Assembly: GCA_038891095.1 (NCBI GenBank) | Contig: JAWAEV010000001.1 | Location: forward strand, 36,458 to 100,457 | DNA length: 64,000 nucleotides | Source of the DNA: Candidatus Altiarchaeota archaeon | GTDB lineage: Archaea; Altiarchaeota; Altiarchaeia; IMC4; QMZM01 | Direction of reading: 5' to 3' | In this document: positions 1-64,000 of the stretch, in pieces | Numbering within the stretch: position 1 is the stretch's first letter | Layout: each line of letters begins with the position of its first letter | Program-made: the position numbers and the translations under genes | The notes under the pieces: generated by a model | Seen by the model: the letters and a program-made list of their open reading frames with translations, nothing else | Database searches by the model: none | What the model was told of the DNA's origin: nothing

Positions 1-388
1 TATTTGATAAGACTTTTTTTACTCTCTCTTTTAAATAGTCAGAAATAATTTTAAATGCTTTATATGGGCCAACATTTATGAGAGCATTTGAAATCTCGAT
101 AGGGTAAAGAAAGTATTTTCCATTTATATAGAATCTCGTTAAACGGTCAACTTTTATCCAATGCTTACCGAGTAAATCCTCTATAAGGTTATAGAGATAT
201 TGATTTTGACTAAAAAACCTGTGAGGACCAACATCTGTTATAAAGTCACCATAGTGAAAAGTTCTTGCTAAACCACCAACTTGATCATTTTTTTCAATTA
301 CAATGAAATGTTTATCCGATTTATATAGCTCAAATGCTGTTGCAATTCCTGCAGGACCTGCACCAAGTATTAAAATTTCTTTTTTCAA
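1..388 (-). CDS. FAD-dependent oxidoreductase (UDP-galactopyranose mutase/protoporphyrinogen oxidase-like), runs off the left edge
   Basis: Manual translation from TTG at 388: MKKEILILGAGPAGIATAFEL...IEKNDQVGGLART...DVGPHRFF (GxGxxG and GG motifs); not in the ORF track. Confidence 0.8.
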   Translation of the reverse strand, partial: MKKEILILGAGPAGIATAFELYKSDKHFIVIEKNDQVGGLARTFHYGDFITDVGPHRFFSQNQYLYNLIEDLLGKHWIKVDRLTRFYINGKYFLYPIEISNALINVGPYKAFKIISDYLKERVKKVLSN

Positions 389-412
389 TTTTCATTTAGT
401 GTGATAAAATTT

Positions 413-1315
413 TTAGTTTACCTTCTTTAGTACATATATGTCGATATAGGTGTTCCCCATGTGGGAAAAATATTTTAGTTTATCTAAAATAAAATAGCCG
501 GGTAATTCTGAAAGAGAGATTACATAGTCATTATTTACAACGCATATCCTTTGAGTAATATTTTTATTTCCCGGATAGATAGGATCGATATTACCAAACT
601 TTTTTAGACAATAGTCATACAAAAACCAGCAATTAAATTCAAATCCGCCGTCTATATCCTCTGGTGATATTCCAGACTCCATCAACTTGTTTAGTGCAGT
701 CCATAAAGTTCTATTATAATTTAAGAAGTCATATGTACCAACTACTGAAAAAATAGCAAAAATAACTAAAATAATTCCTAAAATAGCTGAGAAAAATGGA
801 AGTTCTCTTACTCTCTCTATTGAACTTAGCAAAAGCACGAGAATAATTGGAATTAAGGGAAGTATATATCTATCAAATAACCCAGGTAAAATAGCTAAAC
901 TAGTGAAATATGATAAGCCAATAAAATAAACCAGAGCTATAGAAGAGCTTTCTTTTTTTCTAATCTGAATTTCATTGTAAATTAATAGTAGTGTTATAGC
1001 TGTAGAGATTATAACCAAAACGGTGAGAGATAATATATATACTGAGTTATAGGGAGTATTATCGACAATGCTAATAGGTCCAAAACCATATTGATTTATA
1101 ATTCCGCCGAAAAAATGTGATTGATTTCCTTGTTTAATCAAAAAACCTAAAAAACCAAGTGAGAGTATGCTTGATATAATACAAAATAAATACTTTACAT
1201 TACTTGCATACGCCCAATCATCATTTATCGGGAACTCCCCATCTGGAGGGACTATAAAAACTAACAGCAAGTAGATTATTGCTATTATGATAAAACTTTT
1301 GAATTCTGTTTTCAT
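413..1315 (-). CDS. GT-C (ArnT/GT39-like) membrane glycosyltransferase, possibly internally deleted
   Basis: N-terminal TM plus PINDDWAYA motif, FDRYILP, C-terminal IDGGFEFN; only 300 aa. Confidence 0.55.
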   Translation of the reverse strand: MKTEFKSFIIIAIIYLLLVFIVPPDGEFPINDDWAYASNVKYLFCIISSILSLGFLGFLIKQGNQSHFFGGIINQYGFGPISIVDNTPYNSVYILSLTVLVIISTAITLLLIYNEIQIRKKESSSIALVYFIGLSYFTSLAILPGLFDRYILPLIPIILVLLLSSIERVRELPFFSAILGIILVIFAIFSVVGTYDFLNYNRTLWTALNKLMESGISPEDIDGGFEFNCWFLYDYCLKKFGNIDPIYPGNKNITQRICVVNNDYVISLSELPGYFILDKLKYFSHMGNTYIDIYVLKKVN

Positions 1316-1376
1316 TTCTTTTTATTATATTGCATTTATTTAAATTGTTTTTATTATTTAATTTGAAAAATTTGAA

Positions 1377-1541
1377 TTATTGTGGAATATTTTGGATATA
1401 CATTTTTAATTTCTTCCCTATTACATCATTACAAAAATTTTCCTTAAACAATTTGTAACCTTCTTCTGCTATTTTTTCTCTTAAATTTGGATTGTTTTTT
1501 AATAATAAAATTGCATTGGCTATCGCTGTTGGATTTCTACC
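1377..1541 (-). pseudogene. C-terminal remnant of a GT4 glycosyltransferase
   Basis: Frame with no start codon, GRNPTAIANAILLLKNNPNLREKIAEEGYKLFKENF...*, directly after the TGA of the upstream GT4. Confidence 0.65.
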
Positions 1542-2633
1542 TCATTTATTTAGCATACTTTCAACAATTTTCTTTAATTTTTGTTTTCTTAGCTCTTTTG
1601 AAAAATTATTTTTAACTCTTTCGATTCCTTTTTTACTCAATTTTTCACAGAGGTGGTCATCAGTAATCAACATCTCTATTTTTTCTACTAAATCATCTAT
1701 GTTTCCTTTTTCTATACTGCCTCTATCAGCAATTAATCCTGCATCACCCAAAATTTCAGGAAGTGCGGTTCTGTTTGATGCTATCACAGGAATTCCACAA
1801 GCCATTGCTTCACACATAGCAACACCAAACGTTTCATTCCAGCTATATTGAACATAAATTTTACATTGATTTAAAAATTTTACATAATCTTTAGCTGTCT
1901 TAAAAAAATTCATAAATATTACTTTATCTAAAATTCCGAGTTCCTCTGCTCTTCTTTTGATAATCTCTTTTCCACCAATACTCTCAATTTCGTCACCCAC
2001 ATATATAAGAAAATATTCTGGATATTTATTGATAATTCTACTAAAAGCTTCCAATAAAGGCAATAATCCTTTCTTATTTAGTCTAAGTTTGGATATCCAA
2101 CAAACAGTTGTTATGTATGGTTTTTTTTCTATTCTTATTGGCTTGAAAATATTGATGTCTACCGAATTATAAACAACTTCGTTTGTAGGATTTCTTACTA
2201 TTTTATCTGCACTATCTTTCGCATATTTAGAAACTGATATCACTTTATCTGCAAATTTTAAAGTTAAGTTTGTTATCGCCTTCTTAAAGATAGATTTATT
2301 TTCATAACATGGATATTCCCTTGGAAGTTCCCCTCTTTCAATTTCAGCACCAGCAGCAACTATTATACAAGGTTTCCTGAAAATTTTTGACAATAAGACT
2401 ATATCAAATGATATAGCCCACCAAGCAAAGAATATATCAACACTCTTAAGTTTTTTATACCACTCAAACCATTTAGATATTCCTCTTAAATATCTGAAAA
2501 TTTCTGATGGATAAAATAAAGATTTAGAAGAACAAACTATGACATTATATCCAAGTTCTCTAAAAATTTCTGCATCTCTCTCACCAAAATTTGATCTAGT
2601 TGCTATGAATATGGTTACTTTCCTTTTTTTCAT
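1542..2633 (-). CDS. glycosyltransferase family 4
   Basis: ETFGVAMCEAMACGIPVIAS (EX7E) motif. Confidence 0.9.
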   Translation of the reverse strand: MKKRKVTIFIATRSNFGERDAEIFRELGYNVIVCSSKSLFYPSEIFRYLRGISKWFEWYKKLKSVDIFFAWWAISFDIVLLSKIFRKPCIIVAAGAEIERGELPREYPCYENKSIFKKAITNLTLKFADKVISVSKYAKDSADKIVRNPTNEVVYNSVDINIFKPIRIEKKPYITTVCWISKLRLNKKGLLPLLEAFSRIINKYPEYFLIYVGDEIESIGGKEIIKRRAEELGILDKVIFMNFFKTAKDYVKFLNQCKIYVQYSWNETFGVAMCEAMACGIPVIASNRTALPEILGDAGLIADRGSIEKGNIDDLVEKIEMLITDDHLCEKLSKKGIERVKNNFSKELRKQKLKKIVESMLNK

Positions 2634-3895
2634 CTTACATTTTTCACACTCTCATAAATTTTAACTAATTCTCTTGCAATTTTCTCCTCAGAATAATCTT
2701 TCGCTTTTTCTCTTGCTTCCTCACATAAAACCTCTCTAAATTTTCTATTTTGAATTATAGTTTTTATGCTGTATATCAGACCATTTACATCTCCTGGTTC
2801 AATTAAAAATCCATCCTTTCCATTCTCAATTATATCAACAACTCCCCCTATCTTTGATGCAATTACAATTTTTCCAGAAGCCATTGCCTCTAAGGCAACT
2901 CTTCCAAATGCTTCCCCTATCAGAGAAGGAAAAACAACTATGTCATTCTCTTCATAAATTTGAGGAATTTTCTCATAGGTAACTTCACCACAAATTTTAA
3001 TTTTCTCTTGCAAGTTATTCTCCTTTACAAAATTTTTCATCCATTTTTCTAATGAACCTGCACCATAGAAATTTGCTCTATAGTCCATTTTTATTTCCCT
3101 TAACGCTTCTAACAAAATTTGAGGTCCTTTAAATTTTTCATAATTACCAATGTAAAGAATTCTCGCAGGATCATGTTGCTCAACTTTCAATTTCGAGAAT
3201 TTTCCTAACTCAACCATGTTAGGCACTACAGCAATTCTCTCTTCTGGAATTCCTTCTCTTAATAAGAGATTTTTCATAAAGTTGCTGACTGCAATGAAAA
3301 AATCCATCTCCCTTAGAGACTTTTTTCTTTTTTTAAACCGATGATAAACATAAAAAACAAAAAAAGGGTTATACTGAAGGTAAAATTTTTTCTCAACTTT
3401 TGAAATTTTTCCAGATCTTAAGAAACATTTAAAAAATTTCAGAAAGGAACAGGTTTCATTACAAAGTTTATTTTCCCTTACAAGTGTTCCCAAAGGGCAA
3501 AAAAGTTGAGGTGAATTAATATGTGCTATCATTGGCTTTCTAACTTTTTCTTTTGCTTTTGCTGCTCCAATTATTGAATTGATATTCATGCAATGTATTA
3601 AATCAAAATTTTCCTTCTTGTCAAGTTTTATTAACTCTTTCTCAGTTGTGAAAGGAAATACAACTGCTCTTTTAAAATTTTCAATAACAGAATTGGGATT
3701 TTTTCCAGTTAGCAAATTTCTATAAATTTTTACACCTTCATGTTCTTCATATTTTTTTGGCTCATTAAAGTGGGAGGTTAGAATGGATACATCAATTCCT
3801 TGGTTAGATAAATTCTTTGCTAATAGCCAAGAAGAAATTTCACCTCCACCAAAGATTTTTGGAGGAAAATATTCTGAGATGAGAAGGATTTTCAT
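2630..3895 (-). CDS. glycosyltransferase family 4
   Basis: MKILLISEYFPP..GGGE; EAFGRVALEAMASG. Confidence 0.9.
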   Translation of the reverse strand: MKILLISEYFPPKIFGGGEISSWLLAKNLSNQGIDVSILTSHFNEPKKYEEHEGVKIYRNLLTGKNPNSVIENFKRAVVFPFTTEKELIKLDKKENFDLIHCMNINSIIGAAKAKEKVRKPMIAHINSPQLFCPLGTLVRENKLCNETCSFLKFFKCFLRSGKISKVEKKFYLQYNPFFVFYVYHRFKKRKKSLREMDFFIAVSNFMKNLLLREGIPEERIAVVPNMVELGKFSKLKVEQHDPARILYIGNYEKFKGPQILLEALREIKMDYRANFYGAGSLEKWMKNFVKENNLQEKIKICGEVTYEKIPQIYEENDIVVFPSLIGEAFGRVALEAMASGKIVIASKIGGVVDIIENGKDGFLIEPGDVNGLIYSIKTIIQNRKFREVLCEEAREKAKDYSEEKIARELVKIYESVKNVR

Positions 3896-3912
3896 TTTTT
3901 CTGTTTAGCTAA

Positions 3913-4869
3913 TTATTCCAAAATTCCTTTTTTTAGCATATCAAAAATCCACTCAACCTCTTTCTTTAAACCTTCTTTAATTTTAACTTTTGGTTTGTAG
4001 CCAAGAATTTTTCTTGCCTTTGAAATGTCAGCAATTGTATCAGCCATATCGCCCTTTTGTTTTTCTATATATGAGACATCTGCCTTTCTATTAGTAATCT
4101 CTTCCAAAATTTTTATTATTTCATTTATTGAAATTCTTGAGCCTCCGCCAATATTGAAAATTTCTCCTTCTGCATTAGAATTCATTGCAAGTATATTTGC
4201 CTCAACAATATCTGAAACAAAAGTAAAGTCTCTTGTCTGCTCTCCAGAACCATAAACTTCAAAATTTTTTCCAAGAAGTATGGCCTTAATAAATTTATGG
4301 AAAGCCATATCTGGTCTTTGTCTTGGCCCATAGACTGTAAAATATCTCAGAGAGATGCAAGGCACAGAAAAATTTTTCCAGTAAAGTTGACACAAATTCT
4401 CAGCTGCTAATTTAGAAACACCATAAGGAGAAATAGGCTTTGTAATAGAATTTTCCTTCATTGGAAATTTTTTTACATCACCATAAACTGATGATGAAGA
4501 TGCATAAATGAATTTTTTAATTTTCAATTCCTTACAGGCTTCTAAAAGTTTTTGAGTTGCAAGGATGTTATTTTGAGTATAAATTTCAAAATCTTTTCCC
4601 CAAGATTTTCTCACACCACCTTGAGCTGCTTCATGGAAAATATATTCTATGTTAGATAAAATTTTTTTCAGATTTAAATTTAGGATATTTGCTTCAATAA
4701 ATTTAAAATTTCTATTTTGTTTAGCTTTTTCTATATTGCTCTCCTTTATCTTTCTCGCATAATAGTCAGTGAAACAATCTATTCCAATGACCTCGTGACC
4801 TAAATCTAAAAGTTTCTCAACTATGTGTGAACCTATAAAACCTGCACATCCCGTTACAAAACATCTCAT
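3913..4869 (-). CDS. NAD-dependent nucleotide-sugar epimerase/dehydratase
   Basis: MRCFVTGCAGFIGS, YGVSK (YxxxK), YFTVYGPRQRPDM; start placed at ATG 4869. Confidence 0.9.
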   Translation of the reverse strand: MRCFVTGCAGFIGSHIVEKLLDLGHEVIGIDCFTDYYARKIKESNIEKAKQNRNFKFIEANILNLNLKKILSNIEYIFHEAAQGGVRKSWGKDFEIYTQNNILATQKLLEACKELKIKKFIYASSSSVYGDVKKFPMKENSITKPISPYGVSKLAAENLCQLYWKNFSVPCISLRYFTVYGPRQRPDMAFHKFIKAILLGKNFEVYGSGEQTRDFTFVSDIVEANILAMNSNAEGEIFNIGGGSRISINEIIKILEEITNRKADVSYIEKQKGDMADTIADISKARKILGYKPKVKIKEGLKKEVEWIFDMLKKGILE

Positions 4870-4919
4870 TTTTCTATTTTTTGTATTTTTATTAATTCCC
4901 GAACTAAAGTTAATAAGAC

Positions 4920-5612
4920 ATGAATAATATTGAACTAGCAAAGAAATTATCTGCAAAGAAGGCAATTGAATTTGTTAAGGAGGGTATGAGTATCGGCTTA
5001 GGTACAGGGACAACCACAGAGTATTTTATCTATGGATTATCTAAGCTAATTGCAAAAGAGAAAATAAAAATTGTTGGAATTCCAACTTCTCTAAACACAG
5101 AAAAGTTAGCTAAAAAATTAAAAATTCCAATTTCAACTCTTGATAAATATCCCGAAGTAGATCTATGCATTGATGGTGCTGATCAAATTGACTTTAAATT
5201 TAATATGATTAAAGGTGGTAAAGGAGCGCATACAAGAGAGAAGATAATTGCAAAAGCATCAAAGAAGTATGTTGTCATTGTTGACTATACAAAAATTTCA
5301 AGAATCCTTAACAGAGAAGTTCCGGTTGAAATTTTAAATTTTTCAAAGGGATTTGTTGAGAAAGAGCTGATCAAAATTGGTGGGACTCCAAAATTGAGGG
5401 AAAATTTTATAACTGACAATGGATGCATCATCTTAGATACAAAATTTAAGAGGATTGATAATGCTAAAAAAACTGAGTTAATGATAAATTCAATTCCAGG
5501 AGTAATTGAAAATGGAATTTTCTCGATGAGAAAGCCAGATATTGTAATTGTTGGTTATCCTGAAAAAGTTGAAATTTTAGAAAGAAGATATTTAAAAAGA
5601 AATTCAAAATGA
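4920..5612 (+). CDS. rpiA: ribose-5-phosphate isomerase A
   Basis: GLGTGTT, DGADQ, IKGGKGAHTREK. Confidence 0.95.
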   Translation: MNNIELAKKLSAKKAIEFVKEGMSIGLGTGTTTEYFIYGLSKLIAKEKIKIVGIPTSLNTEKLAKKLKIPISTLDKYPEVDLCIDGADQIDFKFNMIKGGKGAHTREKIIAKASKKYVVIVDYTKISRILNREVPVEILNFSKGFVEKELIKIGGTPKLRENFITDNGCIILDTKFKRIDNAKKTELMINSIPGVIENGIFSMRKPDIVIVGYPEKVEILERRYLKRNSK

Positions 5613-6700
5613 AAAAATTTGAGCTTTTTTATGACACTGAAACTGGAGAAGCATTTTTTCAGGGAATAAATGTTGCAATAGAAGGTGAACACACAATGTT
5701 GAGTGAAATTCAGAAAGAATGTGAAAAGATAGTTGGACCTTCAACAAAGATAATGATGTATAATGCAGCAAAAAAATTTTCGAAAGAAATTTTTCCTTAT
5801 TATTTATCATACAAAGGTACGAAAGGGGAAGCAACTAATAGAGAGATTACTTTAGAACTTTTAGATTTATTGTCTAACTTAGGTTATGGCCTTTTTTCTA
5901 TAGAAAGTTATGATGAAAAAAATCTTGAATTTGGTGTTAAAGTAAAAAATTGTTGTAATGCACTAATTCATGGAAAATCTAACAAACAAATATGTTATGC
6001 AATTTCTGGAGTTTTAGCATGCCTATTTGAACTCGTATTTAGAAAAGAGATGTTTTGTGAAGAGATATCTTGCAACTCTCAAGGACATGAATTTTGCAGA
6101 TTTAAAATCACCTCTTCTGGAAGAGATATCAAAACAATTAAAGGGGAATGTAAAATAAAAATTCAAAAAGAAAAGGCTAAGAGAGAGTATATTTATTTTG
6201 ATGAGAGTACCGGTAAAATTAAAGTGAGAGGAATGAATGTACTTATCTTTCCTAGATGTTGGATTGCAGAAATTCAGAAAGAGTTTGAGAGGATTATCGG
6301 ACCAGCAACAAAAACAATATTTTACAATATAAACAAAAAATGTACTATTAACGATCTACCTAGCATTATCAACTCTAACATTATTGCTAAAATTTTAAAG
6401 AAACTATCAAAGAGAAAACTTATGTTTGAGTTATTTAGAGACGCAAATATGCTTGGGTATGGTATCATAGAACTTCAAGAGTTTAATGAAGATAGTGCTG
6501 AAATTAAGATAAAAATAAAAAATTGTTATAATTCTGTAGGTTATATAAATACAAAAAAACCGATATGTTATTACACCACTGGACTAATCTCAGGCGCTTC
6601 AGAAGTTATTTTTGAAAGAGGAATGGATTGTATTGAAACAAAATGTAAAGGCAAAGGAGATGATTATTGTGAATTTTATGCTCATCCAACAAAATATTAA
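5609..6700 (+). CDS. tandem V4R-domain protein (two modules)
   Basis: Two repeats of LGYG...K(P/Q)IC...G...E..C...G...C.F. Confidence 0.8.
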   Translation: MKKFELFYDTETGEAFFQGINVAIEGEHTMLSEIQKECEKIVGPSTKIMMYNAAKKFSKEIFPYYLSYKGTKGEATNREITLELLDLLSNLGYGLFSIESYDEKNLEFGVKVKNCCNALIHGKSNKQICYAISGVLACLFELVFRKEMFCEEISCNSQGHEFCRFKITSSGRDIKTIKGECKIKIQKEKAKREYIYFDESTGKIKVRGMNVLIFPRCWIAEIQKEFERIIGPATKTIFYNINKKCTINDLPSIINSNIIAKILKKLSKRKLMFELFRDANMLGYGIIELQEFNEDSAEIKIKIKNCYNSVGYINTKKPICYYTTGLISGASEVIFERGMDCIETKCKGKGDDYCEFYAHPTKY

Positions 6701-6709
6701 TTAAGGAAA

Positions 6710-7084
6710 ATGCCAGAAACAAAAAAAGACAGATTATTGGGAATTTTGAAAACTCTCACAGCAATAGGCGACATAGAAGGTTCAGCAATTGTTACAAGGG
6801 ATGGTCTGCTTATTGCTTCAGATCTTCCAAGAGATGTTGATGCTGAGACATTTGCAGCAATGTCAGCAACAATGTTAGGAGCAGCAGAAACTGCTGTAAG
6901 TGAGCTAAAGAGAGGTATAGTTGAAAGAGTCATTGCTGAAGGCAAGCAATCAAAGTTAATTGCAAAAGGCGCTGGTGCTTCAGCGGTTTTAGTTTCAATG
7001 GTAAGGCCTGATGCTAATCTTGGTTTAGTTTTAGTAGAGATAGGCAAAGCATCTGAGAAAATTGAGAAGGAGATGAGTGCATAA
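6710..7084 (+). CDS. Roadblock/LC7 (MglB-like) protein
   Basis: IEGSAIVTRDGLLIAS...FAAMSATMLGAAE...NLGLVLVE. Confidence 0.9.
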   Translation: MPETKKDRLLGILKTLTAIGDIEGSAIVTRDGLLIASDLPRDVDAETFAAMSATMLGAAETAVSELKRGIVERVIAEGKQSKLIAKGAGASAVLVSMVRPDANLGLVLVEIGKASEKIEKEMSA

Positions 7085-7518
7085 TGGAAAAAAATAAATT
7101 AAAACTGCAAGAGGAATTACAAAGGAATCTATTAGAGTTAGAAATTTACAAGAAAAAATTTGAAAATTTAACTCAGGAAATGCAAATGGTTGAGTTATCC
7201 ATAGTTGAATTAGACAACACTAAGAAAGCAATAAACATATTGAAAAATGAAAAATCCTCTGGAGAAACTCTCGTTTCTATAGGCTCTGGAGTTTACTCAA
7301 AAGCAAATAATTTAGATAATGAAAAAGTTCTTCTTGGTATTGGCGCAGGTTTTTATGTAGAGAAAACAATTGATGAAGCATCTAAAATTTTAGATGAAAG
7401 AATGGAAAAGTTGAGCAAAGTTGCTAATGAGATACAGAAAAATGCCTCAGATGTAAGTGATAAAATCTCGGAGTTAAATAACCTATCTGAAGATCTGCTG
7501 AGAGAATTACAAAAATAA
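7084..7518 (+). CDS. pfdA: prefoldin alpha subunit
   Basis: Coiled coil with ETLVSIGSGVY and VLLGIGAGFYVEK hairpins; adjacent to ftsY. Confidence 0.9.
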   Translation: MEKNKLKLQEELQRNLLELEIYKKKFENLTQEMQMVELSIVELDNTKKAINILKNEKSSGETLVSIGSGVYSKANNLDNEKVLLGIGAGFYVEKTIDEASKILDERMEKLSKVANEIQKNASDVSDKISELNNLSEDLLRELQK

Positions 7519-7534
7519 TATCCCTAATTTTAAA

Positions 7535-8509
7535 ATGTTTGATTCTCTGAGAAAGAAAGTAGAGTCTTTCATTGGTGTTATCAGAAAAACTAAGGAAGAA
7601 GAAAGCGAAAAAGAAGTTATAGAGTTGGGAAAAATAACAAAAATAAAGTATACTCTCAGTGATAAGATAAAATTTTCTAAGGAGGATATAGAGAGCATAA
7701 TTGAAAATTTTCGGTTTGAATTAATTCAAGCAGATGTTGCTTATGAAACCTCAGAGAGAATAGCAGATATGATAAAAGAGGAATTATCAGGAAAAGAGAT
7801 CCAAAAAAATGAATTGAATTCATTTGTAAGAGGAATATTTAGAAAGGTACTTCTTGAAATTTTAAATTCTGCTGAGGATTTAGATTTTTTTGATAAAGTT
7901 AAAAATTCTGAAAAACCATTTAAAATTATCTTTTTTGGGATAAACGGCTCTGGAAAAACAACAACAATTGCAAAAGTTGCATATCTTTTGTTGAAAAAAA
8001 ATTTTTCAGTTGTATTTGCAGCTGCGGATACATTTAGAGCAGGAGCAATAGAGCAAATTGAAAAACATGCGCAAAATTTGAATGTTAGAGTTATAAAACA
8101 TAAAAAAGGTGCTGATTCTGCTGCTGTAATTTATGATGCGATAGCACATGCAAAATCTAAGGGTATTGATGTAGTATTAGCCGACACTGCAGGAAGAATG
8201 CAAACTAACATAAATTTAATGGATGAAATGAAAAAGATCTGCAGAGTTAATAAACCAGATATGAAAATTTTTGTAGGTGACGCCCTAACAGGTAACGATG
8301 CAATTTCTCAAGCAGAAATGTTTGAAAAAGAGATTGGCATAGATGCTGTGATACTGACAAAAATGGACGCAGATGTAAAAGGTGGCTGTGCTCTCTCAAT
8401 AATTAACACAATAAAAAAACCAATAATTTTTATTGGTGTGGGCCAGAGATACGAAGACTTGGTAGAGTTTGACAAGGAATGGTTTGTAGATAAGATTGTG
8501 GGAAAGTAA
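7535..8509 (+). CDS. ftsY: SRP receptor FtsY
   Basis: GINGSGKTTT, DTFRAGA, DTAGR, TKMD. Confidence 0.95.
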   Translation: MFDSLRKKVESFIGVIRKTKEEESEKEVIELGKITKIKYTLSDKIKFSKEDIESIIENFRFELIQADVAYETSERIADMIKEELSGKEIQKNELNSFVRGIFRKVLLEILNSAEDLDFFDKVKNSEKPFKIIFFGINGSGKTTTIAKVAYLLLKKNFSVVFAAADTFRAGAIEQIEKHAQNLNVRVIKHKKGADSAAVIYDAIAHAKSKGIDVVLADTAGRMQTNINLMDEMKKICRVNKPDMKIFVGDALTGNDAISQAEMFEKEIGIDAVILTKMDADVKGGCALSIINTIKKPIIFIGVGQRYEDLVEFDKEWFVDKIVGK

Positions 8510-8572
8510 GAAAAGTCATGATTAGTTTTTGGTATATAAGAGATTTATCATTCCATAATTAGTTATTTTACA

Positions 8573-8880
8573 CTATGGGCTTTTTAAAGAAGACCGCCAT
8601 ATTTTTTTCAGTTTTGGTATTATTGATGTGATTGTTATGATTCCTAAGGTCAGAATAATTGATGATATCTCCAAAGTCGGATTACTTCGCATAAGAGGTA
8701 AGGTAGCACAGATATACCCCGGAGTACATCCATATTGTTTTTCGCAATCTGCCAAGGGAAAGAGAGATTATTAGTTATGGCCCAATTAAAACTTAAAAAA
8801 GAGCAACATTACAACCAGTGTAATTATTGCTGCTTTTGCTGCATCTGAATATTTTATAAAGAATAGAGCAAACTACTAAA
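8573..8880 (-). pseudogene. possible degraded small membrane protein
   Basis: 60-aa ORF with a TM segment; upstream hydrophobic coding-like sequence lies in other frames. Confidence 0.3.
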
Positions 8881-8915
8881 TAAAGGATAAAAGATAGGTA
8901 GAATAAATGATCTTG

Positions 8916-8950
8916 AACCCGCAGTCTTTTTAGACTGCGGGCGGAGGTGG
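8916..8950 (+). mobile_element. GC-rich hairpin resembling an IS200/IS605 or IS607 right end
   Basis: Perfect 10-bp stem CCCGCAGTCT-TTTT-AGACTGCGGG followed by CGGAGGT. Confidence 0.45.
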
Positions 8951-9014
8951 TTGGTCTTGGCTCTCGGAGGTGGTTTGTTTAAGAAACCTCACGAGCTTGA
9001 TTCATGAACAAAAC

Positions 9015-9491
9015 TTATGACTTAATTTCTGATTTAATTTTGTAGTAAACTTTCCTTCCAACATATACCTTCTCCAAGATATTATCTTTGAATAGCTTAC
9101 TCATTCTTGCTGATGCTGCATTTCTACCACGATATGCAAACTCTCTTTTTATATCATCTGCACAAACTTTGCCTTTTTCTTTTATGAAATTTAATATTTC
9201 TATGTCCCTCTCTGAAAGCATTTCTGTTTTTGCTATGCCCATCTGGTTATTTTCAAATTTTTTATTTAGTATTGCTATCTGTTCGCATAGCATATTTAAC
9301 TTTTCAATAATTGCATCAAATTTCGTGTTAATTTCCTTCACTATAAGATTTGTGCTATTCTTCTCTTTCTCTATGACATGAAGAAGCGCAGCTCCAGCAA
9401 ATGGGTCCTCCATTGCCTCTATTATTTCAGATAACGGCCCGTATTGCGCTTTTAGATTTTCTTTATATTCTTCAACAGTTGGATTTTTCAT
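9015..9491 (-). CDS. coiled-coil plus C-terminal winged-helix protein
   Basis: LSERDIEILNFIKEKGKVCA...ASARMSKL...VGRKVYY. Confidence 0.7.
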   Translation of the reverse strand: MKNPTVEEYKENLKAQYGPLSEIIEAMEDPFAGAALLHVIEKEKNSTNLIVKEINTKFDAIIEKLNMLCEQIAILNKKFENNQMGIAKTEMLSERDIEILNFIKEKGKVCADDIKREFAYRGRNAASARMSKLFKDNILEKVYVGRKVYYKIKSEIKS

Positions 9492-9663
9492 GACTATTAT
9501 GATTTAGTCATGATTCTATATAAATAGTTATCGTTTTTTAGCCAGTTTTTAGCCAAATTTTTGCAAAAATTAGGGTTTTTACCCAATTTTTCAGGATTTT
9601 TAGAGAATTTTCATAGGTTTTATATGTTAGGAACACATATATAAAAATTAACAGGTAAAAAAG

Positions 9664-10545
9664 ATGATAGATACTGAGTTTTTAGAAAATTTAAAAAATT
9701 TAAATTTCATAGCTCGGAAGAAAATTACAAGTGTATACATAGGTTCAAGAAGCTCAGTGATGCAAGGTCGTGGCTTAGAAATTTTTGACCATAGAGAGTA
9801 TTTCCCAGGAGATGATTTTAGAGCGATAGACTGGAAATTATATGGTAGAACTGAAAAATTATTCATTCGTCGCTTTGAGGAAGAAAAAAATCTCACATTA
9901 CATGTATTAATTGATTCAAGTAGAAGTATGGATTTTTCTCTTGGTGGAAAGAGAAAATTTGATTATGCAGAAAGTATTGCTATGGGCTTTACATATTTAG
10001 CGATGATAAAATATGAAAAATTTTCAACAGCTTTATATGCTGAGAAAATTAGAGAAGTTACAGCAGCAAAAAAAGGGAAAAAACATTTCTTTAGTATTTT
10101 AGATTTGTTAAATAAAGTTGAACCATATGGCCAAAGTAAATTAAAAGAATCAATGGAACAGTATAGGAATTTTATAAAGACAAAATCCTTTGTTGTGTTA
10201 ATATCTGACTTCTTAGAGGAGCTATCTTCAATAGAAGAAGGGCTTTACAGACTTGCAAAAAATTCAAAAGAATGTATTGCAATACAAATTTTAGATCCAA
10301 GTGAAATTTATCTTAAGTGGAATGAGGACATAAAATTTGAGGATTTAGAGACATATAGGACAGAGGTAGCTTACATAAGCCCAGGATTTAGAGAGGAATA
10401 TAGAAGAAGAATAAAAGAGCACATATTCAAAATACAAAAAATTTGTGATGATTTAGATATAGAATTTTTTTTACTCACTACAGATATGCCATTATTTGAT
10501 TCATTTCTGAATATTTTAAGATTGAAAAAGAAGGTTATAATATAA
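9664..10545 (+). CDS. DUF58 / vWA-like protein (usually MoxR-associated)
   Basis: HREYFPGDDFRAIDWK, DSSRSM, ISDF. Confidence 0.9.
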   Translation: MIDTEFLENLKNLNFIARKKITSVYIGSRSSVMQGRGLEIFDHREYFPGDDFRAIDWKLYGRTEKLFIRRFEEEKNLTLHVLIDSSRSMDFSLGGKRKFDYAESIAMGFTYLAMIKYEKFSTALYAEKIREVTAAKKGKKHFFSILDLLNKVEPYGQSKLKESMEQYRNFIKTKSFVVLISDFLEELSSIEEGLYRLAKNSKECIAIQILDPSEIYLKWNEDIKFEDLETYRTEVAYISPGFREEYRRRIKEHIFKIQKICDDLDIEFFLLTTDMPLFDSFLNILRLKKKVII

Positions 10546-11243
10546 TGGAAAAATTCATTTCAATACAAAAGGATTTTGATAAATTGATTGGTGGAGGTTT
10601 AATTTCAGGTAACATAACACATATTTATGGTCCGCCCGCATCTGGAAAAACAAATTTTGCTATGATAGCAATGAAAAATGCTGCCAAAGAAGGCAAAGTT
10701 ATCTTCATCGACTCAGAAGGTGGTTTCTCCATAGAGAGACTAAAGCAAATTTCTGGTGAGGAATTTGAAAATGTTTTGAAAAATTTATTATTAATTGAAC
10801 CAACTGATTATGATGAGCAGAAAGTTGCAATTAAAAAGTTAGATGAACTTGTGCCAAAAGTAAGTGCAAAATTAGTCATTGTTGATTCAATTGCTGTTCT
10901 TTATCGCTTAGAAGAGGAGAAAGATGTTAAGGAACTTGGAAGACAATTAGCTCAATTATTGAAAGTTGCAAGAAAGAATAATATTCCTGTGCTTATAACA
11001 AATCAAGTTTATACAGATATTAACACACAAAAAGTAGTGCCAATCGGTGGAGACATCTTGAGATATTGGGCAAAAATTGTAATTTCATTAGAAAAATTCA
11101 ATGACCGAAGATTTGCAATTCTTGAAAAACATAAATTTCTTCCTGAAGGAGCAAAATTAGAATTTAAAATTTGTGAAAAAGGAATTGAGATTATTGAAGA
11201 AGAAGTCGAAAGCTCTAAAACACAACAACCTTCACTCATTTGA
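10545..11243 (+). CDS. radB: DNA repair protein RadB
   Basis: GPPASGKT, IDSEGGFS, NQVY, LEKHK motif; no RadA N-terminal domain. Confidence 0.92.
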   Translation: MEKFISIQKDFDKLIGGGLISGNITHIYGPPASGKTNFAMIAMKNAAKEGKVIFIDSEGGFSIERLKQISGEEFENVLKNLLLIEPTDYDEQKVAIKKLDELVPKVSAKLVIVDSIAVLYRLEEEKDVKELGRQLAQLLKVARKNNIPVLITNQVYTDINTQKVVPIGGDILRYWAKIVISLEKFNDRRFAILEKHKFLPEGAKLEFKICEKGIEIIEEEVESSKTQQPSLI

Positions 11244-11365
11244 GTAATAGAAAATAGTAAAGAATGAGCACGCTACATAAGCAATTGGGACATCTCTATT
11301 GAACGCAGAACAAACTACAAAAGGTTGAAACATTAGAAGAGGTATATTGCTTTCTTACTGCTTTC

Positions 11366-12643
11366 TCACCAAGCAAGCCCTTCATAATCTATACCCTCTT
11401 TATTTCTAACAATATTTCTGCCATCAACAACAATTTTATTCTTCATTACTGAAAAATCCAAATTTTCAAATTCTTTCCAATCAGTTAAAATTAAGGCTAT
11501 GTCCGCATCTTTTAAAGCTTCCTCTGCTGAATTTGCATATTGTATATTAGAAAAAATTTTTTTCATATTAATCATGGCTTTTGGGTCATATGCTGAAATT
11601 TTTGCTTTTTCCTTGAGTAAAATTTTTATGACAGGTATTGACTGAGATTCACGGATATCATCAGTATCTGCCTTAAAAGCTAAACCAAGAACTGCAACTT
11701 TCTTTCCTGAGAAATTTTTAACTTTCTTTTTTGCTAACTCAATTAGCTTATAAGGCTGTTTGGAATTTACTTTCATAACTGAACTTAGAAGTTCAGGATT
11801 ATAGTTAACTTTCTTTGCTTCATGAATTAAAGCTTTTAAATCTTTTGGAAAACAACTACCACCAAAACCTAAGCCAGCATTTAAAAAGTATGGTGAAATT
11901 CTATGATCTAACGAAATTCCTTTTGCTACATCATAAGTATCAATTCCTAATTTCTTGCAAATGTTCCCAATTTCATTAATGAAAGAAATTTTTGTTGCTA
12001 AGAAAGCGTTAGAAGCATATTTAATCATTTCAGCAGTTTTTATATCAGTTCTGAAAATTTTTGAATTGAAGTCCTTATATAGATCCTCTACTATATCACC
12101 ACTCTTTTTGTCAATTGACCCAATAACAATTCTGTCAGGCTTTAAGAAATCATCAAGAGCTATACCCTCCCTTAAAAATTCGGGATTCATTACTAAGCCA
12201 AAATCTTTCTTACAAATTTTTCCAGAAATTTTTTCTATTATCGGCTTCACAATATTCTCAGTAGTTCCGGGAACAACAGTACTTTTAACAACAACAACAT
12301 GATATGTTTTTTCTTTTAAATTTTTTGCAATATCAGCAGATACTTTTTTAACATATTTTAAATCAGATGAACCATCTTTATCAGTAGGGGTTCCAACACA
12401 GATAAAGGTGATATCAGAATTTAAAATTGCTTCACTCAAATTTAAAGTAGCGAATAAATTTTTTCCTATTCTATTCTCTAAAATTTCTTGTAACCCTTTT
12501 TCATATATTGGAGCTTTTTTTTCATTTATAAGCTCTATTTTTCTCTTATCAATATCAACACAGAAAACCCTGTGTCCTTTTTCAGCAAATCCTGCAGCGG
12601 TGATTAAGCCCACATAACCTGCACCAATAACTGCAATATTCAT
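11366..12643 (-). CDS. ugd: UDP-glucose/GDP-mannose dehydrogenase
   Basis: MNIAVIGAGYVG, NPEFLREG, GFGGSCFPKD; start placed at ATG 12643. Confidence 0.92.
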   Translation of the reverse strand: MNIAVIGAGYVGLITAAGFAEKGHRVFCVDIDKRKIELINEKKAPIYEKGLQEILENRIGKNLFATLNLSEAILNSDITFICVGTPTDKDGSSDLKYVKKVSADIAKNLKEKTYHVVVVKSTVVPGTTENIVKPIIEKISGKICKKDFGLVMNPEFLREGIALDDFLKPDRIVIGSIDKKSGDIVEDLYKDFNSKIFRTDIKTAEMIKYASNAFLATKISFINEIGNICKKLGIDTYDVAKGISLDHRISPYFLNAGLGFGGSCFPKDLKALIHEAKKVNYNPELLSSVMKVNSKQPYKLIELAKKKVKNFSGKKVAVLGLAFKADTDDIRESQSIPVIKILLKEKAKISAYDPKAMINMKKIFSNIQYANSAEEALKDADIALILTDWKEFENLDFSVMKNKIVVDGRNIVRNKEGIDYEGLAW

Positions 12644-12680
12644 TTTGTGAAATTTACTTATATCCTTAGAATAATAAATT

Positions 12681-13028
12681 ATGAATGTGGAAGTAAAAAA
12701 ACCCAAAATTGTCAAAAAACCATGGGGCAGAGAAATTTGGATTGCTAATGAGCAGGAATATGCCGGAAAAATTCTAGAAATTAAAAGAGGTTTTAGCACA
12801 TCTCTTCATTATCATAAAGAAAAGAAAGAGACAATGTATGTTCTTAAAGGGAACGCAAAAATAAAATTTGAGAAAAAAGATATTAGCTTGAAAGAAGGTC
12901 AGAGCATAGTCATTAACAGGAGTGAAATGCATAAGATAATTGCCATAACAGATTTAAAAATTTTAGAAGTTAGCACTCCTCAACTTGATGATGTTACTAG
13001 AGTAGAGGACAACTATGGTAGAGTTTAG
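12681..13028 (+). CDS. cupin (mannose-6-phosphate isomerase type II C-terminal-like)
   Basis: KPWG, SLHYH..K.ET, EVSTP. Confidence 0.85.
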   Translation: MNVEVKKPKIVKKPWGREIWIANEQEYAGKILEIKRGFSTSLHYHKEKKETMYVLKGNAKIKFEKKDISLKEGQSIVINRSEMHKIIAITDLKILEVSTPQLDDVTRVEDNYGRV

Positions 13029-13079
13029 TAGAATTTAGTAAAAGAAGTTAAATTCTAAGTAAATAAATTCTAAGTAAAA

Positions 13080-14162
13080 ATGACAAATGTTAGTGTTATA
13101 GTAGGCGGTTTTTTCGGAGATGAAGGTAAAGGCAAAATTATTTCATATCTTGCAAAAAAAGATAAACCAGAAGTGATAGCAAGAGCAGGTGTTGGTCCTA
13201 ATGCAGGCCATACGGTATATCATAAAGGAAAAAAATTTGGCCTAAGGCTTATTCCTTCAGGTTTTGTTAATGAGAAAGCAAAACTTTTCATTGGGGCAGG
13301 AGTTTTGATTGATGTGGAGAGATTTCTCTATGAGGTTGAGCTAACAAATACTTATGGCAGAATTTTTATTGATAAGAGATGTGGGATAATTGAGCAAAAA
13401 CATAAAGAACTTGACTCAAGTAACAATTTTCTAAAAAAAACTATCGGCACTACAGGCTCAGGTTGTGGGCCGGCAAATGCTGATAGAGCAAATAGAAAGT
13501 TAAAATTAGCTTCTCAAATTCCTGAGCTTAAGGATTTTCTTATTGATGTTCCTTTAGAGCTAAATGATGCTATTGAAAGAGGTGAAAAAATTTTGGTTGA
13601 AGCATCTCAAGGCTTTGGATTATCACTTTTTTATGGAACTTATCCCCAGGTCACATCTAAGGATACAACAGCTTCAATGGCTTTAGCTGATGTTGGAATT
13701 GGACCAACAAAAGTTAAAGAAGTTATAGTTGTCTATAAAGCTTACTTAACGAGAGTTGGAGAAGGCGAAATGAGAGAGATGATAACTGAAGAAAATGTTT
13801 CAAGATATGATTATTGGTTGGAAATTTTAAATAAAGCAAAGGAGAGAGGTATAAAAGGTTCAGTGAATGAAATAATTGCAGAATATTTTAATGAGAAAGG
13901 AACAGTCACGCAGAGATTAAGACGCATAGGCAACTTTGATTTTTCATTAGCGAGATATTCAGCAATGATTAATGGTGCAACTCAAATAGCAATAACCTGC
14001 TTAGATAGATTATTTCCTGAAGTTAATGGCATGAAAAAATATGAAAATTTATCTGAAAGAGCAAAATCTTACATAGAGAAAATTCAAAAAGAAGTAAAAG
14101 TAAAGATCACTTTAATTTCTACAGGTCCTGAAGCTGGGGATATTGTTGATTTGAGAAAATAA
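13080..14162 (+). CDS. purA: adenylosuccinate synthetase (short archaeal type)
   Basis: [29 protein letters not shown]. Confidence 0.95.
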
Positions 14163-14202
14163 AGAGTAATAAAAAGTTAAAAAGAATTTCTATAGTTTAA
14201 GA

Positions 14203-15279
14203 ATGATCTCAATAATTGGTGCTGGCCCAGTAGGATGTTTTTCTGCGATATCTGCTATTGAAAATGGCAACGATGTGGAAATTTTCGAAGCACAAAAAAT
14301 TGAGAATAGGAAAGTAAAGTGCTCAGGGCTTGTTTCCGTTTCTGGGATTTTTCAGCTTTCATTATCTTTACCAAACGATTGCATTCTCAATAAAGTTCGT
14401 GGAGCAAAAATTTTCTCTCCATCTGGAAAGGAAATTTTAATTAATGCTAAAGAAGAGAAAGCCTTTGTTTTAGACAGAAGGAAATTTGATAATTTTCTTT
14501 TGAATAGGGCGATAGATAGAGGTGCAGTATTTAAAAATGAAAAAATTTCAGATTTAAAAAAGATAAAAGGCAAGAGAATTGTATTGGCAACAGGAACAAA
14601 CTATAATTTGCAAAAAAAATTAAATTTACCAACTCCAAAAAAATTTCTCATTGGTGCGCAGTATGAGATGAAAATCTCTTGCGAAAAAGAATTTGTTGAA
14701 CTGTATTTTGGAAAAAAAATTGCACCAAATTTTTTCTCTTGGATTATTCCTATTGATGATAACTATGGCAGAGTAGGTTTATGCACTGAAAAAGAAACAA
14801 TTTTTTACTTAAAAAATTTTTTGAGAAAATTGAAAAAAAAAGGTAGGATAAAAAATGAAAAAATTTTTGAGAGAAATTTTGGGATAATTCCAATTTATGA
14901 CCCAAAAATGAAAACGCAATTTGATAACATTGCCATAGTTGGAGATGCTGCTGCTCAAGTAAAAGCAACAACTGGTGGCGGGATTATTCTTGGTTGTATT
15001 GCTGCAAAATTCTCTCATGATGAGGACTATGAAAAAAAATGGAGAAAAGAAATTGGTAAGGAGCTATATCTTCATTTACAAATAAGAAAATTTCTAAATA
15101 AACTATCTGACAAAAATCTTGAAAGGCTTTTTTCATTAATTGATGAGAATAAGGAAATTATTCAGGAGAAAGGCGATATGGATTTGGCATCAAGAATAAT
15201 TTTTCCCTTAGCAAAAGAACCAAGATTCATTCTAAATTTTCTTTCAAAATTGCCATATTTTGTGTGTGATTTATTATAA
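14203..15279 (+). CDS. geranylgeranyl reductase family flavoprotein
   Basis: IIGAGPVG, CSG, WIIP, VGDAAAQVKATTGGGI. Confidence 0.88.
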   Translation: MISIIGAGPVGCFSAISAIENGNDVEIFEAQKIENRKVKCSGLVSVSGIFQLSLSLPNDCILNKVRGAKIFSPSGKEILINAKEEKAFVLDRRKFDNFLLNRAIDRGAVFKNEKISDLKKIKGKRIVLATGTNYNLQKKLNLPTPKKFLIGAQYEMKISCEKEFVELYFGKKIAPNFFSWIIPIDDNYGRVGLCTEKETIFYLKNFLRKLKKKGRIKNEKIFERNFGIIPIYDPKMKTQFDNIAIVGDAAAQVKATTGGGIILGCIAAKFSHDEDYEKKWRKEIGKELYLHLQIRKFLNKLSDKNLERLFSLIDENKEIIQEKGDMDLASRIIFPLAKEPRFILNFLSKLPYFVCDLL

Positions 15280-15300
15280 AGTAGCATAATTATATTTAAC

Positions 15301-15576
15301 ATGGAATTATTTACAATTATCTGGGTGAGTATTGGCATATTGCTTTTATTGTTAATTCCAGGTGTAGCAATGAGTTTTGCAATTTTTCCAAAAAAAGATG
15401 ATTTAGAATTGCTTTATAGATTCGGGATAAGTCTTGTCTTAGGTTTCACACCTTTTTTCTTGCTTTACTTTGCTGAAAAAAATTTTTTTATGCCTGTAAA
15501 TCTTGAAACAACTTCTGCTGCAATTTTATTTGTATTTTTTATTAGTATGATAATATGGTTTCTCAGGAGGATGTAA
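15301..15576 (+). CDS. small membrane protein (DUF1616 N-terminal-like)
   Basis: LIPG...AIFP...L.R...S pattern, three TM segments. Confidence 0.6.
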   Translation: MELFTIIWVSIGILLLLLIPGVAMSFAIFPKKDDLELLYRFGISLVLGFTPFFLLYFAEKNFFMPVNLETTSAAILFVFFISMIIWFLRRM

Positions 15577-15590
15577 CTACTCCTATAGAA

Positions 15591-16754
15591 ATGAAAAAAG
15601 GTAAGATAATTCGTGACCCAATTCATGGGAATATAAAAGCTGATGAGTTAGAGATAAAGCTTATTGACACGCCAGAAATGCAAAGATTGCGGAGAATAAA
15701 ACAAAATGGTTTTTGCTATTTGATTTATCCTGCAATGACTTCAAGTAGATTTGAGCATTCCCTTGGAGTTATGCATCTTGCAGGTTTAATTTCTGATCAT
15801 TTAGGATTGAATAAAGAGCAAAGAAAATTTTTAAGAGTTTCTGCATTGCTTCATGATATAGGGCATTTTCCATTTTCTCATAGTTCTGAGGAAGTATTGA
15901 AAAAATATGGTTTCTCGCACGAGGAAAATTCAGCTGAGATTATAACGAAAAGTGAAATTTCAGAAATTTTAGAAGATGAAGGTATTAGCCCTAAGGAAGT
16001 GGCAGATTTTATAAAAGGTAAGGGAGAACTATCAAAATTATTATCCTCAGAAATTGACATTGATAAGATGGATTATTTAATAAGAGATTCATATTATGCT
16101 GGTGTAGCATATGGCGTTATTGACCTACAGAGGGTAATTCATGGAATAAAAATTTTTGATGATAAAGTTGTGGTAAAAAAAAGTAGTTTAGAGGCAGTTG
16201 AATCCTTGCTAATTTCAAGAAATTTGATGTATCAAACAGTTTATAGACATCACACAAAGAGAATTGTCGAAAGTATGTTTAAGCATGCATTAGAGTTTCT
16301 ATTTAAAACAAAAAAATTAAACTACAAAGATTTTGTAAATTTTGATGATTTTGATATAGTATCTTTGCTTAGAAAATCAAAAGGCTATGGCAAAGAGATG
16401 ATAGAAAGGATTGATAACAGAGCACTTTTTAAGATTTTTTTTCAACAGAATGTAAAGGAACTTCCAGAAAATTTTATAAAAAAAATTAAAGAAAATTCTG
16501 AGAGCATAGAGAAAAAAATATCAGATGATTTTGGAATTTCTCAAGGTTATGTTTTGATTGATTTCCCAAATACAAAATTGTCTGAATTCGAAATTGTATT
16601 TGAAACAGAAAATAGCTTAAGAAAAATTGATGAAATTTCATCACTCGCAAATGCATTGAAAAACTCAGAACAAGAAAAGTTAACATTTTGCATTTATACT
16701 CCATTAGAAATGAAGGAAAAATTTAAGGATTTTAACATTGCTAATTATTTTTAA
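15591..16754 (+). CDS. HD-domain phosphohydrolase (SAMHD1/dNTPase-like)
   Basis: IRDPIHG, QRLRRIKQ, RFEHSLG, LLHDIGH.PFSH, DKMDYLIRD. Confidence 0.9.
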   Translation: MKKGKIIRDPIHGNIKADELEIKLIDTPEMQRLRRIKQNGFCYLIYPAMTSSRFEHSLGVMHLAGLISDHLGLNKEQRKFLRVSALLHDIGHFPFSHSSEEVLKKYGFSHEENSAEIITKSEISEILEDEGISPKEVADFIKGKGELSKLLSSEIDIDKMDYLIRDSYYAGVAYGVIDLQRVIHGIKIFDDKVVVKKSSLEAVESLLISRNLMYQTVYRHHTKRIVESMFKHALEFLFKTKKLNYKDFVNFDDFDIVSLLRKSKGYGKEMIERIDNRALFKIFFQQNVKELPENFIKKIKENSESIEKKISDDFGISQGYVLIDFPNTKLSEFEIVFETENSLRKIDEISSLANALKNSEQEKLTFCIYTPLEMKEKFKDFNIANYF

Positions 16755-16774
16755 CTTTCAAATTTTGTGAGCAT

Positions 16775-17731
16775 TTAAGAGCTCAATCCTTGAATTATTC
16801 CTGCCTCAATGTGGAGAGTGCTCTCACCTATGATTTTTTCCTGATAGTTAAATGTTAAAGGCACATAAAATTTTCCTCTTGGAAGATATTTCTTTGAGCA
16901 GTTATAAATCCTCACTTCAGTTGTTGGATTTAATGGATCTAATATTATAAAGGTCTCAATTCTATCTGTGTTTTTATTTAAGTCAACTACGCCCTGAGAA
17001 CAATCCCCTTTCGGAATTAACTCTGTTAATATCAAACTTTTATTAAGTTTACTTAAAATTGAAAATTCAAATATGTCTTCTTTGTAAGATATACTTGATG
17101 GGTCTACAACGAAATTTTTAAATCCATCAGAAGTTGTTTTAAAATCAAAAAAAACAAAAATTCCTGTTTGCCATAAAAAAATCAGGACTAACAAAAAAGC
17201 TAAAAAAAGCAGAATTAAGAAAAGTAGAAATGTAAGAACCACTTTTCTCGAATCAAATTTATGCGATATCTTTATTAATATCAAAATAGGTCTTGCAGAA
17301 TAGAGTAGAATAAGATACAATGCAAATTTTCCTATAAAAGGTAAAAATTGTATGAGGCTAGATAATATTAAAGCAGATGACAGCAGTGATAATAAATGGC
17401 TCTGAGTTGAAAAATTTCCATATCCATTAAAAATTCTTGCTGATATGTAAAGCAAAAAAGAAAGAAAAATAAATAGAATAAGACATAGTGCAGGCATGGA
17501 GAAAAGATATAGAAAAGGGGAATAAATAGTTAGACTGTTTATTAAAATTTTTGATATGAAGTCAATTTCTATGGAGGGATATATAAGTGAGATGGTTAAA
17601 ATTATAGCAGCATAAATGAAGCTTGCTTTTAGAATATTTCTAACTGCCTGAGAAGTTGAACCTCGGTCTTTTTCAGCATTGAAAGTATCATGTGGATAGA
17701 TTAAAGAATCAAAAAAGAGCACGATATCCAT
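16775..17731 (-). CDS. Yip1-domain membrane protein with C-terminal extracellular beta domain
   Basis: Yip1-like LIYPHDTF...ARIFNGYGNF with about five TM segments, then a soluble domain. Confidence 0.6.
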   Translation of the reverse strand: MDIVLFFDSLIYPHDTFNAEKDRGSTSQAVRNILKASFIYAAIILTISLIYPSIEIDFISKILINSLTIYSPFLYLFSMPALCLILFIFLSFLLYISARIFNGYGNFSTQSHLLSLLSSALILSSLIQFLPFIGKFALYLILLYSARPILILIKISHKFDSRKVVLTFLLFLILLFLAFLLVLIFLWQTGIFVFFDFKTTSDGFKNFVVDPSSISYKEDIFEFSILSKLNKSLILTELIPKGDCSQGVVDLNKNTDRIETFIILDPLNPTTEVRIYNCSKKYLPRGKFYVPLTFNYQEKIIGESTLHIEAGIIQGLSS

Positions 17732-17765
17732 GTTAGATATTTGAAATGCAAAATTTAAAACATTG

Positions 17766-18710
17766 CTATGACCTCATAGGTTCCAAAATTTCTATCAACG
17801 CCTCAGCAACAGCATTTTTTAAATCCTGAGGATGTAACTTGCCATCAAGATAGTAGCGCTCCAATTCATCATAGGAATTAAAAAATATGTCTCCTCCAAA
17901 TTTCTCTTTGCGTTCAATTTCTATTTTCCCTTTTTTTGGGAAAATCAAATATTCACAAATTTGAAGAACTACATTGCTACTTACATCTTTTGGAGGACAA
18001 TATGCTGATGCAATTTTTTTTCTAATGCTCTCTGGTTTTTCATCAACTGCAATTATTGTCTCTGGTTTTGAACTTGACATCTTCTGCTCTGGACCTTGAA
18101 GAGAAGATAAAAGTGGTGTATGTATACAAACAAATTTTTTATAATTTAATTCTGGCAATATCTCTCTTGCTAACATGTGAATTTTTCTTTGCTCCAAACC
18201 ACCATGAGCAATGTCAACATCTAAGGCCTTTATATCTGCAATTTGCATTAAAGGATAGATCACTTGAGAAACTCTTGCGTGCTCTAAATCACGAGCAATT
18301 TCCTGCATACTTCTTCTTGCTCTCATAAGTGTTGTCTTTAAACCTAATGTTAACACATCTCTTATGTAGTCTCTATTAAATTGGAAATCAGTGCCTTTTA
18401 TAAATTCTGCCTCCCGCAAGCCAGCCTTCATTAATGTTTCTTTCCATATCTGCAACTGTTCCTCAATAAATTTTTCATCACCTTTTCTGTTAAGAAATGT
18501 ATGCAAATCTGCAAGAAGAACTTTGACTTTCAACCCAGCATTTTGAAAATCAACTTGCTTTTGAATTGCAACAAGAGTGCCGATATGCACAGGGCCAGAT
18601 ACCTCATAACCACAATATGTTATCGCTAATGGCTTTTTCTTAAGTAATTCATAAAGTTCTTCATGTGTTATAATTTCCTTTGTATTTCTTTCGATTAATG
18701 AGAGATCCAT
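17766..18710 (-). CDS. tyrS: tyrosyl-tRNA synthetase
   Basis: YCGYEVSGPVHIG, YPLMQ.AD, GGLEQRKIH, KMSSS. Confidence 0.95.
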   Translation of the reverse strand: MDLSLIERNTKEIITHEELYELLKKKPLAITYCGYEVSGPVHIGTLVAIQKQVDFQNAGLKVKVLLADLHTFLNRKGDEKFIEEQLQIWKETLMKAGLREAEFIKGTDFQFNRDYIRDVLTLGLKTTLMRARRSMQEIARDLEHARVSQVIYPLMQIADIKALDVDIAHGGLEQRKIHMLAREILPELNYKKFVCIHTPLLSSLQGPEQKMSSSKPETIIAVDEKPESIRKKIASAYCPPKDVSSNVVLQICEYLIFPKKGKIEIERKEKFGGDIFFNSYDELERYYLDGKLHPQDLKNAVAEALIEILEPMRS

Positions 18711-18955
18711 TAAATCACCCTTTCGAGTTCTCCAATTAAATTCCACAAAATTGTTTTTATATCCACTGGGATACTACTATCGTTAGATATTGTATCTAAT
18801 TCATATATTGCAGATGTCACTCTAACACCGATATCTTGCTTTTCATCTTTAAGATCAGAACAAATTTTATTTAACTTGTCTTTAACTCTCTTTGATAATT
18901 CTACATTTTCAGAAACTTCTTCTATTTTCTCTATTATTCTGTCCAAATCTGCCAT
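18710..18955 (-). CDS. UPF0147 family protein
   Basis: VRVTSAIYELDTISNDSSIP...KTILW. Confidence 0.8.
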   Translation of the reverse strand: MADLDRIIEKIEEVSENVELSKRVKDKLNKICSDLKDEKQDIGVRVTSAIYELDTISNDSSIPVDIKTILWNLIGELERVI

Positions 18956-19028
18956 TTTATCTGTATTACTTATTAATTTTATTTAAAAAACTATTTAAAA
19001 ATTTAAATTAGAATATCAGAATGTTGAA

Positions 19029-19658
19029 ATGACAAAACAGACAAAACATCGCAAAAAAGAGATAATTGCAAAAGGTGCTGAAGCTATTCTTTATAGGGAA
19101 GGTGAAAAACTTGTTAAAGATAGAGTTAGGAAAAGGTATAGATTAGAGGAAATTGACAAAAAACTCAGAGAGAGAAGGACAAAACACGAAGCAAAAATTT
19201 TAAAAAGCGCTAACGAAGTTATTCCCGTACCAAAAATTTTCAAATTTTCAGAAAAAGAATGTAAAATTGAGATGGAGTTTCTCTATGGAAAAACACTTAA
19301 AGATTTTTTCGAAAGTTGCAGTGAAAACGACATTGTAGAAAAAAGTAGAAAAATTGGAGCTTTTATAGCAAAGTTACATTCTAAGAATATTGTGCATAAT
19401 GATCTAACAACATCTAACATGCTTCTTTCCAATAGTGAAATTTACTTCATAGATTTTGGCTTAGCTATACACTCAACAAGAATTGAAGATAAAGCCATGG
19501 ACTTAGTTGTTTTGAAGAAAGCAATTAAAGCGACACATCCAAAAAAATTTCAAGTTATATGGAAGGAAATTCTGAGAGGGTACAAAACAATAGCCGAAAG
19601 ATATAGCGAAATTATTGCAAGAATTGAAAATATCGAAAAAAGGGCAAGATATCTTTAA
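19029..19658 (+). CDS. bud32: KEOPS kinase Bud32
   Basis: KGAEA, HNDLTTSN, IDFGL, EDKAMDL, RARY C-terminus. Confidence 0.92.
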   Translation: MTKQTKHRKKEIIAKGAEAILYREGEKLVKDRVRKRYRLEEIDKKLRERRTKHEAKILKSANEVIPVPKIFKFSEKECKIEMEFLYGKTLKDFFESCSENDIVEKSRKIGAFIAKLHSKNIVHNDLTTSNMLLSNSEIYFIDFGLAIHSTRIEDKAMDLVVLKKAIKATHPKKFQVIWKEILRGYKTIAERYSEIIARIENIEKRARYL

Positions 19659-19660
19659 AT

Positions 19661-20848
19661 TTATCTGTTAAATATCCTTTGCAAGAGCACAGTCGCATAA
19701 CTCCCTTTTTTTAATATGAATGACAGAGTAACTTTAAACCTTCTTTTTTTCCATCTATCATTTATCTCATCAACTTGCGCTTCTGAAATTTCAAAATTTT
19801 CTGGCATTGCAACAATTTCTCTGTCATAGAGTTTGAAAAAATTCCCTGTCTCTTTTTGGATATCAAAATCCTTAATGCGTATACCTTCGGAGGATAGCAC
19901 CTCTTCTACAATTTCTTTTTCAAAATCTGTAAGCTTTACATTATGGCTTAACATCTTGAAAGTTCTTGGGATTTTCCTTATCTCATTAGGAGTTAAATTT
20001 CTATAGAAAATCAACTCACCTAGGCTATATTTTGAAGTGTAAAGTTTTCTATTATCTATACATCTCTTCAGAATTAATTTTACGCATTCATTCCATAGAT
20101 AGCTTTGATATGCAGAAACAAAAATCTCTCTTAAATTTTTAGGTATCTTTTTATATGCTAAAAGCCAACTCTCTGTCTTTCTATATTCCTCCAAAATTTC
20201 TGAAAAAAGTTTGTTCTCTGTTTTCAGAGTTTTTATTTCATTCCATTTCTTTGCTATTTTCCGCTTCTCTTCCTTTCTCTTCCTATTTTCGTGTTTTGTA
20301 TAACTTGTGAGGAAAATTTTAACTGCCTCCTCATAATTTTTTTTCATTATAAATTTCGCAATAAATTTACCGTGGATAACACTCCCAAATCTCTGAGAGC
20401 CAAAATAATTCACAAAACCACATTTTTTAACATCATTAGCATTTTCCTCTATAGCTTTCAATTCTTCATTCTTTATGTCTCTAACTGTAATCATAAATTT
20501 ATTTCCTTTCAAAAGACCTATTTTTATTGGTTTTTCTACATATCCTAAAAATGTTAATTTTAGATTTCTTTCATCTAAATTTTTCAGTTCATATTTTGAA
20601 GGTATTGTTAAGTATTGCTTTGTTATTGCGTGTCTATCCTTCAAACCAGCAATTTTAAATTCAGAAAGAGGAATTTTATTATTTCTTGAAAGATATTTCA
20701 AAACAAAAAAAGTTTCTAAGCCTCTTTTCTCAAGAAGGTAAATTTTATATTTCGCTTTAGTAGAGCTATTTTCAAGAATTTCAAATTTATTTATCTCCTC
20801 AACTTGAAAGTCATCAACTCTTTGCCTAAGTTTCACTTTTGTCCTCAA
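19661..20848 (-). CDS. truD: tRNA pseudouridine(13) synthase
   Basis: DFQVEE, AGLKDRHAITKQ, GNKF, NYFGSQRFG, GSYAT. Confidence 0.93.
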   Translation of the reverse strand: MRTKVKLRQRVDDFQVEEINKFEILENSSTKAKYKIYLLEKRGLETFFVLKYLSRNNKIPLSEFKIAGLKDRHAITKQYLTIPSKYELKNLDERNLKLTFLGYVEKPIKIGLLKGNKFMITVRDIKNEELKAIEENANDVKKCGFVNYFGSQRFGSVIHGKFIAKFIMKKNYEEAVKIFLTSYTKHENRKRKEEKRKIAKKWNEIKTLKTENKLFSEILEEYRKTESWLLAYKKIPKNLREIFVSAYQSYLWNECVKLILKRCIDNRKLYTSKYSLGELIFYRNLTPNEIRKIPRTFKMLSHNVKLTDFEKEIVEEVLSSEGIRIKDFDIQKETGNFFKLYDREIVAMPENFEISEAQVDEINDRWKKRRFKVTLSFILKKGSYATVLLQRIFNR

Positions 20849-21971
20849 TTAAAACTCGCTCATACAAATTAATTAATTTCCCAACAACTTTGTCTTTTGT
20901 GAAATTTTCTTCAACTCTAATTCGAGCTTTTTTTCCAAGTTCATTAGCAAAAGTTTTATTTGAAAGTATAGAGATTATTGCTTCGCTTAACTGCTTAGAA
21001 TTCTTTGGTTCAACTAAAATTCCTGCGTCTCCTAAAACAAAAGGCATTCCAGAAATTTTTGTTGAAATACAAGCAACTCCTGAACTCATTGCCTCAAGTA
21101 ATGCAATCCCAAATGCTTCCTGTCTTGTGATAGATGGCAAAACAAAAACATCTGCAGATCTAAAAATCAATGGCAGCTCATCAGCATTTGCATTTATGAA
21201 AGTAATGTCATCTACACCTCTACTTTTTTCTTTTAATTTCTTTTCCAACGGTCCCGAACCAGAAATTACAAGTTTTGCATTTTTTATTTTTTTCTTCACT
21301 TCTTTAAATGCCTCTATGAGATAAGAGATTCCTTTGTATGGAACTAATCTGCCAACAAACAAGATTACTTTTTTGTTAGTTAAAGAATATTTTTCTTTTA
21401 CTTTTCTCAATTTTTCTAGATTTATTTCAGGAGAAAATTTTTTCTCATCAACAAAATTTGGAATTATCTCAATTTTATTAATAAATTTTCTTAGAATTTC
21501 TGATTCATTCACATAATTTGGTGAGGTCGCAATTATAACCTTTGAATGCTTTAAGAGAACTTCCTGAAAGAAACCATAGAAAAATTTTAGAATTTTGTAA
21601 TGCAGACCTTCTTTTATTATATCAGCGTGGTATGTCACAATTAATGGTTTTTTTCTTATGATAGAGGCAAAAAATGCAAAAAAAGAACTGAATGGATCAG
21701 GTAAATGCAGGTGTATTAGATCATAATCTTTCTTTAGTAGATTTATCAACATGCCTAAAGCAAATGGATCCCTAAAAACTGTAAACAAAATCCTACTGCG
21801 ATGAATTTCTACACCATGATAAATTTCATATTTAGCACTCTTTGGAAAATTTGATGAAAGCACAATAACTTTATGTTTCCTTTCAACAAGTCCTTCTGAA
21901 ATTCCCAATACATTGTTCTCAATGCCACCCGAATGAGGATAAAAATATTTGGTTATCTGTAAAATTTTCAT
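20826..21971 (-). CDS. glycosyltransferase family 4
   Basis: GGIE, GRLVPYKG, EAFGIALLEAM. Confidence 0.9.
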   Translation of the reverse strand: MKILQITKYFYPHSGGIENNVLGISEGLVERKHKVIVLSSNFPKSAKYEIYHGVEIHRSRILFTVFRDPFALGMLINLLKKDYDLIHLHLPDPFSSFFAFFASIIRKKPLIVTYHADIIKEGLHYKILKFFYGFFQEVLLKHSKVIIATSPNYVNESEILRKFINKIEIIPNFVDEKKFSPEINLEKLRKVKEKYSLTNKKVILFVGRLVPYKGISYLIEAFKEVKKKIKNAKLVISGSGPLEKKLKEKSRGVDDITFINANADELPLIFRSADVFVLPSITRQEAFGIALLEAMSSGVACISTKISGMPFVLGDAGILVEPKNSKQLSEAIISILSNKTFANELGKKARIRVEENFTKDKVVGKLINLYERVLIEDKSET

Positions 21972-22022
21972 TTGATATTAAAAATTTATACTTCAAATCA
22001 ATATATTTACTTCAACATTAAA

Positions 22023-22754
22023 ATGAATCTTGAAAAAATGAGGGAAAATCTTATAGGGTTCTTAAGAGAAATTTCCGAGGTTATCTTAACTCTGTTAATA
22101 ATAATTTTAGTTTCAAGATTAGTTTTTGGAGCAAATATGTTAGTACCTTTAGTTGCAGTAAGTTCTAAAAGTATGTTACATCAAAGCGATTCATGGAAAA
22201 GTTGGTTGATTTCACAAGGTTTTTCAGAAAAAGAAATAGAAAAATTTCCAATGCAGAATGGATTTGATAAAGGGGATATGATCTTAGTTATCACACCAAA
22301 TGGAAAAGGAAAAATTTTTAATTTTGAATTTCCAACATTGTTTCCAGAAACAAAGTTAGGGGATGTTATAATTTATGAGCGAGATCTTGCCCATTTTGGT
22401 GGTGAGCCGATAATTCATAGAGTTGTTGGCATAGCACATATAAAAAATTGGAATTTAGAACGCATTGATGGCACTCTCAGCTGCATAAGTGCTGAAGAAA
22501 TAGAGAAGAAATTTATACCTATGGTTGTAGATTGCATAAATAGAAAGCAAAATTGCCCATATAAGAGCTATCCAAAAAAAGGGGATTTCAACTTTTACAT
22601 AACAAAAGGAGATAATAATGCTGCAGTTGACCAATGCGGAACAATTGCCTACCCAGTAAATGACGAACAACTTCTCGCAAGAGGATGGATACGGCTTCCT
22701 TACATTGGTTGGTTAAAACTTCTCTTGAATGAAATTATAAATTTGTTCTTATAA
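22023..22754 (+). CDS. signal peptidase I (archaeal S26B type)
   Basis: VSSKSM, GDMI, IIHRV, TKGDNN, PYIGW. Confidence 0.85.
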   Translation: MNLEKMRENLIGFLREISEVILTLLIIILVSRLVFGANMLVPLVAVSSKSMLHQSDSWKSWLISQGFSEKEIEKFPMQNGFDKGDMILVITPNGKGKIFNFEFPTLFPETKLGDVIIYERDLAHFGGEPIIHRVVGIAHIKNWNLERIDGTLSCISAEEIEKKFIPMVVDCINRKQNCPYKSYPKKGDFNFYITKGDNNAAVDQCGTIAYPVNDEQLLARGWIRLPYIGWLKLLLNEIINLFL

Positions 22755-22780
22755 TTCCGTGTTGTGTTTATGTGCAAGGG

Positions 22781-22999
22781 TTATGGTAAAATTTTTATCT
22801 TCATTGTATTGCCCTGCTTTAGGACTTGGATTTTACCCTCTCTAGCAAGCCAGCCAACTGCCATTTCAAAAAGTTCCTTCTTACTGACTTTCTTTTTCGC
22901 ATCAGAAAGTTTCACTTCCCCCTTATTAACAAAATTCACATAGACTTCACCAGCAGTTTTTCCTATCTCAGCCCATAAATCAGTTATGTTTGCATTCAT
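22781..22999 (-). CDS. winged-helix protein (DUF2582-like)
   Basis: IGKTAGEVY...MAVGWLAREGKI. Confidence 0.8.
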   Translation of the reverse strand: MNANITDLWAEIGKTAGEVYVNFVNKGEVKLSDAKKKVSKKELFEMAVGWLAREGKIQVLKQGNTMKIKILP

Positions 23000-23054
23000 T
23001 TTTAGATTTTAATTTTTTTAAGGTTATCATTTTATTTTTATAGAAGTATATTAT

Positions 23055-23687
23055 ATGATGCATTTATATAAATTATATAACAAATATTTTTTGTGGTATA
23101 TGATGGATATTACATTTGTTTTGTTATCATATATCCTTGGACCAATCGCATCTGTTCCTTATGCAATTAAATTTTTGAATTTAAGTCCTGTTGAAATTTT
23201 TCTTTACTTATCTTTTTTGTATCTTGCTGCTCTTCCTTTAATTTTTAAAATATTTGAATTTTTCAGACACAAAGAAATTTATGAGGAAAGTATAATAAGA
23301 AAAATTTGTAGAGTATGTGATATAAAAGCAAAGGAGGAGATTGAAAAAGTTAGAAAAACAGGTAATGTGTTGATAGAAAATTTTGAAAATAAGTTGGGAC
23401 ATTTAGGTTTTTATGTTGCAATTTCAATATTCACATTTTTATTTGGAATTTTTCTTGCCTCAATTCTTGCTTATTTTTTGAAGATTAGAAAAGATAGGGC
23501 AATGTTATGCATTTCAATAGGGGCACTCATAGGAAATTTTTTTTGGGTTTTGGTTATAACATACTCATTACCAAGGCTTCAATCTGAATTTACGCTTATT
23601 CTCTTTATTCTTGCATTTCTGTTATATGGAAAAAGAAGGGAAATTGAAATTTTAAGAAAAGTTTCAGGAAAATTATTACATTCATAG
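23055..23687 (+). CDS. membrane protein (small multi-drug export-like)
   Basis: Multiple TM segments; family call tentative. Confidence 0.5.
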   Translation: MMHLYKLYNKYFLWYMMDITFVLLSYILGPIASVPYAIKFLNLSPVEIFLYLSFLYLAALPLIFKIFEFFRHKEIYEESIIRKICRVCDIKAKEEIEKVRKTGNVLIENFENKLGHLGFYVAISIFTFLFGIFLASILAYFLKIRKDRAMLCISIGALIGNFFWVLVITYSLPRLQSEFTLILFILAFLLYGKRREIEILRKVSGKLLHS

Positions 23688-23749
23688 ATTTTTCATAACA
23701 TTTCAGAACTTTTAGCCTTTTTTAGTTTTTTATTTTATATAAATATATA

Positions 23750-25069
23750 ATGGCTCAAAACTCAAAGTCAAAGTCGCAGGGAGCAACTGAGTATCTTCTG
23801 AATTATGGTTGGGCTATTATATTAATTGCTGCGATTGGTGTATCTATGTATTACCTTGGAATTTTCAACTTAAGTTCTCAATCAACTCTAGTAAAAGCAT
23901 CTGGATTTTCAAAGATAAAACCATTAGAACCAAGTATAATTTTAACCCCTTCATGTGAATTTACTGGAATTTTCGTTAATGGTGCCGGAAGCGTTGTAAA
24001 TATTTCAAAAATAGAAATTTATAATGTTGTTGATAAGAAAAATTGTGATACTTCGAAAGGAACAGGACTTTTTGATCCAGGCGATGCTATTGAAGTAAAA
24101 GCAGAAAATTGTTGCTCTCAAGACCATAAACCAGAGGAGCAATATAATCTCAAGATAAATATTAGCTACACAAGCCAAATTGCTGGAGTTAGATTTGATA
24201 CTTTAGACCAAGGTGTTATCTATGGGGCTTATTCTAAAGGATATAAACTTCCTAAATGTGAAGAACAAGGCGGTTTTTGTTGTGCACCACCGTTTAACAC
24301 TTGTAAACCAGGAAAAATGCTAAGTGCTTCAGATTGCTCACCTTGCTGTCAAGGTCCTGGAAATTCAAATTGTGATAAACTAACTACTACGACTACAAGC
24401 ACAACAACTACTTCTGTTACTACAACTACAACAACATCAACTACTACATCAACAATTACAACAACAAAAATGAGTACGACAACAACGACTTCCAGCACTA
24501 CTACAACTACGACTAGTACGACGACAACAACTATACCTTGTTACACTTATGATAGTTGTAATGATTGTGTAAGTCATAGTTGTGTGTGGAACATTAGAAT
24601 TGTGCATGTGCCACCACCAGAGGGTCCTGAAATAATTGAATGGTGTGCAGAATCTTGTTTGGGATTAGCAACATGGTGCGCTCCTCCAAACTCTTGCGGT
24701 GGTTTTATAACAACGACTACAACAACCACAACAAGCACTACTACAGTCACTACAACTACAACCACAAAGACCACTACCACAACGACAAGCACGACATCGA
24801 CAACAACAACTGTAAAGACATTATGTTGGAGTAGTAGCTACTTATACAGAACAGCTGCTAATATGTACAAATTCTGTAAGTGCACAACAAATACATATGG
24901 ATACTCAGGCTATACCAATGCAGGGTATACCTCAGGAAGAAGATATTTAGATACAGGAAATAATCTAAATTGGGGCACTACATCAATCACTAGTTATATG
25001 GTCTCTCAAGTTAGATGCCCAAACGGAGCGTGGTATACTACATCCCAAAATTACTATTACCCACCATAA
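23750..25069 (+). CDS. class III signal peptide pilin-like adhesin with Cys-rich domains and Thr-rich linkers
   Basis: KS/QGATEYLLNYGWAIILI type IV prepilin-like N-terminus; poly-Thr tracts. Confidence 0.8.
   Translation: MAQNSKSKSQGATEYLLNYGWAIILIAAIGVSMYYLGIFNLSSQSTLVKASGFSKIKPLEPSIILTPSCEFTGIFVNGAGSVVNISKIEIYNVVDKKNCDTSKGTGLFDPGDAIEVKAENCCSQDHKPEEQYNLKINISYTSQIAGVRFDTLDQGVIYGAYSKGYKLPKCEEQGGFCCAPPFNTCKPGKMLSASDCSPCCQGPGNSNCDKLTTTTTSTTTTSVTTTTTTSTTTSTITTTKMSTTTTTSSTTTTTTSTTTTTIPCYTYDSCNDCVSHSCVWNIRIVHVPPPEGPEIIEWCAESCLGLATWCAPPNSCGGFITTTTTTTTSTTTVTTTTTTKTTTTTTSTTSTTTTVKTLCWSSSYLYRTAANMYKFCKCTTNTYGYSGYTNAGYTSGRRYLDTGNNLNWGTTSITSYMVSQVRCPNGAWYTTSQNYYYPP
24383..24812 (+). repeat. two ACN-codon (poly-Thr/Ser) low-complexity tracts
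   Basis: ACA/ACT/ACG runs at about 24383-24532 and 24709-24811. Confidence 0.85.
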
Positions 25070-25171
25070 GAATTACCTGTGAGTATAAAAAAACAGTAAA
25101 CTCAAAAATTGAAATCTTCAAGTGAGATATGAGATTTCTCCCTTAAATTCTAAATTTTAATTATTATTAGA

Positions 25172-27418
25172 ATGCAACTTTTGCACTTATCTTTAGAAAA
25201 TTGGGCATGTCATGATTCCTTATCAATAGACCTTTCAAAAGGTTTGCAAATAGAAGGCAGAAATGGTACAGGTAAGAGTAGCATCCTTGAAGCAATAAAA
25301 TTTATCTTCACTGAACAGTCCCGCGGCTATAGAAATAAAATAAAAAATGGTAAAGACTTTGCAAAAGTTAGATTGATGCTAAAAAAAGAGTCTGATACTT
25401 TCCTCATTGAAAAAATTTTGCCAAGAAACAAAACTGTAAAAGCAAAAATTTTCAAGAATACTCTGCTTATAGCTGATAGTTTAACAGCAGTGCATTCTCA
25501 GCTAAAAGAGATTTTAGATGAAGAAATTTTGGAGAAGTTGCTTTACATCCCGCAAGGAAGATTAACCGAAATCTTAGATGCGCTAAAAATTAAAGGTGGT
25601 AGACAAGAGTTGGATTCTCTACTTGGCTTAGATAAATTTGAGAAAATTTATAATTCTGCAGGAGAGGAAATTTTAAAGAAAAGGGAAAAACTCTTGCTCT
25701 TGAAAGATGAATTAAAAAAATTTCCAGAGGATGATAATTTCTTTAAAAATGAGATAGAGAAAATTCAGAGGAATATAGAAAAGAGCTTAGTAGAGAGTGA
25801 AAAGCTTGAAGCTGAAATTTTTTCTATCAGAGAAAAATTAGAGAAGGTGAAAGAAAAAATTTCTGAAATTGAAAAGATAAAAAAAGCAAGAGAGATAACT
25901 GAGAGAGAGTTGAATGAGTTAAATTTAAAGATAGTTAAAATTGGGGATGAAATAAACTCAAATGTTAAATTATTAGAAACATTAAATGAAAAAAAAGTTG
26001 AATTTTCTGCTCTTACCAAGGAAATTGAGAAACTTAAGAACTATCCAAAAATTAGGGAGCTCCTCTTGGAAAAGAAAAATTTAGAAGAGAGAATTAAAGA
26101 ACTTTTAGTTGCAGAGGATAAAGAAAGAATTAAATTGCTTGAAACTGAACTCAAAAATTTCCATGAATTACAGATAGTGTGCAATAAAAAAGAGAAAGAA
26201 CTCATTGAATTAGAGAAGGAATTTGCAATTCAGAAAGAAAAAATTTTGGAGAAGATGAATTTTCTTAAAGATTTAGAAGAATTGAAAAAACAACAGAGAT
26301 GCCCAAGATGTGGACAAATCTTGACTATAGAGCATATAGAAAGAGAAAAGGAAGAAACATACAAAGAGATAGATGAAATAAAAGAGAAGGGCGTTGAACT
26401 TGAAAGAAGGCTAAATATTGAAAGGGAAATTTTTGAAAAGCAAAAGAAAGAGGTTGAAATTTTAAAAAGAAAAGAAGTTGAGCTAATAACTCTCAAAAGT
26501 CAAATTGATAAGAAAAACATAGAAAGGCGAAATTCAGAAAAAAAGATATGTGATATTGAAAAGGAACTTTTTGATATTGGTTATAAAAATGAATCTCTTA
26601 ATGAAGTAGAAAAGCAAGTTAACAATCTTAACAATTTTCAAGGCAGGATAAATGAATTGCAAAAAGATGTTAAAAAAATTTCTGAAATTGAAGAAAAGCT
26701 CCCTAAGTTAAAAGAAGAGCTTTCAACAGCAGAAAGAGAAAAATTTTCAATTGAGAAAAGAGCAAAAGAGCTCGTATATGATGAAAATCTCTTTGAGAAT
26801 CTGAAAAAAGAAAAAGAAACCTTAAATGAGAATTTTTATAAACTACAAGTAGAACTTAAGAGCCAAAATTTTAGAGTTAACGAAATGAAAACACAATTGA
26901 AAAAAATTGAAGACGAAAGAAAAAATTTCTTAGATTTGAAAGAGGAAGTTAGAAATTTAGAGAGGGAACTAAATCTTCTTGAAAAAGCAAGAGACCTTTT
27001 CCATACAGACAAAGGAATCCCAAAATATTTAAGAGAAAAATACATAGCAAAATTGAATTTTCTCCTTACGAGTTACTTTCATAAGATAAATCAAAATCCA
27101 AATTACAAAGAAGTTTATTTTAACAAAGAGTATGAACTTGAATTAAAAGCAAATGATGGATCTCTTAGCATTGAGCAAATTTCTGGTGGTGAAAAAACAC
27201 AACTTGCAATTGCTTTCAGGCTCTCTCTAATAGATTTGCTCTCTCCAATAAGACTTTTAATTTTAGATGAACCTTTTGGAAGTCTTGACCAGGAGCATAG
27301 AGAAATGTTAGGAGGAGTACTCAATAAAATTGCAGAGGAAGGCCAAGTAATTTTGGTTACACATATACCTGTAGAAACATTAAATTTGTATGAGAAGTTG
27401 AATTTGGGCGAGTACTAA
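25172..27418 (+). CDS. Rad50/SbcC-like ATPase
   Basis: Walker A GRNGTGKS, Q-loop IPQG, zinc hook CPRCG, signature ISGGE, Walker B LILDEP, TH. Confidence 0.88.
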   Translation: MQLLHLSLENWACHDSLSIDLSKGLQIEGRNGTGKSSILEAIKFIFTEQSRGYRNKIKNGKDFAKVRLMLKKESDTFLIEKILPRNKTVKAKIFKNTLLIADSLTAVHSQLKEILDEEILEKLLYIPQGRLTEILDALKIKGGRQELDSLLGLDKFEKIYNSAGEEILKKREKLLLLKDELKKFPEDDNFFKNEIEKIQRNIEKSLVESEKLEAEIFSIREKLEKVKEKISEIEKIKKAREITERELNELNLKIVKIGDEINSNVKLLETLNEKKVEFSALTKEIEKLKNYPKIRELLLEKKNLEERIKELLVAEDKERIKLLETELKNFHELQIVCNKKEKELIELEKEFAIQKEKILEKMNFLKDLEELKKQQRCPRCGQILTIEHIEREKEETYKEIDEIKEKGVELERRLNIEREIFEKQKKEVEILKRKEVELITLKSQIDKKNIERRNSEKKICDIEKELFDIGYKNESLNEVEKQVNNLNNFQGRINELQKDVKKISEIEEKLPKLKEELSTAEREKFSIEKRAKELVYDENLFENLKKEKETLNENFYKLQVELKSQNFRVNEMKTQLKKIEDERKNFLDLKEEVRNLERELNLLEKARDLFHTDKGIPKYLREKYIAKLNFLLTSYFHKINQNPNYKEVYFNKEYELELKANDGSLSIEQISGGEKTQLAIAFRLSLIDLLSPIRLLILDEPFGSLDQEHREMLGGVLNKIAEEGQVILVTHIPVETLNLYEKLNLGEY

Positions 27419-27687
27419 AATTAATTATGGAAAACGAATATGTTTTTAGGATATCCTGTTTGCCTTTTATTTCTATTTGACAGAATAAGTTGAATAGCAA
27501 GATAGAAATTCACATAAAAGAAGTTACGATGAATGCAAATTTTGGAAGTTCTAAGGAAGTTATAAAAAATTTATTCTATGAAAGAATTGCTGAAATAACA
27601 TTTAGTTCAGTTATTAAAAATGTTAGTTCACAAAATTAAAGGAGGAGGTATTTTAATAATTTTTATAAATTTAAAATTTATAAGGTT

Positions 27688-27961
27688 GGCAGTGACCATA
27701 GTCCATCTTCTGTCAGCTTTTTAAGCCACGCTTAAGTTAGCTGTTTTGGCATTCGTCTAAGCGTTTTAAAAAACTTGCACCCAACGCAACATTTGTCTCA
27801 CAAGATTTTGCAATTTTCTCTCAGATAGGATACTTCATAGAAATTGCAAAATCATCTCATCTCTCGTATGTTGCTTTGCCTCTCGGCAATTAAAAATTTA
27901 TTGGGTGGATGGAGCTTCCTCATTCTCATTTAAGAGAACGGTAGCCAAATGAGTCACTACC
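27688..27961 (-). ncRNA. rnpB: RNase P RNA, type-M-like
   Basis: Minus strand: P1 GGTAGTGAC/GTCACTGCC, GAGGAAGCTCCATCCACC, GGGTGCAAG, CGCTTAGACGAATG, ACAGAAGATGGACTA. Confidence 0.9.
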
Positions 27962-28000
27962 TCCGAATATTTCTTTGACATAGATAGTTTATCGCTAGGA

Positions 28001-30913
<2,913 letters not shown>

Positions 30914-31087
30914 TCTCTCTGGCGAACTATCTATGCACGGTATCATGATATCAACCCTTCACCCAAAACACTTTGGTTTTGAGTTGCATCTAAATTTTTA
31001 TTAATAAATTTTTATAATGAAATTAAGTAAGTATATTAAAATTTTATTTATTTTAACCATATCAATTAAATCCCGACGAGCAGAGAT

Positions 31088-31161
31088 TGGACCCGTCGGG
31101 ATTTGAACCCGAGGCCTTCCGCTTGCAAAGCGGACGATCTACCAGACTGATCTACGGGCCC
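31088..31161 (-). tRNA. tRNA-Ala(UGC)
   Basis: GGGCCCG...TTGCAA...GGTTCAAATCC...CGGGTCCA cloverleaf in the 16S-23S spacer. Confidence 0.95.
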
Positions 31162-31290
31162 GTATAAGGCCTAAAGCCATCATGGCCCAAAATAGTAACA
31201 TAAAGCAAATTATTCTTTTTAATTGTTTTTTATTTTCTCTGTTCTCTAAGCTCTTAACTCTTAATCTATCTTTACTCTACTTTACTTAAT

Positions 31291-32891
<1,601 letters not shown>

Positions 32892-33023
32892 TATCAGACA
32901 TCCATACGAATGCCCTCCTTTCCATTCATCTTGATTCTTAATAAATTTTGATAATAAATTTAATTTATGTTTTTACGAAATTTATGTATGAAATTTTATG
33001 ATGATAAAAAATAAACTATTGAG

Positions 33024-33047
33024 TAGTATATATATGTGTCTTTCTCC
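33024..33047 (-). promoter_or_regulatory. putative rRNA operon promoter (BRE/TATA)
   Basis: Minus strand GGAGAAAGACACATATATATACTA upstream of the 16S leader. Confidence 0.45.
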
Positions 33048-33287
33048 TTTAAAAAATAAAAAAACAGCATTACTTAGATGGGATTGTATTTTGTTAGATG
33101 GGACATTTATAGAAATTTTCAGTTATATTAAATTATTGGAATTTTGAGAGCTAATTATCTTAGGTTAACAGCTAACATATTATTTCTTAGGATAGGAACA
33201 TGGAACTACAAAAAATTTCAATTGGCTAATAAAGCAATGCGCCTTTGAGAACATATATATTCACGAATACTATAAATTAAATAGAAA

Positions 33288-34199
33288 ATGCCAGAACTTA
33301 GAAAGGATTACTTTCTGGATAGATATGTTATTATTGCATCTGAAAGAAAAAAAAGGCCTGAAGAATTTTTAGAATTTAAAAAACAGGAATTCTCAAACTC
33401 CAAGGGAAAACTATGTTTTTTTTGTCCTGGAAATGAAAATACAACTCCACCAGAAATCAGCAGAATTGAAAAAAGTGGCTCGTGGATAGTAAGAAATTTC
33501 CCAAATAAATTCCCTGCTACAAGATGGCATGAAGTTGTTGTTGAAACTCCCGAGCATGATAAAGAGCTTACAGATCTTGATGTTAGCACAATAGTTAAAG
33601 TCTTTGAATTGGCTGCAAAAAGAGTTGAAGCAATCGAAAAAAATAAAGAGGTGAAATATGTTATAATTTTCAAAAATTTTGGCGAAGATGCTGGAGCTTC
33701 TCTTGAGCATTCACACATGCAAATTGCTGGAATGGATATAATTCCCCCAAGCATAAAAGAAGAAATTTTTTCTGTTAAGAGATACATGCAAAAGAAGGGG
33801 AGATGCCCATATTGTGATATCTTAAACAAAGAAAAAAATTCAGAAAGAAAAATTTTTGAAGATAAACATACATTGGCTTTCTCACCTTATGCTTCAAGAT
33901 TTCCATATGAAGTTTGGATAATGCCAAAAAGACATTTAAATAGCTTGAAAAAATTTAAAAAAGAGGAAATTCTATCATTTTGCGAAACCCTAAGAAAAAT
34001 TTTGCTTAGAATGAGAAAAATGCTTTCAAAGCCAGCATATAACTTTTATATTAATTTTGTAAAAAATGAAGATTTACATTTACATCTTGTGATTTTTCCA
34101 AGAATTACAAAATTTGCAGGTTTTGAATTTGGTTCTGATGTCATTATAAATATAATTTCACCAGAAGATTCAGCAAAGTCTTATAGAGATGAAATTTAG
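33288..34199 (+). CDS. galT: galactose-1-phosphate uridylyltransferase family
   Basis: ELRKD, CFFCPGNE, NKFPA, GASLEHSHMQ. Confidence 0.9.
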   Translation: MPELRKDYFLDRYVIIASERKKRPEEFLEFKKQEFSNSKGKLCFFCPGNENTTPPEISRIEKSGSWIVRNFPNKFPATRWHEVVVETPEHDKELTDLDVSTIVKVFELAAKRVEAIEKNKEVKYVIIFKNFGEDAGASLEHSHMQIAGMDIIPPSIKEEIFSVKRYMQKKGRCPYCDILNKEKNSERKIFEDKHTLAFSPYASRFPYEVWIMPKRHLNSLKKFKKEEILSFCETLRKILLRMRKMLSKPAYNFYINFVKNEDLHLHLVIFPRITKFAGFEFGSDVIINIISPEDSAKSYRDEI

Positions 34200-34211
34200 A
34201 TTTCGCAAAAA

Positions 34212-35903
34212 ATGAAAAAAAAATTTTTCATAGTTATTTTCCTTTTGTTAATATTTGGGCTATGTGATGCCTCTATTTTAGAAGAGAAAACAAATTTCAG
34301 TGTTGGTACTATAAAGAAAATTTTTTTTGAAGATCTAAACAATGATAAAAACTTAGAAATTGTTATTCTTTCTAAGAATAAAATTTCTGTTTTTGACTCA
34401 AGCGGAAATTTATTATGGAGCTATAGCGATGAGGATATAAATTCTGTTAATATAGCTGATTTAAATTCAGATAACAAAAAAGAAATTCTTATAACTACAG
34501 GAAAAGTAATAGCTGAAATTGCAAAATTCTCATTGTGGATTCTCGATAACAATGGAAAAGTTCTTCTTAAATATCCTCAAAGCGAAGTTGGCACAAGTGT
34601 TATATTCAACACTGTTGAAACTGAAGATTTAGATGGCAATAATTATAAAGAGATTATTATTGGTACTTCAAAAGGTATAATGACCTTGAGAGATAATTAC
34701 AAAGAAGTTTTATGGTATAATAATGCTCTAATGCCAAATGACAGAATAGAGAAAATTCTTGTAAGTGATATAAATTCCGATGGGAAAAAAGAGATAATTG
34801 CAAAATCTTTCTCTAAGATTTATGCAGTTGATTTTGATGGAACCCCATTTTGGAATTACACTATTGCTGATGGAATTGACAATTTAATTGAGGGTATCTC
34901 TGATTTAATGAAAAAAAATTTGATTTTAATTTCAAAGAAAAATGAAATTTTTATAGTTGATATTCAGGGAAATTTAACAAAGCAAATTTCTATTCCTGAA
35001 AATTTAAAAGGGGTTATTATTGAAGATCTTGACAAAGATATGCAAAAGGAAATAATTGTATACTCTGAAAAAAATGCAACATGCTTTAAAAATTTTATCT
35101 TGAATTGGACTTATTCATTTAACGAGACTATTATAGAAGTGTTTTATGAAAATTTTGATTTAGACAATGAAAAGGAATTAGTATTCTTTACTACTTCAGA
35201 ACTTTTGGCATTTTACCCATTAAATTTAACTCTAAAATTCAGGTCAGAGACACCATATAAAGCAAAAAAAATTTTTCTTGTGGATTTAAATGGCGATGAT
35301 GAAAAAGAAATTCTCCTATGGGAAGAAGGTATTTTGCACATTTTTAGCATAGATAAAAAATTCTGGAAGAAAAAAATTGCAGATGAAATTTATGAAAATG
35401 CACTAAAAAAGCTAAGCATGAAAGATTATGAAGTTTCAGAAATGAAAGCAAAAGAGGCATTAAAAATTTATGAAGAAATTCAAAATTCTGCAGGATTATT
35501 AAATGTTAAATCTTTATTGCAAGAGATACAACAAAGAAAAATTACTGATAAACGAGAGAGGGCAAATTCTTTTTATGAAAGTGCTATGTCCTTCTACAAA
35601 TATGGAGATTATGAAAACTCAACACTATACCTACAAATGGCAAATAAAATTTTTGCTGAGTTAAATGACATTTCAGAAATGGAAAAATGCAATTTGCTTT
35701 TAGATGAAATAAAAAACGCATCACAGAGAATTGAAAAACCAGCAGAACTTTTATCTACAGAAACAACAATTGAAACTACAATTGAAAAAAAAGAATTTAT
35801 TTTCGATGAAAAGAAAAGTATTTTAGTACTTTGGATATTATTAATATTGATATTATTAACTGTTCTTTTTTTAAGAAAATTGAAAAGAGGGAAAGAAAAA
35901 TGA
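34212..35903 (+). CDS. secreted FG-GAP/VCBS repeat plus helical repeat protein with C-terminal TM anchor
   Basis: Signal peptide, repeated DLN.D..KEI motifs, TPR-like helices, TM followed by basic tail. Confidence 0.75.
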   Translation: MKKKFFIVIFLLLIFGLCDASILEEKTNFSVGTIKKIFFEDLNNDKNLEIVILSKNKISVFDSSGNLLWSYSDEDINSVNIADLNSDNKKEILITTGKVIAEIAKFSLWILDNNGKVLLKYPQSEVGTSVIFNTVETEDLDGNNYKEIIIGTSKGIMTLRDNYKEVLWYNNALMPNDRIEKILVSDINSDGKKEIIAKSFSKIYAVDFDGTPFWNYTIADGIDNLIEGISDLMKKNLILISKKNEIFIVDIQGNLTKQISIPENLKGVIIEDLDKDMQKEIIVYSEKNATCFKNFILNWTYSFNETIIEVFYENFDLDNEKELVFFTTSELLAFYPLNLTLKFRSETPYKAKKIFLVDLNGDDEKEILLWEEGILHIFSIDKKFWKKKIADEIYENALKKLSMKDYEVSEMKAKEALKIYEEIQNSAGLLNVKSLLQEIQQRKITDKRERANSFYESAMSFYKYGDYENSTLYLQMANKIFAELNDISEMEKCNLLLDEIKNASQRIEKPAELLSTETTIETTIEKKEFIFDEKKSILVLWILLILILLTVLFLRKLKRGKEK

Positions 35904-37816
35904 AATTTGAAACTCTAACTTTATTAGGGATTTTAACTCTATTGATTTTTGTAAATGCAATTTCGGATGTTGAACTTGCAGATATGTATTATGGCGAAGC
36001 AAAAAAGCAATATGATGCAGCAAATTGTATAAATGCAAGCATCTTCGCAGAGAGAGCATATAATCTATATGTTAAAGTTGGAAATTTTCAAAAAGGAAAT
36101 GAAGTTAATGAATTTAGAAGTATTAAAGTAGATAAATGTCTTAGAGATCAAGGTTATATTTACTACCAGAAAGCACTTGATTATTATACTCAAGGAGGTT
36201 ATGGAAACTACAACTTAGCTAAGCAATATGCAGAGAAAGCAAAAGAATATTATTCTTATTTACTATTCCCAGGAGATTTGATAGAGAAATGCGATGAACT
36301 AATAAAAAATGCAGAAAATAAAATAAAAGAAAATAAGAAAGAGCAGGCAGATGAAATTTATAATGAGGCTTATAAACTGTATAAACAAAGGAAGGATTTG
36401 TTCTATGCACTAAATAAGGCAAATGAAGCAAAAGAAATTTATTCTCTTATAAATGATATGCAGGGAGTTGAAAAATGTAATGCTCTAATCAGCAATATAC
36501 AAGTTGATATAGCGCAAATTGATGAAAATGCAAATGTTTATTATACAACTGCCCAGGAATGGTATACTAAAGCAATGGAAACCCCAACATTTAAAAATTT
36601 TAACACTGCTTTGGAATATGCAAAAAATGCTTCAGAGCTTTATACTTTGGTTAATAACACAGCGGGATATGCAAATTGTATTGCACTAATAAATAACATA
36701 CAAAATGCTCTTTCAAAAAATGAAGAAAGGCTTAAGAAAGAAGCTGAAAGTTATTATAACAAGGCAGAATTGCTCTATCTTTCTGGGAGAAGTAAATACA
36801 ATGAGGGTAGTTATGTATTAGCTGAAGAAATGTTTAAAAATGCAACATCTGCATCAAAAACAGCAAAGCAAATTTATACTGAGCTATTTAACTGGGCTGA
36901 TAGTTTAAAAACTAAAGAAAGATTAGAAAAGACAGAGTACTATAAAAAGAAAATTTATGAATGTAATAAGCAGTTAGAGATGATAGAAAATGAAGCAAAA
37001 ATTATAGATAAAAAAACACTTGCTGAAAATCTTTATAGTGATGCAAATAAATTTTATGATTTATCTTTTTATGAAAATGCAAGTATTGCAGCTAATAAAT
37101 CAAGAGAAATCTTTGTGAGTATTAACGATTGGGTAGGTGTTTCAAAATGTGAAGCACTGATAAGAAAGATAAACAATGCGCTAGAAATTTTAGCTAATGC
37201 AAATTCCGCATATGAAAAAGCATATTCAAAATATAAAATTGCAGAATTCAATGCTGCGGTTTCTGAACTTGAAAAAGCTGTTGAAATCTATAGGCAAATT
37301 AACAGACAGCAAGATATAGAAAAAAGTAATTTACTTTTCAAAAAAATTCAAGAAGGTAACAATAGCAAGAATGAAGCAGATAGAAAGTATAAAGAAGCAC
37401 TGAAAAAGTATGAAGAGGGTAGCTTTACCGTTTCTAAAAGCTATGCAATTGAAGCGAATAATACTTACAAGAAAATAAATTTTGTAGAAGGAATAGAAAA
37501 ATGTAATGAACTAATAAAGAAGAATGATGAAAAAAGAAAGGAGATAGAAGAAAGAGAAAAACTTCAGAGGAATATACTCGTTGCGATAGTGGCTATAATT
37601 TTCATATCTGTTATAATTTTCTGGCAGAGAGAGAAATGGAAAAAAGCAGAGTTAAGAAAAAAGGCTTTGGAAGCAGAAGAAAAACGAAAGGAAGAAGAAA
37701 GAAGAAAAGCAGAAGAAGAAAGGTTAAAGAAGGAGATAGAGCATTTAAAGCAATTGCAAGCAGAAAGAGATAGATTAAAAGCAGTGTTAGAAGAAGAGAA
37801 AAAGAAACTTAAATAA
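35900..37816 (+). CDS. secreted TPR-like helical repeat protein with TM anchor and charged cytoplasmic coiled coil
   Basis: Repeated A..YY..A...A...Y......G.EKC..LI units; TM NILVAIVAIIFISVIIFW. Confidence 0.75.
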   Translation: MKFETLTLLGILTLLIFVNAISDVELADMYYGEAKKQYDAANCINASIFAERAYNLYVKVGNFQKGNEVNEFRSIKVDKCLRDQGYIYYQKALDYYTQGGYGNYNLAKQYAEKAKEYYSYLLFPGDLIEKCDELIKNAENKIKENKKEQADEIYNEAYKLYKQRKDLFYALNKANEAKEIYSLINDMQGVEKCNALISNIQVDIAQIDENANVYYTTAQEWYTKAMETPTFKNFNTALEYAKNASELYTLVNNTAGYANCIALINNIQNALSKNEERLKKEAESYYNKAELLYLSGRSKYNEGSYVLAEEMFKNATSASKTAKQIYTELFNWADSLKTKERLEKTEYYKKKIYECNKQLEMIENEAKIIDKKTLAENLYSDANKFYDLSFYENASIAANKSREIFVSINDWVGVSKCEALIRKINNALEILANANSAYEKAYSKYKIAEFNAAVSELEKAVEIYRQINRQQDIEKSNLLFKKIQEGNNSKNEADRKYKEALKKYEEGSFTVSKSYAIEANNTYKKINFVEGIEKCNELIKKNDEKRKEIEEREKLQRNILVAIVAIIFISVIIFWQREKWKKAELRKKALEAEEKRKEEERRKAEEERLKKEIEHLKQLQAERDRLKAVLEEEKKKLK

Positions 37817-37817
37817 A

Positions 37818-39257
37818 ATGTATGAAAAAATTCTTGAAATAGCAAAAAAAAGGGGCATCATATATCCTTCATTTGAGCCTTATGGTGGGGTCTCTGGATT
37901 TTATGATTATGGACCAATAGGAAAAAGGATAAAGGAGAATATTGAAAATTTGATAAGAGAATTTTTTATAATTGATCATGGATTTGTTGAAGTTGAATGT
38001 CCAACTCTTTCACCAGAAAAAGTTTGGATTGCTTCAGGACATGTAAAAAATTTTTCTGATTTGATGGTTGAATGTCTAAGCTGTGGTGAAGCATATCGCG
38101 CAGACCATTTAATTGAGAAACAATTGAAAATTAGTTGTGAGGGAAAAACAAAAAAGGAGATTGAGGATTTACTCTCAGAAAAAAAAGCAAAATGTCCAAA
38201 ATGTAATGGCAACTTAGGAGAACTTTTCTCTTATAATTTAATGTTTAAAACAGAAATTGGCCCTGGAAAAGAGAAGCTAATTGGTTATTTAAGACCGGAA
38301 ACTGCACAAACTACATATTTAGCTTTTTCAAGATTATGGGAAATTTGCAGAAAAAAATTACCCATTGGTGTTTTGCAAATTGGTCATTCATATAGAAATG
38401 AAATTTCTCCAAGGCAAGGTATGATAAGGCTTAGAGAATTTTCACAAGCGGAAATCCAATTCTTTGTAGATCCAGAAAAAAAATTTATTGAGGATTTCAG
38501 CAAAGTTAAAGAGATAAAAGTTAAGATTGTTGATAAAAATGATAAAAGCTATGAAATTTCTCTTGAAGATGCAGTCAATAAGGAGATAATAAAGTTGCAG
38601 ATTATTGCATATTTTTTAGGAATTTCAATAAAACTTTTTGAAGCAATGGGAATTAAAAAAGAGAAGTTAATATTAAGGCAGCATAAGGATGAGGAACGTG
38701 CTTTTTACTCAACTGACACATGGGATATAGAATTCATTTCTGAAAATTTCGGTAGAATTGAACTTGTCGGAATTTCTGATAGGACAGATTATGATTTAAA
38801 AGCGCATAAAAATTTAAGTGGTGAAGACTTCTCTGTTACTTACGATGGAAAAAAATTTATACCACATGTTATAGAAACAGCCTATGGAATTGACAGGCCA
38901 TTTTATTGCATTCTTGAATCTTGCTATGTCGAAGAAAATGAAAGAAACTATTTTTCATTCCCTAAAAGAGTTGCTCCGTATCTCGCAGGAATTTTTCCTT
39001 TAGTGAACAAAAATGGAATTCCTAAAAAAGCAGAAGAAATTTTTGAAATTTTAAAGAAAAAAAGAATTTATTGCTTTTATGATGATTCTGGTAGCATTGG
39101 TAAGAGGTATGCAAGAGCAGATGAAATTGGTGTGCCCTTTGCAATAACGGTAGATTATGATAGCTTGAAAGACAACACAGTGACAATCAGAGAAAGAAAT
39201 ACAAAAAAACAAATTAGGTTAAGAGTTGATGAAATTTTTAAATATCTTTCAGAATAA
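37818..39257 (+). CDS. glyS: glycyl-tRNA synthetase (homodimeric type)
   Basis: YDYGPIG, LRPETAQ, RNEISPRQGMIRLREF, SIGKRYARADEIG. Confidence 0.95.
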   Translation: MYEKILEIAKKRGIIYPSFEPYGGVSGFYDYGPIGKRIKENIENLIREFFIIDHGFVEVECPTLSPEKVWIASGHVKNFSDLMVECLSCGEAYRADHLIEKQLKISCEGKTKKEIEDLLSEKKAKCPKCNGNLGELFSYNLMFKTEIGPGKEKLIGYLRPETAQTTYLAFSRLWEICRKKLPIGVLQIGHSYRNEISPRQGMIRLREFSQAEIQFFVDPEKKFIEDFSKVKEIKVKIVDKNDKSYEISLEDAVNKEIIKLQIIAYFLGISIKLFEAMGIKKEKLILRQHKDEERAFYSTDTWDIEFISENFGRIELVGISDRTDYDLKAHKNLSGEDFSVTYDGKKFIPHVIETAYGIDRPFYCILESCYVEENERNYFSFPKRVAPYLAGIFPLVNKNGIPKKAEEIFEILKKKRIYCFYDDSGSIGKRYARADEIGVPFAITVDYDSLKDNTVTIRERNTKKQIRLRVDEIFKYLSE

Positions 39258-39304
39258 ATTTACCATAATGGGATAAGCATCTTTTTTATGCTATCTGTGC
39301 AAAG

Positions 39305-40024
39305 CTAAAACGCACTTATGAATATCTCACCGAATAACTTTTCCTGTTTAAGTTTAATTTTCTTGCTGTTTGATAGATGCAACAAAGAAATGAAAACAGG
39401 AATTAGGTCTTTTCTCTCAGTTAAAATTTCTGAAAACAATGCAACTTTCTTTTTCATCAAAATTTCCATTATTTTTAGATAGGTTATTTCAATTGCTTTT
39501 TTTATGTTAAAAGTTTCAGAGATTATAATCTCATTTCTCCCATTTGCTTTACTTTCAATCACTCTTTCTTTCTCCTCTAAAACTTCTTGAATTGCCGCAA
39601 TTAGCTCTATTGCAGTAATTCTTCTCTTTGTTACTCTTTGGGGTTTTACTTGAATCGGAATTTCTGGGTCAATTTCAACATTCACTGCTCTATTATTCTC
39701 TTTCTGCCATGTATCTGAAAAAAATTGTAGAAATTCACCATCTGAAACCCAAGATTCAAGATCATACTCTAAGTCTGGACCTGAAAATCTCAAAAGTTCT
39801 GATTTCATTCTCAATAGCACAGAACTAACAATAACAACATTTGCAGGAATTTTAAAATTTAACTCTCGCATTTTCTCAACTTTCTTTGAATAGCGAGTTG
39901 CTAATTCAACTATATCCACATCCCATGGATCCATCTCAGAAATTATCTCCAGTAGTATATCTTTCCAGAATGATCTTTCAATTAAGATATCAAGTTTCTC
40001 TGTGTCAAATTCAATTTTATCCAT
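39305..40024 (-). CDS. scpA: kleisin ScpA
   Basis: MDPWDVDIVEL, LLRMKS, FISLLHL...LKQEKLFGEI. Confidence 0.88.
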   Translation of the reverse strand: MDKIEFDTEKLDILIERSFWKDILLEIISEMDPWDVDIVELATRYSKKVEKMRELNFKIPANVVIVSSVLLRMKSELLRFSGPDLEYDLESWVSDGEFLQFFSDTWQKENNRAVNVEIDPEIPIQVKPQRVTKRRITAIELIAAIQEVLEEKERVIESKANGRNEIIISETFNIKKAIEITYLKIMEILMKKKVALFSEILTERKDLIPVFISLLHLSNSKKIKLKQEKLFGEIFISAF

Positions 40025-40152
40025 TTTGTGCGTTTTATTCAAATTTATAATACAAGATTAAATACTTTTCTTTTTACAGAATTGAAATTTTTTATGAAAT
40101 TCATAGAGTTTTTAATTAACCGCTCAAAGCAATAAATGAAGAAATCGCTTTA

Positions 40153-40326
40153 TCAACCTTTTAATTCTTTAACATTTGCTCTTTTTTCACTTTCATTTTC
40201 ACCTACTGCTTTTCTGAATTCCTTAATTGCTTTTGCAAGAGATCTTGCAACTTCTGGAAGTTTTTTTGGATTAAGAAAGAGAAGTGCTATTATAAAAACT
40301 AAAATTAGTTCTGATGTACCAATCAT
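40153..40326 (-). CDS. tatA: twin-arginine translocase TatA/B subunit
   Basis: Manual translation MIGTSELILVFIIALLFLNPKKLPEVARSLAKAIKEFRKA...; below ORF-track cutoff. Confidence 0.88.
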   Translation of the reverse strand: MIGTSELILVFIIALLFLNPKKLPEVARSLAKAIKEFRKAVGENESEKRANVKELKG

Positions 40327-40327
40327 T

Positions 40328-41020
40328 TTACTTTAAATTTTTTGATATCAAAATGCTCATCTCATATATTAATATCATAGGAATTGCAACTAATATTTGA
40401 GTTAGCCCTGAGGTGTCAGGAGTTATAATAGCAGCAATTAAGAAAATTAAAACAATGGCATAACTTCTCTTTGAAATTAATTCTTTTGGATTTAGAAATT
40501 TAAGTTTTGTTAAAATTCCAATTATCAAAGGCAATTGAAAAACAATTCCAAAAATTAACATCATTGAGATAATGAAATCAAATGTTTGTTCTAAACTTAA
40601 AAGAGGCGTTGCAACTGGTAGAGAGAATTCGATTAAAATTTTTAATGTTATGGGAATTAAAAGAAGATATGAAAAGAGAAGGCCTAAGAGGAATAGTAGC
40701 ATTGAGGAAAAAAGAGTTATAAGGAGAAGCTTTTTTTCATTTCTTTTCATAGCTGGCTCAATAAAACTCAAAAATTCAAAAAGAAATATAGGCGAACTAA
40801 GAAAAAATCCTAAGAGAATAGAAATTTTAAGAGATAGCACTATTGCCTCAAGTGGTGAAAAAATATATAGCTGATACTCAGGAATTATATCTCTTTTAAT
40901 TTTATTTAGGACCCCTCCTGAGAAGGGATATGAGAGAATTGAAAATAAAACTAATGCAAGAATGCTTAATAAAATTCTCTTTCTCAGTTCAATGAGATGC
41001 TCCAAAAAAGTTTTTCTCAT
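40328..41020 (-). CDS. tatC: twin-arginine translocase TatC
   Basis: LEHLIELRKR, FQLP, AAIITPD...Q...PM..YE. Confidence 0.93.
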   Translation of the reverse strand: MRKTFLEHLIELRKRILLSILALVLFSILSYPFSGGVLNKIKRDIIPEYQLYIFSPLEAIVLSLKISILLGFFLSSPIFLFEFLSFIEPAMKRNEKKLLLITLFSSMLLFLLGLLFSYLLLIPITLKILIEFSLPVATPLLSLEQTFDFIISMMLIFGIVFQLPLIIGILTKLKFLNPKELISKRSYAIVLIFLIAAIITPDTSGLTQILVAIPMILIYEMSILISKNLK

Positions 41021-41022
41021 TT

Positions 41023-42522
41023 TTATTCTTCGCTGAATACTTCTGCTTTGTAGGTGTAAACCTCAACTCCTTTCCTCCAACAATCCTCTGGCATACCCCC
41101 CTTCAAACATAAACTAGAAAGAAAAATTTTCTTATCTGGAATTTGTTCCCAAACTTGTGGCAAATAGGTTGATTGTCTTGAACCAAACTTCAGTACAACT
41201 CCGTCCTTATAAGGAGTTAACTTATTTAGTAAATCTTCATCAGAAGAATATTTTAAAATTTTTGGTAATGATAACACTGAAATTTCAATTTTTATATCTT
41301 TTAGCTCATCATATCTTACTTCAGTGAATCTTGGATCATGAAGTGCAGCATTAATTGCATTTTCTATAACACATTCATATAAAGGAACTTGTGGTAAGAT
41401 ATGGCCAATACAACCTCTAAGTTGATCGCTCTTCTTTAATGTTACAAAACAACCTTGCTTCATTTTTAAATTTTCAGAAATTTCAGTTTCATTAATATAT
41501 GGCTTAATACCAGTGCTCAGATAAGATTCAAGTGTTTTCCTTGCTAAATTTAATAAAAATTTTTTATCATTTTCATTTATGCTATCGCTCTCATTTCTAT
41601 AGAAAACAATTGATGCATAACCAACAACTCTACTTCTATCGCCATATGTATCACCTGAATTATTGTAGTTTAAGAGCATAGCATTCCAATTTTTTTCTTT
41701 TGCTATATACATTAAAGTTATAACTGGTATTTTTCCACATGCCTCACATTGATCAATTTTAGAAGAATCCATGCTGATAACAGCATCTATGCATTTCCTA
41801 TCTAAATCAAGAGCTTTTTCATATGAATAATAATGACTTAGATCAGAGCTTGCTATTACTAATGAGTTATCATCAATGTATTTCATCAAAGCATCTGCAA
41901 GTTCTTTCGGCTTTACATTGCTAACAACTATTGGAACAATTGTAAAATTTTTAAGAACTTTTTGTAGGAATGGAATTTGAACCTCTACTGAATGTTCCCT
42001 CAGAAATGCAGCATCGTTAACCACAAAAATTTCTCGCTCATTCTTTAGCATTTCTCTTGCTTTTTTTGAAATTTTTACTTTCCCTAAGGGAGTTTCATAA
42101 GTTGTTGCGTTTAATATTGCTGCTCCATTGAACCAAGAATAATGTGAAGGACCTAAAATGAATACAGTTTCATACTCCCTGCCAATTAATTTTTTATAGC
42201 CAAATGCAGCAACTTTGCCAGAAAAGATATAACCTGCATGTGGTGCAATCAAGCCACAAATATTCCCAGAGATTTTTCTTTCTTTTGCATTTTCAATATA
42301 GCTATTTACCATCTCATCCAAAATTTTTTTTTCCGAGGGATAAAACTGACCAGCAACAACTGCCTTCTTTACAATTTCTTCTTCAATTTCTTGTTCTTTT
42401 TCTTTTTTCTCTTTGCTAAATTGAGAATAAAATAGAGGGATACAAATCAACAAAGAGGTAATAAAAATTAACAAAAAAATTTTCCTTTGCTTATATTTTC
42501 TTACATCTTTTCTTTTTTTCAT
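41023..42522 (-). CDS. AmmeMemoRadiSam protein B-A fusion (MEMO1 + AMMECR1) with N-terminal membrane anchor
   Basis: VAGQFYP, PHAGY, GPSH, EHSVEVQ, SSDLSHY; then FVTL..LRGCIG, DPRF, YLPQVW; N-terminal basic stretch plus TM. Confidence 0.92.
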   Translation of the reverse strand: MKKRKDVRKYKQRKIFLLIFITSLLICIPLFYSQFSKEKKEKEQEIEEEIVKKAVVAGQFYPSEKKILDEMVNSYIENAKERKISGNICGLIAPHAGYIFSGKVAAFGYKKLIGREYETVFILGPSHYSWFNGAAILNATTYETPLGKVKISKKAREMLKNEREIFVVNDAAFLREHSVEVQIPFLQKVLKNFTIVPIVVSNVKPKELADALMKYIDDNSLVIASSDLSHYYSYEKALDLDRKCIDAVISMDSSKIDQCEACGKIPVITLMYIAKEKNWNAMLLNYNNSGDTYGDRSRVVGYASIVFYRNESDSINENDKKFLLNLARKTLESYLSTGIKPYINETEISENLKMKQGCFVTLKKSDQLRGCIGHILPQVPLYECVIENAINAALHDPRFTEVRYDELKDIKIEISVLSLPKILKYSSDEDLLNKLTPYKDGVVLKFGSRQSTYLPQVWEQIPDKKIFLSSLCLKGGMPEDCWRKGVEVYTYKAEVFSEE

Positions 42523-42523
42523 T

Positions 42524-43243
42524 TTAAAATCTATGAGAAAATCTAATTGCGTTCTTTGGACATTTAGATAAACACTCAAAACAAATTATGCAGTCAGTTG
42601 AGTTTAAATCAACATTTTCTTTCTTGTTATTTATTTTCATTTCACATACCTCTTTACAGATTTTACATTTATTACAAAGTTTTTCCTTAAATTTCAACTT
42701 TAATAAGCTCAACTTATTTGAGATTGAAATCAATGCACCTAAAGGACATAAAAATCTACAAAAAAATCTCGAACTAAATGCTGCAACAAAGATTGAAATA
42801 GCAAGAATTAATGAAAGCAAAATGTTAGTTGATGGAAATTCGTTGAGAATCTTTATTGAGATTATTCTAGAGAGATTTAGTGCAAAAATAAAAGCTATGA
42901 AAAGAAATAGAAATTTTATCTTTGAATTTCTTGCTATGACTAAATCCTTTGATTTTGAAATTTTTCTTGAAAAGAAATTTATAATGTCTTGAAAAAAACC
43001 AAAAGGACATGAGAAAGAGCAAAATACTCTTCCAGCAAATATTGCTGAAATGCCAATGAAAAATATTGTTGCTTTTCTCATATACTTTGATGGGCACCAA
43101 AAATATGTGCAGAAATTACATGATATCCATGGCAATGTATAGGGACAGTAGAAAACAGCAAAAAAAAGAGGGAATAGAAAATAAAGAGAAATACTCTGAG
43201 AAATTATTCGTAAAGCTCTAAATTTCAAAAATTTGAAATTCAT
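42524..43243 (-). CDS. membrane 4Fe-4S protein (NapH/MauN-like)
   Basis: GRVFCSFSCPFG, RFFCRFLCPLG, two CxxCxxCxxxC motifs. Confidence 0.88.
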   Translation of the reverse strand: MNFKFLKFRALRIISQSISLYFLFPLFFAVFYCPYTLPWISCNFCTYFWCPSKYMRKATIFFIGISAIFAGRVFCSFSCPFGFFQDIINFFSRKISKSKDLVIARNSKIKFLFLFIAFIFALNLSRIISIKILNEFPSTNILLSLILAISIFVAAFSSRFFCRFLCPLGALISISNKLSLLKLKFKEKLCNKCKICKEVCEMKINNKKENVDLNSTDCIICFECLSKCPKNAIRFSHRF

Positions 43244-43246
43244 TTT

Positions 43247-44458
43247 TTAATTCCAGATGCCTGGAATTTTAGCTCCACAATTTTTGCATTTACCATCAAT
43301 TATATCATTGCGTTTTATTTTATAGCCAATTCTCTCGATAAGTAAACTCTTACATTTTGGGCAATAAGTATTTTCATAATCATCATGGGGAACATTCCCT
43401 ATATATACAAAATTTAATCCTACATTAAGGGCTATATCTCTTGCCTTTTTTAAAGTTTCTATTGGCGTTGGTGGTAAATTTGTTAACTTATACATAGGAT
43501 GAAATCTACTGAAATGCAATGGAATATCCTTGCTTAAATTTTCTTTAATCCATTCACATAGTTGTTTTATCTCCTCTAAGTTATCATTTAGGGTCGGCAC
43601 AACAAGGTTTACAATCTCGAACCACTTTGCCTCTCTATAAGTAATTTTACATGCTTTCAGAACATGCTCTAATTCTGCTTCGCAAATTTCTCTATAAAAT
43701 CGCTCGTTAAAACCTTTTAGATCGATTTTTATTGCATCTACCTCCTTTGCCAAGTTAATAAGAGGCTTTTCATTTATATACCCTGCTGTAACTACAACAT
43801 TTCTTATTCCCTTTTCATTAGCAATTTTTGCTGTGTCTAACATATAGTCATAGAATGCAACAGGCTCGGCATATGTATATGCTATTGTCATAACTTTATC
43901 ATCTTTTCCTTTTTCATTTAATGCTAATTCAACTGTTTTCTCAGGTAGCATATCATAATTTGTTGTTTCTTCTGGCTTTTTCTGGGAGATATCAAAATTT
44001 TGGCAATATTTACATCTCAGATTGCATCCTGCTGTTGATAAAGAAAAAGCAAATGTTCCTGGGAGAAAGTGATAGAATGGCTTCTTCTCTATAGGATCAA
44101 TATGTAAGGCGCATGGATTTCCATAAGTTAAAGTATAAAGCTTACCCCTAAAATTAACTCTTGCTCTACATATGCCTCTTTCATTCTCATTCAAAGAACA
44201 TTGATGTGGACATAACTTGCATCTGATGTAACTTGGAAATTTTTCATAATAACTTGCTTCTTTTGACCATTTCCATAGCTCTTGAATTTGACTTCCAACT
44301 GAATTTTCTACTGGTAATTTTTCCAAAAATAGTTTTTTTAGGATAAAATATCCTGCAGCAATTCCAAATAAGCCAACTACCCCTTTCTTTAAAAAATCCC
44401 TTCTCGTAATTTTTTGCTTAAAAAACGATGTTGAATTTCTCCTTTTTATTTTCTTCAT
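43247..44458 (-). CDS. AmmeMemoRadiSam radical SAM enzyme with Tat signal peptide
   Basis: ITRRDFLKKGVVGLFGIAAG; CKLCPHQC; DPIEKKPFYHF; GCNLRCKYCQN; HFSRFHP; YIGNV. Confidence 0.92.
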   Translation of the reverse strand: MKKIKRRNSTSFFKQKITRRDFLKKGVVGLFGIAAGYFILKKLFLEKLPVENSVGSQIQELWKWSKEASYYEKFPSYIRCKLCPHQCSLNENERGICRARVNFRGKLYTLTYGNPCALHIDPIEKKPFYHFLPGTFAFSLSTAGCNLRCKYCQNFDISQKKPEETTNYDMLPEKTVELALNEKGKDDKVMTIAYTYAEPVAFYDYMLDTAKIANEKGIRNVVVTAGYINEKPLINLAKEVDAIKIDLKGFNERFYREICEAELEHVLKACKITYREAKWFEIVNLVVPTLNDNLEEIKQLCEWIKENLSKDIPLHFSRFHPMYKLTNLPPTPIETLKKARDIALNVGLNFVYIGNVPHDDYENTYCPKCKSLLIERIGYKIKRNDIIDGKCKNCGAKIPGIWN

Positions 44459-44459
44459 T

Positions 44460-46640
44460 TTATTTAAACTTGAAAAAAGCATATAACATTATTATTATAT
44501 TCAACAAAAATAGAAAAATACATGTTTCTAGTACACCTAAAATTGGGATCAATAATGTCGCCCCAAAATAAGCACCTATACACGCCCCAAGTAAATCTGA
44601 TGAATAAAGTAGGGGTGCTCTCTCTATAACTTTTAGGGATTTATTTTTTTCGTAAAGAGAAACTGCTAATGGAAAAACCGCTCCAACTAGGGCACCAATG
44701 ATTATAGTTAAAAATGGGAAGAGAACTTCAACTGAAAAGAACATGAAATTTTGATCAGTGATATTTGATATTGAAAAGAATATTAATGGGAGTGCTATGG
44801 AGTATAAAGCTATAAAAAATTGAAACTTTAGTAGTTCTAAATAAGAAAATTTCCCAAATTTGATTCTTTCTGTTATATAAATAGAGGCAAGAAATAGACC
44901 AAACATAAATGCAGTTATTATTACACCTATCTTCTCATAGACATAACCATAAAGAATTTGAAACCCAAAGATTAGGATAAATTCTATTAGCATTCCTGAA
45001 AAGCCAACTGACATTATAGCTAGGGATATCGGCTTTAATTTTGTAATATAAATAGAAAAAGCAAGTATGATCAAAAAAATTGCGATGATAAATTTAAAAT
45101 CCATATTAAAAAGACTAAGCCAATAGTGTAGATAATGATAAAGTGAAATTGGCCTGAAATCTTCATTAGTTCTTTCAGTACTATCATTCAGTGCTTTTTT
45201 AAAGTAATTTATTCTCTCATCATTGATCTTTCCATTTATGTAGTATTGCATATAGCTAGTGCTTATATTTTTCTGCATTAATTTCTCCTCATAGTTATAA
45301 TCTAACTCTTTATCAGATGAGATAAAGTAAATTGTTTCTCCAGGAATTATGAGAACATTCTTGAAAATTTTTTTTAAGGTTTTATAAATTGCAGAGTTTA
45401 AAGCTGAAACTTCTGAGCTTAGGTAATTTCCAGAACCAGAAGATAACCTCAAAGAGAAAATGCCATCTTTATTCAAAATTTTTTTAACTTCTGAGAAAAA
45501 CTCTAATGTGTAAAATCTGTTAACTTGTATTGAATTAGGAGTTGGTAGATCTACTATGATAACATCATAGCTCTCGTTACATCTCTTTACAAAAAATCTT
45601 CCATCATTTACATGAATGCTAACTTTTTCATTTCCTAAATTTTCAGGAACAAACTTGCTTGCTATTTCAATAATTTTTGCATCAAGTTCAACATAATCAA
45701 TTTTTTCAACAGATGAGTACTTTAGTAATTCATTCAAAGTTCCTGAAATACCACCAGATAATAAAAGAACTTTCTTAGGGTTTGAACTTTGGAGCATGGC
45801 ATAATGGACTCTTTCCTCATTTGAAAAATTTTCATTTGTTGAAAACAAGTGAAATGAATTCTCATAAAAATTTAGCTGATTTTGAAGTTTAGTAATAGTT
45901 ATAGTTCCGTAAATTGAATTTCCATGATAAATCAGTTGTTGTGAAGGGAACTGGAGTTTTATTGCCTCTGTTTGAAAATCTAAATTTAGAGATGTTAAAA
46001 AAAGAAGGGAGAGTATAGATAGTAAAAAAATGAATTTTTTTCTCTCATTAGAATTTAGAAGTTTAGATAATGCAAGAGCTGTGATTAAATTTAGTGCAAT
46101 AACAATTTCTGCGCTTTGGAATGAATTTAAGAAGAATATAAAAAAATAACTAAAAAGGAAACCTCCAGATAAACTGCCTAAGCTTTCCAAGACATAAACT
46201 CTATTAGCACCATGCTCTAAATAGCCTCTTCTTTTATTTTCTGAAAATATAGAACAGAGAAGTGCAAATTGAATTCCAAAAATTAAACATGGTATAAACA
46301 GAACTACAAAAGAAAAAAAGAAAACAAAAATTAAATTTACTTGCTCCCCTGGAGCAGCAACGAAACTCCTTGCTACTTTTACTAAAAAAATTGAAGGCAA
46401 TATTACTAATGAAATTAAAATTTCAGATGTTATGAAAATTTTTAGCTTCTCTCTAATATTTTGTAGAAATTTTCCGATATAGCTTCCAAAAGCAGTGAGA
46501 AAAAGCCAATTTCCTAAAACAACCGCAAGCAAAAGTTCATTTCCATAAAATCCAGAAATTGATTCTCTTAAGAGGATTATTTGCGTTAGTATTGATGAAA
46601 AGCCTAACAAAAAAGCTGCAAAAATAAGTGGCTTTTCCAT
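44460..46640 (-). CDS. polytopic membrane protein fused to a spermidine-synthase-like SAM-binding domain
   Basis: N- and C-terminal TM bundles around KKVLLLSGG, VELD, DGR, YDVIIVD, YTLEFF. Confidence 0.85.
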   Translation of the reverse strand: MEKPLIFAAFLLGFSSILTQIILLRESISGFYGNELLLAVVLGNWLFLTAFGSYIGKFLQNIREKLKIFITSEILISLVILPSIFLVKVARSFVAAPGEQVNLIFVFFFSFVVLFIPCLIFGIQFALLCSIFSENKRRGYLEHGANRVYVLESLGSLSGGFLFSYFFIFFLNSFQSAEIVIALNLITALALSKLLNSNERKKFIFLLSILSLLFLTSLNLDFQTEAIKLQFPSQQLIYHGNSIYGTITITKLQNQLNFYENSFHLFSTNENFSNEERVHYAMLQSSNPKKVLLLSGGISGTLNELLKYSSVEKIDYVELDAKIIEIASKFVPENLGNEKVSIHVNDGRFFVKRCNESYDVIIVDLPTPNSIQVNRFYTLEFFSEVKKILNKDGIFSLRLSSGSGNYLSSEVSALNSAIYKTLKKIFKNVLIIPGETIYFISSDKELDYNYEEKLMQKNISTSYMQYYINGKINDERINYFKKALNDSTERTNEDFRPISLYHYLHYWLSLFNMDFKFIIAIFLIILAFSIYITKLKPISLAIMSVGFSGMLIEFILIFGFQILYGYVYEKIGVIITAFMFGLFLASIYITERIKFGKFSYLELLKFQFFIALYSIALPLIFFSISNITDQNFMFFSVEVLFPFLTIIIGALVGAVFPLAVSLYEKNKSLKVIERAPLLYSSDLLGACIGAYFGATLLIPILGVLETCIFLFLLNIIIMLYAFFKFK

Positions 46641-46643
46641 ATT

Positions 46644-46775
46644 CTACTTTAATCCTCTTTTAAATTCCTTTATAGCTTCACCAAGAGAGCGAGCTAATTC
46701 TGGCAATTTTTTGCTCCCAAATAAAAGTAGGAGTATCAAAAAAATCAACAAAATTTCAAATGTTCCAATCGCCAT
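46644..46775 (-). CDS. tatA: twin-arginine translocase TatA
   Basis: Manual translation MAIGTFEILLIFLILLLLFGSKKLPELARSLGEAIKEFKRGLK. Confidence 0.92.
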   Translation of the reverse strand: MAIGTFEILLIFLILLLLFGSKKLPELARSLGEAIKEFKRGLK

Positions 46776-46837
46776 TTTGATGTATTTAGGCGTTATCTTT
46801 ATTAATAATTACTTTCCATTATAAATAACACCTATAA

Positions 46838-47815
46838 ATGAAAATTTATTATGATAAGGATATCAACTTAGGCATACTGAAAGATAAAAAAATTGCAGTT
46901 ATTGGCTATGGCAATCAAGGTTCAGCGCAAGCAAAAAATATGAGAGACTCTGGCTTAGAGGTTATAATAGGGCAAAGAAGAGGCAAAACAAAAGAGCTTG
47001 CAATAAAAGAAGGTTTTGAGGTTTATTCAATAGAAAATGCTGTGAAAAAAGCAGACATAATCTCAATACAACTTCCAGATGAAGTCCAAGCTGATATCTA
47101 TAAAAGAAAAATTCAGAAAAATTTAAAAGAAGGGAAAGTCCTGAATTTCTCACATGGATTTAATATAAGATTCAATCTAATAATCCCGCCAAAGAATGTT
47201 GATGTGACTCTTGTTGCACCTAAGGGTGTAGGAGTTATGCTCAGAGAAACATTCTTGAATAACTCTGGAGTTCCGGCGTTAATTGCAGTAGCTCAGGATT
47301 ATAGCGGCAACGCAAAAAAAATTGCTCTTGCACTTGCAAAGGCCATTGGTTCTGGAAGAATTGGGATTATTGAAACAACATTTGCTGATGAAACTGATGC
47401 TGACCTATTCACTGAGCAAGTTGATTTATGCGGCGGAGTTACAGAACTTATAAAGACGACTTTTGATATTCTTGTTAAGAGAGGTTACTCGCCAGAAGTT
47501 GCATATTTTGAAGCATTAACTGAGCTAAAATTGATTGTTGATCTGATACATAAAGGTGGCTTAGCCTATATGTGGTCAAAAGTTTCAAATACTGCAGAGT
47601 ATGGTGGCAGAGTAAATGGGCCAAGAGTTATAGATAGACATGTCAGAAAAAACATGGAAAAAATTTTAGAAGAAATTCAAACAGGAAAATTTGCAAAAAA
47701 ATGGATTAGAGAATATAGCAGAGGAATGCCAAATTTGAAGGAGATGAGGAAAAAAGATAGCATGCTAAGAATAGAAAAAATTGGTAGAAAAATAAGGAAG
47801 TTAAAATGTTCATAA
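46838..47815 (+). CDS. ilvC: ketol-acid reductoisomerase
   Basis: IAVIGYGNQG, FSHGF, VAPKG, DLFTEQ, AYFE, VSNTAEYG. Confidence 0.95.
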   Translation: MKIYYDKDINLGILKDKKIAVIGYGNQGSAQAKNMRDSGLEVIIGQRRGKTKELAIKEGFEVYSIENAVKKADIISIQLPDEVQADIYKRKIQKNLKEGKVLNFSHGFNIRFNLIIPPKNVDVTLVAPKGVGVMLRETFLNNSGVPALIAVAQDYSGNAKKIALALAKAIGSGRIGIIETTFADETDADLFTEQVDLCGGVTELIKTTFDILVKRGYSPEVAYFEALTELKLIVDLIHKGGLAYMWSKVSNTAEYGGRVNGPRVIDRHVRKNMEKILEEIQTGKFAKKWIREYSRGMPNLKEMRKKDSMLRIEKIGRKIRKLKCS

Positions 47816-47979
47816 GAAAGAAAAGGATTAAGGGAAGGGAGTATTTTTACTTAGTTAAAAGCATAAGGAAAGGGAAAAAAGTAAGGCAAATAACTTTGAA
47901 ATATTTTGGCACAGAAATCCCAAAAAATTTTGACTTTAAACACTTAGAAAACAAAGGAGTAATAAAATGCAAAAATTAG
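47806..47979 (+). CDS. 57-aa basic protein resembling the N-terminal beta domain of IS1634 transposases and some archaeal Fic proteins
   Basis: Manual translation MFIRKKRIKGREYFYLVKSIRKGKKVRQITLKYFG... Confidence 0.65.
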   Translation: MFIRKKRIKGREYFYLVKSIRKGKKVRQITLKYFGTEIPKNFDFKHLENKGVIKCKN

Positions 47980-49910
47980 AAATAAGGGCAATATTGTTAA
48001 TTTTTGTTTTGTTTTTTATTTCATTTGAAGCACTTGCAGATGAAACAATGCTATTAGAATGGTCCTATAAAGCAGATAGTACAATAACTTCTCTATACTC
48101 TGATGATATAAATTTGGATTCCTATGGAGAAATTATTTTTGCCTCATATGATAAGCTTTATGTCTTTGATAAAAAAGGAAATTTGCTAAAAAATTATAAA
48201 TTAAACTCAAAAGGGAAAGCATATGCTATTAAAACAACACATTTAGAAGACAATAAAACAAAAAAAATTTTTGTTGGATTTGGGTGGAATGAAAGAACTC
48301 CTGTTAGAAGGCAATATCTAAATTTAAGTGCAGACGGAAGTGCTATAACAAGAGGTATATTGTATGAGAAAAATTTGCATAAAGGCGAGTTAAAAATTTT
48401 TGATTATGTTAAAACTAATGAGACAAATAAAACAGAAATTAGTGGATGGATTAAAGAAATGATAATTGCTGATTTTGATTTTGATGGTGAAAATGATATA
48501 ATCCTTATCACATCTGGCTATGATACTTTTTTTTATGAAGAATGGGTTGATTGGGCTAGTGAAGTAAAGTGTAGTGATTTTAACTATAGTTCATATCAAC
48601 CACTTGGCTATAGCTGCACTCCAATATATATTGAAGGTTTATATTGCTACAGAGATTGCGAACCAATTAGCAACTTCACTTCTACAACACTACCAAAAAG
48701 ATATGAAAACAAAACTGGTAAAATAAAGGAGTTTTATGAAGAAACTAAAAAAAGAAGTTCAATAATTGTGCTATCTCAAAATTTTACAGAGAAGGTAAAT
48801 TCCACATATGAAAAAATTTTCTTGAATGCTGATTTTTTAAATTTTCAAAATTTTAGAAACATAATTATTAGCTCTGATGATAAAAAAATTTATTCACTCT
48901 CAGTAATGAACTTCACAGAGGAATGGACATATGAAAGCCCTGATGACATAAAAGAAGTTATTGCTACTGACCTTCAAGACGATGGAGTTCCTGAGATAAT
49001 TTTGGCATATTCTGGAAAAATATCTGGAGTTCAAGGCTTAACTAGATCTGGTGAAAAATTTTTGGATTTCAGAATTCCTCTGGGTGAGAATATAAGAGCA
49101 GTTTCTATCTATAGGCTATATGCACAAGATTCTGAGAAGAAAATTTTTATAATTACTGACAAAAATTTCTATGTGATGGAACTAAATGGAAAGACAATTA
49201 TAAAACAACCAATTTTAGGAATGGACAAAATGCTTGTTAGTGATTTTGACAAAGATAATAATACAGAAGTTGTACTATCGAAAGGTGAAGCTCTCTACTA
49301 TTATAAAATTTTGAGTGAATTTTCAAAGGAGAGTTTAGCTGATAAACTCTGTGAAAATGCAAAGAACTCAATGGATTTGAATTATACATTAGCAAGAGAA
49401 CTCGCAGAGACTGCGATTAAAACTTATAGAGAGATTAACAAAAGTGGAAAAGCTGAAGAATGCTATATTCTAATGTTAGAAATAGAAAAAAGAATTTTCG
49501 AGAAGAAAAAAGTGGAAGCAGATACATTCTATGCAAAAGCAATTAGCTTTTTTGCATTTGAAGATTATAAAAAAGCTGAAGAATTCGCTGATAATGCACT
49601 TGAAATTTATAAGGAGATTGATGATGTAAACGGAATAAAAAATTCAAATGCCCTCCTCTCAAAGATAAGAGAATTTTACGCTCCACCTACCACAATTGTC
49701 ACAACAACCACTTTTGAAGAAACTAAAACAGAAATACAAACAACAATTTTGCTAACGACAACTACTACGCTTCCCAAACAGAATCAAGAAGTGCCAACAA
49801 ATACAATATTGCTAATTGCACTAACAATTTTAGTTATTTTGATAATAATTTGGAAGAAAAGAGAACGCTCAGAGGAAAAAGAATTTTCAGAAATAACAAG
49901 GGAAAAGTAA
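47967..49910 (+). CDS. secreted FG-GAP plus helical repeat protein with Thr-rich linker and TM anchor
   Basis: DFDFDGENDI, DLQDDGVPEI, DFDKDNNTEV; paralog of 34212..35903. Confidence 0.75.
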   Translation: MQKLEIRAILLIFVLFFISFEALADETMLLEWSYKADSTITSLYSDDINLDSYGEIIFASYDKLYVFDKKGNLLKNYKLNSKGKAYAIKTTHLEDNKTKKIFVGFGWNERTPVRRQYLNLSADGSAITRGILYEKNLHKGELKIFDYVKTNETNKTEISGWIKEMIIADFDFDGENDIILITSGYDTFFYEEWVDWASEVKCSDFNYSSYQPLGYSCTPIYIEGLYCYRDCEPISNFTSTTLPKRYENKTGKIKEFYEETKKRSSIIVLSQNFTEKVNSTYEKIFLNADFLNFQNFRNIIISSDDKKIYSLSVMNFTEEWTYESPDDIKEVIATDLQDDGVPEIILAYSGKISGVQGLTRSGEKFLDFRIPLGENIRAVSIYRLYAQDSEKKIFIITDKNFYVMELNGKTIIKQPILGMDKMLVSDFDKDNNTEVVLSKGEALYYYKILSEFSKESLADKLCENAKNSMDLNYTLARELAETAIKTYREINKSGKAEECYILMLEIEKRIFEKKKVEADTFYAKAISFFAFEDYKKAEEFADNALEIYKEIDDVNGIKNSNALLSKIREFYAPPTTIVTTTTFEETKTEIQTTILLTTTTTLPKQNQEVPTNTILLIALTILVILIIIWKKRERSEEKEFSEITREK

Positions 49911-49955
49911 GAGTAAAATTCTGATATTTATTTTTAGAATTTACATAATTATATT

Positions 49956-50489
49956 ATGAGCAGAGGCATACCTATAAGAGTTCTAAATGAAGTTCTTTCT
50001 GAATCCTTAGGAAAGGAACATATATCAATAATAAAGAAATTGTCTAGGCCAATGTATGATGAGGACCTTGCTGCAGATCTCGGATTAAAGGCAACTGTTG
50101 TTAGAACATTATTAAATGAGTTGCATGCTAAGCGCCTTGTTGAATATGAAAGAATTAAAAATAAAGCGACTGGATGGTATACTTACATATGGAAAAAAAG
50201 GGAAGACATGATCGAGAGCTATGTGAAGACATATTTAGGGGAGAAAATTAACCAACTCAACACAATGTTGGAGAATGAAAAAACAATGAATTTTAAGTGT
50301 TCTTGTGGTGTTTTTTCATTTGATGAGGCGACAAATAATAGCTACATATGTCCATCATGCAATGAACCATTTACAACTTTTAAGAACTCTAAAAAAATAA
50401 GAGAGCTAAAAAGAGAAATTGAAAGAGCAAAAAAGATATATAACAAAATCCAAAGCATTACTTCTTCTAAGAGAGGCAGGCTGCGATGA
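49956..50489 (+). CDS. tfe: transcription factor E alpha
   Basis: DEDLA..LGLK..VRTLL..L, TGWYTYIW, zinc ribbon CSC...CPSC. Confidence 0.9.
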   Translation: MSRGIPIRVLNEVLSESLGKEHISIIKKLSRPMYDEDLAADLGLKATVVRTLLNELHAKRLVEYERIKNKATGWYTYIWKKREDMIESYVKTYLGEKINQLNTMLENEKTMNFKCSCGVFSFDEATNNSYICPSCNEPFTTFKNSKKIRELKREIERAKKIYNKIQSITSSKRGRLR

Positions 50490-50958
50490 AAATCTAATAA
50501 AGCATTCTATTGCTGTTTCAAAATTAGCTTCTAAAATTGCAAAAAAATTAAAATTTTCTGGTTATGACATAGATTTGGATTTTGTTGAAATTGCTGCGCT
50601 TCTTCATGACATAGGAAGATCAAAAACGCATAGCATAAAACATGGAATTGAAGGTGCAAAAATTTTAAGAAGAAAAGGTTTAGAAAAATTTGCAAAAGTT
50701 TGTGAAAGACATATCGGCGCAGGTATATCTAAAGAAGAAGCTTACTCTCTTGGAATGCCTAAGAGAGATTTCATACCAAAAACTTTAGAGGAGAAGATAA
50801 TAGCACATGCTGATAACTTAATTTCAGGTGATAAAGAAGTAGATATTAATGAAACTATTGCTGAGCTTAAGAAAGAGTTGGGTAAAGATCATCCTGCGAT
50901 ATTAAGAGTCGCTTTATTAGCAAAAGAGATAAACGAGTTACTTTCGAAATCTAAATAA
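50419..50958 (+). CDS. HD-domain protein (TIGR00295-like)
   Basis: HSIAV, LLHDIGRS, HGIEG, ERHIGAG, EEKIIAHADNL; tfe synteny; start uncertain. Confidence 0.85.
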   Translation: MKEQKRYITKSKALLLLREAGCDENLIKHSIAVSKLASKIAKKLKFSGYDIDLDFVEIAALLHDIGRSKTHSIKHGIEGAKILRRKGLEKFAKVCERHIGAGISKEEAYSLGMPKRDFIPKTLEEKIIAHADNLISGDKEVDINETIAELKKELGKDHPAILRVALLAKEINELLSKSK

Positions 50959-51119
50959 TTATTTATCAATTCCTTTAAATTTTCAACTGCCTCTCTTGGA
51001 GTTTCACCTGTTGAAACAAAACCAAGAAGGTCTTTTACATATGCGACGTAACCTTTATCCCTCACCTCAACAACAATATCAACTTTCAGTCTCGTAAAAT
51101 TTCTTTGTTTAAATTTCAT
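50889..51119 (-). CDS. HicB-like antitoxin domain protein (orphan)
   Basis: GYVAYVKDLLGFVSTGETPREAVENLKELI. Confidence 0.7.
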   Translation of the reverse strand: MKFKQRNFTRLKVDIVVEVRDKGYVAYVKDLLGFVSTGETPREAVENLKELINNYLDFESNSFISFANKATLNIAG

Positions 51120-51168
51120 TTTAAGCTAACTAATAGTATTAAACAACAAAGAATAAAAGACCAGAAAA

Positions 51169-52401
51169 ATGAAAAAAGACATTTTTGAATTGTCAATTAC
51201 AAAAGAGTTACCATATTCTGAGCTATTGGTTAAGAAACCGGAGTATAGACAACTTGTAACATTTAAAGAAAACAAAAAAAAGCCAATATATAATTGGTTT
51301 TACTATAAAGAGGGCTTCTCACCAGAACTTGTTATAAATTTACTTGAAAAACTTGAAATTAAAAAAGGTTCAGATATCCTCGATCCTTTTTGTGGGACAG
51401 GAAATACTTTGCTTGCTTGTAAAGAAAATGGTTATAATGCAATTGGCTTTGATATTCTACCACTATCTGTTTTTGTTTCAAATACGAAATTACAGAGAGA
51501 TTATGATACTGAAAAATTAAGAAATGCAATAAAAAACATAACTCAGATAAAATTTGGGGAACCAAAAATAAAATGGCCAAAATTGTGGTTTTTAAGTATA
51601 GATGCTGTCTTTTCAAGATATGCTAGAGAGGATTTACTTTTTTTTAAAGAAAAAATTCTTCAAGTGAAAGATGAAAAAATAAGAAATTTTCTTTTTCTTG
51701 GCTTATTGAGCATAGTTGGAGAAGCTAGTAACACAAAAAAAGATGGTGGAGTTATAAGAATTGTGAAAAAGAAACATCTTGCACCAGTGAGATATCTTCT
51801 GAAAAATAGACTAAAAAGAATGTACAAGGATATAAAAAGGCTCAACCCAAAAGAAAATGAACTTAAGGTTGAAGCAAAAGTTGGAGATGCAAAATTTCTT
51901 GACATAACTGAAAAATTTGATGCTTGCATAACCTCGCCGCCATATTTAAATTTTGTTGATTACACAAAACTTTATGGCTTAGAATTAGCTCTTTTTTTAA
52001 ATGATAACAAAGAGGTTGAGGATGTAAGAAAGAATGCTATAAGGTCATTCATCTGTGCAGATACTGAGCTAAAAGGAAAAGTAAACTCAGAAGTTCTCTA
52101 CAAAAGTCTATCAAAAATTAAAGAAAAACCAAAAATTGTAGAGTGCTATTTTTATGATATGCAATTAGCAATGTGTAGCATATTTAATGCACTAAAGAAA
52201 AAAGGGAAAGCAGCAATTGTCATTGGCAATACTTGTCTCCCAGAAATAACAATAGATTGTGATTTAATTCTTGCAGAAATTTCTGAAAAAATTGGTTTTA
52301 AAGTAAAAGAGATATGGGTTGCAAATGCAAGATGGTGTACTGTAAATGGAATTAAAAAAGAAAAGCCAGTAAGAGAGAGTATTTTAATTTTAGAAAAGTA
52401 A
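51169..52401 (+). CDS. DNA amino-methyltransferase, alpha class (likely N4-mC)
   Basis: NWFYYKEGFS, DPFCGTG before ITSPPY. Confidence 0.85.
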   Translation: MKKDIFELSITKELPYSELLVKKPEYRQLVTFKENKKKPIYNWFYYKEGFSPELVINLLEKLEIKKGSDILDPFCGTGNTLLACKENGYNAIGFDILPLSVFVSNTKLQRDYDTEKLRNAIKNITQIKFGEPKIKWPKLWFLSIDAVFSRYAREDLLFFKEKILQVKDEKIRNFLFLGLLSIVGEASNTKKDGGVIRIVKKKHLAPVRYLLKNRLKRMYKDIKRLNPKENELKVEAKVGDAKFLDITEKFDACITSPPYLNFVDYTKLYGLELALFLNDNKEVEDVRKNAIRSFICADTELKGKVNSEVLYKSLSKIKEKPKIVECYFYDMQLAMCSIFNALKKKGKAAIVIGNTCLPEITIDCDLILAEISEKIGFKVKEIWVANARWCTVNGIKKEKPVRESILILEK

Positions 52402-52403
52402 AT

Positions 52404-53681
52404 TTGGTAATAGAACATATAAACTCTAAAAAGATGGTATTTGCTAAAGTGATCATTGGAGATAGTAGAAAAATGATAGAACTTAAAGATAATACAATAG
52501 ATCTAACTGTTACTTCACCACCTTATTGGTATATTAAAAATTATGAAGTTGAGGGACAAATCGGGTATGGACAATCGCTGCATGAATATCTCAAGGATCT
52601 TTATATAGTATGGAAAGAGTGTTTTAGAGTTTTAAAACCTGGAGCAAGATTATGCATAAACATTGGAGACCAGTTTTTAAGGAGTATCATCTATGGAAAG
52701 TATAAGATAGCACCATTACATTCAGAATTCATTGTTCAATGTGAAAAAATTGGGTTTGATTATATGGGCTCTATTATTTGGCAGAAAAAAACTACTATGA
52801 ATACAACGGGTGGTGCTAATGTTATGGGTTCATATCCTTATCCACCAAGCGGGCTTGTAGAAATAGATTATGAGTTTATTTTAATTTTTAAAAAGCCTGG
52901 TAAAAAAGTTGCACCATCAGAAGAAATTAAAGAGAAATCTAAATTAACAAAAGAAGAGTGGAAGGAATACTTTTCTGGACATTGGAATTTTCCTGGAGAA
53001 AGACAAATAGATCATGAGGCTATGTTTCCAGAAGAATTACCAAAAAGGTTAATTAAAATGTTTACTTTTGTTGGTGATGTAGTTTTGGATCCATTTTTAG
53101 GAAGTGGAACAACAATCAAAGCAGCATTAAATTTAGAAAGAAATTCAATTGGATATGAAATAAATGAAAAATTCTTACCCATAATTAAGAAGAAAATCTG
53201 TTCAGCCCAAAATTTGATTAACTTCAATAAAAAAATCGAGATAATAAAAAGAGATAAAGCAGTGAAAATAGAAGATATAATAGATTATGTTCCTAATATA
53301 AAAGATGCAAAACCTCAAATTAGTCCAGCACTATTTAGGTTTAAACATGATAGATTATATACAGTCAAGAAAGTCTTAGATGAGAGCACACTTGAGTTAG
53401 ATACAAGCTTGTTAGTGAAATTATTAGGTATAAAAATTATTAAAAAGAATGAAGCAAAAAACTATTTAGAAAAATTTGTAAAAGGAAAGAAAATATTTCT
53501 TAAATTAGATCCTTCTTACAAACCCGAAAAAAATATTGTGCCAGCGTATGTGTTTTTAAAAAATAAAATTTTCATTAATAAAGAAATGCTTAAAGAAGGC
53601 ATTGCAGATGTACAAGAAGGAGATTTTCTGTATAAAGATTATTTTTTGAAAATCAAAACATTAGGTGAAAGAAATGGCTAA
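52404..53681 (+). CDS. DNA amino-methyltransferase, beta class, with C-terminal thermonuclease-like domain
   Basis: VTSPPYW, HEAMFPEEL, DPFLGSGTT; C-terminal VKKVLD..TLEL...LLGI...AYVFL...INKEMLKEG. Confidence 0.88.
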   Translation: MVIEHINSKKMVFAKVIIGDSRKMIELKDNTIDLTVTSPPYWYIKNYEVEGQIGYGQSLHEYLKDLYIVWKECFRVLKPGARLCINIGDQFLRSIIYGKYKIAPLHSEFIVQCEKIGFDYMGSIIWQKKTTMNTTGGANVMGSYPYPPSGLVEIDYEFILIFKKPGKKVAPSEEIKEKSKLTKEEWKEYFSGHWNFPGERQIDHEAMFPEELPKRLIKMFTFVGDVVLDPFLGSGTTIKAALNLERNSIGYEINEKFLPIIKKKICSAQNLINFNKKIEIIKRDKAVKIEDIIDYVPNIKDAKPQISPALFRFKHDRLYTVKKVLDESTLELDTSLLVKLLGIKIIKKNEAKNYLEKFVKGKKIFLKLDPSYKPEKNIVPAYVFLKNKIFINKEMLKEGIADVQEGDFLYKDYFLKIKTLGERNG

Positions 53682-54339
53682 AGAATGGATATTGAATATG
53701 GCAAATGGTAGATGGGGACTTACTAAGCAAAATAGAGTTGGCCCAGTAGCTGCTTGGATAAGAGAATGCAACCCAAAAGAAATTTCTGAATGGGAAAATT
53801 TCTACTTACAGAAATTAAGAGATTTTTTAAAGAATAAAGGAATTAATTTACAACCAATGGAATATTTAGAAAGTTTAGGAAAAACACTTTATACAAAAAT
53901 AACTGAAGTTTTAAGGTCTGAAATGGATGAAGTAACTGAAGAGGAATGTATAGGATATATAAAAAATCTTGTTATTAATAGAACATTTGAAGGTTATATA
54001 ACTGAAAAAGAAACAATTTATGGACAGCTACAAGAAATTTTAAATGTGAAAATAGAACCAGCACCAGATGAATGGGACAGACTTTATAATGTGGATTTTT
54101 TTATAAAAATAAAAAACAAATATATTGGTCTGCAAATAAAACCAGTTACCTTTGAACATGCTCCAGAATTTGCTACAAAATGGCAAGACGCATATAAAAT
54201 TTCTCATGAAAAATTTACAAAGAAATTTGGAGGGAGGGTATTTGTTGTATTGTCTATAAAAAAAGATAGAAAGAAAGTAATATTTAATAGAAGAATTATT
54301 AATGAGATAAAAACAGAAATTAACAAATTAAAATCTTAA
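53674..54339 (+). CDS. MjaI-family type II restriction endonuclease
   Basis: VGPV..WIREC, LVINRTFEGY, PAPDEWDRLYNVDF, IGLQIKP. Confidence 0.82.
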   Translation: MAKEWILNMANGRWGLTKQNRVGPVAAWIRECNPKEISEWENFYLQKLRDFLKNKGINLQPMEYLESLGKTLYTKITEVLRSEMDEVTEEECIGYIKNLVINRTFEGYITEKETIYGQLQEILNVKIEPAPDEWDRLYNVDFFIKIKNKYIGLQIKPVTFEHAPEFATKWQDAYKISHEKFTKKFGGRVFVVLSIKKDRKKVIFNRRIINEIKTEINKLKS

Positions 54340-54341
54340 AA

Positions 54342-55031
54342 ATGGAAGTAAAACTCCTTTCATATACAAAAAATCCGGATAAGGTATGTGCAGCTGCAGC
54401 ATTTACTTCATGGAAAAAATTATCAACAAAGGAATTGTTTGAAGAGCTAAGTGACGAGGAAATGAATAAATTTTTGAAGAAAGTTATAAGTTTCGGACAT
54501 TTGTCGGTAACAGAGCATGCAAGTTTTACTTTTTCTATTTCAGGAATTTCAAGAGCATGCTCACACCAGTTGGTTCGCCATAGAATTGCCTCTTATACAC
54601 AACAATCCCAAAGATATGTAAAATTTAAGAAGGAGGAAATTGAATATATAACCCCAAAAACAATTGAAAAAAGCAAATTTTTTGATGAGTATAAAGAGAT
54701 GATGCTAAAAATTGCCGACTTGTATGAAAGAATGCTATCTGGTAGCATACCAGCCGAAGATGCTCGCTATATAATTCCAAATGCAGCAACTACAAATTTA
54801 ACAGTAACTATGAATGCTCGAGAGTTAAGACATTTTATCTCTTTAAGGCTTTGTAAAAGATCCCAATGGGAGATTAGAGAACTAGCAAGGAAAATGCTTG
54901 AAGAAGCAAAAAAAGTCGCTCCTGCACTTTTTTATGATGTTGGTATTCAATGTGAGATGCTAGGTTATTGTCCTGAGGGAGAGTTATGCTGTGGCTTATA
55001 TCCAACAAAAGAAAAATTTTTGAAAAAGTAA
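54342..55031 (+). CDS. thyX: flavin-dependent thymidylate synthase
   Basis: GHLSVTEH, HQLVRHRIASYTQQSQRY, MNAREL, QWEIR. Confidence 0.95.
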   Translation: MEVKLLSYTKNPDKVCAAAAFTSWKKLSTKELFEELSDEEMNKFLKKVISFGHLSVTEHASFTFSISGISRACSHQLVRHRIASYTQQSQRYVKFKKEEIEYITPKTIEKSKFFDEYKEMMLKIADLYERMLSGSIPAEDARYIIPNAATTNLTVTMNARELRHFISLRLCKRSQWEIRELARKMLEEAKKVAPALFYDVGIQCEMLGYCPEGELCCGLYPTKEKFLKK

Positions 55032-55120
55032 GCAAATTGTAAAAATCTATGAGATATCCTTTTTATTTTAAAAAATATACCGAAAGATATATATACTGAG
55101 ATATATCTATTTTATAACAT

Positions 55121-55435
55121 ATGGAAGAAAAAATTAAAGAAGGTAAGAGCATTATAAATCTGATTCTATATGAGAAACCTGTTGCAGTTATACTTAGCCT
55201 TAGATCTAGTGAAAAGTATGCATCAAAGGTCTCAAAAGAAGTTGATTGCACATATACTCACACATTGAAAATTCTCTCTGAACTAAAGAGTTATGGTATA
55301 GTTGAATTTAAGAAAGAGGGTAGAATAAAAAAGGTTAAACTTACTGAATCAGGGCAAGAGATTGCAAATAATTTGAATAGATTAATTAATGTCATTAAAA
55401 AATTTGAGGGAAAAAAGCTAAAAAAGAAAAAGTAG
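55121..55435 (+). CDS. winged-helix transcriptional regulator
   Basis: YASKVSKEVDCTYTH..KIL...GR.K.V.LT..G. Confidence 0.82.
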   Translation: MEEKIKEGKSIINLILYEKPVAVILSLRSSEKYASKVSKEVDCTYTHTLKILSELKSYGIVEFKKEGRIKKVKLTESGQEIANNLNRLINVIKKFEGKKLKKKK

Positions 55436-55459
55436 ATTAGGCTTTATGTAGATGGAAAA

Positions 55460-55981
55460 ATGGCATCAATCTCGATAGACAACATAATTGGATATTTCTC
55501 AAATTACTTCACGAATGAAAATTTTCCTTTTTTAGTTTTACTATTACTTGTTATTCTTTTTCTCTATACTTTCTCACAGATGAGCAGATATAACAAGCTT
55601 AAAAAATGGTTGAAGAAAAATTTAGAGGAAACTGAGAGGCAAAAAGAGATGATAAAGTGGATAGAAGACGAAATAGAAAAGTGTAAAAAAGCACAAGAAG
55701 GTTTGGATTATTGGAGTAACATAAAAGAGGAACTTGTAGAGCTATCAAAACTTCCAAGTTTGCAAGAAGATGAGAAAGAATTCATTCTGAGAATTCAAAT
55801 TTCAAAATTGAAGAAAGATAAAATTGATGTTATAGCAGATAAAAATGCTATAAATATAAATCTTTATGAGGGAGAAACTCCATTAAAGGCTACATATCAT
55901 ATGCCAAAACCAATTGATCCTAACAGGTTGTTGATAAGTTATAAAGACAATACTCTTGAAGTTAGAGCAGAAAAAATTTAA
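55460..55981 (+). CDS. TM plus coiled coil plus Hsp20/alpha-crystallin-like domain protein
   Basis: N-terminal TM; C-terminal LKKDKIDV...MPKPIDP...SYKDNTLEV. Confidence 0.6.
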   Translation: MASISIDNIIGYFSNYFTNENFPFLVLLLLVILFLYTFSQMSRYNKLKKWLKKNLEETERQKEMIKWIEDEIEKCKKAQEGLDYWSNIKEELVELSKLPSLQEDEKEFILRIQISKLKKDKIDVIADKNAININLYEGETPLKATYHMPKPIDPNRLLISYKDNTLEVRAEKI

Positions 55982-55982
55982 A

Positions 55983-56504
55983 ATGCAATTAACAAACTCA
56001 ATAACACTCAAAGAAATTTTATATTTCACAATTCCGCTATTTTTTCTTGGAGCTATTGCAATGCTATTTAGAATAAAAAAAATTCAAAGTGAACTAAATG
56101 AAATGCTAACTGAAGATACAAAAACCCTCACTGAAAACTCAGAAAAATTGAAAATTATAAAGAAAGATTTAGATGAACAACCAAAAAAATTAACTAGCTT
56201 CGAGAGAGAGCATATAATTGAAGAAATAAGAAAAATTTCTGGACTTTGGAGGTCGAGAAAAGAACGCTTAAGAAAAGGACTATGGGAGAAAATTGAACTT
56301 GGGACAAAAGAAAGCGAGGATTATAAAGTTGAAGATGAAAAAGCAAAACTTCAAAAAGAAAAAGAAAGAATAGAGGAGCTCATAAAAAGAGCGAAGATAA
56401 AATATAGAACTAGAGAAATTGATGAACAATCATTCAGAGAGATAATGAAAGACTATCAAAAAGAACTTATGGAAATCACTCTAAGGCTTTCTGAACTAAA
56501 GTAG
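55983..56504 (+). CDS. single-TM coiled-coil protein
   Basis: TM followed by charged helices; KY..REIDEQSF...M..YQ C-terminal hairpin. Confidence 0.6.
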   Translation: MQLTNSITLKEILYFTIPLFFLGAIAMLFRIKKIQSELNEMLTEDTKTLTENSEKLKIIKKDLDEQPKKLTSFEREHIIEEIRKISGLWRSRKERLRKGLWEKIELGTKESEDYKVEDEKAKLQKEKERIEELIKRAKIKYRTREIDEQSFREIMKDYQKELMEITLRLSELK

Positions 56505-57161
56505 TTATTTTTTCATTTCTATGACCTCAAAAATTTCCTCAAGATCAGCATCAGTTGTAACACAACCAGTTTTAGATAAAAGCACTCCTTGACCTACCAG
56601 GCCATAATTATGCATCTCCAACATAGTTAAATTTAATTCACTTGGGCATGCAATTCCAACGGCTGCTTTTGGTTTAAATTTCTTTGCAATTCTCTTCGCA
56701 AAACCACTACCAGGTACTATAAACAGACCCTTATAGCCTAAACTTTCAGCCTTTTGGTAAATATTAAAAATTTTACATCTCTTGCACTTTATGCATTTTA
56801 TCCCATCAACTGGAGAGATTTTTGCTGGACATTCTAAATGCCTTAAACACTGCGGCAAAACAATAATTCTCTCATTGTAAGGCACTTCTGAAAATTTTTC
56901 TTTAAGGAGCATGTTTCTTATTTCAACTCCAACAATGTCAACCATTGTTTCATTTCCGCCAAAAAAAGCAATCACTTTCTTTGATGGGATATATAAAGAA
57001 TCTAAAATAAATAGTATGAAATTTGGAAAGAAAATTCTTTTTTTCTTGAAGGCAAGATATGCTAAAAATAAACCAATAGATAGAAGAATTGTAATAGCAA
57101 TAAAAGCAAAAAAAGTTAACTTACCTATAAACTCGTATGGAATTTCAATTGTCATTTTCAT
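56505..57161 (-). CDS. DUF116 family protein
   Basis: LPQCLR..CPA, CIKCKRCKI, VPGSGF, GIAC..EL, GC..T. Confidence 0.88.
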   Translation of the reverse strand: MKMTIEIPYEFIGKLTFFAFIAITILLSIGLFLAYLAFKKKRIFFPNFILFILDSLYIPSKKVIAFFGGNETMVDIVGVEIRNMLLKEKFSEVPYNERIIVLPQCLRHLECPAKISPVDGIKCIKCKRCKIFNIYQKAESLGYKGLFIVPGSGFAKRIAKKFKPKAAVGIACPSELNLTMLEMHNYGLVGQGVLLSKTGCVTTDADLEEIFEVIEMKK

Positions 57162-58281
57162 TTATAACTCTTTCAAATATTTCAACTGCTTTTTGAAGTT
57201 CTCTCATCGTTACAGCGCCATAGCTTATTCTCAAGCATTTTTTGCCGTTTGAGCCAAATGAGGATCCAGGCACAACACATATGCCATTAACTAATAATTT
57301 TTCAGTTAATGCTATATCATCTATCCCGAAATTTGGAAAAATATAAAATGCTCCATCTGGCTTAGCAACTTTAGAAAATTTTTTTAGTTTATTAAAAAGA
57401 AAATTTCTTCGCTCTTTTAATTCATTGACCTGCTCTTTGAATTCTTCTCTTACTTCATTTTTAAATGCCTCCAAAGCAGCATACTGAAAGACAGATGGCG
57501 CACAAGAAACTGTTTGCTGTTGAATTATATTCATTTTATCTATAACCTCTTTTATTTTGCAAACTCCATAACCAATTCTCCATCCTGTGACTGATGCTTC
57601 CTTTGAAAATCCATTCACTGTTATGCATTTCTCATACATGCTACCAGGACTGAAATGTTTCCCTTCATAAATGATTTTTTCGTAAATTTCATCTGAGAGG
57701 AGCCATGCATTTTTTCTCTCTGCAATGTCTACAATCTTTTTGATAACTTTCTCTGAATAAACTGCCCCAGTAGGATTATTAGGTGAATTTAAAATTAACA
57801 TCTTGAATTTTTCATTTTCAAGGTAAGATAAAAATTCCTCATCTGGAATGAATTTATTTTCAAATTTTAATGGAGGATGAATTACTCTTCCATTAGAAAA
57901 ATTTACAATTTGCTCATAGCTTACCCAACTTGGATCTGGAATTGCAACAACATCATTATTATCAATTAATGCCATAACAGCTTCAAAAATAATTTGTTTT
58001 GCACCTGTGCTAACAATTACATTCTCAGAACTTACAGAAATTTTATTTTCATTTCTTAGCTTTTCTGCTATTTTCTCTCTGAGCTCAGAAATTCCTTTAG
58101 AGTTTGTGTATTTATTTTTCCCAGAATCAATAGCTACTTTTGCAGCATCTTTTATCTTCTTTGGAACATCAAAATTTGTCCTTCCTATCGTTAGGTCAAT
58201 AACCTCTTTATTTTTAGCAATCGTAGCATATTTGAATGTTTCAGATTCTTTAAGCTTTAGCATCCTCTTTGCAAATTCCAT
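57145..58281 (-). CDS. class I/II PLP aminotransferase (aspartate aminotransferase-like)
   Basis: GAKQ, NSPNNPTG, SDEIYE, NGFSK...TGWRIG. Confidence 0.92.
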   Translation of the reverse strand: MEFAKRMLKLKESETFKYATIAKNKEVIDLTIGRTNFDVPKKIKDAAKVAIDSGKNKYTNSKGISELREKIAEKLRNENKISVSSENVIVSTGAKQIIFEAVMALIDNNDVVAIPDPSWVSYEQIVNFSNGRVIHPPLKFENKFIPDEEFLSYLENEKFKMLILNSPNNPTGAVYSEKVIKKIVDIAERKNAWLLSDEIYEKIIYEGKHFSPGSMYEKCITVNGFSKEASVTGWRIGYGVCKIKEVIDKMNIIQQQTVSCAPSVFQYAALEAFKNEVREEFKEQVNELKERRNFLFNKLKKFSKVAKPDGAFYIFPNFGIDDIALTEKLLVNGICVVPGSSFGSNGKKCLRISYGAVTMRELQKAVEIFERVINENDN

Positions 58282-58289
58282 TCTGAATT

Positions 58290-60608
58290 TTAAAAATTTT
58301 CAATTTTAACAATTTTTGGTTTTGCTTTTTGTGCAAATGGTGCTAAAATAAATTTTTCTTCCTTTTCTATCTTTACTTTTTCTTCCTTAGATAGTTCTTC
58401 TATGTCTTTAATTGGATATGCTCTTATTTCCTGTCCTCCTTTTTCCACTTCTGTAACCTCTTCTTTTAATTGCCTTACTTCTTTTTTACCCTTAACTCTT
58501 TCTACTTCAGCTTTTATGGCTCTCATTTCTGTAGTACCTTTTTCCTCCTTTTCAATTCCCTTTTCCTCTTTTGGAATTCCAACTATTTTAATGCCGTATT
58601 TCTCAGTAGCGTATTCCTCTAAGGTTTTTCCTTGCTCTGCTGCCTCTTTTTTAAGTTTTTCAATTTCCACCGCACTTAATGGTCTCTGAATGGCTTTTAT
58701 TCCTTCTAAGATTTTTTCCTCCTTTTCAATTCCCTTTTCCTCTTTTGGAATTCCAACTATTTTAATGCCGTATTTCTCAGTAGCGTATTCCTCTAAGGTT
58801 TTTCCTTGCTCTGCTGCCTCTTTTTTAAGTTGCTCATAGAGCTCTAAATTTTCCTCTTTGAGTGTCTCATAGGAGACTTCACCATATTCATCAGCTAAGT
58901 CCTTTAATAAAGGCTCAGTTTCCTTTGGTTTTACATCGACTTTAATATCAACAAAATTCTTAAAGCCCTCTCTACAAGTAACAAAGATTGTGCCCTCATA
59001 AGTTTTTATTTTTGCATCTTCCATTACAGTGATTTTAACTTTTATTGCTTTTACCTCACCTGGTTTTAAATCAAATTTCTTCTCACTATAATCAACAAGT
59101 ATGTCCTCTTCTGCAAGATCCTGCTCAATAAAGTTTATGCTATGCAAAACTAAAGGAGTTAGATTCTCAACATTAAGTGTGAATTTTGTGCTGTTATCTC
59201 TTTCAACTGAAACTGCAACTTGAGCAGGCTTTACTTTTAGCCCTAACTTGACAATAATCTCTTTTTCAGCCTTAGAAAGTTCTTTTAGAGAAGGTCTCTT
59301 AGCTTCAGTGACAGGAGTTATAGTTATCGTTTTAGGATACTCTACAACATATGGCTCTTTCTTTTCTATAACTTTCATGCCATACCACTCAGCAATATAC
59401 TCCTGCATTGACATTTCTTTCTTTTTTGCTTCTTCTTCAAGTTCTCTGTAAAGTTCTCTTTGGTGTTTTAATCTCTCTAAAGCAATCCTCCGCTTTCTAT
59501 CAGAAAGCTCCTTCAGTTGCTCTTCAATTTCTTTCTCAGAAAGTCTTTCTTTTAGTTCTGGAATTAAAGTTTGTTCAAATTTATTAAAATTTTTTGAAAT
59601 TTTTTTGGCTAAGATTTTTCTTAGATAATTTGTGATGTAGAACATCCCAACTGGGGAGAAAATTAAAAGTAAAGTTCCAGCAATTCCAAATGCACTAAAT
59701 TCATATAGTATGGAATGCAATAAATTTTCCCCTATAGCGACAGAGACAACTACAATTGCAAAGCTCACTGGTAGAAAAACACAAAAAAATATCATTGCTA
59801 TTAAAATTTTTCCAATGTCTCTTGTTAGTGAAAATCCAAATAAAAATATTGCAATTGGCATTAACACGGCTAAAATTATAACAAGGATATATCTCACAAT
59901 CAAAAAAAGAAATGCTCCAAGTGTTATCAAATAAGAAAGTAAGATTAATATAGCCCCAAAATTTATATTTCCAACTCCAACATTTTGTGTCATTCTCGCA
60001 AAATTTAGAATTGTGCTCTCATGTATTTCAAGAAAATTTCTCGGAGCAAAAGAAAGAATGTTTTGGGTTAATGCATTTGATGTTGAAAGCAAAATTTTCA
60101 TTATTTCGGGAGAGATTGAGATTAGAACCATGCTTAATATGAGCCGCAGTAAGTAAGATTTTGCTCTTGCTCTTCCCATTGGTGAAGCAGAAATAAAAAT
60201 CAGGTAAATGCCTATTAAAGTAATTGCAGTAACATATAATGGAGCGAGAATTTTAATTGTATACGAAATCAAAATTAAAATTCTTTGATCTGAAATTTCA
60301 GGATTCTGCAAGAGAAGAGATTCAAAATTTCCATAAGTTATTTTTGATAATTCTAAAATTTCCTTTGTAGATGCTGAAATTAAAAGAAAATTCTGTATAA
60401 AGTTCCCAAGGAAGTATGTTAACGCATCTGTTGTGCCTTCAAGAAATTCGCTCCACATAGGAACTTTTTCATTTGGCTCATATGTGCTGGCATTTCCATT
60501 TGCACTTATCTGTAAGGATAGGAATAAAATGACAAAAACAAGAGAGGTTAATCTAAACCATATCCTTAAAATTTTTTCTTTCTCTGAGAGCCTAAATTTT
60601 TTATTCAT
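58290..60608 (-). CDS. VirB6/TrbL-like polytopic membrane protein with long C-terminal tail (Ig-like domain and repeats)
   Basis: Shared core SP.GRA.AK..L.RL, RY..IL....P; tail DLKPGEVKAIKV. Confidence 0.55.
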   Translation of the reverse strand: MNKKFRLSEKEKILRIWFRLTSLVFVILFLSLQISANGNASTYEPNEKVPMWSEFLEGTTDALTYFLGNFIQNFLLISASTKEILELSKITYGNFESLLLQNPEISDQRILILISYTIKILAPLYVTAITLIGIYLIFISASPMGRARAKSYLLRLILSMVLISISPEIMKILLSTSNALTQNILSFAPRNFLEIHESTILNFARMTQNVGVGNINFGAILILLSYLITLGAFLFLIVRYILVIILAVLMPIAIFLFGFSLTRDIGKILIAMIFFCVFLPVSFAIVVVSVAIGENLLHSILYEFSAFGIAGTLLLIFSPVGMFYITNYLRKILAKKISKNFNKFEQTLIPELKERLSEKEIEEQLKELSDRKRRIALERLKHQRELYRELEEEAKKKEMSMQEYIAEWYGMKVIEKKEPYVVEYPKTITITPVTEAKRPSLKELSKAEKEIIVKLGLKVKPAQVAVSVERDNSTKFTLNVENLTPLVLHSINFIEQDLAEEDILVDYSEKKFDLKPGEVKAIKVKITVMEDAKIKTYEGTIFVTCREGFKNFVDIKVDVKPKETEPLLKDLADEYGEVSYETLKEENLELYEQLKKEAAEQGKTLEEYATEKYGIKIVGIPKEEKGIEKEEKILEGIKAIQRPLSAVEIEKLKKEAAEQGKTLEEYATEKYGIKIVGIPKEEKGIEKEEKGTTEMRAIKAEVERVKGKKEVRQLKEEVTEVEKGGQEIRAYPIKDIEELSKEEKVKIEKEEKFILAPFAQKAKPKIVKIENF
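58539..58831. repeat. exact 119-bp direct repeat (58539-58657 and 58713-58831), in frame
   Basis: Identical sequence at 174-bp offset encoding LKKEAAEQGKTLEEYATEKYGIKIVGIPKEEKGIEKEEK. Confidence 0.9.
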
Positions 60609-61657
60609 TCTAAAATAAATTTGTCTATCTCAAAACTTATTTTTTGCTTTATTGTTATTACTATTGCAGAACCCAAAAGGAGATCTAATATTTTAATAAA
60701 AATAAGGGGTGAAATTATAAGTAGGAGATAACCTGCTAGAGATATAAACAACTTTAGTGGTATGAAATTCACTGAATAAAAGCTTACTGATGCTGCACCT
60801 ATGATAAATGCATTGAAAATTGGTAGAAATATCCACATAAGACTAACACTAATTATAATTTTACCTGATCTGCTTAATGGAGCAAATGAGTAAAGAAAGA
60901 CGGCAAATGGGAAAATCGCGGTAATTAGGATTATAGCAAGATATCTCACTGAGAGAATTATCAACACTAAGATAGGTAACAGAATGGAAAGCAAAAGGAA
61001 AAATGAGCCAGGAATTGGTTTAAAGAAAGTTACTATAGCAAAATATGCCATAAAAAACTCGATAGAAAATTTAAAAATTTCTGTGTTTGGCTGAAATATT
61101 GCTATAACTATTGATGCAAATGAATGTGAAATTTCAAGCAAAAGTTGTATTATTGGTAAAGTTAGCATTATTATCCCTAAGCCTATGATAAGTCTTACTA
61201 ATGTTGCTTTTGCATTTGTCCTTCCTCTTGGAGAAGCAGAGAGAAAAAGTAGGTAAATAGCTGTGAGTAAAATTGCGATAATGTATAAAGGCTCTAAGAT
61301 CGAAATTGAAGTTGAGAGAAGTGTTTTTATTTTGCTATGGGAAACATCTGGAACAGCCATTGTAAAAGGGATTAAAATTTCAGTATACTTCTGCATTAAG
61401 TTATCCATCGCTCTTGAAATTTTATGTATGAGCTCCGCTCTTCTTGAAAGTTCATAGAAAAATTCAGGATATTTCTCTCTGTAGCTTTGGGCTATTTCAT
61501 TTAATTTTCTCATTAATGCTTCTGAATTTCTAGCAAATGGAATTATGCTATCATCAGATTGCCAAGTAAATTGTGCTCTTATTTGTGAGATTATAAGCAG
61601 GATTACTAAAATTGCAAAAATTATCCTTGCTATTAAAACAATTTCCTTTATTTTCAT
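60605..61657 (-). CDS. VirB6/TrbL-like membrane protein paralog
   Basis: EPLYII...SASPRGRTNAKATLVRL...RYLAIIL...FP. Confidence 0.55.
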   Translation of the reverse strand: MKIKEIVLIARIIFAILVILLIISQIRAQFTWQSDDSIIPFARNSEALMRKLNEIAQSYREKYPEFFYELSRRAELIHKISRAMDNLMQKYTEILIPFTMAVPDVSHSKIKTLLSTSISILEPLYIIAILLTAIYLLFLSASPRGRTNAKATLVRLIIGLGIIMLTLPIIQLLLEISHSFASIVIAIFQPNTEIFKFSIEFFMAYFAIVTFFKPIPGSFFLLLSILLPILVLIILSVRYLAIILITAIFPFAVFLYSFAPLSRSGKIIISVSLMWIFLPIFNAFIIGAASVSFYSVNFIPLKLFISLAGYLLLIISPLIFIKILDLLLGSAIVITIKQKISFEIDKFILE

Positions 61658-63147
61658 CTTCCTAGGAAGTTTCTGAATTTTATTGAAATGAAAATTGGTG
61701 TTATTGCTAACATTAATAAAGAGGAAATTTCCATTATTATTCTTAATTCAAATGGTGCAACAAATGTTTGCATTCCTGAAATCATTTTAATTCCAACCAT
61801 AGAAATCGAAAAAACAAAAGCCATTGCTATTTGTGATAATGTCCAAAGTACAGTTTGTTCAAAAAGAAGTTTTGAAATTCCTCTTGTTAATTTTAATGGG
61901 TAGAGTAAAATCGCAAAAGGAAATAAAGTTGCTAATGTGAGAAGGATAAAATATCTAAGCTTTAGTATAAGGATAAGAATAAATATGGCGAAATAAGGGT
62001 AAACGAGGAAGGGCATTGTAGGAATTTCTTCTAATTTAGCGTATTCTTCAGCATTAGAGAGCAAATAGGTTATGCTCTCAAAAAAAATTTTTTCTTTCTC
62101 TATTGGTATCTGTGCTAATATAATTTGTGTTATGCCATGAGAAATGCCAAAGAATAAAGTTAATAATAATGGTGAGACTGTTATCAAACACATTGAAATT
62201 ATCAAAAAAAGTAGTGATGACTTCGCTCTAACTCTCGCTTCTGGTGAGCCAGAGAAAAACAGTAAATAGATTCCAACCACAAGAGTTAATGTTACATATA
62301 ATGGAGTTAAAATTGAGATTATTGCATTTATAATACATCTTATGTTACATAACTCCCTGCTCTCAAGGCATTCTATTGATAAGCTACTTAACATTGAGTT
62401 TGATGTATCTAATGCCAAAGCAATAACTCCTGCTTCAGAAGAAATTTCTCTGTATATTTCTGAAAGTTTTTTATCACATGTTATCTTATAGAACTTTCCT
62501 CTTGTGATAGAAGAAATTTCCAAAAGAAAATTCTCATCCGCATCATCGCCTAAGGCAATTGTATAAATTCTAATTCCTTTTGCTCTCGCAAAATTTGCTG
62601 CTTGCAAAGCTAAATTTTTACTTGAAGATGTGTGACCATCAGTAATAAGCACTATATCTTTTCTTTCATCAACTACTGAAAGAGCTTCAATTGCTTTGAG
62701 TATGCCACAATGCACACACGAAAGACCACTTGGTTTATAGAGAGAAATTTTTTTATGTAAAAAATTTTTATCTTTGCTTGGCAGTGAATCTATAACTGCT
62801 TCATCTTTGAAAGAAACTAAAGCAATCGGTTTTTCTTTTGAGAGAGAAATATCAACAAAACCATAAGCTGCTTCTTTTATTGCTAAAATTTTTGTCTCTG
62901 TTATTGAAGTGTTAATTATGCCTACTTTTTTCTCTTCAACAAATGAAGGATTTTCAAGTATAAGCATATCAAAATTTTCCAATAATGTCAGAAGTTCAAT
63001 GCTAAGGCGATAGTATTCATGGAATACATCTGTTCTAAATTTTAGACTTAAAATTTCGCTGAAGATACTGGATATATCGACAGCGGTTGCATTTTGAACT
63101 AAGAGCATTGCTATTAAGCCTATTACCACAAATTGAATTTTTTTCAT
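61654..63147 (-). CDS. VirB6/TrbL-like membrane protein with inserted vWA domain
   Basis: LITDG, IYTIALG, LDTSNSM; core SGSPEARVRAKSSL...RYFILL...FP. Confidence 0.6.
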   Translation of the reverse strand: MKKIQFVVIGLIAMLLVQNATAVDISSIFSEILSLKFRTDVFHEYYRLSIELLTLLENFDMLILENPSFVEEKKVGIINTSITETKILAIKEAAYGFVDISLSKEKPIALVSFKDEAVIDSLPSKDKNFLHKKISLYKPSGLSCVHCGILKAIEALSVVDERKDIVLITDGHTSSSKNLALQAANFARAKGIRIYTIALGDDADENFLLEISSITRGKFYKITCDKKLSEIYREISSEAGVIALALDTSNSMLSSLSIECLESRELCNIRCIINAIISILTPLYVTLTLVVGIYLLFFSGSPEARVRAKSSLLFLIISMCLITVSPLLLTLFFGISHGITQIILAQIPIEKEKIFFESITYLLSNAEEYAKLEEIPTMPFLVYPYFAIFILILILKLRYFILLTLATLFPFAILLYPLKLTRGISKLLFEQTVLWTLSQIAMAFVFSISMVGIKMISGMQTFVAPFELRIIMEISSLLMLAITPIFISIKFRNFLGR

Positions 63148-64000
63148 GGCAAGAATCTTTTCATTATTATGAATAAAGCTATTGGAGAAGATATAAATAA
63201 CAACGAGGCTGTGAATCCAATAAAAAGCAAGAGATCATGAGAGAGTATACTTGCTGAAATATTCCCTATTGTGAAAACAAGTGCTAAAATTACCTGAGAG
63301 AAAGACCATATAAAAACCTGCTCAAAAATTTTTCTGCCAACTGTTTTTGTTGTGTTGAAAAAATAGAAGAATATACCAAGAGGCATTAAAATTGAAAATA
63401 TCGTTAGCAATAAATATCTAAGAGAAAGAATTGAAAAAATTCCAAAAAATAGTAAAATTTCGATCATCAAAAATATATGACCGCCAGAAAATGAAATAGC
63501 TGTCTTTGTTGCAAATTCATTTGAAAAACGTATTATCGCATCCCTGAAAATATTTGCTCCTTGTGGATTAAAATTCAGGATATCTGAAGTTAAATTTTCA
63601 GATGCTGAGAAAATGAATTTTAGTATAGGTATGCTAAGAGTAACGAGAAACATACTTATTAAAAGCCTCAAAAGTAGAGATTTTGCATTTGCCCTTCCTC
63701 TTGGCGAGGAGGACATTAGTATTAGATAGAATCCACATAAAATTATTGTAATAACATAGAATGGCTCAAGAAGGTTTATGAAAAAGACTAATGCACCATT
63801 AATCAGCGGGTTATCTAACTGAGGATTTTGAAGTATCATTAATTGTAAGTTGTCATAGAATATTAAAATAGAGGGCAAAAGAACATTATAAAAAACTCCT
63901 ATAAAAATTCCCCTCCAATTAAATTCTAAAGCTAACTTCTCTATTGCTACATCTCCAAATGTCTTACCATGAGTTACTGTTGATATAGTTATTAAAACTG
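63144..64000 (-). CDS. VirB6/TrbL-like membrane protein paralog; start lies beyond the right edge
   Basis: Frame stays open to 64000; LQNP...EPFYV...SSSPRGRANAKSLLLRL...RYLLL...MP. Confidence 0.55.
   Translation of the reverse strand, partial: VLITISTVTHGKTFGDVAIEKLALEFNWRGIFIGVFYNVLLPSILIFYDNLQLMILQNPQLDNPLINGALVFFINLLEPFYVITIILCGFYLILMSSSPRGRANAKSLLLRLLISMFLVTLSIPILKFIFSASENLTSDILNFNPQGANIFRDAIIRFSNEFATKTAISFSGGHIFLMIEILLFFGIFSILSLRYLLLTIFSILMPLGIFFYFFNTTKTVGRKIFEQVFIWSFSQVILALVFTIGNISASILSHDLLLFIGFTASLLFISSPIALFIIMKRFLP

Follow-up and report, generated by a model that had tools for sequence, protein, structure and literature searches.

The AmmeMemoRadiSam system is signal-less and cytoplasmic in its canonical form. 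Iron-sulfur enzymes that are exported by the Tat pathway and fed by NapH/NosR/RdhC(PceC)-type proteins are known from other contexts, i.e., NapG-NapH, NosZ-NosR and the reductive dehalogenases, and minimal translocases consisting of TatA and TatC occur in archaea and in Gram-positive bacteria. Tat signals carry the consensus S/T-R-R-x-F-L-K followed by an uncharged h-region, and basic residues immediately after the h-region are a feature by which such signals avoid the Sec pathway. To our knowledge, neither SAM nor a low-potential reductant is known outside the cytoplasmic membrane.

Here, we describe an operon found within a 64,000-nt stretch of DNA (the window) from the metagenome-assembled genome (MAG) of a small hot-spring archaeon of the Altiarchaeota (0.96 Mb, 93.65% complete). 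We assign a probability of roughly 60% to the reading that this operon supplies a minimal TatA/TatC translocase along with the main and perhaps sole cargo of that translocase in this genome, namely a multi-cluster radical SAM enzyme from a separate, signal-bearing branch of AmmeMemoRadiSam, which would work on the outer face of the membrane. If this is true, chemistry that is held to be intracellular runs on the membrane's outer face. A literature search found no paper on an exported system with a private Tat translocase and phyletic coupling between the two, a combination that we regard as new.

The operon and its source genome

The seven minus-strand genes claimed by the first-pass annotation stand as described, with open reading frames (ORFs) at matching positions and Pfam and NCBIfam matches for the members (Table 1). 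Their order is tatA, MFS/SpeE-like, radical SAM, NapH-like, Memo-AMMECR1, tatC and tatA, and the spacers between them measure 1-3 nt (from the ORF coordinates), assuming starts at 44458 for the radical SAM gene and at the ATG at 42522 for the fusion. Both tatA genes are missing from the ORF track, as had also been pointed out, because at 43 and 57 aa they are shorter than its 60-aa threshold. The spacer upstream of the operon contains TATA-like runs (by eye) and is the only room for an operon promoter.

Table 1. Positions of the operon's genes and associated features within the window
Feature	Positions	Strand	Description
tatA-2	40153..40326	-	57 aa, operon's last gene; TatA_B_E (PF02416) 3.9e-15, 55.3 bits vs. 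21
tatC	40328..41020	-	230 aa; Pfam TatC (PF00902) 5.6e-55, 186.8 bits; TIGR00945 171.9 vs. cut-off 132.7
Memo-AMMECR1 fusion with N-terminal signal-anchor	41023..42579	-	518 aa from TTG; likely ATG 42522, giving 499 aa
NapH-like four-helix membrane iron-sulfur protein	42524..43243	-	239 aa; Fer4_5 1.1e-16, Fer4_10 3.6e-6 (Pfam)
AmmeMemoRadiSam-type radical SAM enzyme, signal-bearing clade	43247..44482	-	411 aa, or 403 aa from ATG 44458
Tat-type signal or signal-anchor of the radical SAM enzyme	44324..44482	-	basic n-region, ITRRDFLKK, h-region, c-region, linker
MFS transporter (7+7 helices) with inserted SpeE-like domain	44460..46640	-	726 aa; Spermine_synth 2.9e-31 (Pfam)
tatA-1	46644..46775	-	43 aa, operon's first gene; TatA_B_E 3.7e-16; TIGR01411 tatAE 63.3 bits vs. 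cut-off 53.9
A+T-rich spacer	46776..46837	.	62 nt (sequence); common to the operon and a divergent ilvC-like gene

The radical SAM enzyme scored 369 bits against TIGR04337 (NCBIfam, cut-off 220) and matched Radical_SAM at 4.3e-18 (Pfam). Its CX3CX2C motif (C145, C149 and C152) is invariant in an alignment of 41 of its 120 homologs (alignment A1), as are further Cys groups, and the pyruvate formate-lyase (PFL)-activating enzyme is its closest solved relative both by fold (3cb8, E 3.8e-14, TMt 0.81) and by sequence profile (7.6e-15). The Memo-AMMECR1 fusion lies one gene downstream, with the NapH-like gene in between, and is recognized in both of its parts by Pfam (Memo 2.6e-63, AMMECR1 1.5e-48) and NCBIfam (TIGR04336 270 bits, cut-off 26; TIGR04335 208 bits, cut-off 99). 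Of the 37 Memo/AMMECR1 genes that adjoin a radical SAM gene, 35 are fused. In a comparison of 35 fusions, H114, H146, E195, D246, H249 and R388-G389-C390-x-G392 are invariant, and H196 and C281 are conserved in 34.

The same genome contains another AmmeMemoRadiSam trio, consisting of a signal-less radical SAM enzyme (C3, 338 aa), a Memo (C9) and an AMMECR1 (C7), which are dispersed; the operon is therefore a second, specialised set. In a tree from a quick search, in which the automatic signal labels on the rows are imperfect, 16 signal-less rows (the genome's own included) separate from 101 other rows with SH-aLRT 100 and a branch length of 0.42.

N-terminal signals and membrane topology

Signals were called by regular expression and by eye, and topology was assessed with a hydropathy script, an AF2 model and the positive-inside rule. 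The radical SAM enzyme shows the Tat consensus followed by an uncharged h-region near its N-terminus: ITRRDFLKK is succeeded by the h-region GVVGLFGIAAGYFIL, a basic c-region (KKLFLEK), which would fit Sec avoidance, and a flexible linker. The RR pair corresponds to residues 27-28 of the 411-aa ORF, or 19-20 when counted from the internal ATG at 44458, and both candidate starts are thus located upstream of the motif, as the initial proposal requires. In the predicted model, a helix (residues 19-45) and a low-confidence linker (46-60) precede the globular core. RR and a hydrophobic stretch occur together in 90 of the best 120 homologs; another 21 have KR or RK, four have the hydrophobic stretch only and five have none of these. 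The 80 loci from multiple phyla were divided by eye into 36 with RR, 17 with KR, one with RK, 16 with Sec-like N-termini and 10 with none, split or unclear ones.

By the hydropathy script, the radical SAM enzyme has 12 K/R residues ahead of its helix, and the Memo-AMMECR1 fusion has 11 ahead of its single transmembrane helix. The positive N-terminus and one helix of the latter, together with the Sec- or lipoprotein-like N-termini seen by eye in 33 of the 37 Memo/AMMECR1 neighbours, predict that the Memo domain does not face the cytoplasm, in agreement with the earlier proposal.

Alternatively, and in our view unlikely, the system might be tethered to the membrane but cytoplasmic, with the helices serving as anchors only, a substrate located in the membrane (e.g., an isoprenoid lipid), and tatAC adjacent for unrelated reasons. 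That SAM and ferredoxin-type reductants are, as established knowledge, known inside cells only would suit such an arrangement, as would the reported tie of Memo contexts to isoprenoid modification, whereas the charges ahead of the two helices place the N-termini inside and the domains outside. The window's signal, as read from the sequence, has no obvious AxA cleavage site, and in three loci (L027, L029 and L081) a small ORF of its own, in a different frame, encodes the anchor segment, both consistent with a tether; against this, the strict Tat consensus is kept across phyla, and many of the partner fusions have lipoprotein or cleavable Sec-type starts and therefore cannot keep their domain in the cytoplasm.

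The case for a mere anchor also draws on the 16 of 80 loci where the radical SAM N-terminus is Sec- or lipoprotein-like and without RR. tatC was not found in seven of eight possibly incomplete genomes with such an enzyme and, because passage of an iron-sulfur enzyme through Sec is hard to accept, the helix may be just an anchor in these lineages. The joint loss of the signals of the radical SAM enzyme and the fusion in one Bacteroidota group argues the other way. Each of the three signal-less fusions (L038, L049 and L073) is paired with a signal-less radical SAM gene, and in L033 the radical SAM enzyme is without any N-terminal extension, yet its Memo-AMMECR1 starts lipoprotein-like. The outward placement predicted on independent grounds for the SpeE-like domain and the tracking of the system by tatC in two phyla (both described below) also count against a cytoplasmic location. 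Hence, we favor export, and the catalytic domains probably work outside the cytoplasmic membrane.

The MFS/SpeE-like protein

What had been annotated as a membrane/SpeE-fold protein does combine these two elements and can be specified as an MFS transporter into which a SpeE-like domain is inserted, based on an AF2 model (pLDDT 90.6, pTM 0.91) and its fold matches (VMAT2 9kqa, Z 29.5, 346 residues, rmsd 3.4, for the MFS part; 1uir, E 1.5e-13, for the SpeE part). It also passes the cut-off of NF037959, 'fused MFS/spermidine synthase' (64 bits vs. 40), with the MFS surrounding the SpeE fold as in that family. The inserted domain, of an adenosyl-binding type, spans approximately residues 235-510 and is inserted into the central helix pair at its tip, which is predicted to lie outside. 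It is predicted to face outward, with a mean K+R count of 18.7 on the side of the termini vs. 5.5 on the side of the SpeE-like domain and the same direction in 34 of 34 relatives.

Through alignment to 1uir, we mapped the SpeE residues that we take to be catalytic. The acidic position of GGG(D/E)G is acidic in none of the 34 relatives, being hydrophobic or small instead; at the first catalytic Asp, 18 of them have N and six have D; and the second is Thr in the window's protein. E318 and D346 are conserved in 32/34 and 34/34 relatives, respectively. Judging from these alignments, the domain appears to retain the adenosine-binding residues of spermidine synthase, without those for aminopropyl transfer. 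An assignment as spermidine synthase (aminopropyltransferase) was considered and rejected, given the scores below cut-off (TIGR00417, 111.6 vs. 249.55; PRK03612, 192.3 vs. 472) and the lack of conservation of the catalytic residues.

These results bear on a second alternative, namely that the SpeE protein is a true aminopropyltransferase joined to an MFS polyamine exporter and that the radical SAM, Memo and AMMECR1 genes are unrelated neighbours in a mixed operon, which we find very improbable. The SpeE-like fold and the Spermine_synth match, the only one above cut-off in the genome, speak for it, and so do the best MFS fold matches, which are amine cation transporters and drug/proton antiporters, a group in which polyamine exporters exist. 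Apart from the missing catalytic residues and the missed equivalog cut-offs, no AdoMet decarboxylase was found in this 93.65% complete genome, where MetK is present, and therefore no decarboxylated SAM is expected. The gene accompanies the signal-bearing radical SAM enzyme across phyla, in at least 40 of the 80 loci (more may be hidden by the many short contigs) and in 14 of the 16 fetched Altiarchaeota loci, and was not found in the fetched flanks of four signal-less Paludibacter-type loci (two of them, L056 and L073, on short contigs), all of which argues against a polyamine role.

The NapH-like protein and other redox links

The NapH-like protein has the architecture of the NapH/MauN group, with four helices (hydropathy script), two CX3CP motifs (CSFSCP and CRFLCP), Fer4_5 matches in two stretches, and a C-terminal 2x[4Fe-4S]-type domain (Fer4_10, 27.3 vs. 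cut-off 25.5). Since it scores under the family cut-offs (TIGR02163, 91.7 bits vs. 213.05; the NapH equivalog NF007013, 83.3 vs. 234), we name it 'NapH-like' only. A four-Cys loop between helices 1 and 2 is shared with one close relative (L092), the only one of the 16 fetched Altiarchaeota loci in which such a gene also lies beside the cluster; among the 80 other loci, five have it. The earlier proposal of a NapH-like partner thus holds for the window's operon but not in general, the gene being an accessory, lineage-specific member. Other redox links include proteins of 1336-1344 aa that fuse Spermine_synth, FMN_bind and Fer4_5, a DUF362 gene directly upstream of the radical SAM gene in 12 loci (the representative, L083, opens with a Tat-type motif), and a DsbD_2 gene directly downstream of it in 10 loci.

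Tat genes and their distribution

With both TatC and TatA present, the operon encodes the components of a TatAC translocase; no separate TatB family matched above a cut-off (NCBIfam), and tatC is a single match in the whole genome. tatA-2 falls just below the TIGR01411 cut-off (52.2 vs. 53.9 bits), and counterparts of tatA-1 were found by tblastn next to tatC in related archaeal loci. In counts based on related genomes, which are not independent samples, and on incomplete MAGs, tatC is present in 25 of 61 Altiarchaeota genomes, that is, in 19/19 with the signal-bearing enzyme (17 with RR seen and two cut by contig ends) vs. 6/42 without it, and in six of 121 sampled genomes of a second archaeal phylum. 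Five of the latter six carry the cluster, with tatC directly adjoining the SpeE-MFS gene, so that adjacency is found in 5/5 cluster genomes and tatC in 1/116 of the remaining ones.

The linkage of tatAC with the system, as first proposed, is borne out as co-occurrence in two archaeal phyla, across which tatC appears to follow the exported system, but adjacency is lineage-specific. Of the 17 RR-bearing Altiarchaeota genomes, seven have tatC inside the fetched stretch and 10 have it on a different contig or more distant, many assemblies being fragmented; tatAC adjacency was seen in 3 of the 80 other loci, and it recurs in an Omnitrophota locus (L018).

Nor does the source genome contain a crowd of unrelated Tat substrates, consistent with the first-pass annotation: a crude regular-expression scan returned 37 loose RR-plus-hydrophobic candidates, among which the full consensus occurs in the radical SAM enzyme alone. 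RR also lies close to the start in seven others, namely MarC, VIT1, a pilin-like protein and four family-less short ORFs, none of which is a clear cargo. tatC also occurs in genomes where no signal-bearing enzyme was detected, six from Altiarchaeota and one from the second phylum, and therefore Tat has, or had, other clients. Nonetheless, it seems reasonably probable that these archaea retain Tat chiefly for the exported system. It is very improbable that tatA-tatC-tatA is a general Tat machinery with several missed cargos, positioned here by an accident of gene order in a compact genome, since, even if the distant tatC genes, the six Altiarchaeota genomes with tatC and without the system, the crudeness of the scan and the four family-less ORFs leave room for it, the radical SAM enzyme is, by its consensus motif, a Tat cargo, which makes the neighbourhood one of translocase and client, the adjacency recurs in the second phylum and in Omnitrophota, and the phyletic match is close.

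Proposed mechanism

The claim that radical SAM chemistry is sent outside with its own translocase is supported in silico by the signals, the topology, the co-occurrence of tatC and the lack of another clear cargo. Under this model, the radical SAM enzyme would fold and gain its iron-sulfur clusters in the cytoplasm, would be translocated in folded form over the membrane by TatAC, and would remain tethered by its uncleaved signal helix and a flexible linker of about 15 residues. The Memo-AMMECR1 fusion would be inserted via the general secretion route and anchored with its N-terminus in and its C-terminus out, so that all three catalytic domains could come together at the outer face.

The likeliest role for the MFS/SpeE-like protein would be to move SAM, or a related adenosyl cation, over the membrane and supply the radical SAM enzyme with it, with product uptake as an alternative; we advance SAM delivery only tentatively. 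The NapH-like protein might pass electrons from cytoplasmic ferredoxin-type clusters outward and reduce the radical SAM cluster, a conduit function that we likewise regard as possible rather than probable. That neither SAM nor a low-potential reductant is known outside the cytoplasmic membrane is a point against the export reading. Our best guess is that the substrate belongs to the envelope or to the space beyond the membrane, and a role in 'cell-surface modification or salvage' is likewise a guess.

Comparison with known systems

Compared with canonical AmmeMemoRadiSam, all three families (TIGR04335, TIGR04336 and TIGR04337) are above cut-off here, and the active-site-type residues of Memo, the RGCxG of AMMECR1, and the CX3CX2C and extra Cys groups are kept. 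Unlike the signal-less, cytoplasmic form, the radical SAM enzyme bears a Tat signal and a signal-anchor precedes the fused Memo and AMMECR1 domains, and therefore we file the operon as a variant of AmmeMemoRadiSam; further, its genes are accompanied by one for an MFS/SpeE-like protein and, in some archaea, by tatAC. The genes of the canonical set in the same genome are unlinked, and its radical SAM enzyme belongs to a different clade from that of the operon. The PFL-activating enzyme (3cb8, 3c8f), the closest solved relative, is cytoplasmic, about 245 aa long and has one cluster, whereas the window's enzyme has, in addition, a signal and a four-Cys module at its N-terminus and a Cys-rich module at its C-terminus.

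As in the NapG-NapH, NosZ-NosR and dehalogenase systems, an iron-sulfur enzyme with a Tat signal adjoins a four-helix CX3CP protein with a ferredoxin-type domain, and the same type of module, with FMN_bind, is elsewhere fused to the SpeE-MFS protein. The differences are that the presumed exported enzyme is a radical SAM enzyme rather than a respiratory reductase and that the NapH-like protein is without FMN_bind, scores under cut-off and has a lineage-specific four-Cys loop. The MFS/SpeE-like protein matches the fused MFS/spermidine synthases (NF037959, whose cut-off it passes) and the membrane 'polyamine aminopropyltransferase' PRK03612 in architecture, and Atlas clusters of like make-up are named polyamine aminopropyltransferase family or hypothetical. 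It differs in that the catalytic residues of aminopropyltransferases have not been conserved, the inserted domain has a predicted outward orientation, and the gene is linked to a radical SAM system and not to polyamine genes. Finally, the operon resembles minimal TatA-TatC translocases in having one tatC and small tatA genes, and differs from them in that these genes bracket the presumed cargo within one operon and that, in two archaeal phyla, tatC is almost restricted to genomes with the exported system.

A seven-gene operon bracketed by tat genes

The first-pass annotation had proposed, in this order, seven tightly packed genes that send radical SAM chemistry to the outer face of the membrane, and their content and order are borne out, with each identity backed by both Pfam and NCBIfam. 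The seven ORFs are consecutive and separated by spacers of 1-3 nt, if translation indeed begins at the internal ATGs at 44458 and 42522. The radical SAM enzyme scores 369 bits against TIGR04337 (cut-off 220), the Memo and AMMECR1 parts of the fusion score 270 bits against TIGR04336 (cut-off 26) and 208 bits against TIGR04335 (cut-off 99), respectively, and TatC scores 172 bits against TIGR00945 (cut-off 133). The NapH-like protein falls below the NapH/MauN cut-off (91.7 vs. 213), while the SpeE-like protein falls below the spermidine synthase equivalogs and exceeds the cut-off of the "fused MFS/spermidine synthase" family NF037959 (64 vs. 40); we call it SpeE-MFS. The genome amounts to 958,546 bases in 15 contigs, and the DNA of the window was present in four DNA sequencing runs, all from a single hot-spring study, with no RNA run among the sequencing runs found to contain it. 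Elsewhere in the window, an archaeal rRNA operon and, next to it, an RNase P RNA gene identify the source as an archaeon, with no 5S rRNA found by Rfam in the window, and a further ORF looks like a surface protein, judging from its signal-like N-terminus, Thr-rich stretch and C-terminal hydrophobic anchor.

Coordinates (window positions), strand and length of the features discussed; operon genes are in transcription order
Feature	Coordinates	Strand	Length	Remark
Seven-gene operon	40153-46775	minus		
tatA		minus	43 aa	first
Membrane protein with Spermine_synth domain (SpeE-MFS)		minus	726 aa	second
Radical SAM enzyme		minus	411 aa	third
NapH-like protein	42524-43243	minus	239 aa	fourth
Memo-AMMECR1 fusion		minus	518 aa	fifth
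tatC		minus		sixth
tatA		minus	57 aa	seventh, last
Archaeal rRNA operon plus RNase P RNA	27688-32818			rRNA operon on minus strand
RNase P RNA gene	27688-27961			37 nt past the 23S gene
tRNA	31088-31161			in the 16S-23S spacer
ORF of surface-protein appearance	47967-49910	plus	647 aa	

A signal-bearing branch of the radical SAM enzyme

At its N-terminus, the enzyme encoded in the window has a basic stretch followed by ITRRDFLKK, an uncharged h-region and a basic KKLFLEK. Its AF2 model (pLDDT 91) has a helix at residues 19-45 and a disordered linker at residues 46-60, followed by a compact core for which the nearest solved fold is that of PFL-activating enzyme. Given the family's likeness to a protein-radical activase, the target may just as well be a protein, AMMECR1 included, as a lipid or polymer of the envelope. 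Among the best 120 of 8000 scored homologs, RR stands with a hydrophobic stretch in 90 and is replaced by KR or RK in 21; four have the hydrophobic stretch only, and five have none of these. We also inspected by eye 80 loci, selected among at least 600 hits to species-representative genomes and mostly bacterial (more than 10 phyla); these showed RR in 36 cases, KR in 17, RK in one, a Sec- or lipoprotein-like start without the consensus in 16, and no, a split or an unclear signal in 10. The bacterial relatives include members of Bacteroidota, Thermodesulfobacteriota and Acidobacteriota.

In three bacterial loci (L027 at ~9700-10000, L029 at ~5150-5440 and L081 at ~2150-2450), a separate small ORF combines a membrane anchor with a conserved 'EAxYY' segment, which is the usual radical SAM N-terminus placed in another frame and ending where a short radical SAM ORF begins; a split gene, a recurring frameshift and faulty assembly are all possible explanations. 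These three loci, together with a fourth (L033) in which the enzyme has no N-terminal extension, count against the export model.

The genome encodes a second full AmmeMemoRadiSam set, which is dispersed and devoid of signals: a 338-aa radical SAM enzyme on contig C3, Memo on C9 and AMMECR1 on C7. A quick maximum-likelihood tree was built from 117 radical SAM cores (hits with <250 aligned residues excluded). In it, 16 signal-less sequences, the C3 copy among them, form one side of a branch of length 0.42 with SH-aLRT 100, and all sequences with an N-terminal signal lie on the opposite side. Altiarchaeota signal-bearing forms occupy at least three separate places among the bacterial ones; the search being quick and the automatic signal labels imperfect, we rely only on the split between signal-less and signal-bearing forms. 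An open frame of at least 387 aa predicts the signal-bearing form poorly: four of the 20 Altiarchaeota loci picked in this way (L093, L095, L100 and L102) and all six non-cluster loci so picked in a second archaeal phylum (L130-L135) turned out to encode ordinary short forms.

Coupling to the Tat translocase

The genome holds one tatC, and a loose six-frame scan for RR followed by a hydrophobic stretch returned 37 ORFs, with the full consensus present only in the radical SAM enzyme. Seven others (MarC, VIT1, a pilin-like protein and four short ORFs without a family) have the RR no more than 45 residues from the first start codon. The count from this loose scan agrees with the expectation that few other Tat substrates would exist.

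Across Altiarchaeota, tatC occurs in 25 of 61 genomes, that is, in all 19 genomes with the signal-bearing enzyme (17 with RR, and two more in which the gene is cut by a contig end) vs. six of the 42 others. In the second archaeal phylum (that of locus L016, labelled Aenigmatarchaeota), six of 121 sampled genomes have tatC. Five of these six carry the cluster with tatC adjoining the SpeE-MFS gene (tatA detected in four of the five; the radical SAM gene cut by a contig end in one and the cluster spread over two contigs in another), and the sixth has tatC and tatA with only short radical SAM forms. These tallies are counts rather than statistics, as the genomes are related and the MAGs incomplete. 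The proposed linkage of tatAC to the system holds as co-occurrence in two archaeal phyla, where tatC is largely confined to system-bearing genomes, but adjacency does not hold as a general rule, tatC being inside the fetched stretch in seven of the 17 RR-bearing Altiarchaeota genomes and nearby in three (L016, L018 and L020) of the 80 mainly bacterial loci. Further, the seven genomes with tatC and no system count against the export model.

A transporter with a candidate SAM-binding domain

Of the 80 loci, 40 pair the signal-bearing radical SAM enzyme with a SpeE-MFS gene, and in two more a contig end cuts the gene; among the 16 fetched Altiarchaeota loci, 14 have the pairing. The protein was modelled from 34 relatives, drawn from the 41 loci (window counted) that hold the gene, with pLDDT 90.6 and pTM 0.91, as two sets of seven helices flanking a SpeE-fold domain at roughly residues 235-510. 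The helices match MFS transporters (VMAT2, 9kqa, Z 29.5 over 346 residues, rmsd 3.4; also VAChT, SotB, NorA, FLVCR and ENT1), and the inserted domain matches aminopropyltransferases (1uir, E 1.5e-13 by fold and 6e-36 by profile). The loops on the side of the termini have a mean of 18.7 K+R vs. 5.5 on the side of the domain, in the same direction in all 34 sequences, which suggests cytoplasmic termini, the general rule for MFS proteins, with the SpeE-like domain at the outer tip of two extra central helices. That is, the domain is predicted to face outward.

Within this domain, E318 (32 of 34) and D346 (34 of 34) are kept; in spermidine synthases, the residues aligned with these contact ribose and adenine. 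The acidic residue of GGG(D/E)G, on the other hand, is absent from all 34 sequences, and the position of the first catalytic Asp holds Asn in 18 and Asp in six. No AdoMet decarboxylase was detectable in this 93.65%-complete genome, nor was there a further Spermine_synth gene over the cut-off. Since the adenosyl-contact residues are kept, those for aminopropyl transfer lost and no decarboxylase detected, we read the domain as a probable binder of SAM or an adenosyl compound rather than a polyamine synthase. An archaeal-type SAM synthetase was likewise not found, which raised SAM import as a necessary role of the MFS part; this role was dropped because a bacterial-type MetK is present (contig C3, 58131-58550). 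Import of products is a possible role.

Additional transporter genes were seen in Altiarchaeota relatives: one family has a Na+/H+ exchanger gene between the SpeE-MFS and radical SAM genes (L096, 6591-7772; L106, 6550-7725), and L091, L096 and L106 have TauE-family and extra MFS_1 genes between the radical SAM and Memo-AMMECR1 genes.

Memo-AMMECR1 and redox partners

A Memo gene is present in 37 of the 80 loci, fused to AMMECR1 in 35 of these, and 33 of the 37 have a Sec- or lipoprotein-type start by eye; in the window's fusion, 11 K/R precede a single helix. Across the 35 fusions, the putative active-site residues show little or no variation. Three fusions of a Paludibacter-type group (L038, L049 and L073) have no signal, and neither do the adjoining radical SAM genes, a joint loss that is the pattern expected of co-localised partners.

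By crude hydropathy, the NapH-like protein has four helices; its two CX3CP motifs and di-cluster domain share the K/R-rich side, and the opposite side, predicted to face outward, bears a four-Cys loop. The loop (CPY...LPW..C..C....WCP, residues 32-51) lies between helices 1 and 2. It is common only to the window and one Altiarchaeota relative (L092), whereas five other NapH-like neighbours have different loops. The supposed co-occurrence with the signal-bearing enzyme is seen for the SpeE-membrane gene, and the NapH-like gene is rare near the system (the window plus one of the 16 Altiarchaeota loci, and five of the 80 others). Other lineages show other redox genes. Proteins of 1336-1344 aa join Spermine_synth to FMN_bind and the same Fer4_5 module, tying SpeE-type and redox functions together; a DUF362 gene, of which a representative has a Tat-type motif at its start, is directly upstream of the radical SAM gene in 12 loci; and a DsbD_2 (CcdA-like) gene is directly downstream in 10 loci (L039, L041, L048, L050, L051, L061, L062, L064, L065 and L082), where the radical SAM enzyme starts in Sec/lipoprotein-type rather than RR fashion. 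Among eight checked genomes with such Sec/lipoprotein-type enzymes, tatC was not found in seven, which counts against the export model; if these enzymes truly exit unfolded, iron-sulfur clusters would have to be assembled outside the cytoplasm.

A tentative model of radical SAM chemistry on the outer membrane face

In the mechanism that we propose, TatAC would export the radical SAM enzyme in folded form, the enzyme would stay tethered, and the Memo-AMMECR1 fusion would be anchored next to it. The MFS protein may carry either SAM or an adenosyl cation akin to it to the outer face, to dock on the outer domain, or may bring products back in, while the NapH-like protein would send electrons outward, a task that FMN_bind/NosR-like or DsbD-like modules may take over depending on the lineage. 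Memo-AMMECR1 would complete the modification of an envelope or external substrate, and genome-reduced archaea would keep Tat essentially for this one pathway. The observed base is gene content, conserved signals, the phyletic link of tatC, the predicted outward topology and the lost aminopropyltransferase residues. Counting against the model, in addition to the cases mentioned, we know of no source of SAM or reductant outside the membrane. We give the fullest version of the model, with SAM exported and presented by the MFS protein, electrons crossing the membrane and Tat kept essentially for this pathway, a probability of roughly one in three (0.35).

To our knowledge, radical SAM enzymes are regarded as strictly cytoplasmic, given their need for SAM, a low-potential electron and oxygen-sensitive clusters. 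If the model is true, a wholly export-tagged branch conserved across multiple phyla would overturn this view, SAM or a relative would be supplied outside the membrane, and the branch would come with a transporter and electron conduits of its own, to which small archaea add a private translocase. Human homologs of Memo and AMMECR1 are linked to disease, and we know of no biochemical function for either protein; the locus offers a new handle on both, with location, partners and testable predictions defined. For archaeal cell biology, it suggests a possible reason for the retention of Tat in some very small genomes.

Relation to known systems

Openly licensed PMC papers and bioRxiv preprints yielded no description of an exported radical SAM enzyme or of this gene set, and nothing for "periplasmic radical SAM" combined with twin-arginine. 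In that literature, AmmeMemoRadiSam apparently appears in annotation mentions only. One candidate precedent, the HXS paper (radical SAM, Tat signal and periplasm), was rejected, as the Tat signal there is an engineering tool only. Burroughs et al. 2019 (J Biol Chem) is beyond that scope and may cover signal-bearing Memo-AMMECR1 contexts; its abstract reportedly connects Memo contexts with the modification of nucleotide bases and isoprenoids. AmmeMemoRadiSam is a known but uncharacterised kind of system, of which the window holds a variant. The window adds an archaeal form in which tatA-tatC-tatA surrounds the cargo, the stand-alone NapH-like gene within the system, the signal-less paralogous set in the same genome, and the restriction of tatC largely to system-bearing genomes in two archaeal phyla.

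Follow-up and report, generated by a model that had tools for sequence, protein, structure and literature searches.

Fixed five-gene arrays of probable VirB6-type membrane subunits on an archaeal chromosome

Introduction

The Dot/Icm machine, a type IVB system, is a diderm effector injector of about 27 parts. Its component DotA (PDB 9NGY) combines a VirB6-like helical core with a large extra domain that sits between the helices. According to a recent preprint (10.1101/2025.06.23.660953), DotA forms a pentamer topped by the secreted partner IcmX, and VirB6 is likewise a pentamer, working with VirB4, VirB3 and VirB2. TrwI, the VirB6 protein of R388 (PDB 7O3V chain F; 8RT9, 8RTD), is encoded by one gene of a diderm plasmid system and consists of two N-terminal transmembrane helices followed by five hydrophobic helices. 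In archaea, the Ced/Ted DNA import systems are chromosomal, relaxase-less derivatives of conjugation with VirB6-, VirB2- and VirB4-like parts, and Beltran et al. (PMC9905601) describe a pilin-like N-terminus for the pairs CedA/CedA1 and VirB6/VirB2. Rickettsia carries RvhB6a-e, which a review (PMC8035066) presents as five "extended VirB6" paralogues that lie in tandem, are strongly diverged and in some cases bear large extensions at their ends. The ultra-small, host-dependent Patescibacteria bear chromosomal MPF-FATA-like type IV secretion systems (T4SS), mostly lacking a relaxase, with VirB4, PrgI/VirB3, VirB6 and VirB2-like (PF18895) pilins, whose pilin genes are described as standing in tandem, 2-11 per array, with identities of about 25% (PMC12102498).

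Here, we analyse a 64,000-nucleotide stretch (the window) of an archaeal chromosome, in which a tandem array encodes polytopic proteins with the helix layout of TrwI/VirB6. The host is a small uncultured hot-spring archaeon. TrwI is a single-gene homopentamer, whereas each array holds five paralogues, and the two families share no significant sequence or profile match. Large additional domains occur in some of the array proteins, as in DotA, and a giant secreted protein is encoded alongside; unlike in DotA, with which there is no sequence similarity, these add-ons are N-terminal (a vWA domain) or C-terminal (a tail). The array family shares with CedA an N-terminus homologous to pilins, but CedA, likened here by description, is encoded by one gene instead of five, and the VirB4 of our genome is closer to the CD1110 type than to CedB. 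The five RvhB6 proteins are similar in organisation only; they are recognisable TrbL-family members of a full rvh T4SS in a diderm bacterium. In Patescibacteria it is the pilin that is multiplied, while here it is the VirB6-like subunit, in fixed number and order. The new elements are these fixed five-gene arrays, their ancient position-specific clades and two types of array, both of which come after a giant secreted protein.

Organisation of the array

The array consists of five genes, four of them in the window (Table 1). All three junctions in the window are ATGA overlaps of 4 nt between stop and start, as the sequence-only reading had reported together with a shared core, add-ons ranging from none to a vWA domain or a charged tail with an Ig-like domain and repeats, and a continuation past the window. 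All of this is borne out, and the continuation amounts to exactly one gene. The 5' end of the position 2 gene cannot be fixed because a run of N in the assembly begins right after the window end. Beyond the five members, on the same strand, lie genes for a 527-aa and then a 1671-aa secreted protein. A second five-gene array is located on contig 5, that of the window being on contig 1, and these two arrays account for the full set of 10 family members in this genome.

Table 1. Coordinates of the array genes and of the domains within them (window positions unless a contig is given).
Feature	Position	Strand	Description
Array position 5, last transcribed	58290..60608	minus	ORF, 772 aa; VirB6-like core at residues ~95-345 and 446-aa charged C-terminal tail
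Position 5 C-terminal tail	58293..59606	minus	Three small modules of strands and helices plus one beta-sandwich (AF2 model, pLDDT 76.7)
Ig-like (PapD/ASH/fn3-type) beta-sandwich in position 5 tail	58929..59261	minus	Protein residues ~450-560
Array position 4	60605..61657	minus	ORF, 350 aa; VirB6-like core without add-on; protein used for the AF2 model
Position 4 first transmembrane hairpin (VirB2-pilin-like segment)	61166..61336	minus	Residues 108-164; short K/R-rich loop S-x-S-P-x-G-R-x-x-A-K
Array position 3	61654..63147	minus	ORF, 497 aa; signal/anchor helix, then a vWA domain, probably extracellular, and VirB6-like core at residues ~262-497
vWA domain of position 3	62452..62907	minus	Residues 81-232; Pfam VWA E 1.6e-9
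Array position 2	63144..64000 (window end)	minus	ORF open at window end; core complete; family profile E 1e-82
Array position 1	G000:C1:100501-101397	minus	298 aa; just past window end

The vWA domain of position 3 is related to that of the 1671-aa giant protein of the operon (BLASTP, 36% identity over 204 aa, E 1e-25, giant residues 677-878); among the window-type arrays, such similarity at position 3 is confined to the copy of this genome. The tail of position 5 contains 91 K/R and 95 D/E residues, two identical copies of a 36-aa repeat and three occurrences of the motif E-Y/W-x-x-E-x-Y-G-x-K. It is probably cytoplasmic, and a K/R-rich stretch directly follows the last hydrophobic helix. The strands of its predicted beta-sandwich (tail residues 116-226, pLDDT >90) find other beta-sandwich domains as best Foldseek matches (E 4e-7), with weak Pfam matches to Ig_GlcNase and fn3_5. 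Accessory domains had been described as swapped among the paralogues, but they are not freely so: the long tail is a conserved feature of position 5 in seven window-type arrays and in one lone copy at a contig end, the whole proteins being 583-772 aa long.

Shared core and fold

The paralogues in the window share a core of about 250 aa at 27-32% identity, with the invariant residues P, Y-L, S..P..R..AK, RY and P, in agreement with the motifs noted before. Their family-profile E values range from 4e-61 to 1e-82 (position 3, 3.8e-61; position 5, 1.6e-78), far beyond chance, and the core belongs to a large, unnamed family with 1100 representatives at E<=0.001. Two transmembrane helices and five long, hydrophobic ones make up this core. 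In the AF2 model of the 350-aa protein (pLDDT 92.3, pTM 0.81), helices span residues 108-139 and 143-164 and five more hydrophobic ones come after them, a predicted arrangement that matches the "TMI, TMII + HH1-HH5" layout given for DotA and VirB6 in the preprint (10.1101/2025.06.23.660953).

Searched against 48,161 chains with VIA-align, this model finds DotA (9ngy) at rank 1 (Z 10.6, rmsd 4.4, 197 aligned) and 7o3v_F, which is TrwI/VirB6, at rank 2 (Z 8.1, 219 aligned), within the range of Z 8-11 that by the tool's own note can occur by chance for helical bundles; rank 3 is an unrelated protein (Z 6.8). Foldseek returns TrwI chains from R388 VirB5-VirB6 stalk entries at ranks 1-4 (best E 0.026, prob 1.00). 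Judged from the predicted model, the two solved VirB6-type proteins thus head two independent fold searches. As the scores are modest, the fold argument rests on which proteins rank first. Within the ESM Atlas, the closest clusters bear TrbL_3/4/5 or TrbL, and by structure the model resembles TrbL_3 clusters (TM 0.64-0.72), then TraJ and TraG_N, the closest structural cluster being from Saccharimonadota. On the modelled structure, the evidence points to VirB6-type proteins and to no other class.

The assignment to VirB6/TrbL-like subunits made from the sequence alone is therefore supported by the fold (DotA and TrwI/VirB6 first), with a caveat from sequence models of the TrbL type. TrbL/VirB6 models match none of the ten copies in this genome, with zero matches to PF04610 and PF19590 at E<=10. 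No TrbL-type family occurs among the 25 most-matched of 33 Pfam families for 90 members at E<=1, and NCBIfam models matched none of the paralogues at E<=0.1. Set against a TrwI-type alignment, the family profile gives no significant match (E 0.077, probability 0.7%), and a family profile search of PDB sequences returned nothing at E<=10. On the supporting side, one of 12 members from relatives provides a sequence bridge by matching Pfam TrbL, below its cut-off (E 3.9e-4, 20.7 bits).

The first hairpin of the core is homologous to VirB2-like pilins. T4SS_pilin (PF18895) is matched with a best E of 4.7e-7 across the family and at residues 116-172 of the position 4 protein, whose hairpin also aligns by hhalign with the 136-aa pilin of the same genome over 47 columns (E 0.0019).

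T4SS partners in the genome

The genome encodes one VirB4 ATPase, on contig 2, together with a PrgI/VirB3-like (PrgI/TrsD-like) protein and a VirB2-like pilin (TrbC/T4SS_pilin). With 326.5 bits against NCBIfam conju_CD1110 (cut-off 325) and 60.3 bits against CedB, its sequence assigns it to the monoderm (CD1110/MPF-FATA-like) type. A six-frame search yields 24 matches to PF18895, 16 of them above the cut-off, and 11-18 kb past the array of the window come four genes with a pilin domain. The arrays on contigs 1 and 5 are not adjacent to VirB4, so that linkage is loose in this genome. VirB5, VirB7-11 and a relaxase were looked for here and not found.

Arrays and operons in related archaea

Exactly five genes are present in 18 of the 21 arrays examined. 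The ten groups defined by position and array type are all monophyletic, with SH-like support of 0.95-1.0 (0.99 for the A_p5 clade, which includes the position 5 protein), and remain so after 13 sequences were added. By these trees, the array positions appear as ancient orthologue clades, one per position, in two conserved array types. Window-type arrays come after a giant vWA protein and a 527-aa-like protein in seven of seven cases. Second-type arrays follow a giant1315-like protein in eight of ten cases, the other two beginning at a contig start where the upstream gene is unseen, and a pilin-like gene lies downstream. The subunits, read before as "diversified", are indeed five diverged paralogues, but their divergence is more aptly taken as fixed, ancient and position-specific than as free variation.

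Family members also occur directly beside T4SS genes. The operon of G037 and G050 reads pilin, member (~1700 aa), member (~680 aa), one ORF, PrgI, VirB4; that of G005 reads member, ORF, PrgI, VirB4. G026 encodes, all on one strand, a giant protein, five members, a small membrane protein, a pilin-like protein, PrgI and VirB4, and its five-gene array, like those of G023 and G024, lies 3.5-3.7 kb from VirB4. Operons of sister families contain members inside pilin–VirB6-like–PrgI–VirB4 sets. Two observations speak against one copy of each of five: G007 has an internal array of four genes with no degenerate fifth, and sister families f2 and f6 have single members or pairs of long members instead of fives.

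Among 61 genomes of the phylum, the family is found in 47, VirB4 in 45, both in 44 and neither in 13, counts in which related genomes cannot be taken as independent. Neither occurs in any of the 12 genomes outside the order, nor in the one genome of family f7 inside it. With the query used, VirB4 was not found in three genomes with family members (G021, 92% complete; G022; G044), and in G030 VirB4 is present with no family member found. The sequence-only reading had proposed a chromosomal T4SS-like apparatus and kept this call tentative because no VirB4 was visible in the window; the VirB4, PrgI/VirB3-like and pilin genes of this genome and the shared operons of its relatives now support it.

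Discussion

We conclude, with a probability of roughly 0.78 for the explanation as a whole, that these genes encode VirB6-type polytopic membrane subunits, of the class of TrwI/VirB6, DotA and CedA/TedA, of a chromosomal, relaxase-less T4SS-like apparatus. The arrays probably work with the motor encoded elsewhere in the genome. Given the predicted VirB6-type fold and the operon linkage to pilin, PrgI and VirB4 in relatives, the family does not present itself as an unrelated transporter with no linked ATPase or pilin. The prevalence of five-gene arrays, the position clades and the two array types together argue for five non-interchangeable subunits, which possibly form a heteropentamer comparable to the pentamers of VirB6 and DotA.

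We envisage that each protein sits in the membrane with the N-terminal part facing outwards and the C-terminus facing the cytoplasm, and that the five products of one array form one platform in the cytoplasmic membrane, the favoured stoichiometry being one copy of each. Such a platform would carry pilins and/or the giant, adhesin-like secreted protein whose gene heads the operon, with the shared VirB4 as its motor. The vWA domains exposed on position 3 and on the giant protein may bind a partner cell, while the cytoplasmic tail of position 5 may dock motor or cargo. The two array types would then constitute two alternative platforms for one motor. Possible cargoes are DNA, as in Ced/Ted, and proteins or other molecules exchanged with a host cell.

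The five proteins might instead be alternatives, each homo-oligomeric, with the cell deploying one alone or one after another and thereby changing its surface specificity or its range of hosts. Their low mutual identity and unlike add-ons would suit such a use, as would the homopentameric state of the solved TrwI and DotA assemblies (10.1101/2025.06.23.660953); the Rickettsia review leaves heterogeneous and homogeneous RvhB6 complexes open (PMC8035066), and the VirB2 arrays of Patescibacteria are interpreted as variation (PMC12102498). Sets that serve variation, however, normally change in copy number and order, whereas 18 of the 21 arrays keep five genes in the same order and their positions are old orthologue clades. 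The ATGA overlaps, moreover, couple the translation of neighbours, which suits co-production. We regard use as alternatives as unlikely.

Less probable still is that the arrays have departed from T4SS function and work without VirB4, as membrane anchors or export platforms in their own right for the giant secreted proteins that head the operons. Their regular position after giant proteins, the lack of linkage to VirB4 in this genome and the cases of G021 and G022 fit this idea, but the family and VirB4 have the same order-level distribution, arrays lie close to VirB4 in three relatives, sharing a strand with PrgI and VirB4 in G026, and a pilin-like gene follows the second-type arrays. VirB6-type subunits also account better for the core than over-long VirB2-type pilins, acting as minor pilins or pilus anchors, which we consider very improbable. 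T4SS_pilin is the only Pfam family matched, by 50 of 90 members, and three of the ten copies in this genome exceed its cut-off (six-frame search); yet the match covers only ~57 of ~250 core residues, and the remaining five helices find their counterparts in TrwI and DotA, in alignments of 197-219 residues. The genome has separate genes for ordinary short pilins and for pilin fusions, and a pilin-like N-terminus is a published property of CedA and VirB6 themselves (PMC9905601).

A candidate VirB6-type subunit encoded by tandem paralogues

The array at the window end consists of five tandem VirB6-like paralogue genes, four of them in the window, and our analysis supports reading their products as membrane subunits of VirB6 type in a T4SS-like apparatus that is chromosomal and apparently lacks a relaxase. 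The sequence-only reading had made this call tentatively; it now gains from the two top fold matches, DotA and TrwI, and from operons of relatives that include VirB4. As that reading foresaw, the array continues past the window, with one more paralogue (298 aa) on the contig, followed on the same strand by secreted proteins of 527 and 1671 aa. Numbered in order of transcription, the 298-aa protein is position 1 and the 772-aa protein position 5. A core of ~250 residues, 27-32% identical, can be aligned across all five proteins and shows the motifs listed in the sequence-only reading. Both proposed add-ons are also real: the 497-aa protein carries a vWA domain (Pfam E 1.6e-9), and the 772-aa protein a charged tail of 446 aa with 91 K/R and 95 D/E. 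Where the position-2 gene starts is uncertain, since a short N run, lying between positions 1 and 2, begins immediately past the window end; from its first in-frame start the gene encodes 244 aa, versus about 306-310 aa in its orthologues.

The assembly (G000) comprises 958,546 bases in 15 contigs and is rated 93.65% complete; the window corresponds to G000:C1:36458-100457. With a G+C content of ~30%, the window is archaeal, as archaeal LSU rRNA, SSU rRNA and RNase P RNA were found with Rfam. The archaeal RNase P RNA gene directly follows the 23S rRNA gene, in one minus-strand block with the SSU-tRNA-LSU operon. Four DNA runs, labelled hot springs metagenome and all from one study, contain the stretch, and one of these runs may be the source of the DNA.

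Coordinates of array genes and associated features. Window, contig (G000:C1) and stretch (L) numbering are indicated.
Feature	Position	Strand	Evidence
Four array ORFs (772, 350, 497, >284 aa)	window 58290-64000	minus	ORF calls
ATGA junctions between array ORFs	window 60605-60608, 61654-61657, 63144-63147	minus	sequence reading
Position-5 tail	window 58293-59606		
D-x-S-x-S motif, 497-aa protein (residues about 243-253)	window 62380-62420		
D-x-S-x-S motif, 1671-aa protein (residues about 860-870)	protein at L004:8971-13986		
Short N run	G000:C1 about 100458-100470 (L004 about 6459-6470)		
Four T4SS_pilin-hairpin proteins, 11-18 kb past array	G000:C1:112149-118841 (L004:18150-20000 + L005:1043-4842)		PF18895 matches
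Archaeal RNase P RNA gene	window 27688-27961	minus	Rfam
SSU-tRNA-LSU operon with RNase P RNA gene	window 27688-32818	minus	
Five-member array of G025	L049:4656-13949		
743-aa member of G005 (contig 16)	L062:3868-6099		
1423-aa member of G042 (contig 7)	L059:3585-7856		

Contig 5 carries a second five-gene array, preceded by a 1315-aa secreted protein, with paralogues of 391, 324, 349, 367 and 402 aa, and the ten family matches in the genome all fall within these two arrays. The proteins sharing the core form a large, unnamed family. Searching 1.84 billion representatives with a 15-sequence profile yielded 1100 proteins with E<=0.001, of which 362 reach 1e-10 and 189 reach 1e-30. This exhaustive profile search was what revealed the family: a word-indexed homologue search returned only six close proteins. 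Queries of the genome collection with a single protein or with an alignment of close orthologues gave no relatives. Many members are extended, reaching up to 2012 aa, and 31 of the 32 long members scanned are without any Pfam family at E<=1e-4.

Fold of the conserved core

The core was modelled with AlphaFold2 on the 350-aa member (position 4) from an alignment of 90 family members (pLDDT 92.3, pTM 0.81). The model begins with a signal/anchor helix and ~60 residues of soluble helices. Two helices (residues 108-139 and 143-164), with a short K/R-rich loop between them, come next, ahead of five hydrophobic helices (166-188, 194-212, 214-257, 259-295 and 299-349). This is the VirB6-type architecture of two transmembrane plus five hydrophobic helices; DotA and VirB6 are both described, in the excerpted text of the in-situ Dot/Icm preprint 10.1101/2025.06.23.660953, as pentamers, with two transmembrane helices at the N-terminus of the subunit and five hydrophobic ones.

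Searches with this model place the core nearest to solved VirB6-type proteins. Foldseek returned nothing from the PDB at E<=0.001; ranks 1-4 all go to chains from the VirB5-VirB6 stalk of R388 (best E 0.026, probability 1.00, TM 0.46 by target), in line with the likeness to VirB6 suggested by the sequence-only reading. VIA-align, which is independent of Foldseek, ranked DotA of the Dot/Icm system first among 48,161 chains (Z 10.6, rmsd 4.4, 197 aligned), 7o3v_F second (Z 8.1, 219 aligned) and an unrelated chain third (Z 6.8); VIA-align cautions that Z values of this size may arise by chance for helical bundles. Querying the PDB with the R388-encoded trwI product confirmed that 7o3v_F is TrwI/VirB6. 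We give weight to the fold evidence because both top places are taken by the two solved VirB6-type proteins, and not for the scores alone. In the ESM Atlas, the nearest clusters carry TrbL_3, TrbL_4, TrbL_5 or TrbL, and the structural neighbours include TrbL_3 clusters (TM 0.64-0.72), CtnDOT TraJ and TraG_N; the commonest taxon of the nearest cluster is 'Candidatus Altarchaeota'. We also considered the core as part of a transporter, and rejected this reading, as no transporter family or fold came near the top of any Pfam, Foldseek or VIA-align search.

At the level of sequence, the core has no significant match to TrbL-type models (PF04610, TrbL_2-5). PF04610 (TrbL) and PF19590 (TrbL_3) had no match in the genome at E<=10, and when the 90 members were compared with Pfam at E<=1, no TrbL-type family appeared among the 25 most-matched families listed, of 33. 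Direct hhalign comparison of the family gave E 0.19 with TrwI alone and E 0.077 (probability 0.7%) with an alignment of 21 TrwI-type sequences; the 176 columns of the latter are colinear and pair the F-P…T-R…W of the family with the G-P…T-x-R…W of TrwI. The family profile had no match among PDB sequences at E<=10, and an NCBIfam scan of the five paralogues at E<=0.1 found no family for the core, matching only the vWA part of one protein. The sole bridge is a 596-aa member from the relative G042, one of twelve relatives' members scanned, which matches PF04610 at E 3.9e-4 with 20.7 bits (cut-off 25.9) and sits in a VirB4 neighbourhood.

The only Pfam family that the core does match is T4SS_pilin (PF18895), over the first hairpin. 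The matches are weak in the window, at 13.5-31 bits varying with the search; across the family, 50 of the 90 members match, with a best E of 4.7e-7. In an hhalign comparison of the family with the genome's own pilin, the aligned part is 47 columns long and spans the S-P-x-x-R-x-x-A-K loop (E 0.0019, probability only 14%). In the excerpted text of Beltran et al. (PMC9905601), the CedA N-terminus is homologous to almost the entire CedA1 pilin, and A. tumefaciens VirB6 is related to VirB2 likewise. We read the N-terminal hairpin as homologous to the cognate VirB2-type pilin. As such a match is expected of a VirB6/CedA-type protein, it is therefore not proof of pilin identity. We rejected the assignment of the proteins as short VirB2/TrbC-type pilins (PF18895, PF04956), since the hairpin makes up ~57 residues of a 250-aa core with seven helices, in proteins of 244-772 aa.

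Partner genes in the same genome

The sequence-only reading saw no VirB4 in the window. Searching the remaining contigs located one on contig 2, away from both arrays, where three consecutive genes encode a T4SS_pilin/TrbC protein (136 aa), a PrgI/TrsD-like protein (298 aa) and the VirB4 itself (779 aa). Against NCBIfam, this VirB4 scores 326.5 bits with conju_CD1110 (cut-off 325) and 60.3 bits with CedB. Two relaxase models, PF03432 and PF08751, had no match in the genome. Four other AAA_10-like ORFs, considered as coupling-protein candidates, were set aside as HerA or HerA-like helicases.

A six-frame search of the genome with PF18895 gave 24 matches, 16 of them above the cut-off. Four of the 24 matches lie 11-18 kb past the array on its own contig, among genes for large secreted proteins. 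In one of these four proteins (623 aa), the pilin hairpin is joined to PKD domains and to a cysteine peptidase of the papain family (Peptidase_C1, E 1.2e-30), and another (535 aa) has a weak M64-peptidase match. Pilin-type membrane anchors thus serve here to display enzymes and adhesion domains.

Distribution and operon context in relatives

Within the phylum, the family is present in 47 of the 61 genomes examined: in 20 of 21 genomes of the same taxonomic family (G000 uncounted), in 26 of 27 from the rest of the order, and in none of the 12 outside the order. VirB4 follows the same pattern (45 of 61). Both occur together in 44 genomes and neither in 13, while three have the family without VirB4 (G021, G022, G044) and one has VirB4 without the family (G030), counts that come from related and hence non-independent genomes, several of them incomplete.

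We surveyed 20 stretches, picked for clustered family matches or VirB4 and not at random, which together with the two arrays of G000 gave 21 loci with members. Exactly five members are encoded in 18 of them. The exceptions are an array of four in G007, internal to a complete chromosome and without a degenerate fifth gene, a locus of four abutting a contig start, and a single member at a contig start. A FastTree phylogeny of 99 members over 300 columns separates two array types, named, from sizes and the tree, type A (seven arrays, including that of the window) and type B (ten, including that of contig 5). In each type, every array position forms a clade of its own (SH-like support 0.95-1.0), and the lone copy at a contig start groups with position 5 of type A. 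These clades persist when 13 sequences from sister families are added; the deep nodes are unsupported (0.07-0.47). The array of G025 groups with neither type: its five members, one of 1347 aa, cluster with each other and with sister-family members, and may represent a third array type or the outcome of gene conversion.

All seven type A arrays are preceded by homologues of the vWA giant (1671 aa) and of the 527-aa protein. A homologue of the 1315-aa giant precedes eight of the ten type B arrays, the other two beginning at a contig start, and behind most type B arrays come genes for a membrane protein of ~200 aa and a pilin-like protein. PrgI and VirB4 follow within the type B operon of G026; the distance from type A arrays to VirB4 is 3.5-3.7 kb in G023 and G024, and seven genomes in all have a family member within 10 kb of VirB4. 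The two sister families within the order, f2 and f6, have no five-gene sets and encode one or two long members (596-1771 aa). Their operons in G037 and G050 run pilin, member, member, ORF, PrgI, VirB4, an order found partly in G042 and G005, and further pairs occur elsewhere. Thus, in operons of four relatives (G037, G050, G005 and G026), members are encoded with homologues of VirB4, VirB3 and VirB2, and the survey of related archaea proposed with the sequence-only reading places the family in pilin/PrgI/VirB4 operons.

Two extended members of relatives carry recognizable domains. The 743-aa member of G005 ends in DNA-binding helix-hairpin-helix repeats (HHH_5 E 8e-19, HhH-GPD E 1.5e-6), a hint that at least some of these machines may handle DNA. 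The 1423-aa member of G042 bears a calcineurin-like phosphoesterase in its extension (Metallophos, E 6.6e-5), an example of an enzyme domain appended to a VirB6-like core.

Possible assembly of the five products

That the genes keep a constant number and order, with an ancient clade for each position, argues against the five products being interchangeable. By analogy with the pentamers of VirB6 and DotA, we favour their co-assembly, possibly as a heteropentamer. A stricter version, in which each array would encode a fixed ring with one copy of each paralogue and the type A and type B rings would share a single VirB4 motor, strikes us as tentative and rather unlikely. What bears on a pentameric platform is the gene count, five in 18 of 21 loci; the four-gene array of G007 speaks against a strict heteropentamer, as do the single members and pairs of the sister families. 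If the strict version were true, the platform would be a hard-wired, asymmetric counterpart of the VirB6/DotA pentamer, in which single protomers could bear unique outward (vWA) or inward (tail) domains. It would be the first T4SS platform whose stoichiometry and asymmetry can be read from gene order, and would offer a tractable model outside pathogens for the way in which several VirB6 paralogues work in one system.

Rickettsia likewise has five rvhB6 paralogues, their use being left open in the excerpted text of PMC8035066. Functionally, the closest parallel of the apparatus is Ced/Ted (PMC9905601, in excerpt), and the T4SS-like system of Patescibacteria is among the closest parallels (PMC12102498). 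Excerpts of the latter article describe T4SS-like machines as thought central to the cell-to-cell lifestyle of ultra-small, probably host-dependent microbes, and VirB6 as often reported missing or too diverged in them. The present family fills this gap for one archaeal order, and its fixed five-gene sets with position-specific orthologues make the questions of paralogue mixing and pentamer number testable outside pathogens. In the open full-text literature, which leaves subscription journals uncovered, no article combines 'Altiarchaeota' and 'VirB4'. Judged by title and the start of the abstract, none of the open full texts on 'Altiarchaeota' and 'type IV secretion' deals with a system of this kind, and none on DPANN, VirB6 and 'type IV secretion' describes the family.

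Topology and add-on domains

In the hairpin loop there are three to four K/R, whereas D/E are absent; the R-Y…F-P helix is followed by another short K/R loop. Beyond the signal/anchor helix, hydrophobic segments and loop charges fit an N-out, C-in topology. In this arrangement the position-3 vWA domain would lie outside, and the position-5 tail would lie inside, as it begins with a K/R-rich stretch.

The position-3 vWA domain shares 36% identity over 204 aa (E 1e-25) with the vWA domain of the operon's own giant. Among type A arrays, this similarity is confined to the position-3 gene of G000, and the domain therefore looks like a recent local copy. The metal-site motif D-x-S-x-S of both vWA domains comes after the part matched by Pfam vWA (profile positions 11-172) and not before it, which suggests that both are circularly permuted, or that a second, partial vWA unit is present.

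The position-5 tail was modelled with a pLDDT of 76.7 as a confident beta-sandwich and three small strand/helix modules. Foldseek matches the sandwich to PapD/ASH/fn3-type domains, with E from 4e-7. The modules draw marginal RHH-type Pfam matches (ParD, FitA-like, RHH_5 and NikA-like; E 0.0075-0.59), which we set aside as too weak. The motif E-Y/W-x-x-E-x-Y-G-x-K occurs three times in the tail (residues 403, 607 and 665), each time within one of the small strand/helix modules.
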